Source: Escherichia coli O157:H7 (GTDB lineage: Bacteria > Pseudomonadota > Gammaproteobacteria > Enterobacterales > Enterobacteriaceae). From it: a DNA stretch of 64,000 bases. The notes below the pieces were generated by a model, which did not search any database, was not told where the DNA came from, and saw only the letters and a list, made by a program, of their open reading frames with translations. The DNA lies in NCBI RefSeq assembly GCF_013167455.1, contig NZ_CP038328.1; one strand, 5' to 3'. This document shows positions 1 through 64,000 of the stretch, piece after piece. The position numbers and the translations under genes were made by a program. The number at the start of each line of letters is the position of its first letter. Positions within the stretch are counted from its first letter, which is position 1.

Positions 1-10
1 GGAGTGACGG

Positions 11-3000
11 GTGAGGCGATTGCCGGGGATTTTACTGCTTACTGGAGCCGCGCTCGTTGTGATCGCTGCCCTGCTGGTTAGCGGCCTGCGTATTGCTTTA
101 CCGCATCTTGACGCCTGGCGTCCGGAAATCCTCAACAAAATAGAATCCGCGACTGGCATGCCGGTAGAAGCCAGTCAGCTCTCAGCCAGCTGGCAGAATT
201 TTGGCCCGACGCTTGAAGCGCACGACATCCGTGCAGAACTAAAGGATGGCGGCGAATTTTCGGTTAAACGCGTTACTCTGGCGCTGGATGTCTGGCAGAG
301 CCTGTTACATATGCGCTGGCAGTTTCGCGACCTCACTTTCTGGCAGCTGCGCTTTCGCACCAACACTCCTATCACCAGCGGTGGTAGCGATGACAGTCTG
401 GAAGCCAGTCACATCAGCGATCTGTTTCTTCGTCAATTTGACCATTTCGATCTCCGCGACAGTGAAGTCAGTTTCCTGACGCCATCCGGTCAGCGCGCCG
501 AGCTGGCGATCCCACAACTCACCTGGCTGAACGATCCACGTCGACACCGTGCGGAAGGCCTGGTAAGCCTCTCCAGCCTTACCGGACAGCACGGCGTGAT
601 GCAGGTGCGCATGGATTTGCGCGATGATGAGGGGTTGTTAAGCAATGGTCGCGTCTGGCTCCAGGCGGATGACATCGACCTGAAGCCGTGGCTCGGTAAA
701 TGGATGCAGGACAATATTGCGCTGGAAACGGCGCAGTTCTCCCTTGAAGGCTGGATGACGATCGACAAAGGCGATGTAACCGGCGGTGACGTCTGGCTGA
801 AACAGGGTGGTGCCAGCTGGTTGGGCGAGAAGGAAACGCATACGCTGTCGGTGGATAATCTGACCGCGCATATTACGCGTGAAAATCCGGGATGGCAGTT
901 CTCTATTCCCGATACACGGATCACGATGGACGGCAAACCCTGGCCGAGCGGAGCATTGACGCTGGCCTGGATACCGGAACAGGACGTTGGCGGCAAAGAC
1001 AATAAACGCAGTGACGAACTCCGGATTCGCGCCAGTAATCTGGAGCTGGCAGGCCTGGAGGGCATACGCCCGCTGGCCGCGAAACTTTCACCTGCACTGG
1101 GTGATGTTTGGCGCTCTACACAACCGAGCGGCAAGATTAACACTCTGGCGCTGGATATCCCGCTTCAGGCGGCAGACAAGACCCGTTTTCAGGCATCGTG
1201 GAGCGATCTGGCCTGGAAGCAATGGAAATTATTACCGGGTGCGGAACACTTCTCCGGGACGCTTTCCGGCAGCGTTGAAAATGGTTTGCTTACCGCGTCG
1301 ATGAAGCAGGCAAAGATGCCTTACGAAACGGTATTCCGTGCGCCACTGGAAATCGCCGACGGCCAGGCAACTATAAGCTGGCTGAACAATGACAAAGGTT
1401 TCCAGCTGGATGGGCGTAATATTGACGTTAAAGCCAAAGCCGTCCATGCGCGCGGCGGTTTTCGTTACCTGCAACCTGCTAACGATGAACCCTGGCTGGG
1501 TATTCTGGCTGGCATCAGTACCGATGATGGTTCACAAGCCTGGCGCTATTTCCCGGAAAACTTGATGGGTAAAGACCTGGTTGATTACTTAAGTGGCGCG
1601 ATTCAGGGCGGTGAAGCGGATAACGCGACGCTGGTTTATGGTGGCAATCCGCAACTCTTCCCCTATAAACACAACGAAGGTCAGTTTGAAGTGCTGGTGC
1701 CGCTGCGCAACGCGAAGTTTGCCTTCCAGCCGGACTGGCCTGCATTAACTAACCTTGGTATTGAACTGGACTTTATTAACGACGGTTTATGGATGAAAAC
1801 CGATGGCGTTAATCTGGGCGGCGTGCGCGCGAGTAATCTCACCGCAGTGATCCCTGACTACTCAAAAGAAAAACTGCTGATTGACGCTGACATTAAAGGT
1901 CCGGGTAAAGCCGTTGGCCCTTACTTTGATGAGACACCGCTGAAAGATTCTCTGGGTGCGACCCTGCAAGAACTCCAGCTCGACGGCGATGTGAATGCTC
2001 GCTTACATCTTGATATCCCGCTGAACGGCGAGCTGGTAACCGCGAAAGGTGAAGTGACGCTGCGTAATAACAGTCTGTTTATCAAACCACTCGACAGCAC
2101 CCTGAAAAATTTGAGCGGTAAATTCAGCTTTATCAATGGCGATCTGCAAAGTGAACCACTGACAGCAAGCTGGTTTAATCAGCCGTTGAACGTGGATTTT
2201 TCCACCAAAGAAGGGGCAAAAGCCTACCAGGTCGCGGTGAATCTCAACGGTAACTGGCAACCGGCGAAAACCGGCGTTCTGCCTGCAGCGGTGAACGAAG
2301 CATTGAGTGGCAGCGTGGCGTGGGATGGTAAAGTGGGCATTGTTCTGCCTTATCATGCTGGCGCGACGTATAACGTAGAGCTAAACGGCGATTTGAAGAA
2401 TGTGAGCAGTCACTTACCTTCACCGTTAGCCAAACCTGCGGGTGAACCACTGCCGGTAAACGTTAAGGTTGATGGCAATCTCAACAGCTTTGAATTAACC
2501 GGACAGGCTGGTGCGGATAATCATTTCAATAGCCGCTGGTTGCTCGGTCAAAAGCTGACGCTCGACCGTGCTATTTGGGCGGCAGACAGTAAAACGCTCC
2601 CGCCGTTGCCGGAACAAAGTGGTGTTGAACTCAATATGCCGCCGATGAATGGTGCCGAGTGGCTGGCCCTGTTTCAGAAAGGTGCGGCGGAGAGTGTCGG
2701 TGGTGCAGCGAGTTTCCCACAACACATAACGTTACGTACGCCTATGTTGTCGCTGGGAAATCAGCAATGGAATAACCTGAGTATTGTTTCGCAACCGACG
2801 GCAAATGGCACCCAGGTTGAGGCGCAGGGGCGTGAAATCAACGCCACGCTGGCGATGCGTAATAACGCGCCGTGGCTGGCGAATATCAAATATCTTTATT
2901 ACAACCCGAGCGTGGCGAAAACTCGTGGTGATTCAACGCCGTCATCACCTTTCCCGACAACGGAACGCATTAACTTCCGTGGCTGGTCGGACGCCCAAAT

Positions 3001-3811
3001 ACGATGCGCAGAGTGCTGGTTCTGGGGGCAAAAATTCGGGCGCATTGACAGTGATATCACCATTTCTGGCAATACATTAACGCTGACCAATGGACTGATT
3101 GATACTGGTTTTTCGCGGCTCACTGCCGATGGTGAATGGATTAACAATCCGGGGAATGAACGTACCTCGCTGAAAGGAAAACTGCGCGGGCAGAAAATTG
3201 ATGCCGCCGCAGAATTTTTTGGTGTCACGACGCCCATACGGCAGTCGTCATTTAATGTGGATTACGATTTACACTGGCGTAAAGCACCGTGGCAGCCAGA
3301 TGAGGCGACGTTGAATGGCATCATTCATACTCAACTGGGTAAAGGCGAAATTACCGAAATCAATACCGGACATGCCGGGCAATTGCTGCGCTTATTGAGC
3401 GTAGATGCCCTGATGCGTAAGCTGCGTTTTGATTTCAGAGACACTTTTGGCGAAGGGTTCTATTTTGACTCCATTCGCAGCACCGCGTGGATTAAAGACG
3501 GCGTTATGCACACCGACGACACGCTGGTGGATGGCCTGGAGGCGGATATCGCCATGAAAGGGTCGGTAAATCTGGTACGTCGCGACCTGAATATGGAAGC
3601 GGTTGTCGCACCAGAGATTTCTGCGACAGTGGGCGTGGCTGCGGCTTTTGCGGTTAACCCCATTGTTGGCGCGGCAGTGTTTGCCGCCAGTAAAGTGCTG
3701 GGGCCGCTGTGGAGCAAAGTCTCCATTTTGCGCTATCACATTTCGGGTCCGCTGGACGATCCGCAAATCAACGAAGTGTTGCGCCAACCGCGTAAAGAAA
3801 AAGCGCAATGA
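11..3811 (+). CDS. yhdP: AsmA-family inner-membrane protein YhdP
   Basis: 1266-aa ORF with GTG start; N-terminal TM helix (LLLTGAALVVIAALLVSGL) then long soluble body; sits upstream of tldD as in E. coli. Confidence 0.9.
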   Translation: MRRLPGILLLTGAALVVIAALLVSGLRIALPHLDAWRPEILNKIESATGMPVEASQLSASWQNFGPTLEAHDIRAELKDGGEFSVKRVTLALDVWQSLLHMRWQFRDLTFWQLRFRTNTPITSGGSDDSLEASHISDLFLRQFDHFDLRDSEVSFLTPSGQRAELAIPQLTWLNDPRRHRAEGLVSLSSLTGQHGVMQVRMDLRDDEGLLSNGRVWLQADDIDLKPWLGKWMQDNIALETAQFSLEGWMTIDKGDVTGGDVWLKQGGASWLGEKETHTLSVDNLTAHITRENPGWQFSIPDTRITMDGKPWPSGALTLAWIPEQDVGGKDNKRSDELRIRASNLELAGLEGIRPLAAKLSPALGDVWRSTQPSGKINTLALDIPLQAADKTRFQASWSDLAWKQWKLLPGAEHFSGTLSGSVENGLLTASMKQAKMPYETVFRAPLEIADGQATISWLNNDKGFQLDGRNIDVKAKAVHARGGFRYLQPANDEPWLGILAGISTDDGSQAWRYFPENLMGKDLVDYLSGAIQGGEADNATLVYGGNPQLFPYKHNEGQFEVLVPLRNAKFAFQPDWPALTNLGIELDFINDGLWMKTDGVNLGGVRASNLTAVIPDYSKEKLLIDADIKGPGKAVGPYFDETPLKDSLGATLQELQLDGDVNARLHLDIPLNGELVTAKGEVTLRNNSLFIKPLDSTLKNLSGKFSFINGDLQSEPLTASWFNQPLNVDFSTKEGAKAYQVAVNLNGNWQPAKTGVLPAAVNEALSGSVAWDGKVGIVLPYHAGATYNVELNGDLKNVSSHLPSPLAKPAGEPLPVNVKVDGNLNSFELTGQAGADNHFNSRWLLGQKLTLDRAIWAADSKTLPPLPEQSGVELNMPPMNGAEWLALFQKGAAESVGGAASFPQHITLRTPMLSLGNQQWNNLSIVSQPTANGTQVEAQGREINATLAMRNNAPWLANIKYLYYNPSVAKTRGDSTPSSPFPTTERINFRGWSDAQIRCAECWFWGQKFGRIDSDITISGNTLTLTNGLIDTGFSRLTADGEWINNPGNERTSLKGKLRGQKIDAAAEFFGVTTPIRQSSFNVDYDLHWRKAPWQPDEATLNGIIHTQLGKGEITEINTGHAGQLLRLLSVDALMRKLRFDFRDTFGEGFYFDSIRSTAWIKDGVMHTDDTLVDGLEADIAMKGSVNLVRRDLNMEAVVAPEISATVGVAAAFAVNPIVGAAVFAASKVLGPLWSKVSILRYHISGPLDDPQINEVLRQPRKEKAQ

Positions 3812-3886
3812 TTTGACGAGGGCGCGTAATTGCCCCAATCTCATAGGATAATCGTTGCCAAAGGCCAACGAGCCAGAACATAACCG

Positions 3887-3922
3887 TAGGCTGGATAGGG
3901 CGTTCACGCCGCATCCGGCAGC
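3887..3922. repeat. REP (repetitive extragenic palindromic) unit in the yhdP-tldD spacer
   Basis: gtaggctggatagggcgttcacgccgcatccggcagc is the reverse complement of the canonical REP core GCCGGATGCGGCGTGAACGCC..TATCC.GCCTAC. Confidence 0.75.
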
Positions 3923-3951
3923 CGTAAAAAATCCTCTACTGCAGTAACTAA

Positions 3952-5412
<1,461 letters not shown>

Positions 5413-5464
5413 TAATTTCAGTATTTTCAGAAGGATAATTAATCCTTCCTCGTGCACGAACGGT

Positions 5465-5501
5465 CCCCTCGCCCCTTTGGGGAGAGGGTTAGGGTGAGGG
5501 G
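5465..5501. repeat. GC-rich palindromic intergenic repeat, copy 1
   Basis: cccctcgcccctttggggagagggttagggtgagggg between convergent tldD and aaeR; the core CCCCTCGC..GCCCCT..GGTGAGGGGA recurs at 23306-23337. Confidence 0.55.
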
Positions 5502-5545
5502 AACCCGTTGGCACAGGTTTGTACAACGTAACAGTACAATATGAA

Positions 5546-6475
5546 TTACTTCTCTTTCCCGCGCCCGTGCATCTCCTGAAACAATTTACCGACCTCAACA
5601 AAATAATCCGTCAGCGAGTTGATCACGACCTGTACCTTCAGCGGCAGCTTATCTTTTTCGGTATATAACGCATAAACCGGGCGTGGATCTGACTGATAAC
5701 GCGGCAGCAGGATCTCCAGCTCCCCACGATTGATCTCGTTGATCACCCACATCAGCGGCACGTAGGCGATCCCGGCACCCGCCGTTAGCCAGCGCACCAG
5801 CGTCATCGGATCATTAGTCACAAATCTCCCTTGCGGGATCAGGCGAGTCGAGATCCCTTCCGGTGCAATCAGTTCAAATTCATTGTCGGGCCGCACGCTG
5901 TATTCAAGCCATGAATGGCTACTTAAATCGGCGGGTTTTTCCGGTATGCCGTATTGTGTGAGATAGCTTTTCGCGGCGCACACCACCATTGGCATCGCGC
6001 CAAGACGGCGGGAAAACAGGCTGGAATCCTGCAACGCGCCGACGCGGATCACCACATCCAGACCGTCGGCAATCAGGTCGGGGGCTGGAATTCCGGTAAC
6101 CAGATTGACGCTCAAACCTGGGTATTCTTTCAGCATTTTGGCTGTCAGCCCGGCGAGAACATTTTGTGCCATAGTTGAAGAACAGCCAATGCGTAGCGTC
6201 CCGATGGGGGTGTTATTGAAGGCATACAGTTGCTCATGAACATCCTGCACTTCATGAAGCATACGACGGCAGCCCTGGTAGTAAATTCTACCGGCTTCGG
6301 TCAGGCCAATGCTGCGTGTGCTACGGTTTAACAGCTTTACCTGCAACTCATCTTCCAGTTTTGACACCGTCTGACTGATGGACGAAACGCTCATCTGTAG
6401 CTGTCTGGCGGCGGCGGTAAAAGAGCCAAATTCAACTACTTTGGCAAACACCGACATGCGTTTTAGTCGTTCCAT
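5546..6475 (-). CDS. aaeR: LysR-family transcriptional regulator AaeR
   Basis: 309-aa ORF; N-terminal wHTH (FTAAARQLQMSVSSISQTVSKLE); divergent from aaeXAB. Confidence 0.9.
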   Translation of the reverse strand: MERLKRMSVFAKVVEFGSFTAAARQLQMSVSSISQTVSKLEDELQVKLLNRSTRSIGLTEAGRIYYQGCRRMLHEVQDVHEQLYAFNNTPIGTLRIGCSSTMAQNVLAGLTAKMLKEYPGLSVNLVTGIPAPDLIADGLDVVIRVGALQDSSLFSRRLGAMPMVVCAAKSYLTQYGIPEKPADLSSHSWLEYSVRPDNEFELIAPEGISTRLIPQGRFVTNDPMTLVRWLTAGAGIAYVPLMWVINEINRGELEILLPRYQSDPRPVYALYTEKDKLPLKVQVVINSLTDYFVEVGKLFQEMHGRGKEK

Positions 6476-6657
6476 TATTCACTCTGACTTAAAAGTGATT
6501 TAGATCACATAATATAGATAACAGCATAACAGTTACGCTAATATATTAAATATCAATCTACAGCAATGTTGCTCTCGCCCGGCTTTCCATGCCCTTCTCT
6601 GCGGCGACAGATGCTGAAAATAATAACGCCTGCTCTCTCTATACAACCAAGGTCAAC

Positions 6658-6861
6658 ATGAGTCTGTTTCCCGTTATCGTGGTGTTTGGGCTGTCCTTCC
6701 CACCGATATTTTTTGAATTGCTTTTATCACTGGCGATTTTCTGGCTGGTGTGCCGGGTACTTGTGCCAACAGGTATCTACGACTTTGTCTGGCATCCGGC
6801 GTTGTTCAACACCGCGCTCTATTGCTGCTTGTTTTATTTGATATCGCGACTGTTCGTTTGA
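6658..6861 (+). CDS. aaeX: Small membrane protein AaeX
   Basis: 67-aa hydrophobic protein ending 7 nt before aaeA; ATG at 6658 chosen over upstream in-frame ATG at 6589. Confidence 0.8.
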
Positions 6862-6868
6862 GGTTGAA

Positions 6869-7798
6869 GTGAAAACACTAATAAGAAAATTCTCCCGTAC
6901 GGCCATCACGGTCGTATTAGTCATTCTGGCCTTCATCGCAATTTTTAATGCCTGGGTCTATTACACCGAATCCCCCTGGACGCGTGACGCGCGCTTTAGC
7001 GCTGACGTCGTTGCGATCGCGCCGGACGTTTCTGGACTCATTACCCAGGTGAATGTTCATAACCAGCTGGTGAAAAAAGGACAGGTTCTGTTCACCATCG
7101 ACCAGCCGCGCTATCAAAAGGCGCTTGAGGAAGCGCAAGCCGATGTTGCTTATTATCAGGTACTGGCACAGGAGAAACGCCAGGAGGCCGGACGTCGTAA
7201 CCGTCTCGGTGTGCAGGCGATGTCTCGCGAAGAGATCGACCAGGCCAACAACGTACTACAAACGGTTCTGCATCAGTTAGCGAAAGCGCAGGCGACCCGC
7301 GATCTGGCAAAACTGGATCTTGAACGCACGGTGATCCGCGCGCCAGCAGATGGCTGGGTGACCAACCTCAACGTCTATACCGGTGAGTTTATTACTCGTG
7401 GATCAACGGCGGTTGCGCTGGTGAAACAGAACTCTTTCTATGTACTGGCCTATATGGAAGAAACTAAGCTGGAAGGGGTGCGCCCTGGGTATCGTGCAGA
7501 GATCACGCCGCTTGGCAGTAACAAAGTGCTGAAAGGGACTGTTGATAGTGTTGCCGCTGGGGTCACCAACGCCAGCAGCACGCGTGACGACAAAGGGATG
7601 GCGACCATCGACTCTAACCTTGAATGGGTGCGTTTGGCGCAACGTGTTCCGGTTCGTATTCGTCTCGACAACCAGCAAGAGAACATCTGGCCTGCGGGCA
7701 CCACTGCTACAGTGGTGGTCACTGGCAAACAAGATCGCGACGAAAGCCAGGATTCGTTCTTCCGTAAAATGGCCCATCGCCTGCGTGAGTTTGGTTAA
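6869..7798 (+). CDS. aaeA: p-Hydroxybenzoic acid efflux pump, membrane-fusion subunit AaeA
   Basis: 309-aa ORF with GTG start; single N-terminal TM then HlyD-like body; aaeB starts 5 nt after its stop. Confidence 0.9.
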
Positions 7799-7803
7799 TC
7801 ACG

Positions 7804-9771
7804 ATGGATATTTTCTCCATTGCTAACCAACATATTCGCTTTGCGGTAAAACTGGCGACCGCCATTGTACTGGCGCTGTTTGTTGGCTTTCACTTCCAGC
7901 TGGAAACGCCACGCTGGGCGGTACTGACAGCGGCGATTGTTGCCGCCGGTCCGGCCTTTGCTGCGGGAGGTGAACCGTATTCTGGCGCTATTCGCTATCG
8001 TGGCTTTTTGCGCATCATCGGCACATTTATTGGCTGTATTGCCGGACTGGTGATCATCATTGCGATGATCCGCGCACCATTATTGATGATTCTGGTGTGC
8101 TGTATCTGGGCCGGTTTTTGTACCTGGATATCCTCGCTGGTACGAATAGAAAACTCGTATGCGTGGGGGCTGGCCGGTTATACCGCGCTGATCATTGTGA
8201 TCACCATTCAGCCGGAACCATTGCTTACGCCGCAGTTTGCCGTCGAACGTTGTAGCGAGATCGTTATCGGTATTGTGTGTGCGATTATGGCGGATTTGCT
8301 CTTTTCTCCGCGATCGATCAAACAAGAAGTGGATCGAGAGCTGGAAAGTTTGCTGGTCGCGCAATATCAATTAATGCAACTCTGTATCAAGCATGGCGAT
8401 GGTGAAGTTGTCGATAAAGCCTGGGGCGACCTGGTGCGACGCACCACGGCGCTACAAGGCATGCGCAGCAACCTGAATATGGAATCTTCCCGCTGGGCGC
8501 GGGCCAATCGACGTTTAAAAGCGATCAATACGCTATCGCTGACGCTGATTACCCAATCCTGCGAAACTTATCTTATTCAGAATACGCGCCCGGAATTGAT
8601 CACTGATACTTTCCGCGAATTTTTTGACACGCCGGTAGAAACCGCGCAGGACGTCCACAAGCAGCTCAAACGCCTGCGAAGAGTTATCGCCTGGACCGGG
8701 GAACGGGAAACGCCTGTCACCATTTATAGCTGGGTCGCGGCGGCAACGCGTTATCAGCTTCTCAAGCGCGGCGTTATCAGTAACACAAAAATCAACGCCA
8801 CCGAAGAAGAGATCCTGCAAGGCGAACCGGAAGTCAAAGTAGAGTCAGCCGAACGTCATCATGCGATGGTTAACTTCTGGCGAACCACACTTTCCTGCAT
8901 TCTGGGAACGCTTTTCTGGCTGTGGACGGGCTGGACTTCCGGCAGTGGTGCAATGGTGATGATTGCGGTCGTGACGTCACTGGCAATGCGTTTGCCGAAT
9001 CCACGCATGGTGGCGATCGACTTTATCTACGGGACGCTGGCCGCGCTGCCGTTAGGGCTGCTCTACTTTTTGGTGATTATCCCTAATACCCAACAGAGCA
9101 TGTTGCTGCTGTGTATTAGCCTGGCAGTGCTGGGATTCTTCCTCGGAATAGAAGTACAGAAACGGCGACTGGGCTCGATGGGGGCGCTGGCCAGCACCAT
9201 AAATATTATCGTGCTGGATAACCCGATGACTTTCCATTTCAGTCAGTTTCTCGACAGCGCATTAGGGCAAATCGTCGGCTGTGTGCTCGCGTTCACCGTT
9301 ATTTTGCTGGTGCGGGATAAATCGCGCGACAGGACTGGACGTGTACTGCTTAATCAGTTTGTTTCTGCCGCTGTTTCCGCGATGACTACCAATGTGGCAC
9401 GTCGTAAAGAGAACCACCTCCCGGCACTTTATCAGCAGCTGTTTTTGCTGATGAATAAGTTCCCAGGGGATTTGCCGAAATTTCGCCTGGCGCTGACGAT
9501 GATTATCGCCCACCAGCGCCTGCGTGATGCGCCGATCCCGGTTAACGAGGATTTATCGGCGTTTCACCGACAAATGCGCCGCACAGCAGACCATGTGATA
9601 TCTGCCCGTAGCGATGATAAACGTCGTCGGTACTTTGGTCAGTTGCTGGAAGAACTGGAAATCTACCAGGAAAAGCTATGCATCTGGCAAGCGCCACCGC
9701 AGGTGACGGAACCGGTTCATCGGCTGGCGGGGATGCTCCATAAGTATCAACATGCGTTGACCGATAGTTAA
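7804..9771 (+). CDS. aaeB: p-Hydroxybenzoic acid efflux pump subunit AaeB
   Basis: 655-aa multi-TM protein directly downstream of aaeA. Confidence 0.9.
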
Positions 9772-9784
9772 GTCAAAACCGACG

Positions 9785-9814
9785 CCAAAAGCGTCGGTTT
9801 TTTCATGGCTATAC
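9785..9814 (+). terminator. Intrinsic terminator after aaeB
   Basis: hairpin ccgacgc-caaaa-gcgtcgg followed by TTTTTT. Confidence 0.75.
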
Positions 9815-9862
9815 TTAGCGATGCACGGCAGAACTCGCCGCGAAACGTGACGGTGGCAACAG

Positions 9863-10135
9863 ATGAATATTTATACCTTTGATTTTGATGAGATTGAGAG
9901 TCAGGAGGATTTTTATCGTGACTTTAGCCAAACCTTTGGTCTGGCGAAAGATAAGGTACGCGATCTCGACTCACTATGGGATGTGTTAATGAACGATGTC
10001 CTGCCGCTACCACTTGAGATTGAATTTGTTCATCTGGGAGAGAAAACGCGTCGCCGTTTTGGCGCGTTAATATTGCTGTTTGATGAGGCAGAGGAAGAGC
10101 TGGAAGGGCATTTGCGTTTTAATGTTCGTCATTAG
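9863..10135 (+). CDS. yhcO: Barstar-like ribonuclease-inhibitor family protein YhcO
   Basis: 90-aa acidic protein ([21 protein letters not shown]...) recognised as YhcO; no barnase-like partner ORF nearby. Confidence 0.8.
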
Positions 10136-10136
10136 C

Positions 10137-10163
10137 GCAAAAAAAAGCCCCCGAACCGGGGGC
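10137..10163 (-). terminator. Intrinsic terminator after yhcN, in the yhcO/yhcN convergent spacer
   Basis: hairpin gcccccgaaccgggggc with an A-run on the plus strand, which is a U-run for the minus-strand transcript. Confidence 0.7.
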
Positions 10164-10190
10164 AATATCGTCGGACAAGACGATGAGGGT

Positions 10191-10454
10191 TTATTTGTAC
10201 AGTTCAGCCGTAGCGTGCCAGGTGTCACCGCTACGAGCTTCAGTAATCTGGTAGGCCGTTGCGCCTTTCTCTTCCGCTTTTTTGTTCAGCATTTCACGCA
10301 TATCCATTGGCGAAGACGCCACACCACTTACGGATACGGTCCCGATTGCTTCACGATTTTGTGCTTGTGCAGCATCAATGGAGTCGGCAGCGAATGCACC
10401 GAAAGAGAGAACAGAAAGTACGCTTAATGCAGCAACAGTGGTTTTGATTTTCAT
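10191..10454 (-). CDS. yhcN: Small secreted stress protein YhcN (DUF1471, BhsA/McbA family)
   Basis: 87 aa; signal peptide MKIKTTVAALSVLSVLSFGAFA; start trimmed to ATG at 10454. Confidence 0.8.
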   Translation of the reverse strand: MKIKTTVAALSVLSVLSFGAFAADSIDAAQAQNREAIGTVSVSGVASSPMDMREMLNKKAEEKGATAYQITEARSGDTWHATAELYK

Positions 10455-10818
10455 GATTTTTACCTCGACATAATCTTTTAGCTGGGCCTTTGTTTCGTGA
10501 CCCATATCACAAAATCAAGTATACACTAATTATTGAGCTAATTAATACCGCGCTAACTGTTTCAGTTGATACTAAGTGTTAAAAATGTGAATTTTAATAA
10601 CAAAAAAGAATTAAAAATACGGTTATTTATCGTTAATTCTAGTTTTTTCAATTAGATAATGAATTTTGCATAATGTGCTTTTTTTACCTTATGTATTCAT
10701 TGTGTGAATGACATGTCGCAGTAAAACGCACTATTCGTTAAATTAATCGCAGGGGAAAGCAGGGGGTTGAGAGGGATAAGCAACATTTTCCCCGCCGCCA
10801 GAAGCGACGGGGCAGAGA

Positions 10819-11292
<474 letters not shown>

Positions 11293-11311
11293 TCACCCGA
11301 TATGGTGGTTG

Positions 11312-11351
11312 ATACAACATTATTGTGCATACAGATGAATTTTTATGCAAA
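11312..11351 (-). promoter_or_regulatory. Tandem ARG boxes (ArgR autoregulation) upstream of argR
   Basis: minus-strand TTTGCATAAAAATTCATCTGTATGCACAATAATGTTGTAT, two 18-bp ARG-box-like palindromes starting 23 bp upstream of the argR start. Confidence 0.6.
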
Positions 11352-11648
11352 CAGTCAGCCCTGAAGAAGGCTGAAATAATGTTATGAAAGAGCGGGATTT
11401 TATCAAATTTCGTTATTGAGAAATATGCCTGCGTCACGGCATGCAAATTCTGCTTAAAAGTAAATTAATTGTTATCAAATTGATGTTGTTTTGGCTGAAC
11501 GGTAGGGTATATTGTCACCACCTGTTGGAATGTTGCGCTAATGCATAAGCGATTGTTAATTACGTAACTTAGGTTCCTGATTACGGCAATTAAATGCATA
11601 AACGCTAAACTTGCGTGACTACACATTCTTGAGATGTGGTCATTGTAA

Positions 11649-12662
<1,014 letters not shown>

Positions 12663-12677
12663 TTGATTAGCGGATAA

Positions 12678-12709
12678 TAAAAAACCGGAGCACAGACTCC
12701 GGTTTTTTT
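12678..12709. terminator. Bidirectional intrinsic terminator between mdh and degS
   Basis: hairpin ccggagcacagactccgg flanked by an A-run and a T-run. Confidence 0.8.
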
Positions 12710-12725
12710 GTCTTTCACGCTGGCC

Positions 12726-13793
12726 TTAATTGGTTGCCGGATATTCCTGAATGGTGACCTGCAGCGTTAACTGCTTATCATCACGCATCACTACAACCGG
12801 GATCACCGAACCAGGGCGAATTTCTGCCACCTGATCCATCGTCTCCAGAGCAGAGATGGCCGGTTTGTTATCCACCGAAATAATCAGATCGTTGACCTGA
12901 ATACCCGCATTCGCCGCCGGGCCGTCAGGTGACACTTCATTAACCACGATCCCTTGCAGTTGATCTATACCACCGCCCTGCGCGTGCAGTGGTGCGATCT
13001 CGCGTCCGCCGATACCAATGTAGCCGCGGATCACGCGACCATCGCGGATCAGCTTATCCATAATTTTGGTTGCTAACTGGAAAGGAATCGCAAAGCCGAT
13101 ACCTTCCGGCGTTTCGCCATCGTTACTCTTATCAAACGACAGCGTGTTAATGCCCATCAGTTCGCCCAGCGAGTTCACCAGCGCGCCGCCAGAGTTACCG
13201 TGGTTAATGGAAGCATCGGTTTGTAGGAAGTTTTGCCGCCCGGTCGGGTTCAGACCGATTCGACCCGTAGCACTAATAATCCCCTGGGTAATGGTCTGCC
13301 CGAGGTTGTACGGGTTACCGATCGCCAGTACCACGTCGCCAATGTGCGGTACGCGACGTGCATTAATTGGAATGGTAGGTAAACCGCCAGTGGCATTAAT
13401 TTTAAGTACCGCCAGATCGGTTAGAGAGTCAGATCCCACCAGCAATGCTTCAAATACACGTCCATCCTGTAAGGCGACGATGATCTGATCGGCGTCGTTG
13501 ATGACGTGTTTATTGGTGATGATATAACCGCGTTGATCCATGATTACACCGGATCCCAGGGTGCGGATCTCAAGCTGGTTGTGAGAGTTGGTGTTCAAAC
13601 CACGGTTGTAAACGTTAACCACCGCTGGCGCGGCGCGGCGAACCGCCAGATTATAACTGGCAGGCGTCTCATCGGTACTGTCAAATTGCGGAGTGGAAAG
13701 CGGGTTAAGGCTGCGCAGCGAAGGCATGGCAACCAGCAGAATAGCGCCGACAATTAATCCAATCGCAACGGAACGTAAGAGCTTCACAAACAT
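12726..13793 (-). CDS. degS: Serine endoprotease DegS (sigma-E stress sensor)
   Basis: 355 aa; N-terminal TM anchor; HtrA-type catalytic GNSGGAL; single PDZ. Confidence 0.95.
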   Translation of the reverse strand: MFVKLLRSVAIGLIVGAILLVAMPSLRSLNPLSTPQFDSTDETPASYNLAVRRAAPAVVNVYNRGLNTNSHNQLEIRTLGSGVIMDQRGYIITNKHVINDADQIIVALQDGRVFEALLVGSDSLTDLAVLKINATGGLPTIPINARRVPHIGDVVLAIGNPYNLGQTITQGIISATGRIGLNPTGRQNFLQTDASINHGNSGGALVNSLGELMGINTLSFDKSNDGETPEGIGFAIPFQLATKIMDKLIRDGRVIRGYIGIGGREIAPLHAQGGGIDQLQGIVVNEVSPDGPAANAGIQVNDLIISVDNKPAISALETMDQVAEIRPGSVIPVVVMRDDKQLTLQVTIQEYPATN

Positions 13794-13882
13794 GATGGAG
13801 GCGTCATTAAAAAAGGGAACGGCAGCAGCATACCACGAGTTAACCGGACATCACACGTCAGCCTGATGCCCGGTTTACGACA

Positions 13883-27027: not shown

Positions 27028-28077
27028 TTAACGGAGTCTATAGCCTTCTTCTAGCACCGCCTGTGTTCGAACGAGTTCATCCGCGAGTCGTTTTTCATCA
27101 GGTAGTTGCATCTTATATTCACTCGCCAGAACGGTGTTAGGCAAACCAGCCAGTGCATAATGCGCTTCTCCGACTCCTTTCTCTGCACAGAGAACCAGAC
27201 CGATGGGCGGATTTTCATCCGGTAGCGTCCAGTGCTCTTTGGCGTAGTTGAGATACATATTCATCTGTCCGGCATCGCTATAGCTGAATTTGCCCACTTT
27301 TAGATCGACGATTAGCAGGCAGCGTAAACGGCGGTGGAAAAACAGCAGATCGACACGAAACCAGTTGTCATCAATGCGTAACCTTCGCTGCCGACCAACA
27401 AAGGCAAAATCATCCCCAAGTTCCAGCATGAAATCCATCAGGTGGTTGATCAGCGCCTCCTCAAAATCGGATTCTGAGTATTCATCTTTCAATTCCAGAA
27501 ATTCGAGCACAAAGGGATCGCGTATCGCCTGTTGCGGAAGAATATGCGTCTCGGCAGGAGCGTGTTGTTGCAGCATGGCTGATTTGTCATGTGACAGCAG
27601 TGTTCGCTCATAAAATTGGGTCGCAATTTGCCGTTCTAGCTGGCGAACAGACCAGCCACAGCGGAGCGTCTCTTTTTCATAAAAGCTGCGGGTGTCAGCG
27701 TTTTTAACGGAAAGTAAACGGACGTAAGTGGACCAGGGCAATGGTGTTAATTCGCCAGACACTGTCTGGCGAATTTCAACATGTTGAAAAAAGAGGTAAA
27801 AAAGCCTCATTTGGCGTAAGTTTTTTGCAGAGAACCCACGCTTATACCTTAGACTTAAATCCTTTGATAGTCGCTTGATTAGCTGCGCACCATACGCAGC
27901 CCTGGCCTCGCCACCTTGTTCAAATTCGACAATTCGTCGGCCAATTTCCCAGTATGTCGCGGTCATCAGCGCGTTAACGCTACGTACCGTTTCCGTCCGG
28001 GCGCTATCGACCAGGTGAATAATACCGTCGTGGATTTGCTGGTAGCCTGTTGAGGTTCTCTCTGAGAGCGATTCCAT
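27028..28077 (-). CDS. yhcG: DUF1016 / PD-(D/E)XK nuclease-like protein YhcG
   Basis: 349-aa ORF; C-terminal nuclease-like motifs ...RVDLLFF... and ...IVDLKVGK...; convergent with nanQ; begins 183 bp after the gltD stop. Confidence 0.8.
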   Translation of the reverse strand: MESLSERTSTGYQQIHDGIIHLVDSARTETVRSVNALMTATYWEIGRRIVEFEQGGEARAAYGAQLIKRLSKDLSLRYKRGFSAKNLRQMRLFYLFFQHVEIRQTVSGELTPLPWSTYVRLLSVKNADTRSFYEKETLRCGWSVRQLERQIATQFYERTLLSHDKSAMLQQHAPAETHILPQQAIRDPFVLEFLELKDEYSESDFEEALINHLMDFMLELGDDFAFVGRQRRLRIDDNWFRVDLLFFHRRLRCLLIVDLKVGKFSYSDAGQMNMYLNYAKEHWTLPDENPPIGLVLCAEKGVGEAHYALAGLPNTVLASEYKMQLPDEKRLADELVRTQAVLEEGYRLR

Positions 28078-28260
28078 TATCTTTCCCTTTATATGGCGCA
28101 GTGTTGAATAATGGAATCAGCTATACGCCGGGCATCTGCCGGTAACAATCCAGATGTGCGTATTACATTGGTTTTCTTCAGATTATGCGAGGCGCTTTCC
28201 AGAACGAAAGGAGAATTTCAGCGCCGACTCTTTTCTGAGGAGGCGGCGCTGGGACAGAGC

Positions 28261-29691
<1,431 letters not shown>

Positions 29692-32600
29692 TTACTGCGC
29701 CTGCACGCGCAACTCTGCTGCGCTACGACTACGATGACCCAGCAGTGCTTTGACATCACTGGACTTCGGTTTAACCAGCGCAAATTTAGTGGCGAAGGTT
29801 GACCAGTTCGCCAGAATCTCTTCACCACGCTGGGAACCGGTATGCTGCACATGCTCGGTGATAAGACCACGCAGATGCTCTTCATGGATCGCCAAATCGT
29901 CAACGCTTAATACTTCCACCAGTTCCGGGTTAACGCGTTTGCGGAAATCGCCGCTTTCATCGAGAACGTAAGCGAAGCCGCCGGTCATACCCGCACCGAA
30001 GTTAACGCCGGTTTTACCCAGAATACAGACGATACCGCCCGTCATATATTCACAGCCGTTGTCGCCAATGCCTTCTACCACGGTGATTGCACCGGAGTTA
30101 CGCACGCCGAAACGTTCACCCGCGCGGCCTGCGGCATACAGACGACCACCCGTCGCTCCATACAGGCAGGTGTTGCCGATAATACTTGCTTCATGGCTGC
30201 GGAAGGCGGAACCAACCGGAGGACGAATGGCGATTAAGCCGCCCGCCATGCCTTTACCGACATAGTCGTTGGCATCACCGGTCAGGTACAGTTCCACGCC
30301 GCCCGCGTTCCACACGCCGAAGCTCTGGCCTGCGGTGCCGTTGAAGTACGCTTTAATCGGATCGGCTGCCAGCCCCTGATCGCCGTGCGTCTGGGCGATA
30401 TAGCCTGAAAGCGACGCGCCGACAGAGCGGTCGGTGTTGCGGATATCGAACCAGAAGGTTTTGCTCTGGCGCTCATCGACAAACGGTTTCGCCTGTTGCA
30501 GCAACTGCGCGTTCAGCAGGCCGTTATCAAACGGCGGGTTGGTTTCGGTGCAGTAGAGTGCCTTACCTGGATGCGGTTCGGCGGTCTCCAGCAGCTTCGA
30601 CAGCGCCAGTTTCTGCTGTTTGGCGGTGAAACCGTCCAGCTCTTTCAGCAGGTCGGTGCGACCAATCAGATCCACCAGACGTGTTACGCCAAGCTGTGCC
30701 ATCAGCTCGCGGGTTTCACGGGCGATAAACTCAAAGTAATTCGTCACCTTGAACGGCAGGCCGTGATAGTGATTCTTACGCAGTTTGTCATCCTGAGTTG
30801 CCACACCCGTTGCGCAGTTGTTCAGGTGGCAAATACGCAGATATTTACAGCCGAGCGCGACCATTGGGCCAGTGCCGAAGCCGAAGCTTTCTGCGCCGAG
30901 AATCGCCGCTTTGATGATATCGACACCCGTTTTCAGGCCGCCATCGACCTGCAAACGGATTTTATGACGCAAGCCGTTGGCAACCAGCGCCTGTTGTGTT
31001 TCAACAAGTCCCAGCTCCCACGGACAGCCTGCGTATTTCACCGATGAAAGCGGACTTGCGCCGGTGCCGCCGTCATAGCCTGCGATGGTGATTAAATCGG
31101 CATAAGCTTTCGCCACACCGGTGGCGATGGTGCCAACGCCCGGTTCGGAAACCAGCTTCACGGAGATCATCGCTTTCGGGTTAACCTGCTTGAGGTCGAA
31201 AATGAGCTGCGCTAAGTCTTCGATAGAGTAGATATCGTGGTGCGGCGGCGGGGAGATCAGCGTCACGCCCGGCACCGAATAGCGCAGTTTGGCAATGTAA
31301 GGAGTGACTTTGTCGCCCGGCAACTGACCGCCTTCGCCCGGCTTCGCGCCCTGGGCGACTTTAATCTGAATGACGTCGGCATTGACCAGATACGCCGGAG
31401 TAACCCCAAAGCGACCGGAAGCCACCTGCTTGATGCGCGACACTTTGTTGGTGCCGTAGCGCGCCGGGTCTTCACCACCTTCACCGGAGTTCGAGTTTCC
31501 GCCGATGCTGTTCATCGCTTCCGCCAGCGCCTCGTGGGCTTCCGGGCTTAACGCGCCGATAGACATCGCCGCGGTATCGAAGCGTTTAAACAGTTCGCTT
31601 GCCGGTTCAACATCGGCAATGTTGACCGCGTTTTCACCCGGCGTAATTGCCAGCAGATCGCGCAGCGTGGTTGCCGGACGCTCATTAACCAGCTTCGCGT
31701 ATTCCTGATAGTCGCTATACTCGCCGCTCTGTACCGCCTGTTGCAGCGTGCGCACCACGTCCGGGTTGTAGGCGTGGTATTCGCCGCCGTGGACGTATTT
31801 CAGCAGGCCGCCCTGGCTGATGGGCTTGCGCGCCAGCCAGGCTCGTTTCGAGAGATTCAGCAGATCCTGCTGGAAGTCTTCAAAGCTCGCCCCCCCAATG
31901 CGGCTGACCGCCCCCTGGAAGCACAGGCCCACTACATCATTGTGCAGACCGACCGCTTCAAACAGTTTCGAGCAGCGGTAAGAGGCGATGGTGGAGATGC
32001 CCATTTTGGACATGATTTTGTACAAGCCTTTGTTGATGCCGTTACGGTAGTTGAGCATCACGGTACGATAATCTTTGGCAATCGCGTGGGTGTCTACCAG
32101 GCGGCCCAGCGTTTCATAGGCAAGGTACGGATAAATAGCCGTCGCGCCGAAACCCAGCAACACGGCGAAGTGGTGCGGATCGCGGGCGCTGGCGGTTTCG
32201 ACGATGATGTTGGCATCGCAACGCAGGCTTTGATCGACCAGACGGGTCTGGATCGCGCCAACCGCCATTGGAGCCGGAACCGGCAGGCGATCTTTAGCGA
32301 TATTCCGGTCGGAGAGCACCAGCAGCACGGTGCCGCTACGTACCATTTTTTCGGCTTTGTCGCACAGCTCTTTGACCGTCGCTTCGAGCGTGGTTTTGGT
32401 GACGTCAAAGGTGATATCCAGCGTATCTGCGCGGTAGTGCTCCTCTTTCATCGTCGTGAGCTGTTTGAAATCGGAGTAGAGCAGAATCGGCGATTTAAAG
32501 CTTAAACGGTGCGCCTGGCCCTCTGCTTCGCAAAAGACGTTCATTTCACGACCGATACTGGTGGCGAGCGACATAACATGCGCTTCACGCAGCGGGTCGA

Positions 32601-34245
32601 TTGGCGGGTTAGTCACCTGGGCAAACTGCTGGCGGAAGTAGTCGTAAATAATGCGCGGCTGACTGGAGAGCACGGCGAATGGGGTATCATCGCCCATCGA
32701 ACCGACCGCTTCCTGACCGTTTTCGCCCAGTACGCGAATTACGGAGTCCAGCTCTTCCGCGCTGTAGTTAAACTGTTTCTGGTAGCTGGCAAGCGTGTCG
32801 TCGTCCAGTTCGCGGCTACCCACTTCTTCATCGGGCAGATCTTCAAACGGTACCAGTCGGCGGACGTTTTTCTCCATCCACTCTTTATAAGGGTGGCGGC
32901 TTTTCAGATCGTCATCGGTTTCTGCCGAGTGCAGAATACGCCCACTGCGAGTGTCGATTACCATCAGTTCGCCTGGCCCGACGCGGCCTTTTTCGACCAC
33001 TTCGTCAGGCTGGTAATCCCAGATACCGACTTCAGAGGCGCAGGTGATGAGCTTATCTTTGGTGATGACGTAGCGCGCCGGACGCAGACCGTTACGGTCG
33101 AGGTTACAGGCAGCAAAACGACCGTCAGACATCACGATGCCCGCCGGGCCATCCCACGGCTCCATATGCATGGAGTTAAAGTCAAAGAAGGCACGCAGTT
33201 CCGGGTCCATATCCGGGTTGTTCTGCCAGGCGGGTGGTACTAATAGACGCATGGCGCGGATGATATCCATCCCGCCTGCCAGCAGCAGTTCCAGCATGTT
33301 ATCCATCGAACTGGAGTCAGAGCCGATTTCGTTGACGAACGGTGCGGCGTCGTGCAGGTCAGGGATAAGCGGTGTCTGGAATTTATAAGTACGCGCACGC
33401 GCCCATTGGCGGTTACCGGTGATGGTGTTGATTTCACCGTTATGCGCCAGGTAGCGGAACGGTTGCGCCAGCGGCCAGCGCGGTACGGTGTTAGTGGAGA
33501 AGCGCTGGTGGAACAGGCAAATGGCCGATTCCAGACGCAGGTCCGCAAGATCTAGATAAAAGCGCGGCAGATCCGCCGGCATACACAGACCTTTATAGAT
33601 GTTCACCAGATTCGACAGGCTACAGACGTAGAAGTCTTTGTCGGCTTCGAGACGCTTTTCAATGCGGCGGCGGGCGATAAACAGACGGCGCTCCATATCG
33701 CGCGGACGCCAGCCTGCCGGGGCGTTCACAAAAATTTGCTCAATGCGTGGCAGAGAGGAGAGGGCGATTTCACCCAGCACGCCTTCGTTAGTGGGGACAT
33801 CACGCCAGCCCACAATCGACAAGGTTTCGCGTTGCAGCTCTTCTTCAACGATGCGGCGTGCGGCAGCGGCGAGTTCAGGATCTTTATTCAGGAAGAGCAT
33901 CCCGACGGCGTAGTTTTTCGCTAAACGCCAGCCGCGCTCCTGCGCAACGATGCGAAAAAAGCGATCCGGTTTTTGTAACAGCAAGCCGCAACCGTCACCG
34001 GTTTTACCATCGGCGAGAATCGCGCCACGGTGCTGCATGCGGGCCAGTGCGTGTATTGCAGTACGCACTACCTTGTGGCTAGGTTCGCCTTCTATGTGGG
34101 CGATCAGGCCGAAACCACAGTTATCCCTCTCAAGGGATTTATCGTACAACATATCGTGAACCTCCCCCAGGCTCTGCGGGAACCCCACTTCCGAACCGCT
34201 GCGCACGGGCACAGAAAGAGCGTGGCGACGGGGTTTGCGTGTCAT
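29692..34245 (-). CDS. gltB: Glutamate synthase (NADPH) large subunit
   Basis: 1517 aa from ATG 34245 ([12 protein letters not shown]...), with the Ntn amidotransferase Cys after the propeptide (...RDNCGFG); ORF-track start lies 5 codons upstream. Confidence 0.95.
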
Positions 34246-34825
34246 ACGCGCGCCTCGCATTCGCCCCCTTGTTGTCCTTTTCGCATCGGTTAATACGGTG
34301 AAGAGGGGATCTCAATTACTGCATAAATATGATGAGCAGGCTGCTCATCCAGAAAGCTTCCAGCGGATTTCCAACTTATCGGGAAAGCTGATACAGGTCA
34401 AATGGCAAGCTTATTGGTACAGAAATGTGCTTTAGCGCAAAATTCTTTATTAATTGACTGAAATTAAAATGGATTTTCTAATTAAGGCTAAAAGGGGCGT
34501 CGTTAGAGAAACAGCCAATTCCTGACTGTCATAAAGGCGTGTTAACCCTTATCCTGCCTTGAACTGACGAGAAAACCAGCATTTTATACTGCCTTAATTG
34601 GTAATGACGTTTCATGCTACTGTTTTGCCTAAAATCCATAAGGAGATAAAAAAATCTGACACAAGATAAGCAAAAGTGATTTATGTGATTATGCATGAAA
34701 TTTCGGTAATTTTGATTGGTTATGCAGTTGATAAAAGCAGGCCGGGACGATTGATCCAAGTCATCGCCGAATTGAGCTAAAAATGGCAGGCTTTGGCCTC
34801 TTTTCAAGGCGCGGTCTATCAGATT

Positions 34826-35755
34826 ATGCAGTTACAGAAATTAGTCAATATGTTTGGTGGTGATCTCACCCGTCGTTATGGGCAAAAGGTGCATAAGCTG
34901 ACGCTGCACGGCGGTTTTAGCTGCCCTAACCGTGACGGTACCATCGGGCGTGGCGGCTGCACATTCTGTAATGTTGCCTCATTTGCCGATGAAGCGCAGC
35001 AACATCGTTCCATTGCCGAGCAACTGGCGCACCAGGCGAATTTAGTTAACCGCGCTAAACGCTATCTGGCCTACTTTCAGGCGTATACCAGCACCTTTGC
35101 GGAAGTTCAGGTGCTGCGTTCTATGTATCAGCAGGCGGTGAGCCAGGCCAATATTGTCGGTTTGTGTGTTGGTACTCGCCCGGACTGCGTGCCGGATGCG
35201 GTGCTGGATCTGCTTTGCGAATATAAGGACCAGGGCTACGAAGTGTGGCTGGAGCTGGGGCTACAAACCGCCCACGACAAAACCCTGCATCGCATTAATC
35301 GCGGCCATGATTTTGCCTGTTATCAGCGTACAACCCAGCTGGCACGTCAGCGCGGGCTGAAGGTGTGTTCTCACTTAATTGTCGGCCTGCCTGGCGAAGG
35401 GCAGGCTGAATGTTTGCAAACGCTGGAGCGAGTGGTTGAAACCGGCGTGGACGGCATAAAGCTGCATCCGCTGCATATTGTGAAAGGCAGCATTATGGCG
35501 AAAGCCTGGGAAGCGGGGCGTTTGAACGGTATTGAACTGGAGGATTACACGCTCACTGCCGGAGAAATGATTCGCCATACGCCACCGGAAGTGATCTACC
35601 ACCGCATTTCCGCCAGCGCCCGTCGCCCGACGCTGCTTGCTCCTCTGTGGTGCGAAAATCGATGGACGGGAATGGTCGAGCTGGATCGCTATCTGAATGA
35701 ACATGGCGTACAGGGATCGGCGCTGGGACGTCCGTGGCTACCTCCAACGGAGTAG
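34826..35755 (+). CDS. yhcC: Radical SAM family protein YhcC
   Basis: 309 aa from ATG 34826; Cys cluster CPNRDGTIGRGGCTFC. Confidence 0.85.
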   Translation: MQLQKLVNMFGGDLTRRYGQKVHKLTLHGGFSCPNRDGTIGRGGCTFCNVASFADEAQQHRSIAEQLAHQANLVNRAKRYLAYFQAYTSTFAEVQVLRSMYQQAVSQANIVGLCVGTRPDCVPDAVLDLLCEYKDQGYEVWLELGLQTAHDKTLHRINRGHDFACYQRTTQLARQRGLKVCSHLIVGLPGEGQAECLQTLERVVETGVDGIKLHPLHIVKGSIMAKAWEAGRLNGIELEDYTLTAGEMIRHTPPEVIYHRISASARRPTLLAPLWCENRWTGMVELDRYLNEHGVQGSALGRPWLPPTE

Positions 35756-35850
35756 GTCGTTGAGGGGAATTCCGCATTTCTCACACAATTTATAACGTAA
35801 CTGTCAGAATTGGGTATTATTGGGGCAGGTTGTCGTGAAGGAATTCCCTA

Positions 35851-38187
35851 ATGAAGCAAATTCGTCTGCTGGCGCAGTATTATGTTGACCTGATGATGAA
35901 GTTAGGTCTGGTGCGCTTCTCAATGTTGCTGGCGCTGGCCCTCGTCGTTCTTGCCATTGTGGTACAAATGGCGGTAACCATGGTGCTGCATGGTCAGGTC
36001 GAAAGCATTGATGTTATTCGTTCTATCTTCTTTGGTTTGCTGATTACGCCGTGGGCGGTCTACTTTCTATCGGTGGTCGTCGAGCAACTGGAGGAGTCAC
36101 GACAACGTCTGTCACGGCTGGTGCAAAAACTGGAGGAGATGCGCGAGCGCGATTTGAGCCTCAACGTTCAGTTAAAAGATAATATTGCCCAGCTAAATCA
36201 GGAAATTGCCGTTCGTGAAAAAGCGGAAGCAGAACTGCAGGAAACCTTCGGCCAACTGAAAATTGAAATCAAAGAGCGCGAAGAGACACAAATTCAGCTC
36301 GAGCAGCAATCCTCATTTTTACGTTCCTTCCTTGATGCTTCACCCGACCTGGTTTTTTATCGTAACGAAGATAAAGAGTTTTCCGGCTGTAACCGCGCGA
36401 TGGAGCTGCTGACCGGAAAAAGCGAAAAACAACTGGTTCACCTGAAACCTGCTGATGTTTACTCACCGGAAGCCGCTGCGAAAGTCATTGAAACCGATGA
36501 AAAAGTGTTCCGTCATAATGTGTCACTGACCTATGAGCAGTGGCTGGATTATCCCGACGGACGCAAAGCCTGCTTTGAAATTCGTAAAGTGCCGTACTAC
36601 GACCGCGTGGGTAAACGTCACGGTTTGATGGGCTTTGGTCGCGACATTACCGAGCGTAAGCGGTATCAGGATGCGCTTGAACGCGCCAGCCGCGACAAAA
36701 CGACGTTTATTTCCACCATCAGCCACGAATTGCGTACACCGCTGAACGGTATCGTCGGCCTGAGCCGCATTCTGCTGGATACCGAACTCACCGCCGAGCA
36801 GGAAAAATATCTCAAGACCATCCATGTTTCGGCCGTCACGCTGGGGAATATCTTTAACGATATTATCGACATGGATAAGATGGAACGGCGCAAGGTCCAG
36901 CTTGATAATCAACCGGTTGATTTCACCAGCTTCCTTGCCGATCTGGAAAATCTCTCCGCATTGCAGGCGCAACAAAAAGGATTGCGCTTTAACCTGGAGC
37001 CGACGCTGCCATTACCGCATCAGGTCATTACCGACGGGACGCGTTTACGGCAGATCCTGTGGAACCTCATCAGTAACGCCGTCAAATTCACCCAGCAAGG
37101 CCAGGTTACCGTGCGCGTGCGCTACGATGAAGGCGATATGCTGCATTTTGAAGTGGAAGATTCTGGTATCGGCATTCCGCAGGATGAGCTGGATAAAATC
37201 TTCGCCATGTATTACCAGGTGAAAGACAGTCATGGCGGTAAACCTGCCACCGGCACCGGTATTGGTCTGGCCGTTTCTCGTCGTCTGGCGAAAAATATGG
37301 GCGGCGATATTACGGTTACCAGCGAACAGGGTAAAGGTTCAACCTTTACGTTGACGATCCACGCACCGTCGGTAGCAGAAGAGGTCGATGATGCGTTTGA
37401 TGAAGACGATATGCCTTTACCGGCGCTGAATGTGCTGCTGGTGGAAGACATTGAACTGAACGTGATTGTCGCGCGTTCTGTGCTGGAAAAATTAGGTAAC
37501 AGCGTTGATGTCGCCATGACCGGCAAGGCGGCGCTGGAGATGTTTAAACCGGGCGAATACGACCTGGTGTTGCTGGATATTCAGTTGCCAGATATGACCG
37601 GGCTGGATATCTCTCGTGAACTGACGAAGCGTTATCCGCGAGAGGATTTACCGCCGCTGGTGGCCTTAACCGCTAACGTGCTGAAAGACAAACAAGAGTA
37701 CCTCAATGCTGGAATGGATGATGTGCTGAGTAAGCCGCTTTCTGTTCCGGCGCTAACCGCGATGATCAAGAAATTCTGGGATACCCAGGATGATGAGGAG
37801 AGTACGGTGACGACAGAAGAGAACAGTAAATCAGAAGCATTGCTCGATATTCCCATGCTGGAACAGTATCTCGAACTTGTAGGACCGAAGCTGATCACCG
37901 ACGGGTTAGCGGTGTTTGAGAAGATGATGCCAGGCTATGTCAACGTGCTGGAGTCGAATCTGACGGCGCAGGATAAAAAAGGCATTGTTGAGGAAGGACA
38001 TAAAATTAAAGGTGCGGCGGGGTCAGTGGGGTTGCGCCATCTGCAACAGCTGGGTCAGCAAATTCAGTCTCCTGACCTTCCCGCCTGGGAAGATAACGTC
38101 GGTGAATGGATTGAAGAGATGAAAGAAGAGTGGCGTCACGACGTAGAAGTGCTGAAAGCGTGGGTGGCAAAAGCCACTAAAAAATGA
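35851..38187 (+). CDS. arcB: Hybrid sensor histidine kinase ArcB
   Basis: 778 aa; two N-terminal TM helices, PAS, H-box SHELRTPLN, HATPase, receiver and C-terminal HPt domains. Confidence 0.95.
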   Translation: MKQIRLLAQYYVDLMMKLGLVRFSMLLALALVVLAIVVQMAVTMVLHGQVESIDVIRSIFFGLLITPWAVYFLSVVVEQLEESRQRLSRLVQKLEEMRERDLSLNVQLKDNIAQLNQEIAVREKAEAELQETFGQLKIEIKEREETQIQLEQQSSFLRSFLDASPDLVFYRNEDKEFSGCNRAMELLTGKSEKQLVHLKPADVYSPEAAAKVIETDEKVFRHNVSLTYEQWLDYPDGRKACFEIRKVPYYDRVGKRHGLMGFGRDITERKRYQDALERASRDKTTFISTISHELRTPLNGIVGLSRILLDTELTAEQEKYLKTIHVSAVTLGNIFNDIIDMDKMERRKVQLDNQPVDFTSFLADLENLSALQAQQKGLRFNLEPTLPLPHQVITDGTRLRQILWNLISNAVKFTQQGQVTVRVRYDEGDMLHFEVEDSGIGIPQDELDKIFAMYYQVKDSHGGKPATGTGIGLAVSRRLAKNMGGDITVTSEQGKGSTFTLTIHAPSVAEEVDDAFDEDDMPLPALNVLLVEDIELNVIVARSVLEKLGNSVDVAMTGKAALEMFKPGEYDLVLLDIQLPDMTGLDISRELTKRYPREDLPPLVALTANVLKDKQEYLNAGMDDVLSKPLSVPALTAMIKKFWDTQDDEESTVTTEENSKSEALLDIPMLEQYLELVGPKLITDGLAVFEKMMPGYVNVLESNLTAQDKKGIVEEGHKIKGAAGSVGLRHLQQLGQQIQSPDLPAWEDNVGEWIEEMKEEWRHDVEVLKAWVAKATKK

Positions 38188-38299
38188 CCCCGGCTAGACC
38201 GGGGTGCGCGAATACTGCGCCAACACCAGGGAAATCTTGGCTGCGCCGTAAATTATTATGATGAGTTACAAGGGCACTGCACTGTTTTTCAGGCCGCAC
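38179..38299 (-). ncRNA. arcZ: Hfq-dependent small RNA ArcZ (SraH/RyhA)
   Basis: minus-strand sequence GTGCGGCCTGAAAAACAGTGC...GGCGCAGCCAAGATTTCCCTGGTGTTGGCGCAGTATTCGCGCACCCCGGTCTAGCCGGGGTCATTTTTT matches ArcZ as I recall it; 3' hairpin plus U-run overlaps the arcB stop codon. Confidence 0.8.
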
Positions 38300-38416
38300 G
38301 CAGTTAAGATAGCAAAACTTAAATGATTTGTTACATGAATCAGTTAAATGTGTGATGCGTACCATTTTTATTAAAAAAATTAATGTGTTTCAGTCAATTG
38401 CGAAAGGATGATCATA

Positions 38417-39070
38417 ATGAAGAAAATTGGCGTAATTCTGAGCGGATGCGGCGTCTATGACGGTTCTGAAATTCATGAAGCGGTGTTGACGTTGTTAGCT
38501 ATTTCACGCAGCGGTGCGCAGGCGGTCTGCTTTGCACCGGATAAGCAGCAGGTTGATGTTATCAATCATTTAACTGGCGAAGCGATGACGGAAACGCGCA
38601 ATGTGCTGATTGAAGCGGCACGAATAACGCGCGGTGAAATCCGTCCTCTGGCCCAGGCCGATGCCGCTGAACTGGATGCGTTGATTGTGCCGGGGGGGTT
38701 TGGCGCGGCAAAGAATTTAAGCAATTTTGCCAGTCTTGGTCGCGAATGCACCGTTGACCGTGAATTAAAGGCGCTGGCACAAGCGATGCATCAGGCCGGA
38801 AAACCGCTTGGTTTTATGTGTATTGCCCCGGCGATGCTGCCGAAAATTTTCGATTTCCCGCTGCGTTTGACCATCGGTACTGATATCGATACCGCAGAAG
38901 TGCTGGAAGAGATGGGCGCGGAGCATGTGCCGTGTCCTGTCGATGATATCGTGGTTGATGAAGACAATAAGATTGTCACCACCCCGGCATATATGCTGGC
39001 GCAGAACATTGCAGAAGCGGCGAGCGGCATTGATAAGCTGGTTTCCCGCGTGCTGGTTCTGGCTGAATGA
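38417..39070 (+). CDS. elbB: Glyoxalase ElbB (DJ-1/PfpI family)
   Basis: 217 aa from ATG 38417 ([21 protein letters not shown]...). Confidence 0.85.
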
Positions 39071-39795
39071 GTAAAAGCCGCTTAACGGTGTTTAGTTTCG
39101 TTCGCCGTTTTCTTCTGCGGTTAATGGTTGTCCTCGCCGTTTTCTGGGGCGGGGGCATCGCGTTGTTTAGCGTTGCACCTGTTCCCTTCTCTGCGGTAAT
39201 GGTCGAGCGACAGGTCAGCGCCTGGCTGCATGGTAATTTTCGTTACGTGGCACATTCTGACAGGGTCAGTATGGATCAAATCTCGCCGTGGATGGGACTG
39301 GCGGTGATTGCCGCAGAAGATCAGACATTTCCTGAGCACTGGGGCTTTGATGTCGCTTCCATTGAGAAAGCCCTGGCGCACAATGAGCGCAATGAAAACC
39401 GTATTCGCGGTGCTTCAACGATTTCTCAACAGACAGCCAAAAATCTCTTTTTATGGGATGGGCGTAGCTGGGTTCGAAAAGGGCTGGAAGCCGGATTAAC
39501 GCTGGGGATAGAAACTGTCTGGAGCAAAAAGCGTATCCTGACGGTTTACCTGAATATCGCCGAATTTGGCGACGGTGTGTTTGGCGTCGAAGCTGCGGCA
39601 CAACGTTATTTCCACAAACCCGCGAGCAAACTTACCCGATCGGAAGCTGCCTTACTGGCAGCTGTATTACCTAATCCACTTCGTTTCAAAGTCTCCGCGC
39701 CATCGGGCTACGTGCGCAGCCGTCAGGCGTGGATTTTACGGCAGATGTATCAGTTAGGCGGTGAGCCGTTTATGCAACAACACCAGCTGGATTAA
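39067..39795 (+). CDS. mtgA: Monofunctional biosynthetic peptidoglycan transglycosylase
   Basis: 242 aa; N-terminal TM and GT51 motif ([17 protein letters not shown]); overlaps the elbB stop by 4 nt. Confidence 0.9.
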
Positions 39796-40424
39796 GCTTC
39801 GCGCGAAGCGAGGGCCAGCGTTTTGCTCTCACGAGGTTGCAGATCTTTCTGCAGGGCAATAGCCAGCGCCGGTTGGGCGATAAATCGTTTCCACAACCGC
39901 TCTTGCTTACGCAGACAACACCACTTTGACCAGGTCGCCAGTGGAATCAATGTGCTTTCACCAATGTTGTCGCAGACGACGGGGATAACCTCTGACTCAC
40001 TAATGCGGTGACAGAGGATATTCTGCGGCTTCAGCGACATCGTCACGATACGGTTATCCTGCAAATAACGCTTCAGCTGTTTCAGTAATTGGCGCAGTTG
40101 TGCAACGTCTTCTTCGTAACGGCATTGTTCAGCAAATTCGGTCAGCGTAATGGAGGGCTTGCCGTCAAAATCAGCAATCACATCATAAACATAACCGGTT
40201 CCGCAATCCGTCTCGACGGTACCGTGATAGCGCGGTATTCCACTCCAGTCTTTTAACCGGCGACCAAGATGCGCGTAGTACTTTAACTCACGACGGATCT
40301 CTTTATCGCCACCATCGCCACGATGGTAGACAATCTTGATACAGCGTTGGGCATCTTCCGGATGCGCATAACATTTCCGATGTCTTCCGGTGCCCAGGGG
40401 ACTTTGTTCAGATAAGCGAATCAT
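39792..40424 (-). CDS. yrbL: Uncharacterised protein YrbL (PhoP-regulated in E. coli)
   Basis: 210-aa ORF matching YrbL. Confidence 0.8.
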
Positions 40425-40474
40425 GCCATCTCCTGGAAATATTTTCTGACGATCTCCAGTATGGTCGATTAACT

Positions 40475-40491
40475 TAAACGAAACCTAAACA
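40475..40491 (-). promoter_or_regulatory. PhoP-box-like direct repeat upstream of yrbL
   Basis: minus strand TGTTTAggtttCGTTTA (hexamer, 5-nt spacer, hexamer), about 50 bp upstream of the yrbL start codon. Confidence 0.5.
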
Positions 40492-40495
40492 ATGC

Positions 40496-40517
40496 TTCTT
40501 AAGGTTTTCTTAAGGTT
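40496..40517. repeat. Perfect tandem 11-bp direct repeat (TTCTTAAGGTT x2)
   Basis: ttcttaaggtt ttcttaaggtt, immediately beside the PhoP-box-like site in the npr-yrbL spacer. Confidence 0.6.
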
Positions 40518-40637
40518 CTTCTGAAAGTAAAAAGCGCACGAAATGTACAATTGACGTTGATTGAGAACGATTTCAGTACGTGATTTTCTTATTGTCGGGG
40601 GGAGTTTGAAGGGAGTTGTATGTCAAAGTGATGAAGA

Positions 40638-40910
40638 TTAATCTTCATCAAAACCAGAATTAAAGAGGGCGATAACGGCGGCCAGTGCTTCCTCTTCCTG
40701 TGGACCGGTCGCTTCAACTTCAATCTGCCGTCCTTTGGCAGAATCCAACATCAGCAGCGCAATAACGCTGTTGGCTTCAGCCTCGGTGCCTTCGTCATTA
40801 CGTAACAGCACTTCAGCGTCAAAACCCTGCATTAATTCAAACAGCTTCATTGCAGGCCGGGCATGCATGCCCAGCTTGTTTGTGATTTCAACAGTTTGCT
40901 TGACAGTCAT
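40638..40910 (-). CDS. npr: Nitrogen-PTS phosphocarrier protein NPr
   Basis: 90-aa HPr-like protein with the active-site His context GMHARPA. Confidence 0.9.
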
Positions 40911-41761
40911 GGTTTACGTTTTTCCAGCGTACGATGGCGTGACTGGACGTTTTTACCGCGCGAGCGGAAGTAGTCTGCCAGTTGCTCTGCAATATACACC
41001 GAACGGTGCTTCCCGCCGGTACAACCAATGGCGACCGTCAAGTAGCTACGGTTGTTGGTTTCCAGCATAGGTAACCATAGCTCAAGATAGCTTCGCGTCT
41101 GGTAGATAAAATTGTGTACTTCTGTGTGGCGGTCGAGGAACGCGGCGACAGGCTTATCAAGACCTGTCATTGGACGCAGTTTCGGATCCCAGTGCGGGTT
41201 CGGCAAGAAGCGCACGTCAAAGACGTAATCTGCATCGATAGGGATACCGTGTTTGAAGCCGAAAGACTCAAAGACCATTGTCAGTTCGCGTTCACGTTTA
41301 CCCAGCAGACGGGTACGCAGCATTTCTGCCAGCTCGTGAACGGACATTTCTGAGGTATCGACAATCAGATCCGCTCGCGAACGCAGAGGCTCCAGCAGAT
41401 CGCTTTCTTTGTCGATAGCACTTTCCAGCGACAGGTTTTTGCTGGAAAGCGGATGCAGTCGGCGCGTGTCACTGTAACGACGAATTAAGGTATTACGGTC
41501 GGCATCCAGGAACAGTAGTTGCGGTGAGAAAGCGTCAGGCAGGTTACTCATCGCCTGTTCGAATATTTCTGGTGACTCCGGCATATTACGAACATCAATG
41601 CTGACGGCGGCAGAAATCTCGCGATCGGCCAGGGTTCGAGCCAGATCGGGTAACAACACTACGGGAAGGTTATCCACGCAGTAAAAACCCATATCTTCCA
41701 GCGCACGCAGGGCGACAGATTTACCTGAACCTGAACGTCCGCTGACGATCATCAGTACCAT
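40907..41761 (-). CDS. rapZ: RNase adaptor protein RapZ (YhbJ)
   Basis: 284 aa; P-loop GRSGSGKS. Confidence 0.9.
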
Positions 41762-41806
41762 GTACTGTTTCTCCTCACAACGTCTAAAAGAGACATTACC
41801 GAATAA

Positions 41807-42298
41807 CTACGCTTCATCCGGAGTACCTTTGGTATCCGTAATGATTTGATACAGCTCTTCATCGCTCTGGGCTGCGCGTAAACGGCGGCAGATGGTTTTG
41901 TCCGCCAGACGTTTCGCCACCAGCGACAGAGTATGCAGGTGCGTTTTAGTTTGGTCTGCCGGCACCAGCAGGGCAAAAAGTAAGTCCACCGGTTGGTTGT
42001 CGATGGCATCGAAAGCTATAGGCGTTTCGAGCTGAACGAAAACGCCAACGGCACGCAGAGTATCTTCTTCCAGTTTGCCATGCGGAATGGCAATACCATT
42101 GCCGATACCGGTACTGCCCATTTTTTCCCGCGTCAGGATAGCTTCAAAAACCACCTGAGGCGGTAGGCTAAGTTGTTTCGCCGCCAGCTCGCTGATGATT
42201 TCCAGGGCGCGTTTTTTGCTCTGACAGTGGACGCGGCTTCGCGTACATTCCCTGTTAAGAACACTGCTAAGCTGTAGAGTTGTATCATTATTTGTCAT
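41807..42298 (-). CDS. ptsN: Nitrogen-PTS enzyme IIA-Ntr
   Basis: 163 aa from ATG 42298 (MTNNDTTLQLSSVLNRE...). Confidence 0.9.
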   Translation of the reverse strand: MTNNDTTLQLSSVLNRECTRSRVHCQSKKRALEIISELAAKQLSLPPQVVFEAILTREKMGSTGIGNGIAIPHGKLEEDTLRAVGVFVQLETPIAFDAIDNQPVDLLFALLVPADQTKTHLHTLSLVAKRLADKTICRRLRAAQSDEELYQIITDTKGTPDEA

Positions 42299-42415
42299 AA
42301 TTTCACCTAAGAACCTGCCCACTCAAACAGTGGAACAGGCTCGGAGCATTAACCGTACAAATGGCCCGTTGTGCCGCACAACAGGCCGCCATGCACATGC
42401 TAATTGCCCGGACAA

Positions 42416-42703
42416 TTAGTGTTGTTTCAGTTTATCTTTATGTTTGGTCAACTGGCGTGCCAGCTTATCAATTAAGCCATCAATGGCAGCGTACATGTCC
42501 TGACCTTCCGCGCTGGCATGAATTTCACCACCGTTTACATGCAGTGTTGCATCTGAGGTGTGGGTGACTTTCTCCACTTTCAGAACAACATAGACCTGGT
42601 TGATTCGGTCAAAATATTGCTCAAGTTTGGCAAATTTGGCTGTAACAAATTCGCGCAGTGCCTCGGTGATCTCGACGTTATTTCCGGTAATGTTGAGCTG
42701 CAT
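42416..42703 (-). CDS. hpf: Ribosome hibernation promoting factor
   Basis: 95 aa from ATG 42703 (MQLNITGNNVEITEALREFV...); the ORF-track N-terminal extension overlaps rpoN and is rejected. Confidence 0.9.
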   Translation of the reverse strand: MQLNITGNNVEITEALREFVTAKFAKLEQYFDRINQVYVVLKVEKVTHTSDATLHVNGGEIHASAEGQDMYAAIDGLIDKLARQLTKHKDKLKQH

Positions 42704-42725
42704 AGTGTCTTCCTTATCGGTTGGG

Positions 42726-44159
42726 TCAAACGAGCTGTTTACGCTGGTTTGACGGCGGAATGGATAAAGACTCTCGGTACTTCGCAACAGTGCGGCGTGC
42801 CACCATGATACCTTGTTCCGACAGCAAAGAGGTTAACTTGCTGTCGCTCAACGGTTTCGCTGGGTTTTCCGCCGCGATTAATTTCTTCACCAGCGCACGA
42901 ATCGCCGTGGAGGAAGCTTCGCCGCCGCCCTCGGTATTGACGTGACTGGAAAAGAAATACTTCAGTTCAAAAATGCCTCGTGGACTATGCAGGTATTTTT
43001 GCGTGGTCACGCGAGATATCGTCGATTCATGCATTTCGACAGCCTGGGCGATATCGGCCAGTACCATCGGTTTCATATATTCTTCGCCTTGCTCAAAGAA
43101 GGCTTGCTGCTGTTCAACGATACAGCGACTCACGCGCAGTAGCGTATCGTTACGGCTTTCCAGACTCTTGATCAACCATTTGGCATCTTGCAGATTGCTG
43201 CGGATAAACTGGCTGTCACCATCATTGCGCGCGTTATTGCACATCGAGGCGTAGTGCTGGTTGATTTGCAGACGAGGAATGCTGTCACTGTTGAGTTCTA
43301 CCGTCCAGTGACCGTTATGCTTACGCACCAGCACATCTGGAATGACATACTCAGGTTCGCCAGTCTGGATCGATTGCCCGGGGCGCGGATCGAGCGACTG
43401 GATCAGATTGACGGCTTCTTTCAGCACATCTTCTTTCAGACGCGTGACGCGCATTAAAGTGCGGAAGTCGTGATTGGCTAACAGATCGAGATGATCGCTA
43501 ATGATCAGTCTGGCCTCTTCCAGCCACGGCGTGGTTTTATCGAATTGGGAGAGTTGGATCAGCAGGCAGTCACGCAGATCTTTTGCCGCCACACCGACCG
43601 GATCAAACCGTTGGATCCGCTTAAGGACGGCTTCAACTTCGTCGATGTCGATCTCTTCATCGCCCATACTTTCGAGAATATCTTCCAGCGGGACAGTCAG
43701 ATAACCGGTGTCATCAACGGCATCGACGATAGAGGTAGCAATAGCGCGGTCAGTGTCGGAAAACGGTGTCAGCTCGACCTGCCACATCAGGTAATCCTGC
43801 AAGGTCTGCGTCGTTTCGCCCTGATAGACCGGCAGCTCGTCGTCAATGTAGTCACCGCTGGTGCCGGATGGTGTACCAGCGGTGTAAATGGTGTCCCAAC
43901 TGGCATCGAGCGGCAGCTCTTCCGGCATCTCTTTTTGTTCGAGCGCGTCGGCGGTGTCCAGCGTTTCACTGTCTTGCGTTTCGCGGGTGTCGATTTCTTC
44001 ATGAGTGTCGATTTGCTCAAGCAGCGGATTACTCTCCAGCGCCTGCTGTAGCTCCTGCTGAAGTTCCAGCGTCGACAACTGCAACAGACGAATTGCCTGT
44101 TGGAGCTGTGGCGTCATCGCCAGTTGTTGGCTAAGCCTGAGTTGCAAACCTTGCTTCAT
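42726..44159 (-). CDS. rpoN: RNA polymerase sigma-54 factor
   Basis: 477 aa; C-terminal RpoN box [10 protein letters not shown]. Confidence 0.95.
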
Positions 44160-44206
44160 GTTCAGAATCGTACTCTCCTGCTAAAACGTCGCAAACTTCT
44201 ACCCTA

Positions 44207-44932
44207 TCAGAGTCTGAAGTCTTCCCCAAGGTATACACGCTTAACGTGTTCGTCTTGTAAGATTTCTGTAGGCGTGCCGTGGGCGATCAAATGCCCCTGA
44301 CTGACGATATAAGCGCGTTCACAAACCGCCAGTGTTTCACGCACGTTGTGGTCAGTGATCAGCACGCCCAGGCCGCTGTCGCGCAGGTGCTCAATGATGC
44401 GTTTAATGTCGATAACTGAGATCGGGTCAACCCCGGCAAACGGTTCGTCGAGCAGAATAAATTTCGGATTCGCAGCCAGTGCGCGGGCAATTTCTACACG
44501 GCGACGTTCACCCCCGGAGAGTGACTGCCCCATGCTGTCACGCAGGTGCTCAATGTGAAACTCTTCCATCAGCTCGTTCGCGCGGTCTTCACGCTGTTCA
44601 GCAGACAAGTCGTCACGAATTTGCAGTACCGCCATCAGGTTATCGTAAACGCTGAGGCGACGGAAAATGGAGGCTTCCTGTGGCAGATAGCCGATACCGC
44701 GGCGCGCGCGTGCATGCAGAGGTAGCAGACTGATATCGTCATCATCAATAATGATGTTGCCCGCATCGCGCGGCACAATGCCTACAACCATGTAGAAAGT
44801 GGTGGTCTTACCGGCACCGTTTGGCCCCAGCAGACCGACAATTTCCCCGGAGTTGACGGTCAGGCTGACGTCTTCTACCACGCGACGGCCTTTATAGGCT
44901 TTTGCAAGGTTCTTTGCAGTTAATGTTGCCAT
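44207..44932 (-). CDS. lptB: LPS export ABC transporter ATPase LptB
   Basis: 241 aa; Walker [10 protein letters not shown]; signature LSGGERRR. Confidence 0.95.
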
Positions 44933-44938
44933 AACGAA

Positions 44939-45496
44939 TTAATTACCCTTCTTCTGTGCCGGGGTCTGGCCTTTGTTGTTTTTGTCCTGCAGCTGCGACG
45001 GCACCAGAACGGTGGTTACACGCTTGCCTTTGTCGCTGAAAGCCTGCATTTTCTGCTCTTTCACCAGGTAAGTGATCTTATCGCCCTTAATGTTGCTATC
45101 GACCTGCTGCAGATAAGCATTACCCGTCAGAACGACAAAATCTTTTGCCAGTTCGTAGTGCATCTGGGAAGCGTGACCTTCAACGGGTTTACCGTTGTCC
45201 TGCATCTGGTAGAACGTTGCCGGTTTACCGTAGCCGTCAATCACTTCTTTACCTTGTTCGCCACCCGGACGGGTAACGACCACTTTGTCGGCATTAATTT
45301 TTATGGTGCCCTGGGTGACGATGACATTACCGGTAAAGGTAACCACGTTGCCTTGCATATCAAGAGATTGCTGGTCCGATTCAATGTGTATCGGCTGATC
45401 AGTGTCTCCGGTTACGGCAAATGCCGGAATGCTGGCGGCCAGAAGTGAGCTGGCAAGCACAAGATTAAGGCTGAGTTTGTTTGTTTTGAATTTCAT
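44939..45496 (-). CDS. lptA: Periplasmic LPS transport protein LptA
   Basis: 185 aa from ATG 45496 with signal peptide MKFKTNKLSLNLVLASSLLAASIPAFA. Confidence 0.9.
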   Translation of the reverse strand: MKFKTNKLSLNLVLASSLLAASIPAFAVTGDTDQPIHIESDQQSLDMQGNVVTFTGNVIVTQGTIKINADKVVVTRPGGEQGKEVIDGYGKPATFYQMQDNGKPVEGHASQMHYELAKDFVVLTGNAYLQQVDSNIKGDKITYLVKEQKMQAFSDKGKRVTTVLVPSQLQDKNNKGQTPAQKKGN

Positions 45497-46040
45497 AGGA
45501 TGTTCTAACCTTTTCAATCAGCTCGGCGTTCTTGCTGCGTAAGTTGCCGCGCATTTTCAGACCGCTGGAGTTAAATGTTGTTCCGTATAACGTGACGAGG
45601 TCTTCAGAGGTAACATCCTGCGTCACCAGATTGATCTGCGCGTTATCCGTCGTGATTCTGCGAAGTTGAGAGTCCGGCACAAGTGCGTTGACTTCAACGT
45701 GTCCATATAAATAGAGCATCCGGTCATTGGTCAGCTTGGCTTTATCTGCTTTTACGGACCATGTCGGGATTTTATCCTTATCAAACGTGGTAAGTACCGG
45801 CTGCGTAAACCACGAAACGGCCTGATCGGAATAATATTCAACGTGTTGAGCAATCAATCGATAGCTTAGCGCCCCTTCTGGGTTATAGACGAGCGTGTCC
45901 GTATGCTCGCTTTTATAGGTGGGATCATTGTTGTTGACGACCACCTGGGCGGTATCGTCTTTTTCGGCCATATTAATACCGATCATCACCAGAACCGCCA
46001 GTGATAGCACAATGATAACCCAACGTCTGGCTTTACTCAT
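45465..46040 (-). CDS. lptC: LPS export inner-membrane anchor LptC
   Basis: 191 aa; N-terminal TM; 3' end overlaps the lptA start by 32 nt. Confidence 0.9.
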   Translation of the reverse strand: MSKARRWVIIVLSLAVLVMIGINMAEKDDTAQVVVNNNDPTYKSEHTDTLVYNPEGALSYRLIAQHVEYYSDQAVSWFTQPVLTTFDKDKIPTWSVKADKAKLTNDRMLYLYGHVEVNALVPDSQLRRITTDNAQINLVTQDVTSEDLVTLYGTTFNSSGLKMRGNLRSKNAELIEKVRTSYEIQNKQTQP

Positions 46041-46603
46041 ATCGATTGCCCTTTGGCTTCATCCAGTTTGCCCTGCGCCAGGAGTAATAAGTCGCAAACT
46101 TCTCGCACTGCGCCACGACCGCCAGCAATGCGCGTCACGTAATCGGCGCGCGGGATCAACAGTGGATGCGCATCGGCCACGGCGACGCTTAAACCCACTT
46201 TTTCCATTACCGGCCAATCGATGAGATCATCGCCGACATAAGCCACATTTTCCGGGGCAATCGCCAATTTTTCCAGCAGATCGCTAAAGGCGATCAGTTT
46301 GTTTGACTGCCCCTGATACAAGTGAGTGATCCCCAATGTGGCACAACGATCTTCTACCAGTTTAGCCTTTCGCCCGGTAATGATAGCGACTTCAATATCA
46401 GAGGTGAGCGCACAACGAATGCCATAACCGTCACGAACATTGAACGCTTTCAGCTCTTCGCCGTTATTGCCCATATAAATCAGGCCATCTGACAGTACGC
46501 CATCAACGTCGAGGATTAGCAGACGAATGTTCTCTGCTTTTGCTATAACGTCGGCGCTGACAGGGCCGTAACAGGTCGCAAGCGACGCACCTGCTTTGCT
46601 CAT
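46037..46603 (-). CDS. kdsC: KDO 8-phosphate phosphatase (HAD family)
   Basis: 188 aa; HAD motif LILDVDGVL; stop overlaps the lptC start (ATGA). Confidence 0.9.
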   Translation of the reverse strand: MSKAGASLATCYGPVSADVIAKAENIRLLILDVDGVLSDGLIYMGNNGEELKAFNVRDGYGIRCALTSDIEVAIITGRKAKLVEDRCATLGITHLYQGQSNKLIAFSDLLEKLAIAPENVAYVGDDLIDWPVMEKVGLSVAVADAHPLLIPRADYVTRIAGGRGAVREVCDLLLLAQGKLDEAKGQSI

Positions 46604-46623
46604 TGTTGTTTATCCTTGAATCT

Positions 46624-47610
46624 TTACACTACGCCTGCACGCAGTAAATCATGCATATGTAACACACCGAGTAAATGGTCGCCATCGGCAACCATCACGG
46701 AGGTGATATGGCGGGACTGCATTAAGTTCAGTGCCTCAACGGCCAGAATGCCAGGGCGCACGCGTATTCCCCCCGGCGTCATCACATCGGCAATACTTAA
46801 CTGACGAACATCCACGCCCATATCGAAGACACGGCGTAAATCACCGTCGGTAAAGATGCCTTCAATCATCATATTGTCATCGCAAATGACAGTCATACCA
46901 AGATTTTTGCGGGTAACTTCCAGCAATGCGTCACGCAGACTGGCCGTTTTCTTAACATGCGGGATCTCATCGCCCGTATGCATAATATCGTTTACGCGCA
47001 GCAGAAGTTTACGACCCAGTGCGCCGCCTGGGTGTGAGAGCGCAAAATCTTCAGCAGTAAAGCCGCGTGCTTTTAACAGCGCGACAGCGAGGGCATCGCC
47101 CATAACCAGCGTGGCGGTGGTGCTGCTGGTCGGTGCCAGCCCTAACGGACAGGCTTCTTTCGCTACTTTAACACACAGATGCACATCTGCGGCGCGCGCC
47201 ATGCTGCTCTCCGGGCGACCGGTGATGCAGATTAACGGTATGTGAAGACGCTTAAGCACTGGAATTAAGGCAGTGATTTCGCTGGATTCACCTGAGTTAG
47301 AGATAGCAATCACCACATCCTGTGGGGTGACCATGCCTAAATCACCATGCGCGGCTTCACCAGGATGGACGAAAAATGAAGGTGTACCGGTGCTGGCAAA
47401 CGTTGCGGCCATTTTGCGCCCGATGTGCCCCGATTTCCCCATCCCCATGACGACAACTTTCCCTTTACACCAGAACATCTTTTCACAGGCAAGCGTGAAA
47501 TTCTGATTGATGTATTGATCAAGCTCCGCCAGGCATTCACGTTCAATCGCCAGGACTTCTTTACCTGCTTGCTGAAAGTCAAAACCCGGTTGTAACTCTA
47601 CGTGCGACAT
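46624..47610 (-). CDS. kdsD: D-arabinose 5-phosphate isomerase (SIS plus CBS domains)
   Basis: 328 aa from ATG 47610 (MSHVELQPGFDFQQAGKEVL...). Confidence 0.9.
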   Translation of the reverse strand: MSHVELQPGFDFQQAGKEVLAIERECLAELDQYINQNFTLACEKMFWCKGKVVVMGMGKSGHIGRKMAATFASTGTPSFFVHPGEAAHGDLGMVTPQDVVIAISNSGESSEITALIPVLKRLHIPLICITGRPESSMARAADVHLCVKVAKEACPLGLAPTSSTTATLVMGDALAVALLKARGFTAEDFALSHPGGALGRKLLLRVNDIMHTGDEIPHVKKTASLRDALLEVTRKNLGMTVICDDNMMIEGIFTDGDLRRVFDMGVDVRQLSIADVMTPGGIRVRPGILAVEALNLMQSRHITSVMVADGDHLLGVLHMHDLLRAGVV

Positions 47611-47623
47611 AATGCGTTTCCAG

Positions 47624-48601
47624 TTATTCAACGAGTATTGGCGATAACCAGTACAACATCGCCAGCCATACGATAAATCCGCCAGTTAATAATACCCCTA
47701 CACCACGGCCCGGTTGCGGGGAGCGCCGCCAGCACAGCAACGCAAAAATAATGCTCACCAGCAACATCACGCTGTAGTCACGACTGTACGCCAGTGGATC
47801 AATCTCTCCTGGCGTTATCAGCGCGGGTAAACCCAACACGATGACAATATTAAAAATGTTTGCGCCAATGATATTTCCGACAGCAATGTCGTTTTCACCT
47901 TTGCGAACGCCCGCTATTGCGGTTGCCAGTTCCGGCAGGCTGGTTCCGATAGCAATTGCCGTCAGACCCATCGTCAACTCGCTGATGGCAAAGTAATTCG
48001 CCAGCACCGTGGCGTTATCAACCACCATCCGCGTGGCCACTGGCATGATGATAAGCGCAATGCCGAGCCATAAAAACGCGACGGGCAATCCGCCGTCACG
48101 CGGCAGCTCTGCAAGCTGCTCTCTGGTCAGGCTGTCAGTCCCCTGACGTTCAGCCTGACGTGCAAGTTTAACAATGAACAGCAGCCATAGCACAGCCAGA
48201 AAGAGGAGAAAGATACCATCGCTGCGACTAAGTTGTCCGTCATAGAGTACGGAACCGGCCACCACGCTGACCAACAACATTAAGGGTAATTCACGGCGTA
48301 GAACATCGGAATGGACGGTAAAAGGACGAACCAGCGCAGCCAGACCGAGGATCAGCAATATATTGATAATGTTTGAGCCGAGGGCTGTACCAACGGCTAA
48401 ATCGCGTTGTTCGTGCAGAGACGCGGCAAGCGAGACGATGATTTCTGGTAACGATGTACCAATACTGACCACCGTCATGCCGATGATCAGCGGCGGGATG
48501 CCAAAGGTTCGGCAAAGAATAGACGCGGCAAAAACCAGGCGGTCGGCACTGTAAACGACCAAAAGTAAACCAACAATTAACAGTGCCGTAGCTAAAAGCA
48601 T
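47624..48601 (-). CDS. yrbG: CaCA-family cation antiporter-like inner-membrane protein YrbG
   Basis: 325-aa multi-TM protein with two GTSLPE alpha-repeat motifs. Confidence 0.85.
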   Translation of the reverse strand: MLLATALLIVGLLLVVYSADRLVFAASILCRTFGIPPLIIGMTVVSIGTSLPEIIVSLAASLHEQRDLAVGTALGSNIINILLILGLAALVRPFTVHSDVLRRELPLMLLVSVVAGSVLYDGQLSRSDGIFLLFLAVLWLLFIVKLARQAERQGTDSLTREQLAELPRDGGLPVAFLWLGIALIIMPVATRMVVDNATVLANYFAISELTMGLTAIAIGTSLPELATAIAGVRKGENDIAVGNIIGANIFNIVIVLGLPALITPGEIDPLAYSRDYSVMLLVSIIFALLCWRRSPQPGRGVGVLLTGGFIVWLAMLYWLSPILVE

Positions 48602-48810
48602 CTAACGTCCTTTCTTCAGGTATACTCGCCGGTCCGCTGAAGATTTTCAGAAAGCCGTAACGGATTCTTAATTTTGACTTTATGCGGCTAAAAAGTAAAA
48701 CAAATGCCAGCTTTCGCTAACCACGGCGGGTAATATTCTGTAAATATGTTGGGTTCAAGGTTAAATTGAGCGCCATGCTTAGAAAATCAACGCAAGACGA
48801 AGGGTGAATT

Positions 48811-50410
<1,600 letters not shown>

Positions 50411-50414
50411 GTTC

Positions 50415-50966
50415 ATGCAAACGAAAAAAAATGAAATTTGGGTGGGTATCTTTTTATTAGCAGCACTGCTGGCGGCGCTGTTTGTTTGCCTGAAGGCGGC
50501 GAACGTGACGTCAATACGTACTGAACCGACCTACACGCTTTATGCGACGTTCGATAACATTGGCGGCCTGAAAGCGCGCTCTCCGGTCAGTATTGGTGGC
50601 GTTGTTGTGGGCCGGGTGGCGGATATTACGCTGGACCCGAAAACCTATCTGCCGCGCGTAACGCTGGAAATTGAACAACGTTATAACCATATTCCTGATA
50701 CCAGTTCGCTGAGCATTCGTACTTCCGGCCTGCTGGGGGAACAATATCTGGCATTAAACGTCGGTTTTGAAGACCCGGAACTGGGGACTGCTATCCTGAA
50801 GGATGGCGATACAATTCAGGACACCAAGTCTGCGATGGTGCTGGAAGATCTCATTGGTCAGTTCCTTTACGGTAGTAAAGGCGATGACAATAAGAATAGT
50901 GGCGATGCGCCAGCTGCTGCGCCAGGTAATAATGAAACCACTGAACCTGTGGGTACAACGAAATAA
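50415..50966 (+). CDS. mlaD: MCE-domain phospholipid-binding protein MlaD
   Basis: 183 aa from ATG 50415 (MQTKKNEIWVGIFLLAALLAALFV...). Confidence 0.9.
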   Translation: MQTKKNEIWVGIFLLAALLAALFVCLKAANVTSIRTEPTYTLYATFDNIGGLKARSPVSIGGVVVGRVADITLDPKTYLPRVTLEIEQRYNHIPDTSSLSIRTSGLLGEQYLALNVGFEDPELGTAILKDGDTIQDTKSAMVLEDLIGQFLYGSKGDDNKNSGDAPAAAPGNNETTEPVGTTK

Positions 50967-51619
<653 letters not shown>

Positions 51620-51620
<1 letters not shown>

Positions 51621-51913
51621 TGAGCGAGTCACTGAGCTGGATGCAGACGGGTGACACACTGGCGTTATCCGGAGAGCTGGATCAGGACGTTCTGCTACCG
51701 CTTTGGGAAATGCGTGAGGAAGCGGTGAAGGGGATTACCTGCATCGATCTTAGCCGTGTGTCCCGCGTGGATACGGGTGGACTGGCACTGCTGCTCCATC
51801 TTATCGATCTGGCGAAAAAGCAGGGCAACAACGTGACGCTTCAGGGGGTAAACGACAAAGTGTATACCCTGGCGAAATTGTATAATTTGCCTGCTGATGT
51901 TCTGCCTCGTTAA
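51620..51913 (+). CDS. mlaB: STAS-domain protein MlaB
   Basis: 97 aa from ATG 51620 (MSESLSWMQTGDTLALSGELD...); start overlaps the mlaC stop (TAATG). Confidence 0.85.
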
Positions 51914-52072
51914 ATTTTTTCAGGCCGGATATGGCGTTAACCGCCTGTCCGGCAAACCTGCCTGCAAGTCGAGCCTTGTCTGATTTATCAGCGAGGCTTT
52001 TTGCTTATTTATGCCAGCGCAACTTTGCTCTAAGATGTTTCGCTGGTTTATTAACTGATGATTGAAGATCCC

Positions 52073-52327
52073 ATGGAAAATAATGAAATTCAGAGCGTGT
52101 TGATGAACGCTCTCTCCCTCCAGGAAGTCCACGTTTCCGGCGATGGCAGCCACTTTCAGGTTATTGCCGTGGGTGAGTTGTTTGACGGCATGAGTCGGGT
52201 TAAAAAACAGCAGACGGTCTATGGTCCGCTGATGGAATATATTGCGGATAACCGCATTCATGCTGTGTCGATCAAAGCGTATACCCCTGCGGAGTGGGCG
52301 CGCGATCGCAAACTGAACGGCTTTTGA
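52073..52327 (+). CDS. ibaG: BolA-family acid-stress protein IbaG (YrbA)
   Basis: 84 aa from ATG 52073 ([28 protein letters not shown]...). Confidence 0.85.
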
Positions 52328-52381
52328 GCTATGGGCGATTCGCCGGTAGCGGATATGAATTGTTAACTGAGAACAAACTAA

Positions 52382-53641
<1,260 letters not shown>

Positions 53642-53688
53642 TCGTCTGAGAGCTGGCAGCCCCGTTCGCGGGGCTACCGCCAGACCAC

Positions 53689-64000: not shown

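What the first reader, a model, noticed from the sequence alone, without database searches (positions are those of the whole stretch)
5465..5501. Two copies of a GC-rich palindromic motif in unrelated intergenic spacers
The tldD-aaeR spacer contains cccctcgcccctttggggagagggttagggtgagggg and the nanA-nanT spacer (23306-23337) contains tcccctcgctcgcccctaccgggtgaggggaaa. They share the core CCCCTCGC..GCCCCT..GGTGAGGGGA with internal dyad symmetry, and this core is distinct from the canonical REP unit at 3887-3922. It may be a small dispersed repeat family acting as an RNA stabiliser or terminator, or as a protein-binding site.
Basis: seen in the sequence. Interest (0 to 1): 0.25.

Follow-up and report, generated by a model that had tools for sequence, protein, structure and literature searches.

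The report
Known BoxC repeat plus decayed copy
The two GC-rich palindromes are real and related, but they belong to the long-catalogued E. coli BoxC (also called PIT or TMECO) intergenic repeat family: one is a textbook copy, the other a decayed hairpin remnant, so the finding is ordinary.

Summary
Both quoted sequences are present and share the stated core.

Site 1 (5466-5500, between convergent tldD and aaeR) fits the published BoxC/PIT/TMECO consensus exactly: CCCTCNCCC-N3-6-GGGNGAGGG-N3-GGGNGAGGG. Its K-12 orthologue is entry 14 of Table 1 in Holder et al. 2015 (PMC4666352). The family is dispersed, with about 19 BLAST places per E. coli genome and 23 consensus copies in K-12.

Site 2 (23304-23338, between nanA and nanT) fails that consensus because one G block is missing. 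I still read it as a decayed family member, for three reasons:
- A profile built from 22 independent K-12 copies finds it (E = 2.4e-4), and it is the only other hit in the window.
- Pseudocitrobacter and one Enterobacter carry full BoxC pairs at the same position, with homologous flanks.
- Site 1 itself shows 6- and 12-base deletion alleles in most E. coli genomes, so this kind of decay is ongoing.

Neither site looks like an intrinsic terminator, and published tests found no promoter or terminator activity. The site 2 hairpin is conserved across Escherichia; all four variable positions keep pairing in the sense RNA, which suggests an mRNA-level role.

Verdict: already known, low interest.

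The parts
5444..5520 (+). Full BoxC element including conserved flanks, as aligned to the K-12 family profile
   Evidence: nhmmer alignment to a profile of 22 K-12 copies: 61.9 bits, E = 1.3e-18. The flank consensus is visible in the 23 K-12 copies.
5466..5474 (+). C block CCCTCGCCC (pyrimidine-rich arm)
   Evidence: Match to the published TMECO consensus (consensus from PMC4666352).
5480..5488 (+). G block 1, GGGAGAGGG. This block is truncated in the 6-base-deletion alleles of other E. coli strains.
5489..5491 (+). Loop 2, TTA, which marks the element as type A
   Evidence: Type A/B definition in PMC4666352; sequence.
5492..5500 (+). G block 2, GGGTGAGGG
5459..5463 (+). Outer inverted-repeat arm AACGG, pairing with CCGTT at 5505-5509
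   Evidence: Paired in the RNA and DNA folds. Comparable flanks occur in the K-12 type A copies.
5505..5509 (+). Outer inverted-repeat arm CCGTT
23304..23317 (+). Site 2 hairpin 5' arm, TTTCCCCTCGCTCG, starting 5 bases after the nanA stop codon (23297-23299)
   Evidence: RNA fold of -29.1 kcal/mol, z = -5.8 on the + strand. All 14 pairs are kept in 7 Escherichia sequences.
23318..23324 (+). Site 2 hairpin loop, CCCCTAC
23325..23338 (+). Site 2 hairpin 3' arm, CGGGTGAGGGGAAA, containing the only intact G block (GGGTGAGGG, 23326-23334)
23296..23358 (+). Extent of the weak BoxC-profile match at site 2. Relative to the family it has a 12-base deletion (one G block plus loop) and a 4-base insertion.
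   Evidence: nhmmer: 16.1 bits, E = 2.4e-4. Orthologues in other Escherichia score 12.9-18.0 bits.

Best explanation
Site 1 is a canonical copy of the catalogued BoxC repeat of E. coli, also called the PIT element or TMECO; it is the type A form with one mismatch. Site 2 is a decayed copy of the same family that has lost or truncated one G block and survives as a plain hairpin.

How the family works, as far as is shown: it is a short, non-coding, non-autonomous palindromic repeat scattered in intergenic DNA, mostly just downstream of genes. When single-stranded, the strand carrying the C block and two G blocks folds into a hairpin whose second G block can lie in the groove as a purine-motif intrastrand triplex. 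This was shown in vitro by others for this exact 36-mer class.

Inferred: such structures favour replication slippage between the repeated G blocks, so copies erode by 6-base steps. The element has no demonstrated promoter, terminator or protein-binding function.

Inferred for site 2: once reduced to a hairpin, the remnant was kept because a stable stem-loop directly after nanA is useful in the nan operon mRNA. The most likely use is as a barrier to 3'-to-5' exonucleases that uncouples nanA from nanT transcript levels, by analogy with REP elements.
For: Identity of site 1:
- It matches the published consensus exactly.
- The 36-mer is identical to K-12 TMECO entries 7, 11 and 15. The K-12 orthologue in the aaeR-tldD spacer is entry 14 at 3,390,529-3,390,494, differing by one base.
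- The flanks match the family as well.

Dispersal:
- BLAST gives a median of 19 places per genome across 5,425 E. coli genomes.
- All 23 K-12 copies were recovered at the published coordinates.
- The literature records a 56-bp BoxC with 32-33 copies.

Published properties: triplex formation in vitro, no promoter or terminator activity, and association with local variability.

Decay seen directly at site 1: alleles 6 and 12 bases shorter remove G-block sequence. Judged by identity bands, only about 38% of genomes keep the full element.

Site 2 as a family member:
- The profile hit has E = 2.4e-4 and is the only other hit in the window.
- The same profile hits nothing else in 310 kb of nan loci from 80 species except nanA-nanT spacers.
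- Pseudocitrobacter faecalis, P. vendiensis and Enterobacter sp. kpr-6 carry full type A plus type B copies at the same position, with homologous flanks (TGAGTT..TT on the left, AAACGCATC on the right). Kluyvera carries a partly decayed copy.

RNA-level conservation of site 2:
- It is at least 99% identical in 5,389 of 5,409 E. coli genomes.
- All 98 pair cells are paired in 7 Escherichia sequences. The four variable positions all lie on the 5' arm and all keep pairing as G-U wobbles in the sense RNA.
- The sense strand folds about 10 kcal/mol better than the antisense strand.
- 77 of 80 species have a structured insert (REP-like, BoxC or other) in this spacer.
Against: - Site 2 fails the defining three-block consensus and its profile score is weak (16 bits). 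Convergence of two GC-rich hairpins cannot be fully excluded.
- The orientation and exact deletion history of site 2 are ambiguous because the remnant is nearly palindromic.
- No compensatory double changes were seen in the site 2 stem, only one-sided wobble changes from four or so events.
- Triplex formation has not been shown in vivo: DMS footprinting was negative in PMC4666352.
- The link between structure and the 6-base deletions is inference.
- No experiment shows an mRNA-stabilising effect of any BoxC copy.
- I could not obtain outgroup tldD-aaeR spacers, so the view that the short site 1 alleles are derived rests on their departure from the family consensus.
Confidence: 0.88

Rival explanations
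1. Site 2 is an unrelated, independently evolved GC-rich stem-loop, and its resemblance to BoxC is convergence or chance. Only site 1 belongs to the family.
For: Site 2 lacks the second G block and fails the consensus. Its profile score is only 16 bits. The specific sequence is single-copy in E. coli. Many species have other, unrelated hairpins at this position.
Against: - The shared 12-mer GGGTGAGGGGAA plus CCCCTCGC and the flank similarity give E = 2.4e-4, and it is the only extra hit in 128 kb searched.
- Related genera have full BoxC copies at the identical position with alignable flanks.
- The same profile hits no other part of 310 kb of nan loci.
- Site 1 shows the same kind of block loss as a live polymorphism.
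Confidence: 0.12
2. Both copies act as transcription terminators or 3'-end RNA stabilisers, and the family is maintained for that function.
For: Both sites fold into stable hairpins as RNA (-30.8 and -29.1 kcal/mol). 16 of 18 K-12 loci lie downstream of at least one gene's 3' end, and 7 of 18 lie between convergent genes. Site 2 shows sense-strand wobble conservation.
Against: - No T-run follows either stem, and the terminator scan found none.
- Published reporter tests found no terminator or promoter activity for PIT elements (Hoyne and Maher 2002, as summarised in PMC4666352).
- Copies occur in both orientations relative to transcription.
- Site 1 is eroded in most E. coli genomes, which argues against strong selection on it.
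Confidence: 0.15
3. The element works at the DNA level as a binding site for a protein, such as a nucleoid protein, gyrase or a dedicated transposase, in the way REP/BIME elements bind IHF, gyrase and RAYT transposases.
For: The block sequences are strikingly conserved across distant hosts: the regex matches more than 120 IMG/VR contigs with 49-70% GC and varied loops. Flanks are also conserved within E. coli. Both would fit recognition by a protein.
Against: No binding protein is reported in the literature I could search, and nothing in the window suggests a linked gene. The block conservation is equally explained by the base-triplet requirements of the triplex fold.
Confidence: 0.07
4. The G-rich strand of site 1 acts as a G-quadruplex in DNA or RNA that regulates the neighbouring genes.
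For: GGGGAGAGGGTTAGGGTGAGGGG is a canonical four-tract G4 motif, one of only two in the window.
Against: NMR in PMC4666352 showed 18 imino signals consistent with a triplex rather than a quadruplex for the full oligonucleotide. Two G4 motifs in 64 kb is about what shuffles give (mean 1.4). Site 2 and the deleted site 1 alleles lack the motif.
Confidence: 0.04

Closest known systems
BoxC / PIT element / TMECO (Bergler et al. 1992; Hoyne et al. 2000; Hoyne and Maher 2002; Holder et al. 2015, PMC4666352)
   Same: Site 1 has the exact consensus, a type A loop and the one-mismatch C block. It is intergenic, has the family's flanks, and sits at the locus listed as K-12 TMECO entry 14. Site 2 shares the C-block start, one intact G block and flank similarity.
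   Different: Site 2 lacks one G block, carries a 4-base insertion in the C block, cannot form the three-block triplex, and is not in the published list of 23. Unlike typical TMECO loci, which are described as variable, it is nearly invariant within E. coli.
REP / BIME (PU) elements
   Same: Both are short GC-rich palindromes in intergenic DNA near gene 3' ends and inside operons. REP-like elements occupy the same nanA-nanT slot in Citrobacter, Salmonella and many Enterobacter. The proposed RNA-hairpin role for site 2 is the role established for REP (from general knowledge of malE-malF, not tested here).
   Different: There is no sequence similarity to the REP unit at window 3887-3922. REP has a known RAYT transposase partner, whereas none is known for BoxC. 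REP has no triple-block architecture.
Rho-independent terminators
   Same: A GC-rich stem-loop at the end of a gene.
   Different: No U-tract follows either stem, and site 2 lies inside an operon upstream of nanT.

Membership tests
BoxC / PIT / TMECO | Three-block consensus CCCTCNCCC N3-6 GGGNGAGGG N3 GGGNGAGGG (site 1) | tested here: met
   Regex match at 5466-5500 on the + strand, the only one in the window. Consensus taken from PMC4666352.
BoxC / PIT / TMECO | Three-block consensus (site 2) | tested here: not met
   No match. Only one exact G block (23326-23334) and a split C block.
BoxC / PIT / TMECO | The locus is in the published catalogue | tested here: met
   The K-12 aaeR-tldD copy at 3,390,529-3,390,494 is Table 1 entry 14. 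The nanA-nanT site is absent from that table.
BoxC / PIT / TMECO | Multi-copy dispersal in the genome, always intergenic | tested here: met
   Median of 19 BLAST places per genome in 5,425 genomes. 23 K-12 copies, all between genes. Both window sites are intergenic.
BoxC / PIT / TMECO | Family-specific flanks that extend the core to the roughly 56-bp BoxC unit | tested here: met
   Site 1 aligns over 5444-5520 to the profile of 22 other copies, and the flank pattern is visible. Site 2 aligns only weakly (16.1 bits, E = 2.4e-4).
BoxC / PIT / TMECO | The G-rich strand folds into an intrastrand purine-motif triplex | not testable with these tools
   Shown by CD and NMR for type A one-mismatch oligonucleotides in PMC4666352. 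Their G-to-C control oligo is derived from the same 36-mer as site 1. Nearest-neighbour folding here shows only the hairpin.
REP / BIME | REP consensus sequence (GCCGGATG...CATCCGGC type palindrome) | tested here: not met
   By direct reading, neither site shares sequence with the REP at 3887-3922.
Intrinsic terminator | GC-rich stem-loop followed by a T-run | tested here: not met
   Zero terminator-like sites in 5380-5580 and in 23270-23430.
Any Rfam RNA family | Covariance-model match at or near the gathering score | tested here: not met
   The best scores were 16.5 and 15.6 bits, far below the gathering thresholds.

The most novel reading that the evidence does not exclude
The nanA-nanT hairpin is an exapted BoxC remnant kept by selection as an intercistronic RNA stem-loop that sets the relative levels of nanA and nanT message. 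The same 'hairpin slot' directly after nanA would then have been filled independently by BoxC, REP or other palindromes in different enterobacterial genera. That would make the slot a natural experiment on interchangeable selfish repeats serving one RNA function.
Probability: 0.35. Interest if true: 0.3.

Novelty: already known. Interest (0 to 1): 0.1.

Why it matters
It matters little as a discovery, because the family has been described under three names since 1992 and site 1 is a listed copy.

The modest added value is descriptive:
- A clean allelic series (full, minus 6, minus 12 bases) at the tldD-aaeR copy across about 5,400 E. coli genomes. This illustrates the block-slippage decay behind the reported instability of these elements.
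- A fixed, conserved remnant in the nan operon, with full copies at the same position in related genera. This suggests that a decayed selfish repeat can be retained as an RNA hairpin.

Neither point changes how the family is understood.

Tried and rejected
- Short-word enrichment in the window was uninformative. GGTGAGGGG with one mismatch gave 14 matches against 9.1 expected, and CCCCTCGCCCCT with two mismatches gave 3 against 4.0.
- Rfam at gathering and at permissive thresholds returned only chance-level hits at both sites.
- Promoter and terminator scans found no terminator at either site. The single weak promoter-like match lies inside the tldD end.
- The K-12 RefSeq record as served here carries no repeat_region features, so I could not check whether the original 33 BoxC annotations include the nanA-nanT site.
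- Three literature searches with 'box C' terms mostly returned unrelated papers. A search for a described nanA-nanT stem-loop found nothing relevant, and no follow-up work on TMECO turned up after 2015.
- I first modelled site 2 as the collapse of a head-to-head BoxC pair down to its outer blocks. Alignment to P. vendiensis shows that a single type B element with a truncated middle block explains it equally well, so I leave the exact history open.
- I considered a G-quadruplex reading and set it aside (and the NMR result).

Full report
**Observation**

The window is E. coli, 100% identical to O157:H7 strains over the region tested. The second string is at 23306-23338, one base longer than stated.

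Site 1 lies between the 3' ends of tldD (+ strand, ends at 5412) and aaeR (- strand, ends at 5546). Site 2 begins a few bases after the nanA stop codon (23297-23299) and lies 108 bases upstream of the nanT ATG at 23408. The REP unit at 3887-3922 is a different sequence.

Short-word counts are not decisive. GGTGAGGGG occurs exactly only at the two sites, but with one mismatch it is not enriched.

**What site 1 is**

The sequence parses as CCCTCGCCC-CTTTG-GGGAGAGGG-TTA-GGGTGAGGG-G. This fits the consensus 5'-CCCTCNCCC N3-6 GGGNGAGGG N3 GGGNGAGGG published for the 'TMECO' motif by Holder et al. 2015 (PMC4666352).

That paper states the motif is the one first described as BoxC in the 1990s (Bergler et al. 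1992) and rediscovered as 'potential intrastrand triplex' (PIT) elements by Hoyne, Maher and colleagues in 2000 and 2002. Its Table 1 lists 23 copies in K-12 MG1655. Entry 14, at 3,390,529-3,390,494, is the aaeR-tldD copy. I confirmed this by fetching that region of NC_000913.3. The K-12 copy differs from the window by one base (GGGTGAGGG instead of GGGAGAGGG in G block 1). The window's 36-mer is identical to entries 7, 11 and 15.

Other papers list BoxC as a 56-bp repeat (range 51-59 bp), with 32-33 copies annotated in the K-12 record.

**Dispersal and full extent of the element**

A 66-base query centred on site 1 finds a median of 19 places per genome in 5,425 of 5,426 complete E. coli genomes.

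I fetched all 18 K-12 loci, which hold the 23 copies, at the published coordinates and recovered every copy. Lined up, they show that similarity extends beyond the 36-base core:
- Type A copies have GYGCAC-n4-5-CRGTC upstream and GAAC-n5-6-GCAC downstream. These form an outer inverted repeat; in the window it is AACGG at 5459-5463 and CCGTT at 5505-5509.
- Type B copies have a T-rich upstream flank and a different downstream flank.

This accounts for the 56-bp BoxC unit.

The 18 K-12 loci comprise 7 between convergent genes, 9 between co-directional genes and 2 between divergent genes. Elements occur in either orientation relative to transcription.

**What site 2 is**

Site 2 fails the consensus. 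It has one exact G block (23326-23334) and a C block interrupted by four extra bases. It is not in the published table. Three lines of evidence nevertheless place it in the family.

1. Profile match. A profile HMM built from the 22 K-12 copies other than the orthologue of site 1 scores site 1 at 61.9 bits (E = 1.3e-18) and site 2 at 16.1 bits (E = 2.4e-4). The site 2 alignment shows a 12-base gap equal to one G block plus loop, a 4-base insertion, and continued similarity into the downstream flank. There is no other hit in the window.

2. Orthologous spacers. I retrieved the nanA-nanT spacer from 80 species genomes.
   - All Escherichia species carry the hairpin.
   - Pseudocitrobacter faecalis, P. 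vendiensis and Enterobacter sp. kpr-6 carry full type A and type B BoxC copies at the same position directly after the nanA stop. The flanks align to the Escherichia spacer on both sides.
   - Kluyvera has a partly decayed single copy.
   - Citrobacter, Salmonella and most Enterobacter have REP-like elements there instead.
   - Two Trabulsiella genomes have a bare 32-33 base spacer.
   - The K-12 profile hits these 310 kb of nan loci only in the nanA-nanT spacers of the genera just named.

3. Decay observed at site 1. The same kind of decay is visible as a polymorphism at site 1 (next section).

The exact history of site 2 is not resolved. It could be a single element that lost a block, or the collapse of an inverted pair. 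The remnant is nearly palindromic and aligns plausibly either way.

**Decay at site 1**

Across E. coli genomes the tldD-aaeR spacer occurs in three lengths. Alignment of representatives shows:
- the full element in O157 and K-12;
- a 6-base deletion that truncates G block 1 (CCCTCGC[T/C]CCTCTG-GGG-TTA-GGGTGAGGGG);
- a 12-base deletion that leaves CCCTCGCCCCTCTGGGGTTAGGGG.

Judged by the identity bands of two searches, roughly 38% of genomes keep the full element, about 52-58% have the 6-base deletion and about 10% the 12-base deletion. These proportions reflect database sampling.

I infer that the short forms are derived, because the full form matches an independently defined family consensus. 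I did not obtain outgroup spacers to confirm this. The pattern fits the report that TMECO loci are often 'mutated' or degenerate between strains.

**Structure and likely mechanism**

As RNA, site 1 folds at -30.8 kcal/mol on the + strand (z = -2.9) and -25.1 kcal/mol on the - strand. Site 2 folds at -29.1 kcal/mol on the + strand (z = -5.8) but only -19.1 kcal/mol on the - strand. The DNA folds are analogous. Neither site is followed by a T-run, and no terminator-like site was found. No Rfam family matches.

From the literature:
- The G-rich strand forms a stable purine-motif intrastrand triplex in vitro.
- Duplex formation wins when the complement is present.
- In vivo DMS footprinting did not show the triplex.
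- PIT elements blocked DNA polymerase in vitro but had no promoter, terminator or other measured activity in vivo.
- The loci are more variable than controls.

The G strand of site 1 is also a canonical G4 motif, but the published NMR data favour the triplex.

My reading is that BoxC is a selfish or neutral palindromic repeat whose repeated G blocks make it prone to slippage, and that it has no required function at site 1.

**Site 2 appears to be under constraint**

- It is at least 99% identical in 5,389 of 5,409 E. coli genomes.
- In seven Escherichia sequences all 14 stem pairs are kept. The four variable positions are all on the 5' arm, and all keep pairing as wobbles (C/U opposite G, or A/G opposite U). 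These pair in the sense RNA but would be A-C mismatches in the antisense strand. By my rough estimate, only about one in six to one in three random substitutions would preserve pairing, so four out of four is suggestive (p of order 0.01). There are no double compensatory changes, and the events are few.
- Almost every genus has some stable palindrome in this slot.

Together this points to a sense-RNA hairpin role in the nan operon message. The most plausible role is protection of the upstream nanA segment from 3' exonucleases, as is known for REP elements. This is inference, not shown.

**Comparison with known families, and novelty**

Site 1 is a member of BoxC/PIT/TMECO on every feature I could test. 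Site 2 works like, and probably descends from, that family but fails its defining consensus, so I file it as a relic rather than a member. Neither site is REP, an intrinsic terminator or an Rfam family.

Interest is low.

**Distribution beyond E. coli**

The contigs have 49-70% GC, and loops and flanks vary. This is consistent with the wide proteobacterial distribution reported. Many such contigs may include host DNA, so I draw no conclusion about phage carriage.

Noticed in passing
window 23378-23392 (hairpin GTGGGC-ATC-GCCCAC), directly 5' of the nanT Shine-Dalgarno GGGAG at 23396-23400; nanT ATG at 23408: A small hairpin just upstream of the nanT ribosome-binding site is conserved across many enterobacterial genera. 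Compensatory changes occur in 4 of 6 predicted pairs, for example GTGGGC/GCCCAC, ATGGGG/CCCCAT, GTGGGT/ACCCAT and ACGAGT/ACTCGT. It is absent from the Citrobacter/Salmonella type of spacer and matches no Rfam family. It could be a translation-control or processing element for nanT.
   Followed up: partly
L010 (Pseudocitrobacter vendiensis) 2458-2742, nanA-nanT spacer: A tandem array of at least four BoxC type A units with a 73-base period (94% matches), next to one inverted type B copy, expands the spacer to 403 bases. BoxC can therefore amplify locally together with its flank.
   Followed up: partly
L085 (NZ_CP074792.1, a 154,743-bp 'plasmid' of E. coli 94_0962) 3001-3038: A perfect copy of the site 1 core lies between flgF and flgG on a replicon annotated as a plasmid that carries chromosomal flagellar genes. 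BLAST found 366 places on plasmids overall, which runs against the published statement that the motif is not on plasmids.
   Followed up: no
L087 (K-12 281101-290279): K-12 TMECO copies 3 and 4 lie inside the region annotated as cryptic prophage CP4-6.
   Followed up: no
window 47419-47446, - strand: This is the only other canonical G-quadruplex motif in the window (GGGGATGGGGAAATCGGGGCACATCGGG). The count of two is about what shuffles give.
   Followed up: no
L044 and L046 (Trabulsiella) nanA-nanT spacers: These two genomes have a bare 32-33 base spacer with no palindrome. That may represent the empty state of a slot that is filled by REP-like, BoxC or other hairpins in 77 of 80 species.
   Followed up: partly
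window 38192-38299 (-) and 59799-59920 (+): Rfam gathering-level matches to the ArcZ sRNA and the greA leader. These are expected E. coli features unrelated to the finding.
   Followed up: no

What the first reader, a model, noticed from the sequence alone, without database searches (positions are those of the whole stretch)
9863..10135. Orphan barstar-like inhibitor gene (yhcO) with no cognate toxin nearby
YhcO is a 90-aa acidic protein of the barstar (barnase-inhibitor) family. The flanking genes are the aaeXAB efflux operon and the secreted stress protein yhcN, and no barnase-like or other secreted RNase ORF is present in any frame. An immunity-type gene without its toxin is worth noting as a possible orphan immunity gene or a protector against an RNase encoded elsewhere.
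Basis: partly seen in the sequence, partly recalled or inferred. Interest (0 to 1): 0.3.

Follow-up and report, generated by a model that had tools for sequence, protein, structure and literature searches.

The report
Barstar gene that outlived its barnase
yhcO is a known E. coli gene for a barstar-type RNase inhibitor, and it is what remains of an ancestral secreted-RNase/inhibitor gene pair whose RNase gene was deleted in the ancestor of the Enterobacteriaceae, while the inhibitor was kept under selection with an altered binding face.

Summary
Window 9863-10135 (+) is yhcO of E. coli O157:H7: 90 aa, pI 4.5, identical to PDB 2CX6. It matches Pfam Barstar above threshold, has the barstar fold, and occurs in 5425 of 5426 complete E. 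coli genomes. No barnase-type gene was found in the window, in any complete E. coli genome by DNA search, on Enterobacteriaceae plasmids, or in phages.

The missing partner is explained by gene loss. In Yersiniaceae and some Hafniaceae the same position downstream of aaeXAB (with or without an aldehyde dehydrogenase gene) holds a secreted barnase homolog. It ends a few bases before the yhcO ortholog. Of 80 related loci, 72 have this pair. Only the Enterobacteriaceae lack barnase entirely, and two other lineages show barnase decaying beside an intact inhibitor.

The orphan is not decaying (pN 0.08-0.23, pS 0.41-0.86). The positions matching barstar Tyr30, Gly31, Asn33 and Ala36 never vary in barnase-linked homologs, except one Phe-to-Tyr change. 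They are replaced or variable in the orphans, which also gained a loop residue. Asp36, Asp40 and Trp39 are kept. A conserved sigma-S-type -10 element precedes the gene.

The gene is already annotated. Its origin is a modest new insight, and its present target is unknown.

The parts
9863..10135 (+). yhcO coding sequence (90 codons plus stop), encoding a barstar-family protein
   Evidence: ORF. Identical to PDB 2cx6. Pfam Barstar 37.6 bits. AF2 model pLDDT 96, TM 0.80 to barstar 1brs_D. RefSeq annotation.
9965..9982 (+). Codons 35-40 (L-D-S-L-W-D): the acidic core of helix 2, equivalent to barstar L34-D35-A36-L37-W38-D39
   Evidence: L35, D36, L38, W39 and D40 are invariant in 22 orphan and 55 barnase-linked homologs. 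S37 replaces an Ala that is invariant in all linked homologs.
9953..9958 (+). Codons 31-32 (K-V), which replace the F/Y-G dipeptide found in every barnase-linked homolog (barstar Y30-G31)
   Evidence: Linked homologs: F 71 and Y 1 of 72, G 72 of 72. Orphans: K/R/Q and V/I.
9809..9817 (+). CTATACTTA, a candidate sigma-S-type -10 promoter element for yhcO, 46-54 nt upstream of the ATG
   Evidence: It is the only invariant block in the otherwise divergent aaeB-yhcO spacer of E. coli, Salmonella and three Klebsiella species. The same 8-mer follows aaeB in 24 loci across Enterobacterales, ahead of aldH, barnase or yhcO. yhcO is reported as RpoS-dependent in O157:H7 (PMC2907692). The match to the sigma-S -10 consensus rests on my own knowledge.
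9775..9803 (+). Intrinsic terminator of aaeB (11-bp stem, 5-nt loop, U tract). It separates yhcO from the aaeXAB operon.
   Evidence: RNA fold -16.7 kcal/mol, z = -6.8. Sequence shown.
9852..9856 (+). GGTGG, a weak Shine-Dalgarno-like element 6 nt upstream of the ATG
   Evidence: Read directly from the sequence. This is an inference only.
10147..10163 (.). GC-rich hairpin shared by the convergent genes yhcO and yhcN. The T-run lies on the yhcN strand.
   Evidence: Terminator scan. Folds at -15.1 and -14.8 kcal/mol on the two strands.
9772..9862 (+). The 91-bp aaeB-yhcO spacer. This is where related genera carry aldH and/or the barnase gene. No remnant of barnase is left here.
   Evidence: tblastn with five enterobacterial barnases gave no match here on the + strand; the only overlapping hit is a 19-aa minus-strand segment at E = 1.1, and the best hit anywhere in the window is E = 0.32. 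Synteny comparison.

Best explanation
yhcO is the surviving inhibitor half of an ancestral chromosomal gene pair. That pair encoded a secreted guanyl-type RNase (a barnase homolog) and its cytoplasmic inhibitor (barstar). It lay downstream of aaeXAB, behind an aldehyde dehydrogenase gene and a conserved sigma-S-type promoter element.

In the common ancestor of the Enterobacteriaceae (Escherichia, Salmonella, Citrobacter, Klebsiella, Enterobacter, Leclercia) the barnase gene was cleanly deleted. Escherichia, Salmonella and Klebsiella later lost aldH as well. This left yhcO as a single-gene unit between the aaeB terminator and the hairpin it shares with yhcN.

The inhibitor gene did not decay. 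It has remained under purifying selection and is a core gene of E. coli.

Its barnase-docking face has changed. The positions equivalent to barstar Tyr30, Gly31, Asn33 and Ala36 do not vary among barnase-linked homologs, apart from one Phe-to-Tyr change at the first. In the orphans all four are replaced or variable. The positions equivalent to Thr42 and Gly43 have become variable, and one residue has been inserted in the following loop. The acidic core (Asp36, Asp40, Trp39, and Glu75-Glu79 on helix 4) is retained.

Shown: the gene's identity, fold, orphan status, positional orthology with barnase-linked genes, the loss of barnase, purifying selection, and the interface changes.

Inferred: YhcO still works as a small acidic protein that plugs a basic RNA- or phosphate-binding site, as barstar plugs barnase with Asp39. 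Its present target is no longer the ancestral self-made barnase. My split for the present role is about 0.45 a new partner, about 0.35 foreign barnase-type RNases, and about 0.2 something else.
For: Identity and fold.

Core-gene status: 5425 of 5426 genomes.

Absence of barnase:
- Nothing annotated near the gene and no remnant in the window.
- Serratia barnase DNA, and eight other enterobacterial barnase genes, find nothing in 5,426 E. coli genomes apart from yhcO itself.
- The 58 plasmid hits are all from Bacillus, Clostridium, Proteus, Acetoanaerobium or Aerococcus. There are no phage hits.

Orthologous pairs elsewhere:
- 72 of 80 related loci have an ORF 55-62% identical to Bacillus barnase and binase that ends within about 50 nt (mostly within about 20 nt) of the yhcO homolog's start.
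- Two of these ORFs were checked and match PF00545 at E about 1e-15.
- K27, R59, E60, E73, R83, R87, H102 and Y103 are invariant in all 72. 65 of 72 have an N-terminal hydrophobic leader.

Shared synteny:
- aaeR and aaeXAB lie upstream in Serratia, Yersinia, Rahnella, Ewingella and Edaphovirga.
- An aldH ortholog (72-77% identical) lies directly upstream of barnase in those lineages. It lies directly upstream of yhcO, with a 30-46 bp gap and no barnase, in Enterobacter, Leclercia, Citrobacter koseri and L082.
- Salmonella has the same arrangement as E. coli.

Tree: the orphan clade nests inside the Enterobacterales barstars.

Independent barnase decay beside an intact inhibitor: L037 and L064.

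Selection: pN 0.08-0.23 against pS 0.41-0.86 among orphan genera, and dN/dS 0.04-0.20 where it could be computed. This is similar to the linked clades.

Interface changes: with barstar contact residues taken from PMC4207830.

Expression and phenotype:
- RpoS-dependent (PMC2907692) and LldR-activated (PMC10272880).
- A conserved -10-like element.
- Deleting STM3363, which that paper describes as a Barstar-like-domain protein, increases swarming (PMC4534456). That STM3363 is the Salmonella yhcO ortholog is my inference; no call checked it.
Against: - No biochemical data on YhcO binding or inhibition exist in the literature I could search, so the present function is inference.
- The E. coli genome searches were at DNA level and detect only about 65% identity or more. 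A very divergent barnase-fold toxin domain in some strains would have been missed.
- Enterobacteriaceae sampling was limited to seven named genera plus two unnamed lineages, so the loss is placed on the family stem by parsimony only.
- The scan pattern required [FKY][GV]xNLD[AS]LWD, which biases which homologs were recovered.
- The downstream flank is not syntenic: darP-pmbA in Serratia and Yersinia against yhcN-argR in E. coli. A rearrangement therefore accompanied or followed the loss.
- The fixed differences in the orphans are inherited from one ancestor, so they count as one event rather than 22.
Confidence: 0.8

Rival explanations
1. Active orphan immunity. YhcO is retained because it still neutralises barnase-type RNases made by other bacteria. 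These could be secreted barnases from Serratia, Yersinia, Hafnia, Proteus, Bacillus or Clostridium, or barnase-domain effectors delivered by T6SS, Rhs or CDI systems. This would give the whole family innate protection.
For: The DxxxD pair, Trp39 and the acidic helix 4 are invariant. Purifying selection is strong. Barnase genes are common in neighbouring Enterobacterales families, and all their barstar-contact residues are invariant. Barstar domains do serve as immunity proteins in polymorphic toxin and CDI systems (PMC3482391; PMC4725963). Expression in stationary phase would fit competition.
Against: Five positions that are invariant or nearly so in 55 thinned barnase-linked barstars from several phyla (F30, G31, N33, A36, T42) are replaced or variable in the orphans, and a loop insertion was gained. 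That pattern is not expected if barnase were still the selective agent. Free secreted barnase has no known route into a Gram-negative cytoplasm (own knowledge). No characterised CdiA-CT structure belongs to the barnase subfamily (PMC9086364). No barnase-domain toxin was found in E. coli genomes or on Enterobacteriaceae plasmids.
Confidence: 0.3
2. The cognate RNase is encoded elsewhere in the E. coli genome, and yhcO protects against it.
For: None found. The idea rests only on the fact that the gene is retained.
Against: Nine enterobacterial barnase genes used as DNA queries find nothing in 5,426 complete E. coli genomes. Nothing was found in the 64-kb window at protein level. None of the best 120 of 563 barnase homologs in a 5.8-billion-protein database is named as from Escherichia, Salmonella or Klebsiella. 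To my knowledge E. coli K-12 has no PF00545 protein.
Confidence: 0.04
3. Non-functional relic. yhcO is a leftover that is merely slow to decay.
For: The toxin is gone. Some interface positions have become variable. The function is unknown.
Against: The reading frame is intact in every Enterobacteriaceae genus examined, although synonymous sites are saturated (pS up to 0.86), and pN/pS is 0.10-0.37. The gene is present in 5425 of 5426 E. coli genomes. It has a conserved promoter element, regulated expression and a reported deletion phenotype for the Salmonella Barstar-like-domain gene STM3363, which I take to be the yhcO ortholog.
Confidence: 0.03
4. The reverse history. yhcO was ancestrally solitary, and barnase was inserted next to it in the other Enterobacterales families.
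For: The downstream flank differs between the two groups, so the locus has been rearranged.
Against: Barnase followed by barstar, in the same order and spacing, is also found in Paenibacillus, Bacteroidota and Leptotrichiaceae. The orphan clade nests within the linked ones. Partial barnase remnants next to intact barstars (L037, L064) show that the process runs in the direction of loss.
Confidence: 0.03

Closest known systems
Barstar of Bacillus amyloliquefaciens (Pfam PF01337; PDB 1BRS, 1A19), the intracellular inhibitor of the secreted RNase barnase
   Same: Same fold: TM 0.80 and rmsd 2.0 A over about 90 columns. Same length, about 90 aa. Acidic. Same helix-2 core L-D-x-L-W-D, with Asp36 and Asp40 equivalent to barstar Asp35 and Asp39, and Trp39 equivalent to Trp38. 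An acidic helix 4 equivalent to Glu76 and Glu80.
   Different: Only about 20% sequence identity. No adjacent barnase gene. The equivalents of Tyr29, Tyr30, Gly31, Ala36, Thr42 and Trp44 are changed, and one residue is inserted after helix 2. Inhibitory activity has not been tested.
Barnase-barstar gene pairs of Yersiniaceae, Hafniaceae, Morganellaceae, Budviciaceae and Erwiniaceae (for example Serratia marcescens L007 5534-6300 and Yersinia pestis L023 5511-6270)
   Same: The inhibitor genes are the closest relatives of yhcO outside the Enterobacteriaceae, at 48-57% identity. In Yersiniaceae they sit at the same aaeXAB(-aldH)-linked position, preceded by the same CTATACTT element after aaeB.
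   Different: These loci still carry an intact secreted barnase homolog, and their inhibitors keep the invariant F-G-x-N-L-D-A-L-W-D motif. Their Pfam Barstar score is higher (57.8 against 37.6 bits).
Orphan immunity genes of polymorphic toxin, CDI, Rhs and T6SS systems (Imm-Barstar in Zhang et al. 2012, PMC3482391)
   Same: An immunity-type gene without its toxin, belonging to a family (Imm-Barstar) that is used in such systems.
   Different: yhcO is not in a toxin or immunity array or an island. It is not strain-variable but a single-copy core gene at a fixed housekeeping locus. It descends from a simple secreted-RNase pair rather than from a delivered polymorphic toxin.

Membership tests
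Barstar family (Pfam PF01337 / Imm-Barstar) | Sequence match to the family profile above the curated threshold | tested here: met
   PF01337 at E 2.1e-9, 37.6 bits against a cut-off of 23.4, covering residues 1-81. NCBIfam has no model that hits.
Barstar family (Pfam PF01337 / Imm-Barstar) | Barstar alpha/beta fold (three parallel strands and four helices) | tested here: met
   The AF2 model (pLDDT 96.1) has strands at 2-7, 51-56 and 84-88 and helices at 14-24, 35-43, 60-65 and 67-79. Foldseek gives TM 0.99 to crystal 2cx6 and 0.77-0.81 to barstar chains 1brs_D, 1b3s_D and 1a19_A, rmsd about 2 A.
Barstar family (Pfam PF01337 / Imm-Barstar) | DxxxD acidic pair on the binding helix (barstar Asp35 and Asp39), with the adjacent Trp | tested here: met
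   D36, D40 and W39 are invariant in alignment A1 and in 22 orphan plus 55 linked homologs. The motif is named as family-defining in PMC3482391.
Barstar family (Pfam PF01337 / Imm-Barstar) | Adjacent gene for a barnase-family RNase (PF00545), in toxin-then-immunity order | tested here: not met
   No such gene in the window or in E. coli genomes. The feature is met at the related loci of 72 of 80 species scanned, including the syntenic Yersiniaceae loci.
Barstar family (Pfam PF01337 / Imm-Barstar) | Full docking motif [FY]-G-x-N-L-D-A-L-W-D, as found in all barnase-linked members | tested here: not met
   E. coli has [11 protein letters not shown] is replaced by K, G by V, N by D and A by S, and one residue is inserted after the helix.
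Barstar family (Pfam PF01337 / Imm-Barstar) | Tight stoichiometric inhibition of a barnase-type RNase | not testable with these tools
   No biochemical report on YhcO was found. The function is stated as unknown in PMC10272880.
Orphan immunity gene of a polymorphic toxin system | Located in a toxin or immunity cassette array or mobile island, with strain-variable presence | tested here: not met
   Single copy between aaeB and yhcN in 5425 of 5426 genomes. The neighbours are housekeeping genes. GC content of 45% in the 300-bp bin 9800-10099, which covers most of the gene, with no island signature.
Type II toxin-antitoxin module | Antitoxin co-transcribed with an intracellular toxin, and an antitoxin with a DNA-binding domain | tested here: not met
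   No partner ORF. Terminators lie on both sides. Barstar is the only domain. In relatives the ancestral partner carries a secretion leader.

The most novel reading that the evidence does not exclude
After losing its barnase, YhcO was not merely kept. It was re-tooled, with a new invariant Pro48, Val32, Lys31 and a longer loop beside the old acidic plug. It would now serve as a sigma-S-controlled inhibitor of a different basic-site protein: an endogenous RNase or RNA-binding factor, or a non-barnase BECR-fold toxin common among enteric competitors. That would make it a documented case of an immunity protein exapted into core stationary-phase physiology.
Probability: 0.35. Interest if true: 0.55.

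Novelty: already known. Interest (0 to 1): 0.3.

Why it matters
yhcO is one of the E. coli core genes still listed as 'function unknown', even though two crystal structures exist. Three results turn a vague annotation into concrete experiments:
- It descends from a barnase-barstar pair at that very locus.
- The RNase gene was lost once, at the base of the Enterobacteriaceae.
- The inhibitor has since been conserved with a specific set of interface changes.

The experiments that follow are to test binding to the Serratia or Yersinia barnases, to revert four residues, and to pull down the current partner.

The case also illustrates a general asymmetry: the toxin can be lost safely, but its inhibitor cannot be lost first. 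Two further lineages were caught mid-process. It also dates an immunity gene that has outlived its toxin across a whole bacterial family. The practical impact is modest.

Tried and rejected
- NCBIfam scan of YhcO: no family.
- Literature searches for yhcO, orphan barstar, and barnase in Serratia or Yersinia. These returned only transcriptome lists, an LldR gSELEX target, an RpoS list, a Salmonella swarming phenotype and an in-silico Klebsiella annotation. None gave a functional or evolutionary account.
- Search for barnase remnants in the aaeB-yhcO spacer and across the whole window: only noise, E 0.3 or worse.
- Search for barnase in E. coli genomes, plasmids and phages: negative.
- Sigma-70 promoter scan near yhcO: nothing upstream of the gene. 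I first looked for the CTAYRCT element within 200 bp upstream of barnase genes and mostly failed. A wider search then showed that it sits just after aaeB, ahead of aldH.
- The terminator scan missed the aaeB terminator, probably because A-U pairs extend the stem into the U tract. Folding confirmed it.
- I considered docking YhcO to a barnase with AlphaFold using a linker fusion. I did not run it because the tool returns no interface metrics, and only one job remained, which left no room for a positive control.
- I considered a functional link to nearby rng (RNase G) or csrD, about 10-17 kb upstream. I found no evidence, and those proteins are unrelated to barnase.
- I considered a type II toxin-antitoxin reading and rejected it (see the membership test).
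- Comparisons in which the orphans appear more conserved than linked homologs (for example helix 4) are confounded by the much greater depth of the linked set, so I did not use them as evidence.

Full report
**1.

- The window is E. coli O157:H7 chromosome. The 2.5 kb around the feature is 100% identical to several O157:H7 genomes and is present in 5425 of 5426 complete E. coli genomes.
- The ORF at 9863-10135 (+) encodes 90 aa.
- Its product is identical to PDB 2cx6 (E. coli YhcO) and 77% identical to Salmonella 5f4c.
- It matches Pfam Barstar above the curated threshold: 37.6 against 23.4 bits, E 2e-9.
- It is acidic, with pI 4.48.
- An AlphaFold2 model (pLDDT 96) superposes on barstar chains from barnase-barstar complexes with TM about 0.80 and rmsd about 2 A.
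- RefSeq already calls it 'barstar family protein'. The literature calls it 'predicted barnase inhibitor' of unknown function (PMC10272880).

**2. It really is alone in E. coli**

- Annotation from 20 kb upstream to 30 kb downstream shows only housekeeping genes: tldD, aaeR, aaeXAB, yhcN, argR, mdh, degS, degQ and others.
- tblastn with five enterobacterial barnases against the whole window gives nothing better than E = 0.3. There is no real match in the 91-bp aaeB-yhcO spacer; the only overlapping hit is a 19-aa minus-strand segment at E = 1.1.
- blastn with Serratia barnase-barstar DNA against all 5,426 complete E. coli genomes matches only a 72-nt piece inside yhcO.
- A concatenation of eight further barnase genes (Yersinia, Hafnia, Edwardsiella, Proteus, Providencia, Erwinia, Photorhabdus, Pragia) finds nothing.
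- tblastn against 72,556 plasmids finds barnase only in Bacillus, Clostridium, Proteus, Acetoanaerobium and Aerococcus records. It finds none in 50,697 phage records.
- None of the best 120 of 563 homologs of the Serratia barnase is named as from Escherichia, Salmonella or Klebsiella.

**3. Where the partner went**

- An exhaustive HMMER search shows that the YhcO subfamily is narrow: 112 representatives at E <= 1e-3.
- I aligned full-length relatives (A1) and scanned one genome per species across 100,044 species. This returned 80 loci.
- In 72 of them an ORF of about 145-190 aa (a few longer) ends within about 50 nt, mostly within about 20 nt, of the yhcO homolog's start. It is 55-62% identical to Bacillus barnase and binase.
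- The two ORFs I checked match PF00545 at E about 1e-15.
- All 72 keep K27, R59, E60, E73, R83, R87, H102 and Y103, and 65 have an N-terminal hydrophobic leader. They look like active, exported RNases.
- In Serratia, Yersinia, Rahnella, Ewingella, Rouxiella and Edaphovirga the pair lies downstream of aaeR and aaeXAB, the same upstream neighbours as in E. coli.
- In most of these lineages, and in Hafnia alvei, an aldehyde dehydrogenase gene sits directly upstream of barnase. In the aaeXAB-linked lineages it therefore lies between aaeB and barnase.
- Its ortholog (72-77% identity) sits between aaeB and yhcO, 30-46 bp from yhcO and with no barnase, in Enterobacter, Leclercia, Citrobacter koseri and an unnamed lineage.
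- Salmonella and Klebsiella look like E. coli: aaeB, a short spacer, then yhcO.
- The ancestral order was therefore aaeXAB - aldH - barnase - barstar.
- By NCBI taxonomy the barnase-bearing genera belong to Yersiniaceae, Hafniaceae, Morganellaceae, Budviciaceae and Erwiniaceae (three genera were checked; the rest is my own knowledge).
- All sampled Enterobacteriaceae lack barnase.
- In a neighbour-joining tree the orphan clade nests within the Enterobacterales barstars, on a somewhat longer stem.

**4. The direction is loss, and it recurs**

- 'Hafnia psychrotolerans' (L037) keeps only a 58-codon barnase remnant, in which the catalytic core has been deleted internally.
- Edwardsiella ictaluri (L064) keeps only the C-terminal 49 residues.
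- In both, the inhibitor gene is intact and still has the linked-type motif.
- This fits the expected asymmetry: the RNase gene can be lost safely, whereas losing the inhibitor first would be harmful. This last point is inference.

**5. The orphan is maintained by selection, but its docking face changed**

- Among Escherichia, Enterobacter, RIT714 and three Klebsiella species, synonymous sites are near saturation (pS 0.41-0.86) while pN is 0.08-0.23.
- Where dS could be computed, dN/dS is 0.04-0.20, similar to barnase-linked Serratia and Yersinia genes.
- I compared 22 orphan sequences with 55 linked sequences, both thinned at 90% identity. The table uses barstar numbering.

| Barstar position | Barnase-linked homologs (55) | Orphans (22) |
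|---|---|---|
| Tyr30 | F in 54, Y in 1 | K 17, R 2, Q 2 |
| Gly31 | G in 55 | V 21, I 1 |
| Asn33 | N in 55 | D 15, N 7 |
| Ala36 | A in 55 | S 19, T 2, A 1 |
| Thr42 | T in 50 | M, T or I |
| Gly43 | G in 44 | G, S or N |

- One residue is inserted after the helix in all orphans; it is absent in 53 of 55 linked sequences. The next-but-one residue is an invariant Pro in the orphans.
- Leu34, Asp35, Leu37, Trp38 and Asp39 stay invariant in both groups.
- Asn33, Leu34, Asp35, Asp39, Thr42, Gly43, Trp44, Tyr29 and Glu76 are the barstar residues that make polar contacts with barnase in the crystal complex (Table 1 of PMC4207830).
- The linked set spans several phyla and the orphan set spans one family. 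Positions where the shallow orphan clade is the more variable are therefore robust evidence that a barnase-imposed constraint was lifted.
- From memory, Schreiber, Buckle and Fersht (1994) showed that barstar's binding-site acidic residues cost stability. If so, their retention argues that an acidic binding function is still selected. I did not verify this in the library.

**6. Gene anatomy and expression**

- aaeB ends in a strong intrinsic terminator at 9775-9803 (-16.7 kcal/mol, z = -6.8).
- yhcO and the convergent yhcN share a GC hairpin at 10147-10163.
- In the spacer, CTATACTTA (9809-9817) is the only block invariant among E. coli, Salmonella and three Klebsiella species.
- The 8-mer CTATACTT follows aaeB in 24 loci across Enterobacterales, ahead of whichever gene comes next: aldH, barnase or yhcO.
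- To my knowledge it resembles the sigma-S -10 consensus, and yhcO is listed as RpoS-dependent in O157:H7 (PMC2907692).
- The ancestral aldH-barnase-barstar unit was therefore probably a stationary-phase operon, and yhcO inherited its promoter. This is inference.
- LldR also activates yhcO.
- Deleting Salmonella STM3363, described in that paper as a Barstar-like-domain protein and which I take to be the yhcO ortholog, increases swarming (PMC4534456).

**7. Interpretation**

- Firmly supported: yhcO is a genuine member of the barstar fold and family. Its barnase partner was deleted at the base of the Enterobacteriaceae. It has been retained as a functional, regulated core gene.
- Not resolved: what it binds now.
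- The altered periphery, combined with the conserved acidic core, slightly favours a changed target (about 0.45) over continued protection against foreign barnase-type RNases (about 0.35).
- An RNase encoded elsewhere in E. coli is unlikely (about 0.04), as is neutral decay (about 0.03).

**8. Novelty**

- The gene, its family and its structure are already known, and its lack of a partner is implicit in the annotations.
- I did not find the locus-level origin, the recurrent loss of barnase or the specific interface remodelling in the searchable literature.
- This is a modest evolutionary insight that makes the function testable. It is not a new kind of system.

Noticed in passing
L037 5819-5995 ('Hafnia psychrotolerans') and L064 5843-5989 (Edwardsiella ictaluri): Barnase pseudogenes sit next to intact barstar genes. 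L037 has a 58-codon remnant that matches Ewingella barnase residues 25-46 and 120-149, with the core deleted. L064 retains only the last 49 residues. These are losses of barnase independent of the one in Enterobacteriaceae. The L037 genes resemble Ewingella more than Hafnia alvei.
   Followed up: partly
L002 4428-5954, L008 4411-5952, L082 3506-4960, L084 2501-3955, L085 2523-3971; L023 3818-5316: An aldehyde dehydrogenase gene (PF00171) lies between aaeB and yhcO in Enterobacter, Leclercia and Citrobacter koseri, and between aaeB and barnase in Yersiniaceae. It is absent from E. coli, Salmonella, Klebsiella and Serratia. In Yersinia pestis it is split into 387-aa and 112-aa ORFs, apparently by a frameshift.
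   Followed up: partly
24 loci, e.g. L010 3844, L034 3973, L009 5310, L084 2456; window 9809-9816: The 8-mer CTATACTT recurs just downstream of aaeB across Enterobacterales families, regardless of which gene follows. This suggests an old, conserved stationary-phase promoter. Its activity has not been tested.
   Followed up: partly
L002 6345-6978, L003 6330-6955, L083 4333-4966; window 10191-10454: yhcN (YdgH/BhsA family) is present as two tandem paralogs in Klebsiella, Enterobacter, Leclercia and Salmonella, but as a single copy in the E. coli window and in Citrobacter koseri.
   Followed up: no
Loci L007-L081 (barnase ORFs against barstar ORFs): Enterobacterales barnases are 55-62% identical to Bacillus barnase and binase. 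Their partner inhibitors are only about 20-35% identical to Bacillus barstar. This is a striking rate asymmetry within a co-evolving pair, or a sign of horizontal transfer of the RNase.
   Followed up: no
L005 (422-bp contig labelled Hydrogenophaga intermedia); L059 (labelled Enterobacter cancerogenus M004): L005 carries a Klebsiella-like aaeB-yhcO junction and is probably contamination. L059 carries a barnase-barstar pair laid out exactly like Erwinia sp. S63 (L041) and Pantoea sp. alder81 (L063). It is either mislabelled or a horizontally acquired second pair in an Enterobacter.
   Followed up: no
window 19757-21113 (-): dcuC, encoding the anaerobic C4-dicarboxylate transporter, is annotated as a frameshifted pseudogene in the matching O157:H7 genome.
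   Followed up: no
window 10080-10427 (+): A 115-codon TTG-initiated ORF overlaps the 3' end of yhcO and runs antisense through yhcN. It is most likely a chance ORF and is not annotated in RefSeq.
   Followed up: no
proteins P0029, P0031, P0032 (137 aa): A few metagenomic gene calls join the first approximately 80 residues of YhcO to a C-terminal segment, and the product carries a precomputed LytTR (PF04397) hit. All come from short contigs (1-3 kb) and are probably miscalls or assembly artefacts.
   Followed up: no

Follow-up and report, generated by a model that had tools for sequence, protein, structure and literature searches.

A palindrome conserved as structure, not sequence, within yhcG, a predicted nuclease gene of Escherichia coli O157:H7

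What does a gene for a nuclease-like protein do on its own between the nan operon and gltBD of Escherichia coli O157:H7? We addressed this question in a stretch of 64,000 nucleotides (hereafter the window), in which the gene is the already known E. coli yhcG, of a known family; its sequence there is 100% identical to that of O157:H7 genomes, in which it is annotated as yhcG. The account at which we arrive, that of a two-module predicted nuclease from a mobile family linked to restriction-modification (R-M), with a palindrome-encoded linker and with the roles proposed below, is one that we hold, taken as a whole, with moderate confidence.

The gene, its neighbours and its protein

The gene and its surroundings are as follows.

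26504..26968, plus strand: nanQ, convergent with yhcG (ORF list)
27028..28077, minus strand: yhcG coding sequence, short allele, 349 aa, ATG start (ORF list)
28070..28118, minus strand: 11-nt inverted repeat of the yhcG 5' leader, GATTCCATTAT / ATAATGGAATC (sequence reading)
28261..29679, minus strand: gltD, co-directional with yhcG and followed by gltB on the same strand (ORF list)

A preliminary description of this DNA had reported the position of the frame, its convergence with nanQ, its co-direction with gltD and the lack of an operon partner, all of which agree with the ORF list, the adjoining ORFs being nanQ and gltD. No restriction, methylase or integrase gene was found beside yhcG within ~12 kb, where the ORFs were taken as core (nan operon, gltBD); ORFs farther away in the window were gauged by length only. 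The neighbours nanQ and gltD stand where a Type I R-M-embedded gene would have adjacent hsdM and hsdS, no ORF of the window is a cognate DNA methyltransferase flanking yhcG of the kind that marks Type II R-M, and the locus has no integrase, transposase or ends of an integrated element. The G+C content is ~0.48 across yhcG, against 0.53-0.61 in most flanking segments, and is likewise low on the nanQ side (0.46-0.52). In the leader, the 3' arm of the inverted repeat spans the yhcG ATG and the first codons, so that the repeat, which a K-12-type strain has too and which folds only marginally better than shuffles (z -1.8), could occlude translation initiation.

The protein is made up of two domains, with the putative active site in the second.

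27604..28023, minus strand: DUF1016_N helical domain, residues 19-158, split by the linker (Pfam PF17761)
27076..27534, minus strand: YhcG_C PD-(D/E)XK nuclease domain, residues 182-334 (Pfam PF06250)
27253..27423, minus strand: catalytic-type residues E219 (27421-27423), D243 (27349-27351), D258-L-K260 (27298-27306) and Q271..Y275 (27253-27267) (conservation)

With both Pfam domains far above their gathering scores (DUF1016_N, E 5.1e-44, 150.1 bits vs a cut-off of 32.8, profile positions 2-137 of 137; YhcG_C PDDEXK, E 1.2e-56, 191.3 bits vs a cut-off of 32.5), YhcG is a full member of the YhcG/DUF1016 family (COG4804). The family was placed in the PD-(D/E)XK superfamily in 2005, with the motif E-D-E(I/L/V)K, which the residues of YhcG fit. 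The catalytic E...D...(D/E)xK motif is intact in the window, and alignments of 28 and of 123 diverse homologues show each of E219, D243, D258, K260, Q271 and Y275 to be either invariant or conserved to at least 90%. The two stretches that the preliminary description had quoted as typical of such nucleases, RVDLLFF (residues 241-247, including D243) and IVDLKVGK (residues 256-263, including D258 and K260), are both present, in agreement with the Pfam YhcG_C match.

An AlphaFold model from a shallow alignment of 19 close relatives only had a pLDDT of 45; redone with 123 diverse sequences, the model reached 82.5 overall and ~90 in the nuclease domain, with a predicted restriction-endonuclease-like alpha/beta core fold, an all-helical DUF1016_N region and a low-confidence coil at residues 97-114. 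Sequence and profile searches found no relatives of YhcG in the PDB, and relatives appeared only through fold comparison, the closest being the repair nuclease NucS/EndoMS, with restriction enzymes among the weaker structural matches. Pfam domains, conserved motif and model together therefore give good predictive support to a nuclease fold with an intact active site, the very point on which the preliminary description had proposed a profile search and a structure prediction as checks; both support it. YhcG is thus well supported, by prediction, as a two-module protein in which a helical DUF1016_N domain is joined to a C-terminal NucS-like PD-(D/E)XK nuclease domain whose catalytic motif is complete. 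A literature search found no report of metal-dependent phosphodiester cleavage by YhcG. Among the protein databases, NCBIfam has no model for YhcG, PHROGs matches it to a family of unknown function and PADLOC to the PDC-S02 candidate models (E 4.3e-136, residues 8-344). A ParB-HTH match in the second half of the N-terminal domain was rejected as not significant (E 0.11), each half matching DUF1016_N only.

Polymorphism, palindromes and breakpoints at the E. coli locus

In E. coli, yhcG is an accessory gene, with a presence/absence polymorphism at a variable junction. Of 5426 E. coli genomes, 5425 have the flanks of the locus and only 3709 (68%) the nuclease domain, so that the gene's placement at a variable gltD junction, as previously described, holds: the domain is missing from 32% of complete genomes. 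Five arrangements or alleles were distinguished.

O157-type arrangement: gltD-yhcG-nanQ
K-12-type arrangement: gltD-gltF-yhcA-yhcD-yhcE-yhcF-yhcG-nanQ
IS-interrupted yhcG alleles: IS481-family, IS1-like and IS3-family
Truncated allele: N-terminal yhcG stump joined to foreign DNA
yhcG-less allele: gene fully absent

Compared with K-12-type loci, O157:H7 (window 22000-34300) lacks the gltF-yhcA-yhcD-yhcE-yhcF fimbrial-like cluster that divides gltD from yhcG. In the truncated allele (L004 2070-2550) the C-terminal two thirds of yhcG are swapped for ~480 bp of unrelated DNA, in which a 101-aa ORF annotated 'transposase' has no Pfam match. As the yhcG of the window has no partners, as a third of E. 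coli lack the gene and as IS-disrupted and frameshift alleles exist, yhcG may be dispensable in this genome.

Within the gene and just past it, two palindromes were read from the DNA.

27749..27775, no strand assigned: intragenic palindrome AATTCGCCAGACA-G-TGTCTGGCGAATT, perfect 13-bp arms, at linker residues ~101-110 (EIRQTVSGEL) (sequence reading)
26988..27012, no strand assigned: extragenic palindrome ATTCTGCAGACA-C-TGTCTGCAGAAT, 15 nt past the yhcG stop, between the convergent nanQ and yhcG (sequence reading)

The long allele has two further palindromes, within a 78-bp segment that is missing from the window. The arms differ between the E. coli copies and every copy is self-complementary. 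The window has two occurrences of the core pattern vs 0.05 expected, and the fold z-scores are -5.3 for the intragenic unit of the window, -10.3 for the three-unit allele and -3.9 and -4.7 for the extragenic palindrome. Per E. coli genome the palindrome is found at 1-4 places, all at the gltD-nanQ locus among the matches listed. Among close relatives in Escherichia, Salmonella, Citrobacter and Pseudocitrobacter, most of the variation in protein length lies in the linker, which has 1-3 units of I-x-Q-T-x-S-(G/A)-E, and the protein ends add small differences; in one relative (P0020) the stop codon is lost and the extragenic copy is translated as ILQTLSGES. Tandem Repeats Finder reported no repeats in the short or the long allele because the palindrome units are too diverged, and no Rfam match was found in 26500-28500 at E up to 1. 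A terminator and promoter scan called neither palindrome of the window, and their tails are not T-rich; they lack the U-tract that follows the G+C-rich hairpin of an intrinsic terminator.

The standard YhcG, found in a K-12-type strain as well as in O157:H7 strain 4276, has 375 aa, and the window protein is that of strain 4276 minus 26 residues and otherwise identical (protein alignment). Compared with these two strains, the window lacks 26 codons between residues 111 and 112, with a 2-bp TG microhomology at the junction.

27738..27741, minus strand: junction of the 78-bp in-frame deletion, with loss of PLGIPQTPSAEFPSAKIWQTLSAKSF and of the long allele's palindromes 2 and 3 (DNA and protein alignments)

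The loss keeps the reading frame and falls in a loop predicted to be disordered, and the resulting one-repeat form of 349 aa is common in Escherichia. The preliminary description, right as to motifs and orientation, had overlooked both the in-frame loss of 26 codons and the palindromes. The exact junction was found in 212 of 5426 complete E. coli genomes, nearly all of them O157:H7 among the matches listed. The deletion is consistent with a lineage marker of the LSPA-6 typing scheme, the second yhcG allele of which is presumably 78 bp longer. It has been reported that the LSPA-6 scheme types O157:H7 lineages by amplicon length at six loci, yhcG among them, that the lineage I amplicon of yhcG is 394 bp and that a 392-bp allele, with a 2-bp frameshift, also circulates in O157:H7.

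Three independent rearrangements of the locus each have a breakpoint at or beside a palindrome. The deletion of the window takes out palindromes 2 and 3, and in the truncated allele the foreign DNA meets yhcG no more than 1-2 bases from an edge of palindrome 3. In the yhcG-less allele only a single palindrome separates the gltD-side flank from the nanQ-side flank; this sole remaining palindrome between gltD and nanQ (L003 2096-2124) has the arms of intragenic copy 1, as does a copy directly after the gltD stop in a K-12-type strain (L084 1489-1515), and the homology of the window with the yhcG-less allele ends at the extragenic palindrome 26988..27012. With copies on the gltD and nanQ sides, the ~8-kb gltF-yhcG segment is therefore bracketed by palindromes, its absence leaving one hybrid copy; no recombinase was identified for this segment. 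The length polymorphism used in lineage typing would thus arise because the palindrome is prone to recombination, whatever its function.

On the gltD side, the O157 junction is not at a palindrome. Just 3' of the gltD stop, the O157 arrangement has a G+C-rich inverted repeat, CAGCGCCGACTC / GAGGCGGCGCTG (window ~28205-28240), which may be the gltBD terminator in O157; K-12-type strains have a yhcG-type palindrome at this place.

The family and its linker palindrome

DUF1016 is a very large, horizontally mobile accessory family, often found in Type I R-M operons, by integrases and on plasmids or ICEs. It comprises 25,215 clusters at 50% identity (E up to 0.001). The 79 best homologue loci from reference genomes and MAGs, at 42-64% identity (best aligned segment) to E. 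coli YhcG, span Beta-, Gamma- and Deltaproteobacteria, Acidobacteria, Cyanobacteria, Verrucomicrobia, Nitrospirae, Bacteroidetes, Elusimicrobia and archaea, and this spread across phyla at such identity suggests horizontal transfer. Homologues were found on 510 plasmids, 191 of them conjugative, and in only 15 phage records. In the immediate neighbours at the 79 loci the commonest Pfam families were N6_Mtase (11), Methylase_S (8), HsdM_N (6), Phage_integrase (5) and ResIII (4), these counts and those below coming from crude ORF calling at the 79 best matches and standing without a background rate. Clustering of the flanking ORFs gave the following neighbours.

HsdM-like methylase: 13/79 loci, 11 of them at -1
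HsdR: 10/79 loci, 8 of them at -2, plus 4 loci with HsdR of another type
HsdS: 9/79 loci, 8 of them at +1
Integrases, two clusters: 7 and 5 of 79 loci, mostly at -1
RadC: 8/79 loci, various positions
Second DUF1016 paralogue: 7/79 loci, 4 of them at +1
TOTE primase-helicase: 4/79 loci, various positions

At 13 of the 79 loci Type I R-M parts surround the homologue, in the fixed order hsdR-hsdM-DUF1016-hsdS, with hsdM or hsdS adjacent in 9-13 of the 79 loci. Others have reported that DUF1016 is enriched beside inverting hsdS genes (odds ratio 17) and that it is carried on Rickettsia ICEs and other mobile elements. A survey of this kind had been proposed by the preliminary description, and its outcome is a link of the homologues to Type I R-M (HsdM-like methylase in 13/79), integrases, RadC, TOTE and plasmids. 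Other settings occur. The DUF1016 gene of an unrelated metagenomic organism (L088 1-5086) is flanked by gyrA and secA, and the gene for a large subunit of glutamate synthase is close by; as in E. coli, the surroundings are of the housekeeping kind and include no defence genes. At the locus of another homologue (P0206, L085) a Fic-domain gene directly follows the nuclease gene.

Across this family, the linker palindrome is conserved as structure, not as sequence, in nearly all homologues from different phyla, and its copy number varies. The unit has the consensus ATT-NNN-CAGAC-A-N-T-GTCTG-N'N'N'-AAT (~27 bp), and distant homologues have 1-8 such units in the corresponding linker, where the residue that follows I varies together with the two that follow S, in exactly the manner expected from reverse complementarity. 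Taking as palindromes those with arms of at least 9 and at most 1 mismatch, we counted 95 in 11.2 kb of linker DNA vs 24 in the remaining 73.7 kb of the same genes, and ~69 of 74 genes from other phyla (about 93%) have at least one in the linker. The symmetry extends up to a 1-nt centre in 57 of the 95. Where the linker peptide has diverged (PIRDALRLES, PIGYAVRSQL and IHNGVVE in distant homologues), the DNA is still palindromic.

Codon choice is biased toward keeping the dyad symmetry. When synonymous codons were shuffled with the protein fixed, the longest perfect arm had a mean of 4.7, vs an observed median of 11, and 43 of 74 genes had an observed arm longer than that of any of 300 shuffles; for the central Thr, 73% of units use the codon ACA, vs 15.5% elsewhere in the same genes. 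Double-sided changes were seen in 12 of 13 pairs, with 220 compensatory cells vs 74 in shuffles and a covariation score of 0.45 vs at most 0.11 with partners slid; the units entering this count had been chosen as palindromes beforehand, so that the percentage paired is partly circular. G.U pairs are rare, about ten times rarer than outright mismatches. An apparent excess of A.C over G.T, from which a strand preference might have been read, arises mostly at the outermost position, beyond the conserved dyad.

In 944 kb of flanks of homologues the palindrome type is rare and, where present, lies beside frameshifted or second DUF1016 copies. A dispersed repeat of the REP/BIME or RPE kind was rejected on these grounds, there being 2 copies in the window, few in the 944 kb and one locus in E. 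coli among the matches listed. The many-repeat linker of homologue P0206 (33% GC; L085 3140-3345) alternates ATTCGCCAAACA-G-TGTTTAGCGAAT and TAAAGACAA-G-TTGTCTTTA, the latter with the peptide SKDxLSL, and its repeat unit thus holds two hairpin-type dyads. The DUF1016 paralogues at 7 of 79 loci are often adjacent (L021 ~890-970; L058 ~610-745; L052, L053 and L057 just outside called ORFs), and perfect palindromes (arms 12-13, no mismatch) persist in copies with an apparently broken frame, which may be pseudogenes or MAG assembly errors. Our literature search found no paper in which palindromes are linked to yhcG or DUF1016. The palindrome appears to be undescribed, unlike the gene, its family, its PDC-S02 label and the typing polymorphism, all of which are known.

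What then might the palindrome do? One reading, to which we give an appreciable probability on the lower side of even, is that it is a functional cis-acting DNA element that travels in the nuclease gene and is recognised by the DUF1016 protein or by a host factor. It would most likely act at the DNA level, as a hairpin, a cruciform or a symmetric site recognised in cis, and might serve self-regulation, self-marking or the recombination and mobility of the gene. A feature of the DNA is preferred here over an mRNA hairpin because Watson-Crick pairing is strict and the symmetry runs through the centre. Such an mRNA hairpin in the coding region, steering translation, mRNA stability or termination, would account for the strong predicted folding (z -5.3 for the window unit, -10.3 for the three-unit allele) and for extragenic copies at the places expected of terminators; it is improbable all the same, as G.U pairs are about ten times rarer than mismatches and sense-strand wobble is not favoured, as complementarity runs into a 1-nt centre that a hairpin could not use, and as there is no U-tract, terminator call or Rfam match.

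The palindromes may equally have no function. Template switching that perfects quasi-palindromes is established in E. coli, and the protein motif I-x-Q-T could fix one arm, which such switching would then copy onto the other. We regard this as quite plausible, if not an even bet: copying would yield just such symmetry to the very centre with almost solely Watson-Crick pairs, and in a linker that is a low-confidence loop the peptide of the second arm may vary freely. What it explains less readily is that at least one unit is kept in about 93% of genes across phyla, though loss in frame is easy, that the non-coding copies past the yhcG and gltD stops and in the empty site remain perfect, and that units with a wholly different peptide remain palindromic. 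Should the cis-element reading be true, DUF1016 genes would be self-contained 'nuclease plus site' modules, with the linker peptide largely a by-product; should the palindrome have no function, it is still a striking self-perpetuating quasi-palindrome that shapes protein sequence across phyla.

What YhcG may do, and comparison with known systems

For the protein, we tentatively propose, at something short of an even chance, a structure-directed, predicted Mg2+-dependent endonuclease that is an accessory in genome conflict. YhcG would be a Mg2+-dependent DNA endonuclease, its target would be a DNA structure (hairpin, cruciform, branch or mismatch) and not a simple sequence, and it would serve restriction systems or mobile elements as an accessory conflict nuclease. 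A defence function stays a candidate, with a role in replication or repair as a live rival; in a preprint, one PDC-S02 homologue was tried against T4, T5 and T7 and was not among the four protective systems. The suggestion in the preliminary description of a remnant of a defence or mobile module is thus upheld as regards the R-M and mobile linkage of the family; that the gene is a remnant may be surmised, and the homologue tried did not protect.

In the rival role YhcG would be no conflict gene; it would be a chromosomal maintenance nuclease for replication-blocking or recombination intermediates (hairpins, cruciforms, stalled forks). The reported synthetic lethality of a yhcG deletion with hypomorphic dnaB, dnaN and parE alleles (Hu et al. 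2009) speaks for this, as do the closest predicted fold, that of the repair nuclease NucS/EndoMS, and one distant homologue beside gyrA. Such a role is nevertheless unlikely for a gene that is missing from 32% of complete E. coli genomes and disrupted in others, that is distributed patchily, as if by HGT, at ~60% identity across phyla, and whose homologues hold fixed positions within Type I R-M operons. An intact frame with every catalytic residue, a deletion that is in frame and within a loop predicted to be disordered, a one-repeat form of 349 aa common in Escherichia and Pfam domains both covered end to end make it rather doubtful, in turn, that yhcG here is a functionless leftover of a former module kept by drift alone, as might be thought from its lack of partner genes, from the many E. 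coli lineages in which it is lost, truncated or IS-interrupted and from the 2-bp frameshift allele that circulates in O157:H7. Very improbable is an orphan Type II restriction endonuclease cutting a specific short sequence: the PD-(D/E)XK fold and the restriction enzymes among the weaker structural matches would suit it, but the window locus has no methyltransferase, a sequence-specific enzyme without protection would be lethal, the complete Type I systems in which the family sits come with a nuclease of their own, and the closest predicted fold is NucS and not a Type II enzyme.

The interest of YhcG lies in DUF1016/YhcG being among the largest uncharacterised nuclease families (~25,000 clusters at 50% identity), recurrent in Type I operons and mobile elements. 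The palindrome within the gene is a concrete candidate for a substrate or control site, and it accounts for the typing polymorphism of O157:H7 and for rearrangement of the E. coli locus.

With the YhcG/DUF1016 family the window protein, which is E. coli's own YhcG, shares both domains and the E-D-(D/E)xK motif, and differs in that its allele lacks 26 linker residues of the K-12 reference. NucS/EndoMS, an archaeal and actinobacterial endonuclease for mismatched and branched DNA, has no detectable sequence similarity to YhcG, even by profile, and an entirely different N-terminal domain. YhcG matches the PADLOC PDC-S02 models at up to E 4e-136, but PDC-S02 is itself a candidate system only. The LSPA-6 marker scores the length of the yhcG amplicon, of which the window has the short form with an O157-specific junction, but the typing papers make no mention of the palindromic basis of the indel.

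The DUF1016 homologues that fill a fixed slot between hsdM and hsdS resemble the effectors embedded in Type I R-M operons, such as PrrC, the gene of which is embedded in this way in the EcoprrI locus. The yhcG of the window differs from them in adjoining no hsd gene. Palindromic elements conserved in structure include the Rickettsia palindromic elements (RPE), which lie in frame within genes, integron attC sites and REP elements. Like these, the yhcG palindrome is tolerated in frame, keeps its structure while its sequence varies and is associated with rearrangements. Unlike them, it is not dispersed, being restricted to a single gene family and, among the E. coli matches listed, to a single locus; compared with RPE and attC it is also much shorter, with no recombinase or transposase partner identified. 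As for the slot between hsdM and hsdS, other accessory genes have also been reported between core hsd genes.

Follow-up and report, generated by a model that had tools for sequence, protein, structure and literature searches.

The gltD–yhcG junction of Escherichia coli O157:H7 is the yhc-less majority form of a known variable locus and carries a published short yhcG allele

The adjacency of gltD and yhcG in a 64,000-nucleotide stretch of the E. coli O157:H7 chromosome (the window; contig NZ_CP038328.1) is real but ordinary: at a locus already known to vary, it shows the majority haplotype, and it includes a published typing indel. We consider it very probable that the window carries the majority yhc-less haplotype of an old polymorphism, that the 5′ end of yhcG is untouched, and that yhcG has separately lost 78 bp in frame. 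On this reading, the slot where the gltBD and nan operons converge would be a long-standing structural polymorphism of which the window keeps the yhc-less form, and the K-12 form would carry a palindrome-containing segment plus the low-GC gltF-yhcADEF genes in place of the gltD-proximal 54 bp. The 349-aa YhcG would reflect a separate event, the loss of two of three 39-bp palindrome-built units. The sole unusual result is a conserved intragenic palindrome, which we report as a lead.

Architecture of the junction

The junction and its borders comprise the following features.

26504..26968, plus strand: nanQ (yhcH), last gene of the convergent nan operon and right border of the variable slot
27028..28077, minus strand: yhcG, 349 aa (open reading frame; intact CDS WP_000445155.1 in RefSeq O157 genomes)
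28078..28260, minus strand: gltD-yhcG spacer of the yhc-less haplotype, 183 bp
28078..28204, minus strand: yhcG-proximal 127 bp, presumed yhcG promoter/5′ UTR (~74% identity to the distal K-12 yhcF-yhcG spacer)
28205..28258, minus strand: gltD-proximal 54 bp, confined to the yhc-less haplotype (K-12 counterpart absent)
28219-28251: hairpin CAGCGCCG-N17-CGGCGCTG within the gltD-proximal 54 bp
28261..29679, minus strand: gltD, glutamate synthase small subunit, 472 aa (open reading frame; RefSeq annotation of identical O157 records)

A preliminary description of this DNA had placed the gltD stop at 28261 and the yhcG start at 28077 with 183 bp between them, and these coordinates are right, the stop codon occupying 28261-28263. 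The 1.8 kb around the junction are 100% identical to O157:H7 chromosomes, and GltD is 99.4% identical to its K-12 counterpart. The gene order in K-12 MG1655 is gltD-gltF-yhcA-yhcD-yhcE(IS5)-yhcF-yhcG, just as the preliminary description has it, IS5 included, and the length difference that it gives is equally accurate (YhcG has 375 aa in K-12 and 349 aa here).

The reported absence of gltF and of fimbrial genes was borne out by tblastn of the window and blastn of the spacer. Queries with K-12 GltF, YhcA, YhcD and YhcF gave no credible tblastn match across the 64-kb window; the best was a 36-aa match of YhcA at E=0.006, and all others had E>0.3. Neither the usher YhcD (PapC_N/Usher/PapC_C; best E=1.3 with K-12 YhcD) nor the PapD-like chaperone YhcA nor the subunits GltF and YhcF, both DUF1120 proteins in K-12 (E>1), were found in the window. 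Short remnants of gltF or yhcF, which the preliminary description had advised looking for at the junction, were not detected in the 183-bp spacer by blastn against the K-12 block at word size 7.

The hairpin of the 54-bp segment, with its flanks, folds with an energy of -22.8 kcal/mol. None of the three hairpins in the 26900-28400 scan was called as a rho-independent terminator (GC-rich stem plus T-run), so that their reading as canonical terminators is unsupported. A search with Rfam covariance models at E<=1, covering window positions 26400-28800 as well as the K-12 and ST131 loci, matched no known RNA family to the palindrome described below, the spacer hairpin or the K-12 spacer.

Distribution of yhc-less and yhc-containing forms

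Separate BLAST queries, whose categories are not strictly mutually exclusive, found the gltD–183 bp–yhcG junction in 3139 of 5426 complete E. coli genomes (in one piece, at least 95% identity), the full gltD-yhcG-nanQ architecture in 2416, the K-12-type gltF-yhcA arrangement, a minority haplotype, in 1123, an 'empty' type exemplified by ST131 and ATCC 25922 in 946, and a yhcG cut after ~135 codons and followed by ~480 bp of foreign DNA in 718. The probe for the junction count was 263 nt long and ran from the end of gltD across the spacer into the start of yhcG. In the empty type, the gap between gltD and nanQ measures 67 bp and contains a single palindrome. The foreign segment encodes a 101-aa ORF annotated as 'transposase', for which we found no PADLOC or NCBIfam match.

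A variable locus between the glutamate-synthase and sialic-acid genes is already known, and the window carries its commonest version. Yhc fimbriae, which belong to the beta class of chaperone-usher fimbriae, occur sporadically and, among the ETEC and K-12 strains examined, were found in phylogroup A alone (PMC5216030, PMC3559732). The K-12 block has a GC content of 39-47% versus 55-58% in its flanks. Because K-12 carries a minority haplotype, its gene order makes a poor default for comparison at the gltD–nanQ locus.

The slot was also surveyed in other species by a scan anchored on NanQ, in which one genome per species was taken and the neighbouring genes were located. Across Enterobacteriaceae, gltD and nanQ are convergent neighbours, separated in most genera merely by a terminator-like hairpin or by REPs. 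The window-type spacer together with yhcG is present in Escherichia sp. E1V33, E. whittamii, the record 'E69', the E. albertii type strain and the E. coli-labelled SCPM-O-B-8794, a GTDB species representative. The spacers of these records, which include cryptic Escherichia alongside E. albertii and E. whittamii, measure 183-184 bp and are 91-97% identical to that of the window, and a recognisable homologue (72% identity) is found in Pseudocitrobacter vendiensis. The gltD-proximal 54 bp are kept in other Escherichia and recognisable in Pseudocitrobacter. Adjacency of gltD and yhcG extends to Citrobacter koseri, C. freundii, Kluyvera sichuanensis and Salmonella enterica subsp. salamae. The collinearity of the spacer with those of other Escherichia species suggests that the O157 lineage would have undergone no deletion at the gltD–yhcG junction.

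The K-12 yhc block is missing from all NanQ-anchored species representatives. Orthologues of YhcD nevertheless occupy the gltD-nanQ slot in an E. albertii-like strain (82% identity) and in E. marmotae (67%), and this shared locus indicates that the yhc-containing haplotype is also ancient. In E. marmotae the order is gltD, a palindrome like that of K-12 (P_L), gltF-yhcADEF, a K-12-like spacer, a degraded yhcG remnant, a second palindrome (P_R) and nanQ; in the E. albertii-like contig the yhc operon is followed directly by one palindrome and nanQ. Both haplotypes are therefore ancient, each occurring in more than one species. A recent insertion into the K-12 lineage was considered and dropped, given the YhcD orthologues at the same locus in these two relatives.

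An internal 78-bp deletion in yhcG

The shorter YhcG has its origin inside the gene. Alignment showed the N-terminus to be identical to the 375-aa forms of K-12 and of O157:H7 strain 4276, and the sole gap in the window protein is an internal one of 26 aa, corresponding to aa 112-137 of the long form. The preliminary suggestion that the junction had removed or replaced the 5′ end of yhcG is contradicted by this full-length N-terminus. At the DNA level, the gap is an in-frame deletion of 78 bp (nt 340-417 of the 1128-nt allele), lying 337 nt inside the gene; apart from these 78 bp, the short and long O157 alleles are 100% identical. Strain 4276 has the same 183-bp spacer and still encodes a 375-aa YhcG, which makes the absence of the block and the short YhcG independent of each other. 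The following features mark the deletion.

27739..27742, minus strand: junction of the 78-bp deletion, with 2-bp TG microhomology
27749..27775, unstranded: unit-1 perfect palindrome AATTCGCCAGAC-A-GTGTCTGGCGAATT in yhcG, ~27 bp, codons I-R-Q-T-V-S-G-E-L
27439..27832, minus strand: LSPA-6 yhcG amplicon, 394 bp (allele 1), from in-silico PCR

In the long allele, three tandem 39-bp units encode VEIRQTVSGELTP, LGIPQTPSAEFPS and AKIWQTLSAKSFP, with perfect palindromes in units 1 and 3 and an imperfect one in unit 2. The 78 bp equal two of these units, and the window retains unit 1 alone. Replication slippage, or misalignment of in-register units stabilised by hairpins, is the most likely cause of the loss, although the junction has no more than 2 bp of microhomology. 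A 56-mer specific to this junction occurs in 239 of the 5426 genomes, which among the matches listed are O157:H7 or STEC with genomes of similar size; other O157:H7 genomes retain the 375-aa long allele.

In-silico PCR was run with the primer sequences that we take to be those of the LSPA-6 yhcG reaction, both of which match the window exactly. It yielded 394 bp in the window, whereas O157 strain 4276 and K-12 each gave 472 bp; 472 bp is presumably the size of allele 2, in agreement with the measured difference of 78 bp. The polymorphism was reportedly described by Yang and colleagues in 2004. A length of 394 b is the published lineage-I size of LSPA-6 yhcG allele 1. In the LSPA-6 assay, which has been applied in several typing studies (PMC3514354, PMC8733641, PMC4609728, PMC5320567), yhcG is locus 3. 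Allele 1 is found in EDL933 (LSPA-6 type 111111) and Sakai, and it serves as a PCR-typed marker of O157:H7 lineages I and I/II. The short yhcG of the window is this published allele and was already known. That the indel consists of two 39-bp palindromic units goes unmentioned in the typing papers (PMC3514354, PMC8733641, PMC4609728, PMC5320567), and our comparison provides a sequence-level account of an established marker.

Other length variants are in circulation. Separate 349-aa alleles have different junctions (EIRQT/ASAKSF and SGE/SFPLPW, with further forms in cryptic Escherichia), a 349-aa allele with the window-type junction exists in a K-12-like background, and additional alleles encode 358, 362, 370 and 382 aa. 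This multiplicity of lengths and junctions indicates that the yhcG array is recurrently unstable, and the independent 349-aa alleles mean that amplicon size alone leaves allele identity open to homoplasy.

The shortened protein

The 349-aa protein covers both family profiles in full, scoring 150.1 bits against DUF1016_N (PF17761; cut-off 32.8) and 191.3 bits against YhcG_C (PF06250; cut-off 32.5). The YhcG/DUF1016 family belongs to the PD-(D/E)XK group with a catalytic E...D...(D/E)-x-K motif, and YhcG is a predicted nuclease of Holliday-junction-resolvase-like type (Kosinski 2005, PMC1189080). In the window protein, the corresponding residues are E219 (LELG), D243 (RVDLLF) and D258-L-K260 (VDLK). 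YhcG also matches the profile of the PADLOC phage-defence candidate family PDC-S02 (E=4e-136); no homologue of solved structure was found by sequence search.

It is unlikely that the 78-bp deletion inactivates YhcG and that yhcG is degenerating in O157 lineage I instead of being a tolerated length variant. Disruption of yhcG does happen elsewhere: the gene is truncated in the 718 E. coli genomes with foreign DNA, in E. albertii and in E. marmotae, it bears IS and group II intron insertions in other genomes, and LSPA-6 allele 3, a frameshift variant shorter by 2 bp, is in circulation (LSPA-6 typing papers). The O157 deletion, however, is in frame and in register with the units, and the Q-to-W spacing of the retained unit matches that of the lost last unit. 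A single palindrome unit is common among YhcG homologues, the DUF1016_N score is 150 bits for the short form versus 130 bits for the long one, and the catalytic motif is intact. The 349-aa YhcG is probably functional, as judged from its retention of both Pfam domains and the catalytic motif and from its better fit to the family profile than the long form.

Other histories of the junction

Homologous recombination could also have produced the observed arrangement, if the O157:H7 ancestor was yhc-containing and the block was lost by allelic replacement from a yhc-less donor through gltD and yhcG/nan. Both haplotypes are old and present in several Escherichia species. The genes gltD, yhcG and nanQ are ~96% identical between the window and K-12, whereas the 127-128 bp that the two share upstream of yhcG differ by ~26%, as against ~4% in the flanking genes, a disparity that points to whole-allele exchange and not to recent indels. 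In Citrobacter gillenii, yhcG is flanked by a Campbell-type duplication of 94 bp of the gltD 3′ end, from which it follows that the slot does receive DNA by homologous recombination. Positive evidence for such a replacement is nonetheless absent in the O157 lineage, and the yhc-less form is the E. coli majority and matches the synteny in other genera, which makes retention the simpler reading. We regard allelic replacement as quite improbable in the O157 lineage.

It is very improbable that a lineage-specific deletion removed gltF-yhcADEF and truncated yhcG at its 5′ end or replaced that end. K-12 does have a 7-kb block and a 375-aa YhcG, and the window has neither. Against this stand the intact N-terminus and internal gap of YhcG, the pairing of the same spacer with a 375-aa protein in strain 4276, the collinearity of the spacer with other Escherichia species, the complete lack of remnants of the block, and the recurrence of the junction in more than half of the complete genomes. 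In addition, the gltD-proximal 54 bp are missing from every yhc-containing haplotype examined, and simple deletion of a K-12-type locus cannot give the O157 spacer. The preliminary description had proposed a strain-specific indel and not a novel system. The second part stands, for the variation is an allelic indel without any new system; the first does not, as the same-spacer adjacency is found in related lineages, other Escherichia included, with YhcG full length at its N-terminus. A false lead is thereby removed, with neither a lineage-specific deletion nor a damaged yhcG to explain, and the gltD–yhcG finding itself matters little.

Short-read assembly readily collapses tandem repeats and palindromes, but an assembly or sequencing artefact by which collapsed tandem palindromic units gave the short yhcG or the junction has next to no likelihood, given the exact deletion junction in 239 complete genomes, the PCR typing of the marker with a 394-bp product in EDL933/Sakai-type strains, and the correct assembly of the long allele in other O157 genomes.

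Palindromes at rearrangement breakpoints

A palindrome related to that of unit 1 lies downstream of yhcG.

26988..27012, unstranded: P_R, related perfect palindrome ATTCTGCAGAC-A-GTGTCTGCAGAAT, between yhcG and nanQ

P_R lies 15 nt past the yhcG stop, and a further copy (P_L or P) follows gltD in K-12, B2 strains and E. marmotae. A 33-nt palindrome query matched a median of 2 places per genome, equivalent to one site read on both strands, with a maximum of 5, and the matches listed all fall in yhcG or in unannotated sequence at the gltD-nanQ locus. A dispersed REP-like repeat is ruled out by this restriction to 1-2 sites per genome at one locus.

Besides the O157 deletion, five other rearrangement breakpoints fall in the palindromes of this locus. 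In the truncated yhcG of E. albertii, an internal unit and P_R are fused into a hybrid, the foreign replacement in the 718 genomes begins at the end of unit 3, and the yhcG remnant of E. marmotae breaks at unit 1. P_L forms the left border of the K-12 yhc block, and the empty allele consists of one palindrome, flanked on its left as P_L is and on its right as P_R is.

A position-fixed palindrome in the YhcG/DUF1016 family

The unit-1 palindrome is conserved beyond E. coli. In 14 enterobacterial orthologues it comprises 12 pairs, with 92% of cells paired and double changes in 4 pairs, one of which occurs as AU, CG, UA and GC; changes in the two arms thus leave it complementary. Synonymous sites in the arms are invariant, whereas over the whole gene just 20 of the 213 codons with an invariant amino acid show no codon variation. 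Distant homologues (39-61% identity, 33-53% GC) have palindromes with the same CCAGACAGTGTCTGG core at the same spot, some of them in 2-6 tandem units.

We extended the comparison to a family sample of 72 distinct genes (24-65% GC), obtained by a profile scan of viral contigs and picked blind to the palindrome. A perfect palindrome with an arm of at least 6 lies no more than 90 nt upstream of the conserved Trp codon in 62 of the 72 genes, and in 40 genes it is centred exactly 18 nt ahead of the invariant Trp of 'LSWSHY'. At least 11 of 13 symmetric positions are matched in 52 genes, for a background probability per centre of 1.7e-4 with kinship ignored. The gene-wide maximum of symmetry falls in the zone upstream of the Trp, ~8% of the gene, in 65/72 (kinship again ignored). 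The sample contains 35 distinct 27-mers. The consensus of the palindrome is AATTnnnCAGACA-S-TGTCTGnnnAATT; substitutions in both arms, choices at synonymous sites among them, preserve its symmetry, and it grows and shrinks by tandem units.

Two readings of the palindrome were ruled out. Mismatches in the arms are G.T in 27 cases and A.C in 25, and this lack of a G.T excess is not the pattern of an mRNA hairpin. The third base of the Gly codon tracks the residue in the opposite arm (Cys TGC with GGC in 8/8, xTC with GGA in 5/5), so that selection at the protein level cannot explain the palindrome, a conclusion joined by the invariant synonymous sites of the arms. A second palindrome cluster, ~250-300 nt upstream of the Trp, was set aside; it is limited to one high-GC subfamily, coincides with an Ala/Arg-rich helix and probably reflects codon composition.

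A possible reading, held tentatively and at a little under even confidence, is that the yhcG palindrome is under selection as a cis element at the DNA level throughout the YhcG/DUF1016 gene family, and that the LSPA-6 indel would be a change in its copy number. Rfam and the literature searched contain no description of such an element and no link between DUF1016 and a palindrome. More speculatively, its role may be that of a cruciform, of a hairpin or of a site for symmetric binding, conceivably by the encoded nuclease; self-homogenising quasipalindrome template switching is a candidate for its origin. Were the palindrome a selected cis element, its instability would explain the breakpoints between gltD and nanQ. 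The DUF1016/YhcG family is linked to restriction-modification loci, conjugative elements and phages, and a functional, position-fixed palindrome would offer the first experimental handle on this widespread, uncharacterised nuclease family.

Comparison with known systems

The K-12 gltBDF/yhc locus resembles the window in being a slot bounded by gltD and yhcG-nanQ. The two differ in that the window is without gltF, yhcA, yhcD, yhcE(IS5) and yhcF, and in that K-12 has the palindrome P_L after gltD where the window has the 54-bp segment. With the LSPA-6 yhcG polymorphism the comparison is one of identity, the window showing no difference from allele 1.

REP/BIME elements and terminators are, like P_R, short GC-containing hairpins between convergent genes. 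Palindrome P lies between gltD and nanQ in B2 strains, and REPs lie in Citrobacter spacers. The palindromes of the locus differ from both classes in being undispersed, with no T-run and no Rfam match.

Rickettsia palindromic elements (RPEs) are located in frame within protein-coding genes (Ogata et al. 2000, 2002, via PMC4316617). RPEs and the yhcG units are alike in that palindromic DNA is translated without disrupting the open reading frame and varies in copy number. RPEs are dispersed selfish elements of 100-150 bp, inserted in many unrelated genes of one genus. The yhcG units, in contrast, measure 27-57 bp, are undispersed, and occupy one homologous position in one gene family across phyla.

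Deletions stimulated by palindromes or hairpins, and template switching at quasipalindromes, have been studied in E. coli in the Leach, Lovett and Ripley laboratories. These systems share with the yhcG locus breakpoints in or beside short perfect palindromes, in-register deletion of units with 2-7 bp of homology, and arms that are perfectly complementary after substitution. The model systems are experimental, whereas the yhcG palindromes are described here from genome comparison; and where the model palindromes are engineered or single sites, that of yhcG is natural and is held at one codon position across a protein family.

A conserved palindrome in the YhcG family

A perfect palindrome of ~27 bp with the consensus AATTnnnCAGACA-S-TGTCTGnnnAATT holds a fixed position within the sequence encoding DUF1016_N, where its centre precedes the 'LSWSHY' Trp codon by 18 nt. 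It is found in the window at 27749-27775, within unit 1 of the yhcG repeat, and at 26988-27012, after the yhcG stop codon (P_R), as well as in comparison loci L067-L151. It recurs across 72 diverse YhcG-family genes with GC contents of 24-65%, in which substitutions occur on both arms, synonymous sites included, in a manner that preserves the symmetry, and tandem expansion to 2-6 units is frequent. The palindrome has no match in Rfam and no description in the literature searched.

A read-through yhcG allele that has lost its stop codon encodes protein P0020 (391 aa), in which P_R is translated as '...RILQTLSGES...'. Because this peptide carries the motif of the internal yhcG units, P0020 confirms that P_R is a copy of the unit.

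A high-GC DUF1016 subfamily (L139-L149) has further long perfect palindromes, with arms of up to 14 (e.g., TCGAGGCGGCGCGCAAGCGCGCCGCCTCGA), which map to the region coding for the N-terminal 'IEAARKRAAS' helix. These are probably an effect of Ala/Arg codon composition and not a second conserved element.

The window holds eight other perfect palindromes with arms of at least 10, compared with 0-1 in shuffled sequence:

9775-9801, 18211-18236, 19719-19743, 56041-56068, 58302-58326 and 60537-60559: terminator-like
40629-40650 and 54161-54185: without terminator form

By their sequence, the first six look like ordinary terminators consisting of an A-tract, a GC-stem and a T-tract, an arrangement that the remaining two do not have.

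Absence, truncation and interruption of yhcG

The following loci lack yhcG or carry it in a disrupted form:

L003:1570-1636: empty gltD-nanQ spacer, ST131
L008: empty gltD-nanQ spacer, cryptic species (Escherichia sp. MOD1-EC7003)
L005:1575-2060: yhcG cut and replaced, fourth common haplotype, E. coli MSB1_9D; 718 complete genomes
L012:10455-10870: yhcG truncation, E. albertii type strain
L154:11665-12310: yhcG truncation, E. marmotae
L006:6129-10839: IS629-family IS3 element splitting yhcG, E. coli CFS3273

In 946 E. coli genomes and a cryptic Escherichia species, the gap between gltD and nanQ measures only 67-73 bp and contains a single palindrome identical to yhcG unit 1, whose left flank is that of P_L, the palindrome following gltD in K-12, and whose right flank is that of P_R. 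The empty spacer looks like the scar of a palindrome-to-palindrome deletion, but the change could have run in either direction. A second genus was assessed by comparing Pseudocitrobacter faecalis (L019) and a Pseudocitrobacter MAG (L027) with P. vendiensis (L018). The yhcG-less spacer of the first two retains the gltD-proximal hairpin, followed by a lone unit-3-type palindrome (AAATTTGGCAGACAGAGTCTGCCAAATC) and then by about 30 nt similar to the sequence after K-12 P_L, which suggests that loss of yhcG leaves a single palindrome in this genus too.

Truncations also fall at the palindromes. The fourth haplotype has a yhcG that ends where palindromic unit 3 ends, at about codon 135, and ~480 bp with a 101-aa ORF replace the remainder as far as the nanQ stop codon. 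RefSeq names this ORF 'transposase' (WP_000639208.1); it has no match in PADLOC or NCBIfam. A similarly annotated yhcG fragment is present in BL21(DE3) and strain 55989. The truncations of E. albertii and E. marmotae are independent (n=2), with breakpoints exactly within palindromes: the former fuses an internal yhcG unit to P_R, generating a hybrid palindrome, and the latter joins unit 1 to codon ~351, with gltF-yhcADEF upstream. The IS element of CFS3273 contains a group II intron (ltrA) and sits in a K-12-type (yhc+) background.

Sequence upstream of yhcG and a signature of integration

Comparison of the K-12 yhcF-yhcG spacer (L002:9644-9827) with window positions 28078-28204 revealed ~26% divergence upstream of yhcG between the two haplotypes, versus ~4% in the flanking genes. 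In K-12, a stationary-phase antisense ncRNA, G0-10703, is reported to lie opposite the yhcG 5' UTR (PMC7967276); given this divergence, it would be specific to the K-12 haplotype.

A different arrangement was seen in Citrobacter gillenii:

L041:13250-14800: yhcG and a 250-bp upstream spacer between direct repeats

The repeat covers 94 bp from the 3' end of gltD, with the stop codon among them, and its copies are 98% identical. This layout is the signature left when a circular gltD'-yhcG fragment integrates by a Campbell-type event.

Follow-up and report, generated by a model that had tools for sequence, protein, structure and literature searches.

Closest described systems

Among the studies of the gltBDF control region of Escherichia coli K-12 are reportedly those of Ernsting (1993), Wiese (1997) and Paul (2001). 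Footprints, gel shifts, site mutagenesis and reporter (lacZ) fusions place, relative to the gltB start site, a Crp site at -65.5, an IHF footprint at -75 to -113, Lrp sites at -152, -215 and -246, and an ArgR footprint at -361 to -318 (PMC1784095). Transcription falls more than 30-fold without Lrp or IHF (earlier work cited in PMC1784095), and Crp-cAMP and ArgR-arginine each lower gltBD transcription about two-fold (PMC1784095). Glutamate synthase, the product of these genes, belongs to the main ammonia assimilation route, with an estimated ~15% of ATP turnover in glucose minimal medium (PMC1784095). The region is a textbook example of activation at a distance, and confirming it adds little.

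The same iron-sulfur enzyme is the target in several systems of control at the RNA level, namely RyhB-gltB1 in Vibrio cholerae (gltB1 is stated to be a RyhB target in one paper), IsrR-gltB2 in Staphylococcus aureus and CsrA-gltB in Vibrio alginolyticus, where CsrA binds gltB mRNA with high affinity. At the opposite end of the region lies G0-10702, reportedly proposed as a candidate ncRNA by Raghavan et al. (2011) and re-examined in a later paper. EcoCyc dropped G0-10702 in 2019 for lack of evidence (PMC7967276).

The DNA analyzed here (the window) is a stretch of 64,000 nucleotides that matches an E. coli chromosome at 100% identity. Its gltB-yhcC spacer is very probably the well-studied shared control region of the divergent gltBD and yhcC units of E. 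coli, that is, an already known one. The locus is the same as in K-12: the primers of the published study fit without a mismatch, and each of the Lrp, IHF, Crp and ArgR sites lies at its published distance. The segment from -85 to +216 is identical to that of strain MG1655, and all differences, 12 substitutions and a 1-bp indel, fall between -392 and -86. The present strain has the 1-bp deletion, and of its substitutions one falls within the ArgR footprint, at -352, and several lie on the edge of the IHF footprint (-113 to -86); moreover, it lacks gltF and yhcADEF, so that the operon here is gltBD.

Boundaries of the spacer and the gltB start codon

According to the annotation, gltB on the minus strand and yhcC on the plus strand form a divergent pair that flanks the spacer. 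The relevant features are the following.

34153..34825, either strand: the whole non-coding spacer between gltB and yhcC in current annotations, 673 bp
34150..34152, minus strand: true gltB start codon (RefSeq and PGAP), an ATG invariant in all orthologues
34161..34168, minus strand: Shine-Dalgarno sequence of gltB, GGGGGAGG, read from the sequence and preceding the start at 34152
34243..34245, minus strand: superseded gltB start, within the apex hairpin of the leader and not conserved
34826..34828, plus strand: yhcC start codon (ATG 34826, MQLQKLVNMFGG)

The first-pass annotation described an unusually long, AT-rich spacer of 580 bp at 34246-34825. Its right edge, at yhcC, is correct, whereas its left edge follows the superseded gltB start, and the true length is 673 bp. 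The description as long and AT-rich holds: the spacer is the longest of the approximately 62 annotated intergenic gaps of the window (the runners-up measure 434, 394 and 379 bp, and the remaining divergent gaps 125-434 bp), and the GC content of 34246-34825 is 0.41 vs 0.518 across the whole window, with an AT-rich core at 34300-34800 (GC 0.365-0.39). As also anticipated, open reading frame calls at 29692-34260 (minus strand) and 34793-35755 (plus strand) overrun both ends of the spacer and mask it.

That gltB truly starts at 34152 follows the current MG1655 RefSeq entry NP_417679.2 (1486 aa), which begins at this position, as does the PGAP annotation; gene callers applied independently to other genera yield GltB proteins of 1486-1487 aa. 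Under the older annotation, the gene starts at ATG 34245 and encodes 1517 aa, in which case 34153-34245 (93 nt) would be coding and the spacer would measure 580 bp. Compatible with this reading, the frame is open from 34260/34245 into gltB in this strain, and the older start is still used in the Term-seq study. However, an in-frame ATG at the old position is present in just 13 of the 71 distinct orthologous sequences, and 30 of the 71 carry an in-frame stop located 8 codons before the MLYDK ATG. Klebsiella and others lack the old ATG through deletion, most genera have it either deleted or shifted out of frame, and the lengths of the indels around it are not multiples of three. At the RNA level, the old ATG forms part of the apex of a covarying hairpin, and its neighborhood has a pairwise identity of 0.46. 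The Shine-Dalgarno region (+195 to +216), which contains a strong ribosome-binding sequence before 34152, has 0.96. A coding role of the 93 nt is thus extremely unlikely; their resemblance to coding sequence is explained by their high GC content (0.53-0.58). Analyses that keep the old start mistake features of the leader for coding ones, as happened to the Term-seq 3' end at +149. The first-pass annotation missed the revision of the start codon and also the divergent transcript G0-10702.

That the spacer hides an unannotated gene for a small protein is very unlikely, in agreement with the initial impression that no small open reading frame has a convincing ribosome-binding site. Three candidates exist, namely MSSLLIIFMQ (+21 to +53 of the leader), a two-codon MQ-stop at +45, and a 14-aa frame, MTWINRPGLLLSTA, inside G0-10702, but they are not conserved as coding sequence. 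The ATG at +21 changes to ATA in four species, with a compensating change that preserves the hairpin; the MQ frame lacks a Shine-Dalgarno sequence, and some genera have lost its stop codon; and in the 14-aa frame, MTWINR is kept only where it overlaps the FNR site, whereas the C-terminus and the length vary freely. Among ~5400 E. coli genomes, none annotates a small gene in the spacer. The notion that the length is accidental, the spacer being neutral filler or the remnant of a mobile or repeat element, has a negligible probability. It would fit the poor conservation of the stretches -114 to -140 and -261 to -317 (pairwise identity 0.36-0.55, the lower value marking the least constrained part of the spacer), but these stretches lie between phased protein sites, where it is the distance and not the sequence that would count. 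Furthermore, the spacer is single copy in each genome and present in 5416 of 5426 E. coli genomes, a repeat search finds three short pairs only, approximately the number expected by chance, and the length ranges from 656 to 688 bp among 76 Enterobacteriaceae species and from 672 to 682 bp among four additional genera, so that all 80 fall within 656-688 bp. This comparison covers Enterobacteriaceae; the relatives come from a genome scan and a protein search, and all have at least 84% YhcC identity. Enterobacteriaceae as a family keep both the arrangement as a whole and its length, and the spacer is long because several elements are stacked end to end.

Promoter and regulator sites upstream of gltB

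The gltB start site maps to window position 34368 ±1 (MG1655 3354509) through the primers gltP1/gltP2, which define the -325 to +8 fragment of Paul et al. (2007) and align without a mismatch to 34665-34693 and 34362-34381 of the window, and through the numbering of the Crp site; this numbering comes from one paper and is accurate to ±1 nt. The start site has no entry in the Cappable-seq and Kim 2012 supplements. It lies 216 nt from the true ATG and 123 nt from the old one, in line with the long leader that had been suggested, and several regulator sites, also suggested, are present upstream of it.

34369..34413, minus strand: gltB core promoter, with TTGACC at -33 to -28 and GATAAGTT around -10, of a weak sigma-70 type, read from the sequence
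34423..34444, minus strand: Crp site AATTTTGCGCTAAAGCACATTT, centered at -65.5 (published footprint and mutagenesis), equal to the wild-type version of primer gltcrp1
34443..34481, minus strand: IHF footprint, -75 to -113 (published)
34508..34628, minus strand: Lrp-binding region with centers at -152, -215 and -246, i.e., ~34520, 34583 and 34614 (published)
34686..34729, minus strand: ArgR footprint with two ARG boxes, -318 to -361 (published)

A strict sigma-70 consensus scan of both strands at 34100-34950 finds no promoter, and the promoters were therefore placed from published start sites. An activator-dependent promoter is expected to deviate from the consensus, which explains the blank at gltB; the core promoter has a pairwise identity of 0.88.

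Consensus scans of the spacer for CRP, FNR, Nac, Fur, IHF and ArgR sites give no match above chance, and the Lrp match alone stands out. It has one mismatch, at 34577-34591 (center -216), is equaled in 2% of shuffles, and is kept with at most two mismatches in 56 of 74 species; the other two Lrp positions (sites 1 and 3) have 5-6 mismatches to the SELEX consensus and no resemblance to it. The IHF tract is AT-rich (average fraction 0.79 in 74 species), with a consensus match of at most one mismatch in 51 of the 74, but its sequence drifts, and the best match inside the footprint in this strain has two mismatches. The published Crp site and ARG-box sequences are found in the window at the published distances. 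The Crp site has three mismatches to the consensus, a match that does not rise above chance, and is poorly conserved beyond Escherichia, whereas the ArgR footprint is a conserved island (majority-base fraction 0.81-0.87), with ARG-box matches of at most three mismatches in 56 of 74 species. Thus, a promoter close to the start codon within an otherwise poorly conserved spacer, the arrangement that would speak against a regulatory region, is not what is seen: the leader is 216 nt long, and conserved islands coincide with the Lrp, ArgR and FNR sites.

Mapped onto the window, the published experiments show that gltBD is transcribed from the weak sigma-70 promoter at ~34368, which yields the 216-nt leader. 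They also show that this transcription depends on Lrp, at three sites 140-260 bp upstream, and on IHF at -75 to -113, which is thought to bend the DNA and bring the Lrp complex to RNA polymerase.

The gltB leader RNA

The transcribed part of the spacer on the gltB side contains the following elements.

34153..34368, minus strand: gltB 5' leader, 216 nt (start site from the Paul et al. 2007 primers and the Crp numbering)
34331..34349, minus strand: hairpin P1 (+20 to +38), followed by AUAUUUAU; terminator-like in the scan, with compensatory changes
34302..34330, minus strand: nearly invariant tract +39 to +67, AUAUUUAUGCAGUAAUUGAGAUYCCCUCU, from the alignment
34216..34270, minus strand: central stem-loop (+99 to +153) with a variable apex hairpin, from RNAalifold and pair counts
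34220, minus strand (MG1655 3354657): published RNA 3' end at gltB +149, from Term-seq, in M63 glucose medium only

The first 67 nt of the leader have a pairwise identity of 0.95, vs 0.62-0.74 at third codon (synonymous) positions; together with the Shine-Dalgarno region, they match codon positions 1 and 2 in conservation. Within E. coli, 5369 of 5416 genomes have a leader of at least 99% identity, a threshold that the whole spacer with its flanks attains in 368 genomes only. The tract from +39 to +67 is predicted to be about half unpaired (mean unpaired probability 0.53).

The leader, as well as the 5' end of G0-10702, contains covarying RNA hairpins. In the leader, pairs changed on both sides number 11 against 2.4 expected, a count reached by none of 500 shuffles, and slid controls give 1-5. 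Four pairs of P1 show compensatory changes, and in Shimwellia this hairpin is fully re-paired (GACGG...CCGUC); compensatory changes in the leader are also found in Shimwellia, Cedecea and Cronobacter. The apex hairpin has a mean z of -2.33 over 49 distinct sequences, with z < -1 in 92% of them. For the leader as a whole, the thermodynamic stability is no better than that of shuffles (z +0.1 to +0.2), and an Rfam covariance scan of 33500-39500 with E up to 1 detects ArcZ alone (38192-38299) and nothing in the leader.

Two other pairings were considered and set aside. The long-range helix between the 5' end and the Shine-Dalgarno sequence proposed by RNAalifold (-12.7 kcal/mol) is invariant, so that covariation cannot test it, and 34% of shuffles match it. 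The anti-terminator pairing of CCCUCU (+62 to +67) with AGAGGG (+100 to +105), noticed by eye, is not kept in Shimwellia.

The strongest conservation of the spacer is in the leader RNA and not in the protein-binding region, which the first-pass annotation missed.

Possible post-transcriptional control of gltB

The conservation of the leader goes far beyond what published work explains; no published experiment addresses this leader, and no regulator of it has been demonstrated in published work in E. coli. A candidate for an additional, post-transcriptional layer would be premature 3'-end formation at +149. This end received the label 'ORF-internal, 25 nt from start' in the study that found it (Adams et al. 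2021, PMC7815308) solely because of the use of the old gltB start codon; it belongs to the leader, not to the open reading frame. It resembles the 3' ends in 5' UTRs and the 5' UTR-derived sRNAs of the same study (PMC7815308), in that it lies in a long 5' UTR, after a stable conserved hairpin, and appears in one growth condition, and differs from them in its assigned class. With regard to the features of a terminator, the central stem-loop and P1 are both stable GC-rich hairpins with compensatory changes. However, the central hairpin is followed by ACGCUCUUUCU, not by a canonical U-tract, and is not flagged by the terminator scan, which flags only P1. Because the central hairpin lacks a proper U-tract, the +149 end may have arisen by trimming during decay and not by termination. 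An alternative candidate for the additional layer would be a trans-acting factor that binds the invariant tract from +1 to +67.

The leader might thus function as a cis-acting RNA, either an attenuator or a platform for RyhB, Hfq-dependent sRNAs or CsrA, and perhaps release a 149-nt RNA; this would add to the transcription-factor account of the locus and not replace it, and the case for it is close to evenly balanced. In its favor are the conservation of the first 67 nt and of the Shine-Dalgarno region at the level of codon positions 1 and 2, the leader-specific identity among E. coli genomes, the covariation of P1 and the central stem-loop, and the 3' end at +149 in minimal medium. Furthermore, RyhB induction in E. 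coli reduces translation of gltB: in ribosome profiling, ribosome occupancy of gltB drops by 1.06 log2, with the mRNA level unchanged (PMC4666370). The RyhB target in V. cholerae and the CsrA binding in V. alginolyticus are likewise compatible with such a role, and GGA motifs occur in the leader at +8, +19 and +92 and in the Shine-Dalgarno sequence. Against it, the leader has no Rfam match and folds no more stably than shuffles, the helix between the 5' end and the Shine-Dalgarno sequence is no better than chance (p 0.34), the central hairpin lacks the U-tract, and the invariance could come from DNA-level constraints near the promoter. The complementarity of the E. coli leader to RyhB is not beyond chance, and the gltB leader has no peak in an E. 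coli table of CsrA CLIP data. Compared with 554 random segments of the window, the duplex of the RyhB core with the leader at +4 to +40 (-27.1 kcal/mol) reaches no more than the top 6.3% and was not taken as evidence; the RyhB sequence used was verified against E. coli genomes, and unrestricted duplex folding gave meaningless long duplexes.

In a more specific form, the 216-nt leader would be an undescribed, family-wide cis-regulatory RNA of Enterobacteriaceae that sets glutamate synthase output after initiation, by premature 3'-end formation or through a trans-acting factor (RyhB, another Hfq-dependent sRNA or CsrA), and might release a stable, functional 149-nt RNA. This proposal is tentative and somewhat more likely to be wrong than right. 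As the part of the region under the strongest selection, the leader is a concrete place in which to seek the post-transcriptional control that the RyhB profiling and the Vibrio CsrA data hint at.

The yhcC promoter and the transcript G0-10702

The far end of the spacer carries overlapping elements on both strands.

34751..34764, plus strand: FNR site TTGATCCAAGTCAT from the motif scan, centered 41.5 bp upstream of the yhcC start site
34799..34825, plus strand: yhcC 5' UTR, 27 nt, with the start site at MG1655 3354077 (PMC7967276 supplement) mapped to the window
34735..34812, minus strand: candidate small RNA G0-10702, ~78 nt, transcribed towards gltB, with published ends mapped to the window
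34795..34811, minus strand: covarying hairpin at the 5' end of G0-10702, paired in all 34 distinct sequences
overlapping yhcC codons 1-2: -10 element of G0-10702, TGCATAAT

The center of the FNR box (34757.5) is 41.5 bp from the yhcC start site (34799), taken from the published compilation (PMC7967276), and the FNR site at -41.5 has the class II activator geometry. The box shows two mismatches to TTGAT-N4-ATCAA, both in one half-site, and is essentially invariant in 74 species (conservation 0.98-0.99). The site predicted in a published ChIP-chip peak of FNR, CGGCGATGACCTGGATCAATCGTC, is the same as that from the motif scan, and an FNR ChIP-seq study with RNA-seq classed yhcC as directly activated by FNR (PMC1802558, PMC3688515). 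YhcC is an anaerobic radical-SAM enzyme of tRNA mnm5s2U synthesis (2026 preprint), which fits FNR control of its gene. Published in vivo occupancy and anaerobic activation are what the yhcC site, TTGAT-N4-GTCAT at -41.5, shares with class II FNR promoters; by contrast, it has one imperfect half-site, its weak CAGGCT -10 element is preceded by TG (at -15/-14, read from the sequence), and G0-10702 is transcribed from this promoter DNA in the reverse direction. According to the published data, FNR is bound at this end of the spacer in vivo and activates yhcC under anaerobic conditions.

G0-10702 is encoded on the strand opposite to yhcC; it begins 14 nt before the ATG of yhcC and stops at 34735. 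Its start at MG1655 3354064 was compiled from dRNA-seq and Cappable-seq (PMC7967276), and its 3' end at MG1655 3354141 comes from Term-seq (Adams et al. 2021, PMC7815308). The mapping to the window agrees with the published coordinates, strand and start site; the annotated length is 106 nt, vs ~78 nt with the Term-seq 3' end. The folding energy shows no extra stability over shuffles (z of +0.22, +0.13 and -0.12 in the runs for the leader and G0-10702). In 27 of 34 sequences, the minus-strand form of the 5' hairpin is the more stable one. The earlier paper saw conservation in a few genera only, whereas the present comparison finds it family-wide, with the covarying 5' hairpin. The transcript thus has a start site of its own and a defined 3' end, both published, and computed conservation; its family-wide conservation and covarying 5' hairpin argue for reinstating G0-10702 as a real transcript.

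Boundaries and conservation of the spacer

The control region between the divergent gltB and yhcC genes is an already known feature. Its remaining interest lies in unexplained selection on the gltB leader RNA, the reclassification of an RNA 3' end at +149 (positions are counted from the gltB start site), and evidence that G0-10702, a small divergent candidate transcript at the yhcC end, is a conserved transcript.

34152, minus strand, true gltB start (MG1655 RefSeq NP_417679.2, 1486 aa, and PGAP)
34826, plus strand, yhcC start (ATG)

The long AT-rich spacer reported by the first-pass annotation is real: its GC content is 0.41 vs 0.518 in the whole window (0.365-0.39 in the core, 34300-34800), and it is the longest of the ~62 annotated intergenic gaps of the window, the runners-up being 434, 394 and 379 bp. 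Its left edge had been misplaced, at ATG 34245, where the superseded 1517-aa GltB began. Comparison of the gltB start across 80 Enterobacteriaceae loci, retrieved with YhcC, leads to rejection of this ATG, which is deleted in Klebsiella and several further genera; the indels in the interval between the old and the current start have lengths not divisible by three, and an in-frame stop lies 8 codons before the MLYDK ATG (34152) in 30 of the 71 distinct sequences. An in-frame ATG close to the old start is retained in only 13 of these 71, and gene callers make GltB 1486-1487 aa long in Cronobacter, Shimwellia, Cedecea and Atlantibacter. The start at 34152, which is preceded by GGGGGAGG, thus defines a true spacer of 673 bp (34153-34825); the extra 93 nt resemble coding sequence because they are GC-rich.

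The divergent yhcC/gltB adjacency is found in every testable genome, the spacer measuring 656-688 bp across 76 species; four additional genera have spacers of 672-682 bp. The window belongs to E. coli. A 780-bp probe over the spacer matches strain 2017C-4109 at 100% identity. Of 5426 complete E. coli genomes, 5416 hold a single copy of it, in each case flanked by gltB and yhcC. Relative to a baseline of third codon positions (pairwise identity 0.74 for gltB, 0.62 for yhcC, compared with 0.96-0.97 at positions 1 and 2), conservation of the spacer is a mosaic.

Pairwise identity of spacer segments across Enterobacteriaceae
FNR site, 0.98
gltB SD region, 0.96
leader +1 to +67, 0.95
gltB core promoter, 0.88
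ArgR region, 0.72
Lrp region, 0.58
IHF region, 0.53
-114 to -140, 0.36

Among the 5416 E. coli genomes, leader positions +1 to +154 are at least 99% identical in 5369, and the whole spacer plus flanks in only 368.

The gltB promoter and its regulators

Features of the gltB promoter (Paul et al. 2007, PMC1784095)
about 34368, minus strand, gltB start site, +1 (MG1655 3354509)
34368-34153, minus strand, gltB leader, +1 to +216
34423-34444, Crp site, -65.5
34443-34481, IHF site, -75 to -113
about 34520, 34583 and 34614, three Lrp sites, -152, -215 and -246
34686-34729, ArgR site, -361 to -318

The primers of the published -325 to +8 fragment match 34665-34693 and 34362-34381, which, together with the Crp site, places +1 at 34368 +/-1. 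According to earlier work as cited in PMC1784095, gltB transcription drops more than 30-fold without Lrp or IHF; Crp-cAMP and ArgR-arginine are repressors, with an effect of about two-fold each (PMC1784095). The suggestion of a long leader and/or multiple regulator sites is therefore borne out by the 216-nt leader and the published Lrp, IHF, Crp, ArgR and FNR sites. Of the proposed motif scans for global regulators, that for Lrp succeeds, with a one-mismatch consensus match at -216 that only 2% of shuffles equal and that 56 of 74 species retain (no more than 2 mismatches). Scans of the AT-rich spacer for CRP, IHF, ArgR, FNR, Nac and Fur consensus sequences yield none that alone beats chance, so that the case for CRP, IHF, ArgR and FNR comes from the published binding data. 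Across species, the ARG boxes are retained, often in a better version than that of E. coli; the IHF footprint changes in sequence and stays AT-rich (0.79), 51 of 74 species having a near-consensus match; and the Crp site, a weak one, is for the most part confined to Escherichia in the 74-species comparison.

An inverted repeat, GCCTTAATT (34475-34488 and 34591-34604; 14-nt arms, 86% complementary), lies on either side of the proximal Lrp sites, its arms at about -107 to -120 and -223 to -236; it may be due to chance.

The gltB leader as RNA

RNAalifold analysis of a 71-sequence alignment predicts a hairpin near the leader 5' end, P1 (+20 to +38), and a long central stem-loop (+99 to +153). In the predicted structure, 11 pairs are changed on both sides vs 2.4 expected from shuffling (none of 500 shuffles attains 11) and 1-5 in a slid-partner control; P1 and the upper part of the central stem supply this support. 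The stem's apex, into which the old gltB ATG falls, varies in sequence and length, with 49 distinct versions still forming the hairpin at a mean z of -2.33. In Shimwellia, P1 is fully re-paired (GACGG...CCGUC) and the apex is different yet perfectly paired. The tract that separates the two hairpins, AUAUUUAUGCAGUAAUUGAGAUYCCCUCU, hardly varies. The overall folding energy of the leader is not better than that of shuffles, and an Rfam search finds no family matching it.

34220, minus strand, leader RNA 3' end, gltB +149 (MG1655 3354657, PMC7815308)

Term-seq detected two gltB-sense RNA 3' ends, MG1655 3354141 and 3354657, in M63 glucose only (PMC7815308). The latter comes just past the central stem's GC-rich core. 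Its published label, ORF-internal at 25 nt from the gltB start codon (PMC7815308), is due solely to use of the old start; relative to the current ATG it is a 5' UTR end, 68 nt upstream. Leader features are mislabelled in datasets that use the old start. Counting against a simple terminator, the next tract is ACGCUCUUUCU, the terminator scan raises no flag at the central stem, and the overall fold is, as noted, no better than shuffles.

Several regulators are candidates for acting on the leader. In E. coli, RyhB induction lowers gltB ribosome occupancy with the mRNA level unchanged (PMC4666370), and glutamate synthase is a reported target of iron-sparing sRNAs in Vibrio and Staphylococcus; 6% of random window segments pair with the RyhB core as well as leader +4 to +40 does. 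CsrA strongly binds gltB mRNA in V. alginolyticus, and the leader carries GGA motifs at +8, +19, +92 and in the SD; the E. coli CsrA CLIP table lists no peak for the gltB leader. GltB and GltD protein levels fall under OmrA/B, perhaps through an indirect effect. None of this evidence is decisive. What is put forward, at somewhat short of an even chance, is that RNA-level selection on the leader is strong and that the leader probably includes a post-transcriptional control step.

The invariant leader tract UUAUGCAGUAAUUGAGAU (34309-34326) is an imperfect inverted copy (14/18) of the yhcC translation start UUAUGCAGUUACAGAAAU (34824-34841). Both contain AUG-CAG without an SD, and their opposite strand, ACTGCATAA, is the apparent driver motif of G0-10702 at the yhcC end. 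Judged from sequence, the likeness could reflect translation of an MQ mini-ORF or a leader-internal antisense promoter; it could also have arisen by chance, about one 9-nt seed match being expected.

The yhcC end and G0-10702

34799, plus strand, yhcC start site (mapped from MG1655 3354077)
34751-34764, FNR box TTGATCCAAGTCAT (own scan)
34812 to 34735, minus strand, G0-10702 (start, PMC7967276; 3' end MG1655 3354141, PMC7815308)

FNR ChIP-chip work predicted a site, CGGCGATGACCTGGATCAATCGTC, at the yhcC end (PMC1802558), and yhcC is directly FNR-activated according to ChIP-seq and RNA-seq (PMC3688515). The FNR box, near-invariant across 74 species, has its centre 41.5 bp upstream from the yhcC start site reported in a dRNA-seq and Cappable-seq compilation (PMC7967276), i.e., in class II geometry. 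FNR control fits the role of YhcC as an anaerobic stand-in for the MnmC oxidase step of tRNA mnm5s2U synthesis (2026 preprint). K-12 and 64 of the 74 species carry TTGATCCAGGTCAT; the difference from TTGATCCAAGTCAT (34759) is confined to the box's N4 spacer, where no base is specified.

G0-10702 is a divergent candidate RNA starting at MG1655 3354064 (PMC7967276); it was removed from EcoCyc in 2019. Its region is conserved throughout Enterobacteriaceae (pairwise identity 0.77), which is explained in part by overlap of the RNA body with the yhcC promoter and FNR site. A hairpin at 34795-34811, with the reported start site at its base, is maintained through compensatory changes in 34 distinct versions, the minus-strand form being more stable in 27. 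Such a 5'-terminal stem-loop fits G0-10702 being a real, stabilised transcript. A likely extended -10 element for G0-10702, TGCATAAT, shares bases with the yhcC start codon.

The mechanical yhcC ORF (34793-35755, plus strand; 320 aa) starts at TTG 34793, and YhcC entries of 320-327 aa are common in databases. Given that this TTG lies upstream of the start site and inside the conserved hairpin, the longer N-termini are probably annotation errors, with 309 aa the likely true length.

Other genes in the window

In this strain, gltD is followed by yhcG after 183 bp (about 27028-29679); K-12 has about 7 kb extra between them (gltF, yhcA, yhcD, yhcE with IS5, and yhcF). With gltF absent after gltD, the operon here is gltBD, not gltBDF. 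The ArcZ sRNA (38192-38299, minus strand; Rfam RF00081, 117.6 bits), between arcB and elbB, lacks annotation in the PGAP record of this strain. The window also contains the nitrogen PTS cluster (rpoN, hpf, ptsN, rapZ and npr) and, ~23 kb from the spacer, argR (~10819-11289), whose product binds the gltB upstream region.

Follow-up and report, generated by a model that had tools for sequence, protein, structure and literature searches.

The arcZ small RNA gene in its usual place beside arcB on an Escherichia coli O157:H7-type chromosome

We analysed a window of 64,000 nt from E. coli O157:H7 and conclude, with a probability of about 97%, that the minus-strand segment between arcB and elbB is the arcZ gene of an O157:H7-type chromosome, a known small RNA in its usual place. 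No evidence opposes this identification. Descriptions of ArcZ, of how it is processed, of its targets, and of its convergent overlap with arcB date from 2001-2010 onward, with a review in 2024 (PMC11331407), and its presence beside arcB is an ordinary, already known finding. The features discussed below are collected in Table 1.

Table 1. Features of the arcZ locus in window coordinates; nt numbers count from the arcZ +1
Feature	Position	Strand	Basis or remark
arcB, sensor histidine kinase, convergent partner of arcZ	35851..38187	+	ORF, NCBIfam, and RefSeq (identical O157:H7 genome); stop TGA at 38185-38187
arcZ gene (SraH/RyhA)	38179..38299	-	121-nt primary transcript, +1 = G at 38299; Rfam and K-12 identity
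Terminator tail CAUUUUUU, presumed Hfq-binding U-tail	38179..38186	-	terminator scan and sequence reading
Rho-independent terminator hairpin ACCCCGGUCUAGCCGGGGU	38187..38205	-	8-pair stem; sole terminator-like site in 37900-38700
Processed 56-nt ArcZ (active form), nt 66-121	38179..38234	-	predicted, by count from the annotated 3' end and PMC11331407
Conserved seed CCCUGGUGUUGGCGCA, nt 69-84	38216..38231	-	exact match to the motif in PMC11331407
Putative RNase E recognition motif GA↓UUU, nt 64-68, cut at 65/66	38232..38236	-	fit to the R-N↓W-U-U consensus
Precursor 5' stem-loop, in which nt 20-27 pair with 53-60; discarded on processing	38240..38280	-	Rfam consensus and local fold
Putative arcZ promoter: GTAACA (38334-38329), 17-nt spacer, TGC-TATCTT (38314-38306)	38306..38334	-	read by eye
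elbB, other flank, divergent from arcZ	38417..39070	+	NCBIfam NF008747 (ElbB), 356.9 bits

Identity and setting of arcZ

A covariance-model search of the window returned a match to Rfam RF00081 (ArcZ) that scored 117.6 bits (gathering score 66; E 2.9e-26), far above chance expectation, with an alignment spanning the entire model (1-106 of 106) at 38299..38192 on the minus strand. The preliminary description had recognized ArcZ on this strand between arcB and elbB; this is borne out by a score nearly twice the gathering score and by alignment to the experimentally characterized K-12 gene (b4450), which has the same length and agrees at 120 of 121 bases, with zero mismatches in the conserved 3' seed region. 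The K-12 arcZ annotation, 3350577-3350697, is the base-for-base counterpart of window 38179-38299. Across complete E. coli genomes, the arcZ locus was found in 5416 of 5426.

Both flanking genes are as expected from K-12, in which the annotated order is likewise arcB, arcZ, elbB. ArcB matched the NCBIfam equivalog NF008302 over residues 1-778 (1483 bits, cutoff 838), and the RefSeq start of elbB corresponds to window 38417. The last 9 nt of arcB (38179-38187) overlap arcZ on the opposite strand, so that the two genes form a 3'-overlapping convergent cis-antisense pair, confirming at the gene level the convergence and 3'-end overlap first noted from the sequence. That this arrangement is a known one, as had also been stated, is clear from K-12, where arcZ and the opposite-strand arcB (3350689-3353025) overlap by 9 nt in the same geometry, and from the reported overlap of ~10 bases (PMC11331407, PMC4152358). 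The K-12 gene thus shares with the one described here its locus, 121-nt length, 9-nt arcB overlap, 56-nt form, seed, RNase E motif, and terminator, and differs by a single substitution, U22A, that is typical of O157:H7-type genomes.

The annotations of the two genomes differ as well. K-12 lists arcZ, whereas in an identical O157:H7 genome the RefSeq/PGAP annotation lacks the gene and is empty between arcB and elbB, in keeping with the earlier remark that the ORF track does not show it. In ORF-based tracks the interval is either blank or filled by a spurious 62-aa ORF; labelling arcZ requires a covariance-model search.

Upstream of arcZ, a putative promoter ends 6 nt before the +1 at 38299 and scores 8/12, with an additional TGn extended -10. 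A consensus promoter scan of 37900-38700 found no site reaching its threshold of 9/12; the putative arcZ promoter was missed because its score falls below that threshold. The 121 nt upstream of the +1 are the same as in K-12 except for one base adjoining the elbB start codon. On this reading of the sequence, the 121-nt minus-strand transcript would be driven by a sigma-70-type promoter that lies ~10-35 bp upstream of 38299.

The terminator hairpin and the arcB stop codon

Termination of the transcript would be intrinsic, at a hairpin that adjoins the arcB stop and is followed by a U-tail complementing the last two lysine codons of arcB. The hairpin sequence, accccggctagaccggggt on the plus strand, is present once in the window, at 38187-38205. 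A consensus terminator scan placed the minus-strand stem at 38205..38187 with the tail CATTTTTTAG, and CATTTTTT directly follows the 8-pair stem. The hairpin and the arcB stop overlap by a single base, A38187, where the last base of the minus-strand hairpin complements the A of the TGA and the closing A-U pair is formed. The tail CAUUUUUU (38186-38179) complements the arcB codons AAA AAA (Lys-Lys) and the TG of the stop.

These positions qualify the preliminary description of a hairpin that sits on the arcB stop and is shared by the two transcripts. The overlap with the stop is real, though limited to position 38187, and it is the U-tail rather than the hairpin that covers the remaining stop bases. 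Likewise, a palindrome does lie between the convergent units, but the U-tract is on the ArcZ strand only. That both transcription units terminate at this hairpin is unsupported, because only the ArcZ strand carries the U-tract and the stop overlap is a single base. Bidirectional intrinsic terminators resemble this site in having one GC-rich palindromic hairpin between two convergent transcription units. In those, the stem is flanked by an A-tract on its 5' side and a U-tract on its 3' side, which gives a U-tail on both strands, whereas here the plus strand goes on with GCGCGAAUACUG, and a stem-loop with a U-tract was found on the minus strand alone. The consensus scan found no plus-strand terminator in 37900-38700, and a search of the literature found no papers that describe a bidirectional terminator at arcZ.

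The near-palindromic hairpin could also fold in the plus-strand transcript, where its first base is the final A of the arcB stop, and the region might then be nothing other than the arcB 3' UTR with its terminator, lacking an independent minus-strand RNA gene. We regard this as extremely improbable. The plus-strand sequence after the hairpin, GCGCGAATACTG, contains no T run, and the scan of 37900-38700 yielded no terminator in that direction, while the minus strand matches the full-length ArcZ covariance model. An arcB 3' UTR would also not explain why distant Enterobacterales keep the 16-nt seed together with its flanks while the 5' half drifts. In K-12, arcZ is annotated at the same place, and a mapped transcription start has been cited (PMC11331407). 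Since the U-tail lies only on the ArcZ strand, arcB transcripts would presumably extend into sequence antisense to arcZ, which would be consistent with the antisense proposal in PMC11331407.

The processed 3' part and its conservation

In K-12 and Salmonella, Hfq binds the 3' region of ArcZ and processing by RNase E yields a stable 56-nt form (PMC11331407); the RNase E rule RN↓WUU and the ArcZ seed motif used here are from the same source. The corresponding 56-nt 3' part in the window starts with UUUCCC directly after GA and is 100% identical to K-12. At the sequence level, the exact 16-mer seed follows the GA↓UUU site within nt 64-84, and the RNase E motif, seed, terminator, and U-tail all fall within the K-12-identical stretch 38179-38234.

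To describe conservation of the locus, genome contigs were scanned for the 16-mer seed, which gave 120 matches, and loci were kept only if GCGC[AG]CCCC lay downstream. Many of the 120 matches were chance occurrences in unrelated GC-rich genomes and were excluded by this requirement. The resulting set comprised the window and 56 other arcB-linked Enterobacterales loci in which the same seed adjoins arcB, and the arcZ seed is convergent with arcB in 57/57. The arcB stop directly abuts the hairpin in 44 of these, with an overlap of 9-11 nt. The 13 loci without an abutting stop include two (L063 and L068) for which automatic extension to the stop codon gave implausible positions inside ArcZ, which we treated as script artefacts. 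In ~12 loci, the arcB stop lies a few to ~15 nt past the U-tract, hence there is no overlap, as has also been reported for Pectobacterium (PMC11331407). Tatumella and Pantoea are examples in which the stop is displaced by 15 nt. A run of at least five T was present in every arcB-linked locus examined. In most Enterobacterales sampled, the same bases are thus used twice, as the Lys-Lys-stop codons of arcB and as the U-tail of the ArcZ terminator. As side observations, Mixta carries a second ArcZ-like module that may be transcribed, and in Serratia oryzae the 5' UTR of an ADP-ribosylglycohydrolase is a candidate for repression by ArcZ.

The terminator stem is maintained in spite of sequence change: 99.4% of cells in the alignment were paired, compared with 29-45% in slid controls, and three of the eight pairs showed compensatory changes (GG/CC, AA/UU, AG/CU) across 48 sequences. 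Between orthologues, 42% of bases are shared over the 5' nt 1-64 and 87% over nt 85-121. ArcZ orthologues in Salmonella, Dickeya, Erwinia, Photorhabdus/Xenorhabdus, Serratia, Yersinia, and others keep the seed, the GCGCACCCC stretch, the hairpin, and the U-tail, and differ in diverging 5' halves and in hairpin stems with compensatory changes. This pattern, in which the 3' part is kept and the 5' part diverges, fits what would be expected of a processed 3' effector.

The conservation pattern also bears on whether the minus-strand transcript might be a small mRNA as well as, or instead of, a small RNA. The ORF listing contains a 62-aa ORF on this strand, 38177-38365, starting from an ATG at 38365, and the same frame is open without a stop from ArcZ nt 1 (a GUG at the +1, 40 codons) to nt 120. 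In RIBOseq of O157:H7 EDL933, ArcZ had many footprints and a ribosomal coverage value of 1.14, and that study uses arcZ as its example of a high-coverage ncRNA (PMC5331693). Hfq-protected fragments may, however, mimic ribosome footprints. The ATG lies upstream of the annotated transcription start, and the transcript lacks an in-frame stop because the UAG (38179-38177) extends past the annotated 3' end. The 62-aa product had no NCBIfam match. Upstream of the seed, the frame is open in 11 of 47 species, compared with 14 and 10 for the other two frames, in a 5' half that is poorly conserved. We therefore rejected the ORF as coding, given the absence of a family match and of frame conservation, and consider a small mRNA very unlikely.

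The U22A difference and the proposed regulatory role

The sole difference from K-12, U22A at window 38278, falls in the 5' stem-loop of the precursor. It breaks the U22-A58 pair, and the Rfam alignment marks a non-canonical pair at this point. The local stem-loop is predicted to fold at -8.8 kcal/mol with A22 compared to -13.9 kcal/mol with U22, ~5 kcal/mol weaker, although minimum free energy (MFE) differences this large fall within prediction uncertainty. With the 5' stem-loop weakened in this way, folding of the precursor may differ from that in K-12. The two alleles also differ in the topology of the full-length MFE fold, and the probability that the seed is unpaired is predicted to rise from 0.37 to 0.49. 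The allele was found in 297 of 5402 complete E. coli genomes, and all 60 U22A genomes among the matches listed were O157:H7-type.

It is conceivable, then, that ArcZ is present but that U22A measurably alters precursor folding and RNase E processing, giving an output that differs from K-12. The lost pair, the change in predicted stability and topology, and the lineage distribution of the allele point in this direction, and there is a precedent in Dickeya solani, where a natural G90A substitution alone abolishes ArcZ processing (10.1101/2021.07.19.452942). G90A, however, sits in the conserved 3' region and not in the 5' half, whereas the base changed here is 43 nt from the cleavage site, in the poorly conserved half that is discarded. 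No change affects the RNase E motif, the seed, or the 3' module, and abundant ArcZ RNA-seq reads have been reported in EDL933 (PMC5331693). We therefore judge a measurable effect of this kind to be unlikely. The fold predictions leave room for an effect of U22A on the efficiency with which the 56-nt form is released by RNase E and Hfq in the O157:H7 lineage, but we consider this improbable. If it occurred, enterohaemorrhagic E. coli would have an ArcZ/RpoS/ArcB set-point unlike that of K-12.

By analogy with the literature, ArcZ at this locus would act through its processed form. Hfq bound to the 3' part, together with an RNase E cut at GA↓UUU (nt 65/66), would give the stable 56-nt form, and its single-stranded seed CCCUGGUGUUGGCGCA would pair with target mRNAs. 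Translation of rpoS would be activated by opening of the inhibitory leader hairpin, and the repressed targets would include flhDC, mutS, tpx, and sdaC. At low oxygen, phosphorylated ArcA would repress arcZ transcription. ArcZ would in turn lower arcB expression, and an antisense action of arcB mRNA on ArcZ has been proposed; repression by phosphorylated ArcA and mutual repression of ArcZ and arcB have been described previously (PMC11331407, PMC4152358). Such mutual negative feedback would link redox sensing to the general stress response, and the convergent 3' overlap with arcB may be the physical basis of the cis-antisense part of the loop.

Predicted pairing of processed ArcZ with the K-12 rpoS leader was examined with RNAduplex. 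In unrestricted runs, the published site was not recovered and the predictions were no better than shuffles. Against the 600-nt leader, RNAduplex picked GC-rich sites inside nlpD, and shuffled sequences scored equal or better in 190/300 and 289/300 cases; against leader positions -150..+3, shuffles were equal or better in 315/500. Only when the search was limited to -130..-86 did ArcZ nt 66-92 pair with leader -121..-98 at -15.8 kcal/mol, a result that is not evidence in itself. Among other regulators of rpoS, DsrA and RprA resemble ArcZ in being Hfq-dependent and in pairing with the upstream arm of the inhibitory leader hairpin (PMC4152358). They are unrelated to it in sequence and locus, and ArcZ is set apart from both by its need for an RNase E cut for activity and by its linkage in cis to the arcB 3' end (PMC11331407, PMC4152358).

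ArcZ and its junction with arcB

A scan of the entire window against Rfam 15 returned two matches at the gathering threshold. One was ArcZ (RF00081; 38299..38192, minus strand, 117.6 bits versus a gathering score of 66, E 2.9e-26), with all 106 model positions taken in. The other was the enterobacterial greA leader (RF01769; 59799-59920, plus strand, full-length, 127.5 bits versus a gathering score of 60), whose 3' end consists of a hairpin and a U-run. In the K-12 MG1655 record, arcZ (b4450) occupies 3350577-3350697 and arcB 3350689-3353025 on the other strand, an overlap of 9 nt. Over a 271-nt alignment at the locus, the window and K-12 were identical except at two bases: arcZ nt 22 (window 38278), which is U in K-12 and A in the window, and window 38415, 2 nt upstream of the ATG annotated for elbB, where the minus strand has A here and G in K-12. 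Because of this agreement, the interval in the preliminary description, 38179-38299, is the K-12 gene projected exactly on the window. The assignment of the minus strand between arcB and elbB to ArcZ is thus supported by both the Rfam match and the alignment, in which the single arcZ mismatch, at nt 22, falls outside the seed at nt 69-84. This is a known feature in its textbook arrangement.

The product of the 778-aa ORF ending at the junction matches the ArcB equivalog NF008302 (NCBIfam) end to end (1483 bits versus a cutoff of 838). Around the junction, the plus strand reads ...AAA GCC ACT AAA AAA TGA CCCCGGCTAGACCGGGGT GCGCGAATACTGCGCC... The hairpin string that had been placed on the arcB stop is found at a single place in the window, 38187-38205, and the TGA lies at 38185-38187; the two share one base, while the rest of the stop is covered by the U-tail rather than the hairpin. 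On the minus strand, CAUUUUUU (38186-38179) comes next after the hairpin and is the complement of the other two stop bases and the two final arcB lysine codons. On the plus strand, the bases after the hairpin are GCGCGAAUACUG and include no U run, and a consensus scan of 37900-38700 found one terminator-like site, on the minus strand. Since the U-run is present on the minus strand alone, the hairpin reads as a terminator for the ArcZ strand only, and its sharing by both transcripts as a two-way terminator is not supported. The convergence of ArcZ and arcB with overlapping 3' ends was borne out by the K-12 annotation and by the position of the ArcZ 3' end within the arcB coding sequence. That the region is instead a plain arcB 3' UTR or terminator is excluded by the U-tract on the opposite strand, the covariance-model match, and the pattern of conservation.

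Of 5426 complete E. coli genomes, 5416 contained the locus, and the 321 nt around it were 100% identical to many O157:H7 chromosomes. This 321-nt query had no match in the other 10 genomes; a few complete genomes had two copies of the junction, and one plasmid record among the assemblies searched carried a copy of the arcB-arcZ-elbB junction. In L002, an identical O157:H7 locus (NZ_AP018488.1, 1588-1818, equivalent to window 38187-38417), RefSeq/PGAP shows no feature between arcB and elbB, and arcZ is unannotated although it is listed in K-12. For elbB, the ORF listing uses an upstream in-frame ATG at 38408 (220 aa), while the start codon in RefSeq and in K-12 is the one at 38417 (217 aa).

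Anatomy of the RNA and the U22A substitution

Features of the arcB-arcZ-elbB junction and of the 121-nt ArcZ RNA
Feature	Position	Strand	Remarks
arcB	35851-38187	+	sole long ORF ending at junction; 778 aa
elbB	RefSeq start at 38417	+	ElbB NF008747, 356.9 bits; next plus-strand gene
5' stem-loop	ArcZ nt 20-27 paired with 53-60	-	
GA↓UUU	ArcZ nt 64-68	-	fits RNase E rule R-N↓W-U-U (PMC11331407)
Conserved seed CCCUGGUGUUGGCGCA	ArcZ nt 69-84	-	
GCGC/GCGC short hairpin	ArcZ	-	
Terminator hairpin	ArcZ nt 95-113	-	
U6 tail	ArcZ 3' end	-	

Cleavage between nt 65 and 66, following the RNase E rule quoted in a 2024 review (PMC11331407), would leave exactly 56 nt (window 38179-38234), and the active form of ArcZ has a reported size of 56 nt (PMC11331407). 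In L117, the locus of a species-representative 'E. coli' genome (SCPM-O-B-8794, 10072-10128), G replaces A before the UUU of this site (AAGGUUU versus AAGAUUU), with the rule still met, and the terminator loop is UUUAG versus UCUAG. A promoter scan of 37900-38700 gave no site above threshold; read relative to the annotated +1, a putative arcZ promoter would comprise GTAACA, a 17-nt spacer, and TGcTATCTT at 38334-38306.

The minus-strand RNA is very improbably the mRNA of a small protein. A mechanical ORF of 62 aa (38177-38365, minus strand) spans the putative arcZ promoter and all of ArcZ, its frame is open from a GUG at +1 to the last ArcZ base, and RIBOseq footprints were reported to cover ArcZ heavily in EDL933 (PMC5331693). 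However, the 62-aa product has no family match, its UAG stop extends beyond the 3' end of the ArcZ transcript, and only 11 of 47 species keep this frame open, which does not set it apart from the remaining two.

Within ArcZ, U22A breaks the U22-A58 pair of the 5' stem-loop, marked non-canonical by cmscan. The predicted stability of this stem-loop changes from -13.9 (U22) to -8.8 kcal/mol (A22), and the predicted full-length fold is altered. Of 5402 complete E. coli genomes, 297 have the allele; every one of the 60 carriers among the matches listed is O157:H7-type, EDL933 and Sakai included. A single natural substitution blocks ArcZ processing in Dickeya solani (10.1101/2021.07.19.452942), but it lies in the conserved 3' region, whereas U22A lies in the half that is variable and discarded. 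EDL933 yields abundant ArcZ reads (PMC5331693). A functional effect of U22A is possible but unlikely.

Conservation across Enterobacterales and proposed mechanism

Scanning one genome per species with the 16-nt seed yielded 120 stretches, many of them chance matches in unrelated genomes. Of 58 sites passing the downstream filter (GCGC[AG]CCCC 3' of the seed), 57 also encode the ArcB C-terminus, namely the window and 56 other Enterobacterales loci, all of them with arcB convergent to the seed-bearing strand. The arcB stop (TGA or TAA) directly follows the hairpin in 44/57, with a U-tract/CDS overlap of 9-11 nt, and lies a few to ~15 nt further on in most of the remainder; two loci with implausible stop positions were regarded as script artefacts. 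This pattern agrees with the published description of a ten-base arcZ-arcB overlap as the usual case, with exceptions (PMC11331407). When 48 sequences of the processed part were aligned, the terminator stem was paired in 99.4% of cells, compared to 29-45% with slid partner columns, and three of its eight pairs had changed in a compensatory way (two from G-C to A-U, the third from C-G to U-A). The seed is invariant by construction in this alignment and is uninformative on conservation; with it excluded, the window's base was common to 87% of species at nt 85-121 versus 42% at nt 1-64, as expected if the 3' part is the effector.

At the sequence level, then, the minus strand carries an independently terminated RNA gene that has a motif for RNase E and a conserved, single-stranded seed and whose 3' end falls within the coding sequence of arcB. 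In published work, ArcZ is bound by Hfq and cut by RNase E to give the 56-nt form, which switches on translation of rpoS and down-regulates several further mRNAs; arcZ itself is repressed by ArcA-P at low oxygen; ArcZ lowers arcB expression as a cis-encoded 3'-end antisense RNA, and arcB mRNA is proposed to destabilise ArcZ in turn (PMC11331407, PMC4152358). RNAduplex runs of ArcZ against the rpoS leader did no better than shuffles; only when confined to the known region did they return a predicted duplex there, of ArcZ nt 66-92 with leader -121..-98 (-15.8 kcal/mol). Because the plus strand has no U-tract after the hairpin, we infer that arcB transcripts may continue across the arcZ antisense region, which would supply the long complementarity required by the antisense model.

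ArcZ-like sequences were also seen elsewhere. In Mixta sp. Marseille-Q2659, a second ArcZ-3'-like module (L086, 1746-1795) comprises, in order, the seed, GATGCGCACCCC, a CCCGC/GCGGG hairpin, and T8; it is intergenic and away from arcB, directly 3' of the gene for an IS1 transposase (PF03400). Both this module and the arcB-linked copy of the same genome (L087) score below the Rfam ArcZ gathering score. In Serratia oryzae (L050, NZ_MOXD01000004.1), a 23-nt stretch at 1255-1277, ACAATTTCCCTGGTGTTGGCGCA, is identical to part of the species' own ArcZ (compare its locus L049); a gene for an ADP-ribosylglycohydrolase (PF03747, 217 bits) lies on the opposite strand, with its ATG a few nt further downstream in that gene's direction. 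Given this orientation, the 5' UTR of the mRNA would contain a perfect complement of the ArcZ seed, a candidate strong ArcZ target site.

Follow-up and report, generated by a model that had tools for sequence, protein, structure and literature searches.

A tandem 11-bp repeat upstream of yrbL in Escherichia coli O157:H7 as a probable PmrA/BasR operator abutting the PhoP box

The gene yrbL is a textbook marker of the PhoP regulon, and its upstream region in Escherichia coli O157:H7 carries, directly next to a PhoP-box-like site, a tandem repeat of 11 bp. A preliminary description of this DNA, made from the sequence, offered two readings of the repeat, either a second direct-repeat operator of an unnamed regulator or a recent duplication. 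The question raised by the locus is which of the two it is and, if an operator, whose. It is addressed here within the window, i.e., the whole 64-kb stretch of DNA that was analyzed, as well as in other E. coli genomes and in related genera.

The npr-yrbL spacer and its PhoP-dependent promoter

Across the region, the window and O157:H7 strain PV15-279 share 100% identity, and the RefSeq annotation was taken from the record of that strain. The yrbL coding sequence (39792-40424, minus strand) encodes a kinase-like protein of 210 aa annotated in RefSeq as PhoP regulatory network protein YrbL, and npr (ptsO; 40638-40910), with which the rpoN operon ends and which is likewise on the minus strand, forms the upstream edge of a spacer of 213 bp. 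In the yrbL direction, this spacer contains the two repeat copies AACCTTAAGAA AACCTTAAGAA (40517->40496), GCAT, the PhoP box TGTTTA GGTTT CGTTTA (40491->40475), 11 nt, the hexamer CATACT (40463->40458), and a 33-nt leader that ends at the ATG (40424). The leader with the ribosome-binding region (CCAGGAGA; 40425-40457, minus strand) had a mean conservation of 0.77 over 17 taxa. Neither consensus promoters nor terminators were detected by scanning 40380-40700, no Rfam family matched in the spacer (including the conserved block described below), the only ORFs in the spacer were three short, TTG-started ones (21-44 aa), and the predicted RNA fold of the spacer was not significant (z = -1.5). In addition, the ribosome-binding region is overlapped by a Dcm site (CCAGG, 40431-40435), and the leader also contains a Dam site (GATC, 40450-40453); according to a preprint, yrbL is among the most significantly upregulated genes in a dcm deletion. 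At its other end, yrbL converges with mtgA (39067-39795, plus strand), and the two coding ends overlap by 4 bp at 39792-39795.

The sequence and coordinates previously given for the PhoP-box-like site at 40475-40491 proved exact. The minus strand (40491->40475) reads TGTTTAggtttCGTTTA (also written TGTTTAGGTTTCGTTTA), i.e., TGTTTA-ggttt-CGTTTA in direct orientation relative to yrbL, which is a direct repeat with one mismatch to (T/G)GTTTA-N5-(T/G)GTTTA; a C at the first base is allowed by the published (C/T/G)GTTTA submotif (PMC3335776). Unlike K-12 yrbL, in which the promoter-proximal half is TGTTTA and the whole box (TGTTTAGGTTTTGTTTA) matches the pattern perfectly, the O157-type window has CGTTTA in this half. 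When the 64-kb window was scanned for KGTTTA-N5-KGTTTA with one mismatch allowed, the pattern was found twice against an expected 0.85 occurrences, and the match alone is therefore not significant. The case for the PhoP box is carried by position and conservation rather than by the motif match. The box lies 11 nt (40464-40474) upstream of the invariant -10 hexamer of the PhoP-dependent yrbL promoter, CATACT (40458-40463, minus strand; identical in 16 of 17 taxa), which agrees with the 11-12 nt that separate a single direct box from the -10 and with the arrangement published for yrbL, so that the earlier assignment to PhoP was right. In Salmonella, the -10 of yrbL is also CATACT (PMC3335776, Table 2), and the promoter belongs to architecture I: the one PhoP box that footprinting revealed is directly oriented and separated by 11 nt from the -10 (Table 1 of the same paper), and the promoter has a single S1-mapped start and a leader of 32 nt (PMC3335776). 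The architecture I class of PhoP-activated promoters (mgtA, phoP, slyB, pmrD, orgB, and yrbL) thus lists yrbL itself as a member (PMC3335776), and, as in the others, its only PhoP box is a direct one that precedes the -10 by about one helical turn. Similarly, PhoP binding to Shigella yrbL was detected by EMSA, and expression fell to 0.02 of the wild-type level in a phoPQ deletion (PMC5775216). The regulators listed for yrbL are BasR and PhoP (PMC4145685).

The tandem repeat as a probable PmrA/BasR box

The perfect tandem 11-bp repeat claimed at 40496-40517 was also exact in sequence and coordinates: on the plus strand, 40496-40506 and 40507-40517 both read TTCTTAAGGTT. Tandem Repeats Finder reported a period of 11 and 2.4 copies at 40495-40522, and a repeat finder reported two copies that are 100% identical. 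A PmrA box is defined by two half-sites, CTTAAG (half1) and xTTAAT (half2), that lie 5 bp apart (PMC3973317; PMC10570014). The core of the repeat, CTTAAG-GTTTT-CTTAAG (40498-40514, plus strand), agrees with this two-hexamer arrangement and its 5-bp spacing without mismatch. A scan of the window for YTTAAK-N5-YTTAAK without mismatches, for which 0.08 occurrences would be expected in 64 kb, matched at the tandem site alone; since CTTAAG is palindromic, the site can be read on either strand.

For comparison, the K-12 promoters of three PmrA-activated genes, eptA, pmrR, and arnB, were fetched and scanned. Their boxes are CTTAAGGTTGGCTTAAT, CTTAAGGTTCACTTAAT, and CTTAAGGTTAAGTTAAT, respectively, and the yrbL site on the plus strand of the window, CTTAAGGTTTTCTTAAGGTT, has the same first nine bases. 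The extended half-site CTTAAGGTT, which is the same as in these K-12 boxes, is present twice in tandem at yrbL, and according to it the box would point away from the gene. The PmrA-activated promoters (eptA/pmrC, arnB/pbgP, pmrR, and ugd) and yrbL have in common the two hexamers 5 bp apart; the yrbL site differs in that both of its halves have the strong half1 sequence, it is not placed over the -35 position, and it has no -10 hexamer 10 nt downstream. In K-12, the region upstream of eptA (7627-7673 of the fetched sequence) shows a further feature, as the box CTTAAGGTTGGCTTAAT is directly mirrored by a second one, CTTAAGGTTGGCTTTTAT, on the other strand, which results in a palindromic double arrangement around TTAAGnnCTTAA.

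At eptA, pmrR, and arnB, the box is followed after exactly 10 nt by a hexamer whose second base is A and whose sixth is T (GAGCAT, CATACT, and TAAAAT, respectively). The corresponding hexamer on the plus strand at yrbL is AAGTAA in O157 and AAGTGA in K-12, and the stretch at this activating distance is not conserved outside E. coli. As no -10-type hexamer follows after 10 nt, the site appears to be a PmrA box without the activating geometry. Judged from the sequence, this excludes it from the activated class, not from binding PmrA, and it fits the repression reported for this gene. The same evidence bears on the idea that the box drives a divergent, PmrA-activated promoter on the plus strand whose RNA would be antisense to npr. 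The box does lie on the plus strand like the activating boxes, and O157 has TAAAAA 13 nt downstream of it; however, the -10 of the activated class comes exactly 10 nt after the box, the essential final T is missing from AAGTAA/AAGTGA, the stretch is unconserved outside E. coli, the consensus promoter scan was empty, and no ORF or Rfam family was found downstream. A divergent promoter is therefore very improbable.

Repression by PmrA, in contrast to the activated class, is what has been reported for the yrbL box, which lies upstream of the promoter and faces away from it. Zwir et al. are said to have obtained a PmrA footprint on E. coli yrbL in 2005. PmrA has been described as binding and repressing the E. 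coli yrbL promoter (PMC3335776, citing Zwir 2005; a later statement from the same group), and the yrbL promoters of both E. coli and Salmonella carry PhoP and PmrA sites approximately 24 bp apart (PMC2681069, likewise citing Zwir 2005). When E. coli B had adapted to iron, the BasR regulon (eptA, the arn genes, and basR) was upregulated and yrbL was downregulated (PMC13405929), which is a correlation only. Dual control of yrbL, on by PhoP and off by PmrA/BasR, is thus already known and published; PhoP activation as well as PmrA binding and repression are taken here from the literature, and the identity, geometry, and conservation of the site come from the present analysis. The tandem repeat very probably serves yrbL as its PmrA/BasR operator, through which the PhoP-activated promoter is repressed. 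The useful result is the right label for the tandem, an operator of PmrA/BasR and not a duplication. The details added are that it would consist of two strong half-sites, face away from the gene, share one side of the helix with the PhoP box that it abuts, and show almost no variation in 5,400 E. coli genomes.

The similarity between the boxes of the two regulators raises the possibility that the tandem is instead a second PhoP box in reverse orientation (GGTTTT-N5-GGTTCT, plus strand), in which case yrbL would have a two-box promoter. The 11-bp units of the PhoP box (TTGTTTAGGTT) and of the PmrA box (TTCTTAAGGTT) are indeed 9/11 identical and form an inverted pair, GGTTTT and GGTTCT lie 11 bp apart and agree with the PhoP hexamer at 5/6 and 4/6 positions, and the scan flagged GGTTTTCTTAATGTTTT in Salmonella with 2 mismatches. 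Nevertheless, the second pseudo-half-site is not conserved (TATTGT in Citrobacter) whereas the CTTAAG/CTTAAT hexamers are, and DNase footprinting revealed a single PhoP box at Salmonella yrbL (PMC3335776), all of which makes a second PhoP box a most unlikely explanation.

A PmrA/BasR operator at this place also has a counterpart in Salmonella pmrD, which, like yrbL, combines a PhoP box at the -35 position with a PmrA box upstream. PmrA has been reported to repress both pmrD and yrbL, and PhoP and PmrA jointly control these two genes in a 'bi-fan' network motif (PMC2681069; PMC3335776). The distance between the boxes differs, being approximately 38 bp at Salmonella pmrD (PMC2681069) versus 23-24 bp at yrbL. 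Upstream of K-12 pmrD, no PmrA box was found within 3 mismatches at a sensible place, and this promoter therefore provides no second E. coli example of the repressor geometry.

Conservation of the spacer in E. coli and other genera

The extent of variation was surveyed in 5426 complete E. coli genomes using two queries, a 321-nt region and a 30-mer centered on the tandem. The 321-nt region was found in 5425 of them, and in 29 of 30 rows sampled across the ranking the alignment spanned 320-321 nt; the exception was strain S931B, aligned only from query position 83 because of an IS1 upstream of the boxes. In this strain (NZ_CP196521.1), the IS1-like element is located at the equivalent of ~40618, just downstream of npr and upstream of the conserved block, and the insertion leaves all operators intact. 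The 30-mer aligned without gaps, with at least 80% coverage and at a single place per genome, in 5424 of the 5426 genomes (identical in 2006, one mismatch in 3405, and more in 13), and in 5167 genomes a 32-mer around the tandem matched exactly over 28 or more consecutive nucleotides. The common mismatch concerns a flanking base (AAGAGG in K-12 versus AAGAAG in O157); the K-12 repeat is 21/22 identical and its 17-bp box is intact. Even the most divergent genome sampled had CTTAAT in one half, which is still within the consensus.

A phylogenetic footprint was based on an alignment of 17 taxa. Mean column conservation was highest for the -10 hexamer (0.96), followed by the PmrA box (0.92), the upstream block (~0.87), and the PhoP box (0.84), with 0.52-0.66 in the intervening spacers. 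A PmrA box with at most one mismatch was present at the equivalent position in Escherichia spp., Citrobacter, Salmonella, Siccibacter, Pluralibacter, and Superficieibacter, and across these genera the half-sites differ only by point substitutions at constant length. On the plus strand, most Escherichia have CTTAAGGTT as the yrbL-distal half-site; it is replaced by CTTAATATT in E. albertii, in Pluralibacter, and in three strains of Citrobacter (R56, Awk 4, and NCU1), by CTTAATGTT in Salmonella, and by CCTAATGTT in C. amalonaticus.

These data bear directly on the second option of the preliminary description, a recent duplication by slippage, i.e., a mini-VNTR that would itself be without function. 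Two adjacent 11-mers that do not differ at any base and a weak third copy (8/11, at a 12-nt offset) are what such an event could leave behind. Against it, length variation is absent, with the 30-mer at one place per genome in 5424 genomes; two half-sites are found at this position in every genus examined; the second half forms a substitution series (CTTAATATT / CTTAATGTT / CTTAAGGTT); and the K-12-type repeat is already only 21/22, with one flanking base different. Slippage is hardly credible in view of this evidence. Thus, the part of the description that proposed a second direct-repeat operator stands, with PmrA/BasR as the probable regulator, and the part that proposed a recent duplication falls, since 5424 of 5426 genomes are without copy-number variation.

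The orientation of the PmrA/BasR box can also be followed across genera. Citrobacter, E. albertii, and Pluralibacter have CTTAAG-N5-CTTAAT on the plus strand, the published half1/half2 form (PMC3973317), and these forms indicate that the box is oriented away from yrbL. Because CTTAAG is palindromic, the predicted orientation in E. coli itself derives only from the flanking GGTT and from the orthologs. In Cedecea colo and Erwinia sp. CPCC 100877, a PmrA-type box, CTTAAGGTTTT(C/A)TTAAG, is found on the yrbL strand, 84-125 nt upstream of yrbL and at a distance other than that in E. coli; Cedecea has no clear PhoP box. The reversed box in Cedecea and in one 'Erwinia sp.' suggests that the orientation is not universal and may not matter.

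Two-box geometry, iron, and a conserved upstream block

The half-sites of the two boxes start at 40514, 40503, 40491, and 40480, i.e., with spacings of 11, 12, and 11 bp, and the gap between the PhoP and PmrA boxes was measured as 6 bp, or 23 bp from center to center. This regular spacing would place two dimers on one face of the helix, abutting each other and covering approximately 45 bp. The boxes also form a 22-nt inverted repeat (40471-40517) with arms that are 16/22 complementary and 3 nt apart, and a role of this quasi-palindrome as an RNA or DNA hairpin, e.g., an attenuator of npr read-through, can practically be dismissed, since shuffled sequences were predicted to fold as well as its RNA (z = -0.05), no U-run follows, and the resemblance between the half-sites of two paralogous regulators accounts for the complementarity.

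In the proposed mechanism, the spacer would comprise the yrbL promoter and two back-to-back operators of related response regulators of the OmpR family. The PhoP box takes the place of the -35 element, and phosphorylated PhoP acts there as a class II activator in low Mg2+. Phosphorylated PmrA/BasR arises via BasS, in response to Fe3+ or mild acid, or via PhoP-induced PmrD, and the PmrA dimer on the opposite strand, facing away from the yrbL -10, would repress yrbL when bound. PmrA~P probably hinders either the occupancy of the PhoP box or contacts of the RNA polymerase alpha subunit just upstream of it. We infer this likely steric step and a possible meaning of the reversed orientation, and the membership of the network is drawn from the literature. 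In the circuit, PhoP activates yrbL and pmrD, PmrD protects PmrA~P, and PmrA~P would then repress yrbL; the outcome could be a transient response of yrbL in low Mg2+ and silencing of the gene in Fe3+. With the details of the site given above, yrbL would offer a clean natural test case for one OmpR-family regulator blocking activation by another.

Besides the two boxes and the -10, a 20-bp block (TTGTACATTTCGTGCGCTTT; 40531-40550, minus strand, 40550->40531), located 16 nt upstream of the PmrA box in the yrbL sense, hardly varies among Escherichia, Citrobacter, Salmonella, and Superficieibacter, in contrast to its two flanks, which diverge; its conservation equals that of the two known operators. 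It is also recognizable in Siccibacter and Pluralibacter, and a non-syntenic copy in Enterobacter hormaechei has a recognizable version of it in the corresponding place. A canonical npr terminator is visible in C. amalonaticus, Siccibacter, and Pluralibacter, and the block lies downstream of it, which suggests that the block is part of the yrbL control region. Scans of the block for promoters, terminators, and Rfam families gave no match, and comparison with the marbox, the RstA half-box, the OmpR half-site, and the Ada box (AAAGCGCA) resulted in partial or chance-level matches. We tentatively consider, at somewhat less than even chances, that the block, the PmrA box, the PhoP box, and the -10 constitute, in this order, a four-part module that travels with yrbL, in which the block would be the operator of a third regulator. 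A bulged hairpin that ends in the conserved block and a U-run was also considered and discarded, as it is specific to E. coli and lost in Citrobacter and Salmonella.

Part of the response of yrbL to iron has been attributed to Fur, and two ChIP-seq studies list the gene as a direct Fur target. The weak Fur ChIP-seq summit in strain CFT073 (NC_004431.1, 3,781,815) corresponds to ~40553 of the window, 3 nt from the conserved block; its height is 72, compared with hundreds to thousands for classic targets. Expression of yrbL was 5.7-fold up in a fur mutant and 1.7-fold up in a fur ryhB double mutant. The best match in the spacer to the 19-bp Fur box consensus (GATAATGATAATCATTATC) was 10/19, and random 216-bp pieces of the window mostly reached 10-11. 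A Fur box in the spacer was rejected, because 10/19 is background, and the conserved block is also unlike a Fur box. It is possible that the effect of Fur is indirect, e.g., through overproduction of siderophores that lowers the sensing of Fe3+ by BasS.

The regulation of yrbL may also be informative about its product. YrbL matches Pfam PF10707 (E 1e-67) and shows a weak match to Pkinase, and a contig from a gut metagenome carries two genes of the YrbL family that adjoin a gene of the Kdo-kinase family. Selections with TAT-RasGAP, a cationic peptide, twice gave point mutations in yrbL, alongside envZ, basS, and rfaY. The peptide selections, the kinase likeness, and the Kdo-kinase neighbor hint at a role of YrbL in the cell envelope. 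A further hint would come from the proposed operator, through which yrbL would be off whenever the PmrA program that reduces the charge of lipopolysaccharide is on. In addition, a contig of 420 bp from Tannerella forsythia ATCC 43037 (NZ_JUET01000135.1) encodes a YrbL fragment 98% identical to that of E. coli, and this contig is almost certainly a contamination of the assembly with E. coli DNA.

Follow-up and report, generated by a model that had tools for sequence, protein, structure and literature searches.

Hairpins at the 3′ ends of bacterial messages include the REP/BIME elements, which stabilize mRNA, the canonical intrinsic (Rho-independent) terminators, whose stem is followed by a tail with 7–8 U, and the bidirectional hairpins between convergent genes that were reportedly described by Ju and colleagues in 2019. 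A further group was described in Escherichia coli by Dar and Sorek (2018; PMC6061677), in which Rho-dependent transcripts have precise steady-state 3′ ends located directly after stem-loops without U-rich tails; higher usage of C than of G and rut sites are seen just downstream, and PNPase and RNase II trim these transcripts as far as the stem-loop. In the same work, stem-loops followed by a weak U-tract were regarded as possibly inefficient intrinsic terminators with Rho as a backup.

Here the analysis concerned a palindrome at the end of npr in a 64,000-nt stretch of E. coli O157:H7 DNA (GCF_013167455.1, NZ_CP038328.1), referred to below as the window. The hairpin formed by this palindrome resembles the Dar and Sorek stem-loops in that it precedes a precise 3′ end at the end of an operon, has neither a U-rich tail after it nor an A-tract before it, and is followed at once by sequence in which C exceeds G. 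It differs from them in having a weaker stem (−9.5 kcal/mol) than most and in overlapping coding sequence, with the stop codon in the loop, and for npr we infer the Rho dependence, the exonuclease trimming and an effect on mRNA half-life. With canonical intrinsic terminators it shares a 3′ end located 5–7 nt beyond the hairpin and the first tail bases CUUU, but its stem has only 3 G-C pairs and its tail has U in 4 of 9 positions rather than 7–8, in contrast to the terminator GAAAACGCC-N4-GGCGUUUUUUU present at this site in some Citrobacter. REP elements occupy the same position after npr in other genera, presumably with the same job; the npr hairpin is unlike the GCCGGATAAGGCG or GGCGGGT...ACCCGCC elements, is present as a single copy and is half coding. 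The likeness to bidirectional hairpins is found in a palindrome between npr and mtgA in Lelliottia, whereas in E. coli the next gene, yrbL, is co-directional with npr and only one direction is relevant.

Our reading, to which we give a probability of roughly 0.55, is that the palindrome is a protective stem-loop that works as RNA and not as DNA, and that it defines the 3′ end of the rpoN-hpf-ptsN-rapZ-npr mRNA. It is an ordinary, weak transcript-end hairpin lacking a U-tract and does not represent a new kind of element; it has not been remarked on before, though it is implicit in a published supplementary table (Bar et al. 2023).

Sequence and predicted fold of the npr 3′ end

The sequence at 40629–40650 of the window is TGATGAAGATTAATCTTCATCA, which reads identically on the two strands (arm of 11), so that the perfect 22-bp palindrome across the npr stop codon described in the first-pass annotation was confirmed by a self-complementarity check. 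Read on the npr strand (−), it is (UU)U GAU GAA GAU UAA UCUUCAUCA, comprising 13 nt of coding sequence and stop (F-D-E-D, TAA) and 9 nt of non-coding sequence unconstrained by the protein. The gene order rpoN-hpf-ptsN-rapZ-npr on the − strand, with npr last, was likewise supported by the ORF list and the RefSeq annotation (Table 1). The 571 bases around the palindrome showed 100% identity to O157:H7 chromosomes and 98.8% to K-12, where the palindrome has the identical sequence at 3348226–3348247. Downstream, mtgA (+) converges on yrbL (−), the two genes overlapping by 4 bases (window 39792–39795), and a yrbL 3′ end has been mapped to K-12 3349181–85, antisense to mtgA and ~100 nt inside it.

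Table 1. Coordinates of the features at the npr–yrbL junction, counted from the first base of the window.
Feature	Position	Strand	Evidence
Palindrome / RNA hairpin	40629..40650	−	Self-complementarity, RNA fold, fold printed in Bar et al. 2023 Suppl. Data 3
Hairpin 5′ arm, U GAU GAA GA, coding	40650..40642	−	Fold
Hairpin loop, U + UAA stop	40641..40638	−	Fold
Hairpin 3′ arm, UCUUCAUCA, non-coding	40637..40629	−	Fold
npr (ptsO), 90 aa, ends GFDED*, UAA at 40640..40638	40638..40910	−	ORF list, RefSeq annotation of identical DNA (O157:H7, K-12)
Tail CUUUGAC with mapped RNA 3′ ends	40622..40628	−	Bar et al. 2023 TRS tables, K-12 coordinates transferred
Tract with many C, few G and little structure; candidate rut (Rho loading) region	40559..40628	−	Base counts
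rapZ	40907..41761	−	ORF list / annotation
yrbL, same direction as npr, next gene	39792..40424	−	ORF list / annotation
Perfect CTTAAG-N5-CTTAAG repeat, resembles PmrA/BasR box	40498–40514		Matches Zwir et al. 2012 architecture
PhoP box, TGTTTAGGTTTCGTTTAAG	40473–40491	−	Matches Zwir et al. 2012 architecture
−10 CATACT of yrbL	40458–40463		Matches Zwir et al. 2012 architecture

No other perfect palindrome in the 64-kb window reaches an arm of 9. Palindromes with an arm of ≥11 appeared in 6 of 200 dinucleotide-preserving shuffles, giving an expectation of ~0.03 per window; extrapolated to a whole E. coli genome, this rate could yield one or two such palindromes by chance, so that length alone is not decisive. 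When a 36-mer centred on the palindrome was compared with E. coli genomes, only its own locus was matched, counted twice per genome because the palindrome matches both strands. A literature search with the core sequence GAAGATTAATCTTC returned one unrelated Staphylococcus aureus paper and nothing relevant. Three more perfect palindromes, each of 16 bp, were present at 21929–21944 (AGCAAATCGATTTGCT), 27774–27789 (TTTCAACATGTTGAAA) and 36907–36922 (AATCAACCGGTTGATT); for an arm of 8, the shuffles predict about one per 64-kb window.

Folded as RNA, the 22-mer formed a hairpin of −9.5 kcal/mol, its 9-bp stem capped by a UUAA loop (z = −3.8, none of 200 shuffles being as good), and this hairpin was kept in the centroid structure when folded with 141 nt of context. 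The 11-bp mRNA stem proposed in the first-pass annotation is thereby corrected to 9 bp and a 4-nt loop, since the four central bases cannot pair within a hairpin. The stop codon fills three of the four loop bases. Extrusion of a cruciform found no support, the DNA hairpin reaching only −6.7 kcal/mol per strand, and the shortness of the stem spoke against an RNase III site, which was rejected.

The tail after the stem is CUUUGACAU, with a maximum of 4 T in any 8-nt window, and a terminator consensus scan requiring ≥5 T in 8 nt made no call at the palindrome. Together with a published maximum U-tract of 3, this upholds the earlier statement that no U-tract follows the stem. The sole hit of the promoter/terminator scan fell within npr, at the GGGCATGCATGCCC palindrome, and on the other strand. 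An Rfam 15 scan of 39700–41200 (E≤10) gave only chance hits to eukaryotic snoRNA and miRNA models, all far below their gathering scores. The 70 nt downstream of the stem contain 23 C and 6 G, and this C-minus-G difference of 17 lies in the top 0.7% of 70-nt windows within the 64-kb window. By base composition, the C-rich, G-poor tract resembles a Rho loading site and is a candidate for one.

Mapped RNA 3′ ends

RNA 3′ ends of K-12 MG1655 have been mapped by applying the TRS method to RNAtag-seq (Bar et al. 2023; PMC10687069). In the LB data, a + strand terminus labeled “npr Primary” has its peak at 3348246–3348259, a dominant position at 3348252 and a signal of 0.68, and was significant in all three LB libraries (adjusted p = 3e-5, 1e-5 and 1e-11). 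The 3′ UTR table of the same study gives npr a 3′ UTR of 15 nt ending at 3348252, and the fold printed for the terminus is the same hairpin, at −10.2 kcal/mol and with the maximum U-tract of 3 mentioned above. In its tables, an independent older dataset shows a peak at 3348245–3348261 with the dominant position at 3348254; in another older dataset the npr-end terminus is absent and a terminus at 3348203, inside npr, is found instead. Because the O157 and K-12 sequences are identical here, these coordinates could be transferred to the window, where 3348252 corresponds to 40624 (the G of CUUUG), 5 nt past the stem, and 3348254 to 40622, 7 nt past the stem. The coordinates were checked on the thrL attenuator in the same sheet, for which the printed fold sequence ends one base past the dominant position and the 3′ end lies 6 nt past its own stem. 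Most “Primary” termini in this table have folds of −13 to −25 kcal/mol, placing the npr stem (−9.5 kcal/mol) at the weak end.

Other datasets were searched for the same end. In the Term-seq of Adams et al. (2021), which covered three conditions, the + strand list passes from 3342985 (lptC) directly to 3348581 (inside yrbL), and none of its four files holds a coordinate beginning 33482; npr does not occur in the bicyclomycin table of that study, whose single yrbL entry is antisense on the − strand. The npr operon is modestly expressed. The supplementary tables of SMRT-Cappable-seq and TERMITe contain nothing for npr or yrbL, and an EHEC ProQ paper mentions rapZ in another context only. Support for the npr 3′ end comes from the method of a single laboratory, applied to two or more datasets, and the end is missing from the thresholded list of another study. 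Mapping of the npr 3′ end had been put forward in the first-pass annotation as the check on the stem, and its outcome is divided between the “Primary” terminus of Bar et al. and the Adams et al. list, which has none; a terminus 5–7 nt past the stem is what a stabilizing 3′ stem predicts and was therefore counted as support.

Two further 3′ ends were noted around npr. The perfect 14-bp palindrome GGGCATGCATGCCC (window 40859–40872, − strand) lies 39–52 nt into npr, and 9 nt past it is a terminus at K-12 3348026 (window 40850), labeled “Alternative primary in TU, rapZ” and listed with a −16.2 kcal/mol fold (PMC10687069), so that some transcripts may end after rapZ and exclude npr. The other follows a CCAUCGUGGCGAUGG hairpin within yrbL, ~129 nt from the start of the ORF (window ~40295–40299, K-12 3348577–3348581); it was mapped by Adams et al. 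2021 as well as by Bar et al. 2023, was apparently marked as not Rho-dependent in the former, and could be the stop of npr read-through or of prematurely ended yrbL transcripts. The yrbL gene is also the source of a model RNA polymerase pause sequence (PMC11260103).

Conservation in Escherichia

The 36-mer centred on the palindrome was identical in 5,399 of 5,425 complete E. coli genomes (≥99%), a count blind to mismatches at the outermost bases of the 36-mer, which alignment trimming would hide. Across Escherichia lineages the stem varied. The perfect stem of E. coli (−9.5 kcal/mol) was also perfect in E. whittamii (L018) and strain E1V33 (L017), with one pair changed from U-A to C-G (GAU...AUC to GAC...GUC; −10.9 kcal/mol). 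The same switch was found in SCPM (L013) together with loss of the outermost pair (−10.8 kcal/mol). The stem was cut to 7 bp in E69 (L016; −6.1 kcal/mol), carried a U.G pair and a mismatch in MOD1-EC7003 (L001; −3.8 kcal/mol) and had two mismatches in E. albertii (L012; −4.3 kcal/mol). Over the seven lineages, 91.7% of alignment cells were paired and a single pair covaried, from U-A to C-G with a U.G intermediate. Covariation was not significant in this alignment and is no proof of structure, since it concerns a lone pair and 109 of 500 shuffles also reached one covarying pair.

The non-coding 3′ arm showed a mean pairwise identity of 0.84 with 4 of 9 columns variable, versus 0.54–0.67 and 73 of 89 variable columns for the flanking non-coding DNA (Fisher p = 0.02). 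Inside Escherichia the non-coding arm is thus kept beyond coding constraint, a point that the first-pass annotation had raised for the palindrome. The yrbL promoter block, with an identity of 0.85, was similar to the 3′ arm. The U's of the tail were not kept, the corresponding bases in other Escherichia being CUCUGCC, CCCUGAC and UUCAGAC.

Two other features of the npr–yrbL spacer were observed in this alignment. A block at 40530–40551 (− strand ATTGTACATTTCGTGCGCTTTT), between the palindrome and the BasR box, had a mean identity of 0.91 across Escherichia lineages versus ~0.55 in its surroundings, and the promoter scan made no call there. In L013, L016, L017 and L018, a short G+C hairpin (e.g., CGCCC-TAAC-GGGCG) followed by an A run occupies columns ~84–110 of alignment A1, where E. 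coli has a 12-base gap; as a terminator, its orientation fits neither direction.

The npr 3′ end in other genera

Conservation of the palindrome across Enterobacteriaceae, also raised in the first-pass annotation, did not hold: among the loci compared it was absent outside Escherichia, Salmonella included, and other genera carried unrelated hairpins at the npr end. Over 81 Enterobacteriaceae loci, the most stable individual hairpin from −15 to +60 relative to the npr stop had a median of −13.0 kcal/mol versus −9.6 kcal/mol when the downstream sequence was shuffled, and hairpins at ≤−12 kcal/mol were found in 60% of loci versus 23% of shuffled controls. REP-like hairpins lie ~10–30 nt after npr in Enterobacter, the Citrobacter freundii group, Klebsiella and Kluyvera. 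The canonical Citrobacter terminator lies between npr and yrbL in C. amalonaticus (L021 and L041), C. sedlakii (L039) and C. koseri (L049), where, taken as GAAAACGCC-N4-GGCGTTTTTTT, it spans ~32–58 nt past npr; E. coli has none.

A second stop-spanning palindrome, GATGAGGAC-TAA-GTCCTCATC, was found in Lelliottia and a relative (−12.6 to −13.8 kcal/mol), and bulged versions of it in L032, L043 and L045. In Lelliottia and the relative (L056, L058 and L068, at ~1758–1782), npr and mtgA converge, separated by a 9-nt spacer, GTCCTCATC, that runs up to the mtgA stop. This spacer pairs base for base with the final nine coding bases of npr, giving a perfect palindrome of 21 nt centred on TAA. In Lelliottia, yrbL is absent, and the hairpin belongs to the npr end and not to yrbL regulation; it could be shared by the npr and mtgA mRNAs. 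The tail after it, UAGUACAA, is not U-rich. Against shuffles, stop-spanning stems reached p≤0.01 in two lineages, where ~0.3 would be expected, and p≤0.05 in about four of ~25–30, where ~1.4 would be expected, an excess that is suggestive only. Homology of the Escherichia and Lelliottia hairpins as relics of an npr/mtgA convergent junction was an attractive possibility in view of the 3′ arms, TCTTCATC and GTCCTCATC, but was set aside, intermediate genera being without the hairpin and ~80 loci being too few. Taken over the family, some hairpin at the end of the rpoN operon is kept, and the hairpin itself is replaceable.

Proposed mechanism and alternative explanations

A ribosome terminating with the stop codon in the loop covers both arms of the stem, given the size of its footprint. 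In the proposed mechanism, RNA polymerase would usually pass the stem, because CUUUGAC is a poor U-tract and because of this cover by the ribosome terminating on UAA. After ribosome release, Rho may load on the C-rich, G-poor tract and stop transcription diffusely downstream, and the 3′-to-5′ exonucleases PNPase and RNase II would then trim the message back to the re-formed stem-loop, which would protect npr. A minority of polymerases might terminate directly at CUUUG. The first-pass annotation had preferred a stabilizing 3′ stem or a protein-binding site to a classical terminator; the stem half of this proposal agrees with a 3′ end past the stem and no U-tract, while for the protein-binding half there are only an 11/19 match to the Fur box and a Fur ChIP peak assigned to yrbL.

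In the leading alternative, which we regard as rather unlikely, the palindrome is a weak, non-canonical intrinsic terminator, the hairpin and CUUU releasing RNA polymerase so that the mapped 3′ end is the point of termination itself. The distance of 5–7 nt between stem and 3′ end is the geometry of bona fide terminators, as seen at the thrL attenuator, and it is for this reason that weak intrinsic termination is retained as an alternative. In addition, U occupies three of the first four tail bases, the 3′ peak is local and precise, and Dar and Sorek allow stem-loops with weak U-tracts as inefficient intrinsic terminators (PMC6061677). The canonical terminator between npr and yrbL in some Citrobacter further means that termination at the operon end is to be expected. 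Set against this are the failed consensus scan (4 T in 8 nt where ≥5 are required), the AU-rich stem of −9.5 kcal/mol and the terminating ribosome, which would cover both arms; since the stop codon sits in the loop, the efficiency of such a terminator would depend on the lag of the leading ribosome. Protection is favored over intrinsic termination because the U's of the tail are conserved neither in other Escherichia nor after the Lelliottia hairpin. The protective stem-loop and direct weak intrinsic termination are not mutually exclusive.

That the palindrome has no selected function and is a chance or mutational inverted repeat, arising for example by template-switch “correction” of a quasi-palindrome, appears distinctly unlikely. 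Any RNA hairpin stalls exonucleases, so that the 3′ end would in this case be incidental, and the chance expectation for a whole genome, the non-significant covariation, the broken stem in several Escherichia lineages and the absence of the palindrome from Salmonella and most genera are all in line with such an origin. Copies of the npr end that are inverted in a different register, of which AGACTAAC...GTTAGTCT in Citrobacter L042 is one, also look mutational. The palindrome nevertheless lies exactly at the operon end with a mapped 3′ end, its non-coding arm is better conserved than its flanks and its sequence is near-invariant in E. coli genomes; across the family, post-npr hairpins are enriched over shuffles and stop-spanning stems at p≤0.01 exceed expectation.

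It is improbable that the palindrome acts as a DNA site for a dimeric regulator, for which Fur is the candidate; the bound protein would act from ~185 bp ahead of the PhoP-dependent start of yrbL or would obstruct read-through from npr as a roadblock. Beauchene et al. (2015) listed yrbL among 36 operons with both a Fur ChIP-seq peak and Fur-dependent expression, as newly Fur-bound and Fur-repressed, the peak being assigned to yrbL. The six best matches to the 19-bp consensus GATAATGATAATCATTATC in 40400–40720 all overlap the palindrome at 11/19, the half-sites GATGAAGAT / ATCTTCATC match the consensus GATAATGAT / ATCATTATC at 7 of 9 positions, and the palindrome, AT-rich with GAT-type hexamers like the Fur box, is symmetric right to its centre; moreover, yrbL is up in serum and down in iron-adapted strains. 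A Fur operator, however, is expected to show a good 19-bp match and 9-1-9 symmetry, whereas the best match here is a score reached by ~0.4% of window positions, with half-sites spaced 9-2-9 through one extra central base pair; Fur binding at the palindrome itself is putative. The yrbL promoter described by Zwir et al. (2012), with a PhoP box overlapping the −35, a −10 CATACT and PmrA/BasR repression, has its elements at 40458–40514, ~185 bp from the palindrome; the known PhoP and PmrA/BasR boxes thus lie elsewhere, and iron effects on yrbL could run via BasSR. The stop-spanning palindrome of Lelliottia has another sequence and no yrbL downstream, and GAT has changed symmetrically to GAC in Escherichia lineages, both of which fit structure better than sequence recognition. 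Sites for CRP, FNR, ArgR, Cra, NikR and LexA were rejected for wrong half-site spacing after comparison of the palindrome with their consensus sites by eye.

A dual-purpose element, serving as the RNA 3′ hairpin of the rpoN-operon message and also as the DNA Fur site reported for yrbL, is very improbable; if it were real, Fe-Fur on the palindrome would block npr read-through into the PhoP/BasR-controlled yrbL or otherwise repress yrbL, linking iron status to the npr–yrbL junction.

Implications

The understanding of such elements is unchanged by this locus. For E. coli, the proposed protective stem-loop would account for the place where the rpoN-hpf-ptsN-rapZ-npr message ends and for the lack of a recognizable terminator there, through a half-coding stem-loop followed by a rut-like tract. 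For the family, it offers an example of hairpin turnover at one operon end, where REP elements, canonical terminators and stop-spanning palindromes are found in related genera. In practice, npr mRNA stability or read-through into yrbL could be altered when the final codons of npr are recoded synonymously, or when yrbL or npr is deleted in a way that leaves a scar.

Follow-up and report, generated by a model that had tools for sequence, protein, structure and literature searches.

The lptC and lptA genes overlap in the window, by which we mean the whole 64,000-nucleotide stretch of Escherichia coli O157:H7 DNA that was analyzed. The encoded proteins are essential in E. coli and move lipopolysaccharide (LPS) to the outer membrane. 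On the minus strand, the operon has the order yrbG-kdsD-kdsC-lptC-lptA-lptB and is followed by rpoN. The junction comprises the following features:

46040 to 45465, minus strand: lptC coding sequence, ATG to TAA, 191 amino acids (open reading frame list, translation, NCBIfam, RefSeq)
45496 to 44939, minus strand: lptA coding sequence, ATG to TAA, 185 amino acids (translation, NCBIfam, RefSeq)
45465-45496, minus strand: DNA shared by lptC and lptA, 32 nucleotides read in two frames
45416..45496, minus strand: signal-peptide codons 1-27 of lptA (MKFKTNKLSLNLVLASSLLAASIPAFA; translation, first residues of PDB constructs)

An earlier reading of this DNA, made from the sequence alone, had named the two genes and given LptA a signal peptide, and our searches agree on both counts. 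LptC is a member of the NCBIfam equivalog family NF008142 (364.1 bits, cutoff 230, residues 1-191). It also matches the broad model TIGR04409 over residues 6-182 (176.7 bits, cutoff 38), and this model ends at Y182, the site of the lptA ATG. Residues 1-191 of LptC match LptC chains in the PDB, e.g. 6s8n_C. The family models considered for LptA were NCBIfam NF008143 / TIGR03002, and the protein belongs to the equivalog family NF008143 (368.4 bits, cutoff 234, residues 1-185). Both equivalog scores are thus far over their cutoffs. As read from the translation, the LptA signal peptide has three lysines in its n-region, a hydrophobic core and the residues AFA ahead of the cleavage site. Mature LptA in PDB constructs has residue 27 or 28 as its first residue, which agrees with a signal peptide of 27 residues.

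The frame of lptA is one base off that of lptC, according to both the coordinates and the translation. The final ten codons of lptC and the initial eleven of lptA occupy common DNA in different frames. In the lptC frame, positions 45465-45496 read as part of Y182, then EIQNKQTQP and the stop codon, while in the lptA frame they read MKFKTNKLSL(N). The lptA start is embedded at the lptC codons for Tyr182 and Glu183 (tAT Gaa). The 32-nt out-of-frame overlap proposed in the sequence-only reading is borne out by these coordinates and frames, and by RefSeq. The annotated K-12 coordinates, which that reading had suggested as a check, exhibit the same 32-nt overlap, with lptC at 3342836..3343411 and lptA at 3343380..3343937 in the RefSeq annotation of MG1655. 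The RefSeq record of O157:H7 PV15-279 has the same lptC/lptA arrangement as the window. Among 5426 complete E. coli genomes, 5425 carry a 101-nt lptC/lptA junction that is at least 99% identical.

The window as a whole aligns to O157:H7 PV15-279 in two collinear blocks with at least 99.9% identity. At about 21025-21029, it is without about 1.3 kb that PV15-279 has between nanR and dcuC, and this extra DNA is annotated in PV15-279 as an IS3-family IS1203 copy. Two matches at the Rfam gathering level are expected for this region of E. coli: the greA leader at 59799-59920 on the plus strand (127 bits) and the ArcZ sRNA at 38192-38299 on the minus strand (118 bits).

We studied the conservation of the overlap in 80 species of Enterobacteriaceae, with one locus each. 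These loci came from a genome scan with a 7-sequence LptA alignment, whose matches were in Enterobacteriaceae only. A separate sample covered ten loci from more distant gamma-proteobacteria, in which LptA identity is as low as 32%. The overlap is present in 80 of the 80 Enterobacteriaceae species, with a length of 32 nt in 75 species, 20 nt in three (L074 and L061 have overlaps of 20 nt each) and 17 nt in two. All 80 species use TAA as the lptC stop. The ten distant loci have overlaps of 14-41 nt according to their gene calls, and the phase is always the same:

14-nt overlap: L093
20-nt overlap: L085 (Grimontia), L087 and L091
23-nt overlap: L089
29-nt overlap: L088 (Aeromonas), L090 (Dongshaea) and L095
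32-nt overlap: L092
41-nt overlap: L094 (Aliidiomarina)

In distant taxa, automated calling of the start determines the overlap length, as the case of Aeromonas demonstrates. Here, LptA database entries use two starts (giving 175 or 180 amino acids), so that the overlap of L088 (2001-2029) is either 14 or 29 nt.

In every one of the distant loci, the lptA ATG takes the form NAT-GNN in the LptC frame, i.e., a Tyr or His codon and then a codon beginning with G. The aligned LptC codon that holds the ATG differs among lineages, however, and can be codon 176, 177, 179 or 182. For this reason, we rejected the idea that the conserved phase marks either coupling or an ancestral junction. A shared phase is in fact expected, because the other phase would need NNA-TGN, so that lptC would have to carry a codon for Cys or Trp, or else a stop.

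The overlap is dispensable, given that Serratia symbiotica, whose genome is reduced, lacks it. This 650-kb genome (locus L096, 352-2504) has the genes in the order lptC-lptB-lptA, all separate and without overlap. The comparison of sequences in the Enterobacteriaceae and beyond indicates that lptC/lptA is a genuine co-directional overlap, and not an artefact of annotation. That the arrangement is conserved, as the sequence-only reading had asserted, is clear from the 80 Enterobacteriaceae species and the ten distant loci.

A chance expectation was judged to be the wrong test for a gene junction. What matters here is whether lptA truly starts at ATG 45496. Past the last upstream stop, the in-frame start candidates are TTG 45517, ATG 45496 and GTG 45460. 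Initiation at the GTG would leave no overlap, and initiation at the TTG would extend it to 53 nt. A mis-assigned start is conceivable, in that both of these codons are in frame and past the last upstream stop, and the mechanical list of open reading frames opens lptA at TTG 45517. This list hides the junction, as had been remarked earlier. However, the lptA ATG is invariant, being found in every one of the 80 Enterobacteriaceae species. By contrast, in six of the 80 species, an in-frame TGA lies between the TTG (at -21) and the ATG, and distant taxa lack the TTG. Conservation of the GTG (at +36) is poor (46% for its last base, G45458), and a start at this codon would drop all three n-region lysines of LptA, leaving the signal peptide without its positive n-region. 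Moreover, the alignment of LptA to the NCBIfam equivalog begins at residue 1, and gene calls in the ten distant loci also put the lptA ATG within the C-terminal codons of LptC (aligned positions 176-182).

Because the ATG is conserved, whereas the TTG is broken and the GTG is variable, we take ATG 45496 to be the true lptA start on the basis of sequence conservation, and we regard mis-assignment to either of the other codons as very improbable. A downstream start without overlap, which the sequence-only reading had named as evidence that would refute its proposal, finds no support in an ATG found in 80 of 80 species and an unconserved GTG. The supplements of the INRI-seq study do not mention lptA.

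Dual coding has a cost, and the variation within the overlap suggests which frame bears it. The only commonly variable sites are 45489, 45486, 45483 and 45468, all of which are third positions in lptC and second positions in lptA. Among 79 distinct sequences, the LptC tail YEIQNKQTQP is unchanged in 70, while the LptA N-terminus occurs in 22 variants (F/S, K/R, T/I and others), in which positive charge is kept. Changes are absorbed by the n-region of the LptA signal peptide, and the amino-acid sequence is kept on the LptC side. The C-terminal strand of LptC is located at the interface with LptA, and Y182 is an LPS cross-linking site there (PMC5575297). Dual coding is tolerated because the LptA part of the overlap encodes only the tolerant, loosely constrained and lysine-rich n-region of a signal peptide that is cleaved off.

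Upstream of the lptA ATG, the 3′ end of lptC contains further features of interest:

45508..45513, minus strand: SD-like AAAGGT at -17..-12 from the lptA ATG, weak and farther from the ATG than optimal
45497..45579, minus strand: zone of raised synonymous-site conservation at the 3′ end of lptC (third-position conservation)
45557..45584, minus strand: candidate sigma-E-type promoter GGAACAA-N16-TCTGA, possibly lptAp1 (read by eye)

The best anti-SD duplex for lptA has an energy of -3.4 kcal/mol, which is among the weakest in the operon. The SD of lptC itself is modest (-4.4 kcal/mol). The sequence GAAAAGGT (45515-45508) is invariant in 79 of 79 distinct Enterobacteriaceae sequences, including at lptC third positions, and the distant locus L093 also has TAAGGT at -17..-12. 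The conservation of synonymous sites extends beyond this motif. In the 26 lptC codons at 45574-45497, the mean third-position conservation is 0.81, versus 0.53 elsewhere (Mann-Whitney p = 9e-8), and these codons form the top-ranked 26-codon window across lptC and lptA. We infer that the lptA 5′ leader and ribosome-binding region are located in 45497..45579, together with a portion of the internal lptAp promoters.

RNA structure does not account for the extra constraint on the leader. In the stretch of 113 nt around the lptA start, there is no significant fold (-22.6 kcal/mol, z = -0.62 relative to shuffled sequences), and an alignment of 28 species yields no conserved structure around the junction (-5.8 kcal/mol, zero covarying pairs). 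Positions -18..+12 of lptA are 73% A+U, with an opening energy of 4.0 kcal/mol. The other six start sites of the operon all require more energy, and this value ranks in the 1st percentile among all of the operon's 30-mers.

Within lptA, there is a second peak of third-position conservation at 45036-45065 on the minus strand (0.78 vs about 0.53), roughly 110-130 nt upstream of lptB. The peak could belong to a regulatory element for lptB-rpoN. However, the stretch is rich in K, E, Q and M, and the peak may only mirror codons that are two-fold degenerate.

Two minor promoters were previously found inside lptC, namely lptAp1, which is sigma-E dependent, and lptAp2 (PMC4986956). The sigma-E-dependent promoter reacts to defects in LPS biogenesis, and lptAB expression in LptC-depletion strains is driven only by lptAp1/lptAp2, although these two promoters alone were described as possibly insufficient in critical conditions (PMC4986956). 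The sequence GGAACAA-N16-TCTGA at 45584-45557 may be lptAp1. It departs from the exact sigma-E consensus (GGAACTT-N16-TCNRA-like), and it is poorly conserved at the -35 base A45582 (just 43%) and the -10 base T45561 (20%). A scan of 44800-46200 for sigma-70 promoters produced no matches, and a limited selection of the literature on sigma-E promoters does not name lptA.

An exact sigma-E consensus, GGAACTT-N17-TCTGA, occurs elsewhere in the window, at 63707-63735 on the minus strand. It is located at the ftsH stop and is oriented antisense into ftsH. About 0.16 matches to the exact consensus are expected per window. This match may be due to chance. The sole other exact match is at 59845-59872 on the plus strand, within the greA leader region.

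The window also contains six short stop/start overlaps of the -4 or -1 type:

46037-46040, minus strand: kdsC/lptC, ATGA, 4-nt overlap
25632-25635, plus strand: nanE/nanK, ATGA (annotation; junction string located in the window)
26504-26507, plus strand: nanK/nanQ, ATGA (annotation; junction located in the window)
39067-39070, plus strand: elbB/mtgA, ATGA, 4-nt overlap
51620 (shared base), plus strand: mlaC/mlaB, TAATG, 1-nt overlap
40907-40910, minus strand: rapZ/npr, ATGA, 4-nt overlap

Four of the ATGA junctions and the TAATG junction had been listed in the sequence-only reading, and all five were found at the expected junctions. The rapZ/npr overlap was absent from that list. In addition, the RefSeq annotation has a 4-nt tail-to-tail overlap between yrbL and mtgA.

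The sequence-only reading regarded the 32-nt overlap as a conserved translational-coupling arrangement, in common with these short junctions. Conservation was upheld, as described above, but coupling was an assumption, and the non-canonical spacing, the separate promoters of lptA and its open start do not favor it. The lptC/lptA spacing is -32 nt, which differs from the spacings of -4, -1 or a short gap that apply to termination-reinitiation. Coupling through RNA unfolding is also not indicated, as the lptA ribosome-binding site is not sequestered (z = -0.62; opening energy 4.0 kcal/mol).

Instead, lptA is probably initiated mainly independently at ATG 45496, with reinitiation being minor at most. 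Ribosomes would load on the A/U-rich, unstructured leader with its weak, distant and invariant AAAGGT, and they could load independently on both the long operon mRNA and the shorter lptAp1/p2 transcripts. The re-use of ribosomes ending at the lptC stop, 29 nt downstream, might make a minor contribution at most. We favor independent initiation because of the internal promoters, the open start, the constrained leader and data on synthetic constructs. In these constructs, coupling drops with overlap length between -4 and -25 nt, and there is none at -25 nt (review PMC12548453).

Some observations count against independent initiation. The construct result at -25 nt was obtained in a sequence context other than that of lptC/lptA, and studies disagree on coupling, according to the same review (PMC12548453). 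With its low duplex strength (-3.4 kcal/mol) and its distance of 12 nt from the ATG, the SD-like motif is a site of a kind that might gain from coupling. The persistence of the overlap over gamma-proteobacteria (14-41 nt) could mean that there is selection for co-expression. Moreover, given that lptAp1/p2 are possibly insufficient, most LptA comes from the long mRNA, on which lptC ribosomes cross the lptA start.

A rival explanation is termination-reinitiation coupling, in which ribosomes ending at TAA 45465-45467 would shift upstream by about 29 nt and begin again at ATG 45496. LptC and LptA are subunits of one machine whose genes are adjacent and co-transcribed, the overlap is held by all 80 Enterobacteriaceae species as well as the ten distant loci, and the lptA SD is weak, all of which would suit such a mechanism. 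The neighboring kdsC/lptC junction has a canonical ATGA, and evidence is on record for scanning by ribosomes after termination (PMC12548453). Nonetheless, the efficiency of coupling declines with overlap and coupling was absent at -25 nt in constructs (PMC12548453), while lptA is expressed from promoters within lptC, on transcripts without the lptC start (PMC4986956). No unfolding is needed at the lptA start, which is open as it is, and the overlap ranges from 14 to 41 nt among lineages, which implies that no particular spacing is kept. The shared phase is no evidence for coupling either, as the alternative would place Cys, Trp or a stop in the lptC frame. We therefore consider termination-reinitiation at this junction to be unlikely. 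It would tie LptA output to LptC output, and we likewise doubt that the two outputs are linked in this manner.

Another explanation, to which we assign a lower probability, is occlusion. Ribosomes elongating through the end of lptC could transiently cover the lptA start, since the lptA ribosome-binding region and start codon are entirely within translated lptC. The long mRNA would then give limited LptA, and the lptAp1/p2 transcripts would be translated better under LPS stress, a consequence that we also view as quite improbable. The sigma-E promoter inside lptC, which answers LPS-biogenesis defects (PMC4986956), would fit with occlusion, as would the strong extra constraint on the 80-nt leader. 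However, the argument is one of inference throughout, and plain independent initiation predicts the same features. Additionally, ribosome traffic over the lptA start may be light, as the lptC SD is only modest (-4.4 kcal/mol).

A further reading would view the overlap and the internal sigma-E promoter as a device with two modes. In this scheme, lptC ribosomes on the operon mRNA would set or limit lptA translation, transcripts from lptAp1 would escape this limit under LPS stress, and the constrained 80-nt leader in lptC would encode the behavior. We see only a slim chance that this is correct. Independent initiation at ATG 45496 is the reading that we prefer.

The overlap has practical implications. 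Deleting, truncating or recoding the 3′ end of lptC also hits the lptA start, n-region and ribosome-binding region, as well as the internal promoters. This carries practical weight because the Lpt bridge is a target for antibiotics and the object of much engineering. The overlap raises no new question, but lptC/lptA offers a clean, conserved case in which a long overlap should not automatically be taken to mean translational coupling. In an unrelated system, the overlapping genes of a restriction endonuclease and its regulator are reportedly translated independently, which is a precedent for overlap without coupling.

The 32-nt lptC/lptA overlap is already known, as it is both annotated and published: Benedet et al. 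(2016) report it in print (PMC4986956). The locus is that of lptC (b3199) and lptA (b3200) in K-12, studied by the Sperandeo/Polissi laboratory, with the same 32-nt overlap and with lptAp1/p2 (PMC4986956). There is no difference from K-12, and the window represents another E. coli strain with the same feature. What we add is minor: the breadth of conservation, the identity of the cost-bearing frame, the constrained leader within lptC, and the separation of this -32 overlap from -4/-1 coupling motifs.

Like the canonical -4 ATGA and -1 TAATG/TGATG overlaps (Huber et al. 2019, 2023; PMC12548453), lptC/lptA is co-directional and occurs in an operon for one complex. It differs from them in that the lptA start is 29 nt upstream of the lptC stop, the two are unfused and 32 nt are dual-coding. 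Promoters and an SD-like motif of its own further set it apart. There is also a likeness to the longer co-directional, out-of-phase overlaps (Johnson & Chisholm 2004, in PMC12548453), in the length of a few tens of nt and in a start codon that takes the form NAT-GNN in the upstream frame. Over 80% of overlapping pairs share <30 bp (review PMC12548453), which places lptC/lptA in the minority tail. Many long overlaps are annotation errors, whereas lptC/lptA is backed by wide orthology. Its cost at the protein level falls on the n-region of a signal peptide.
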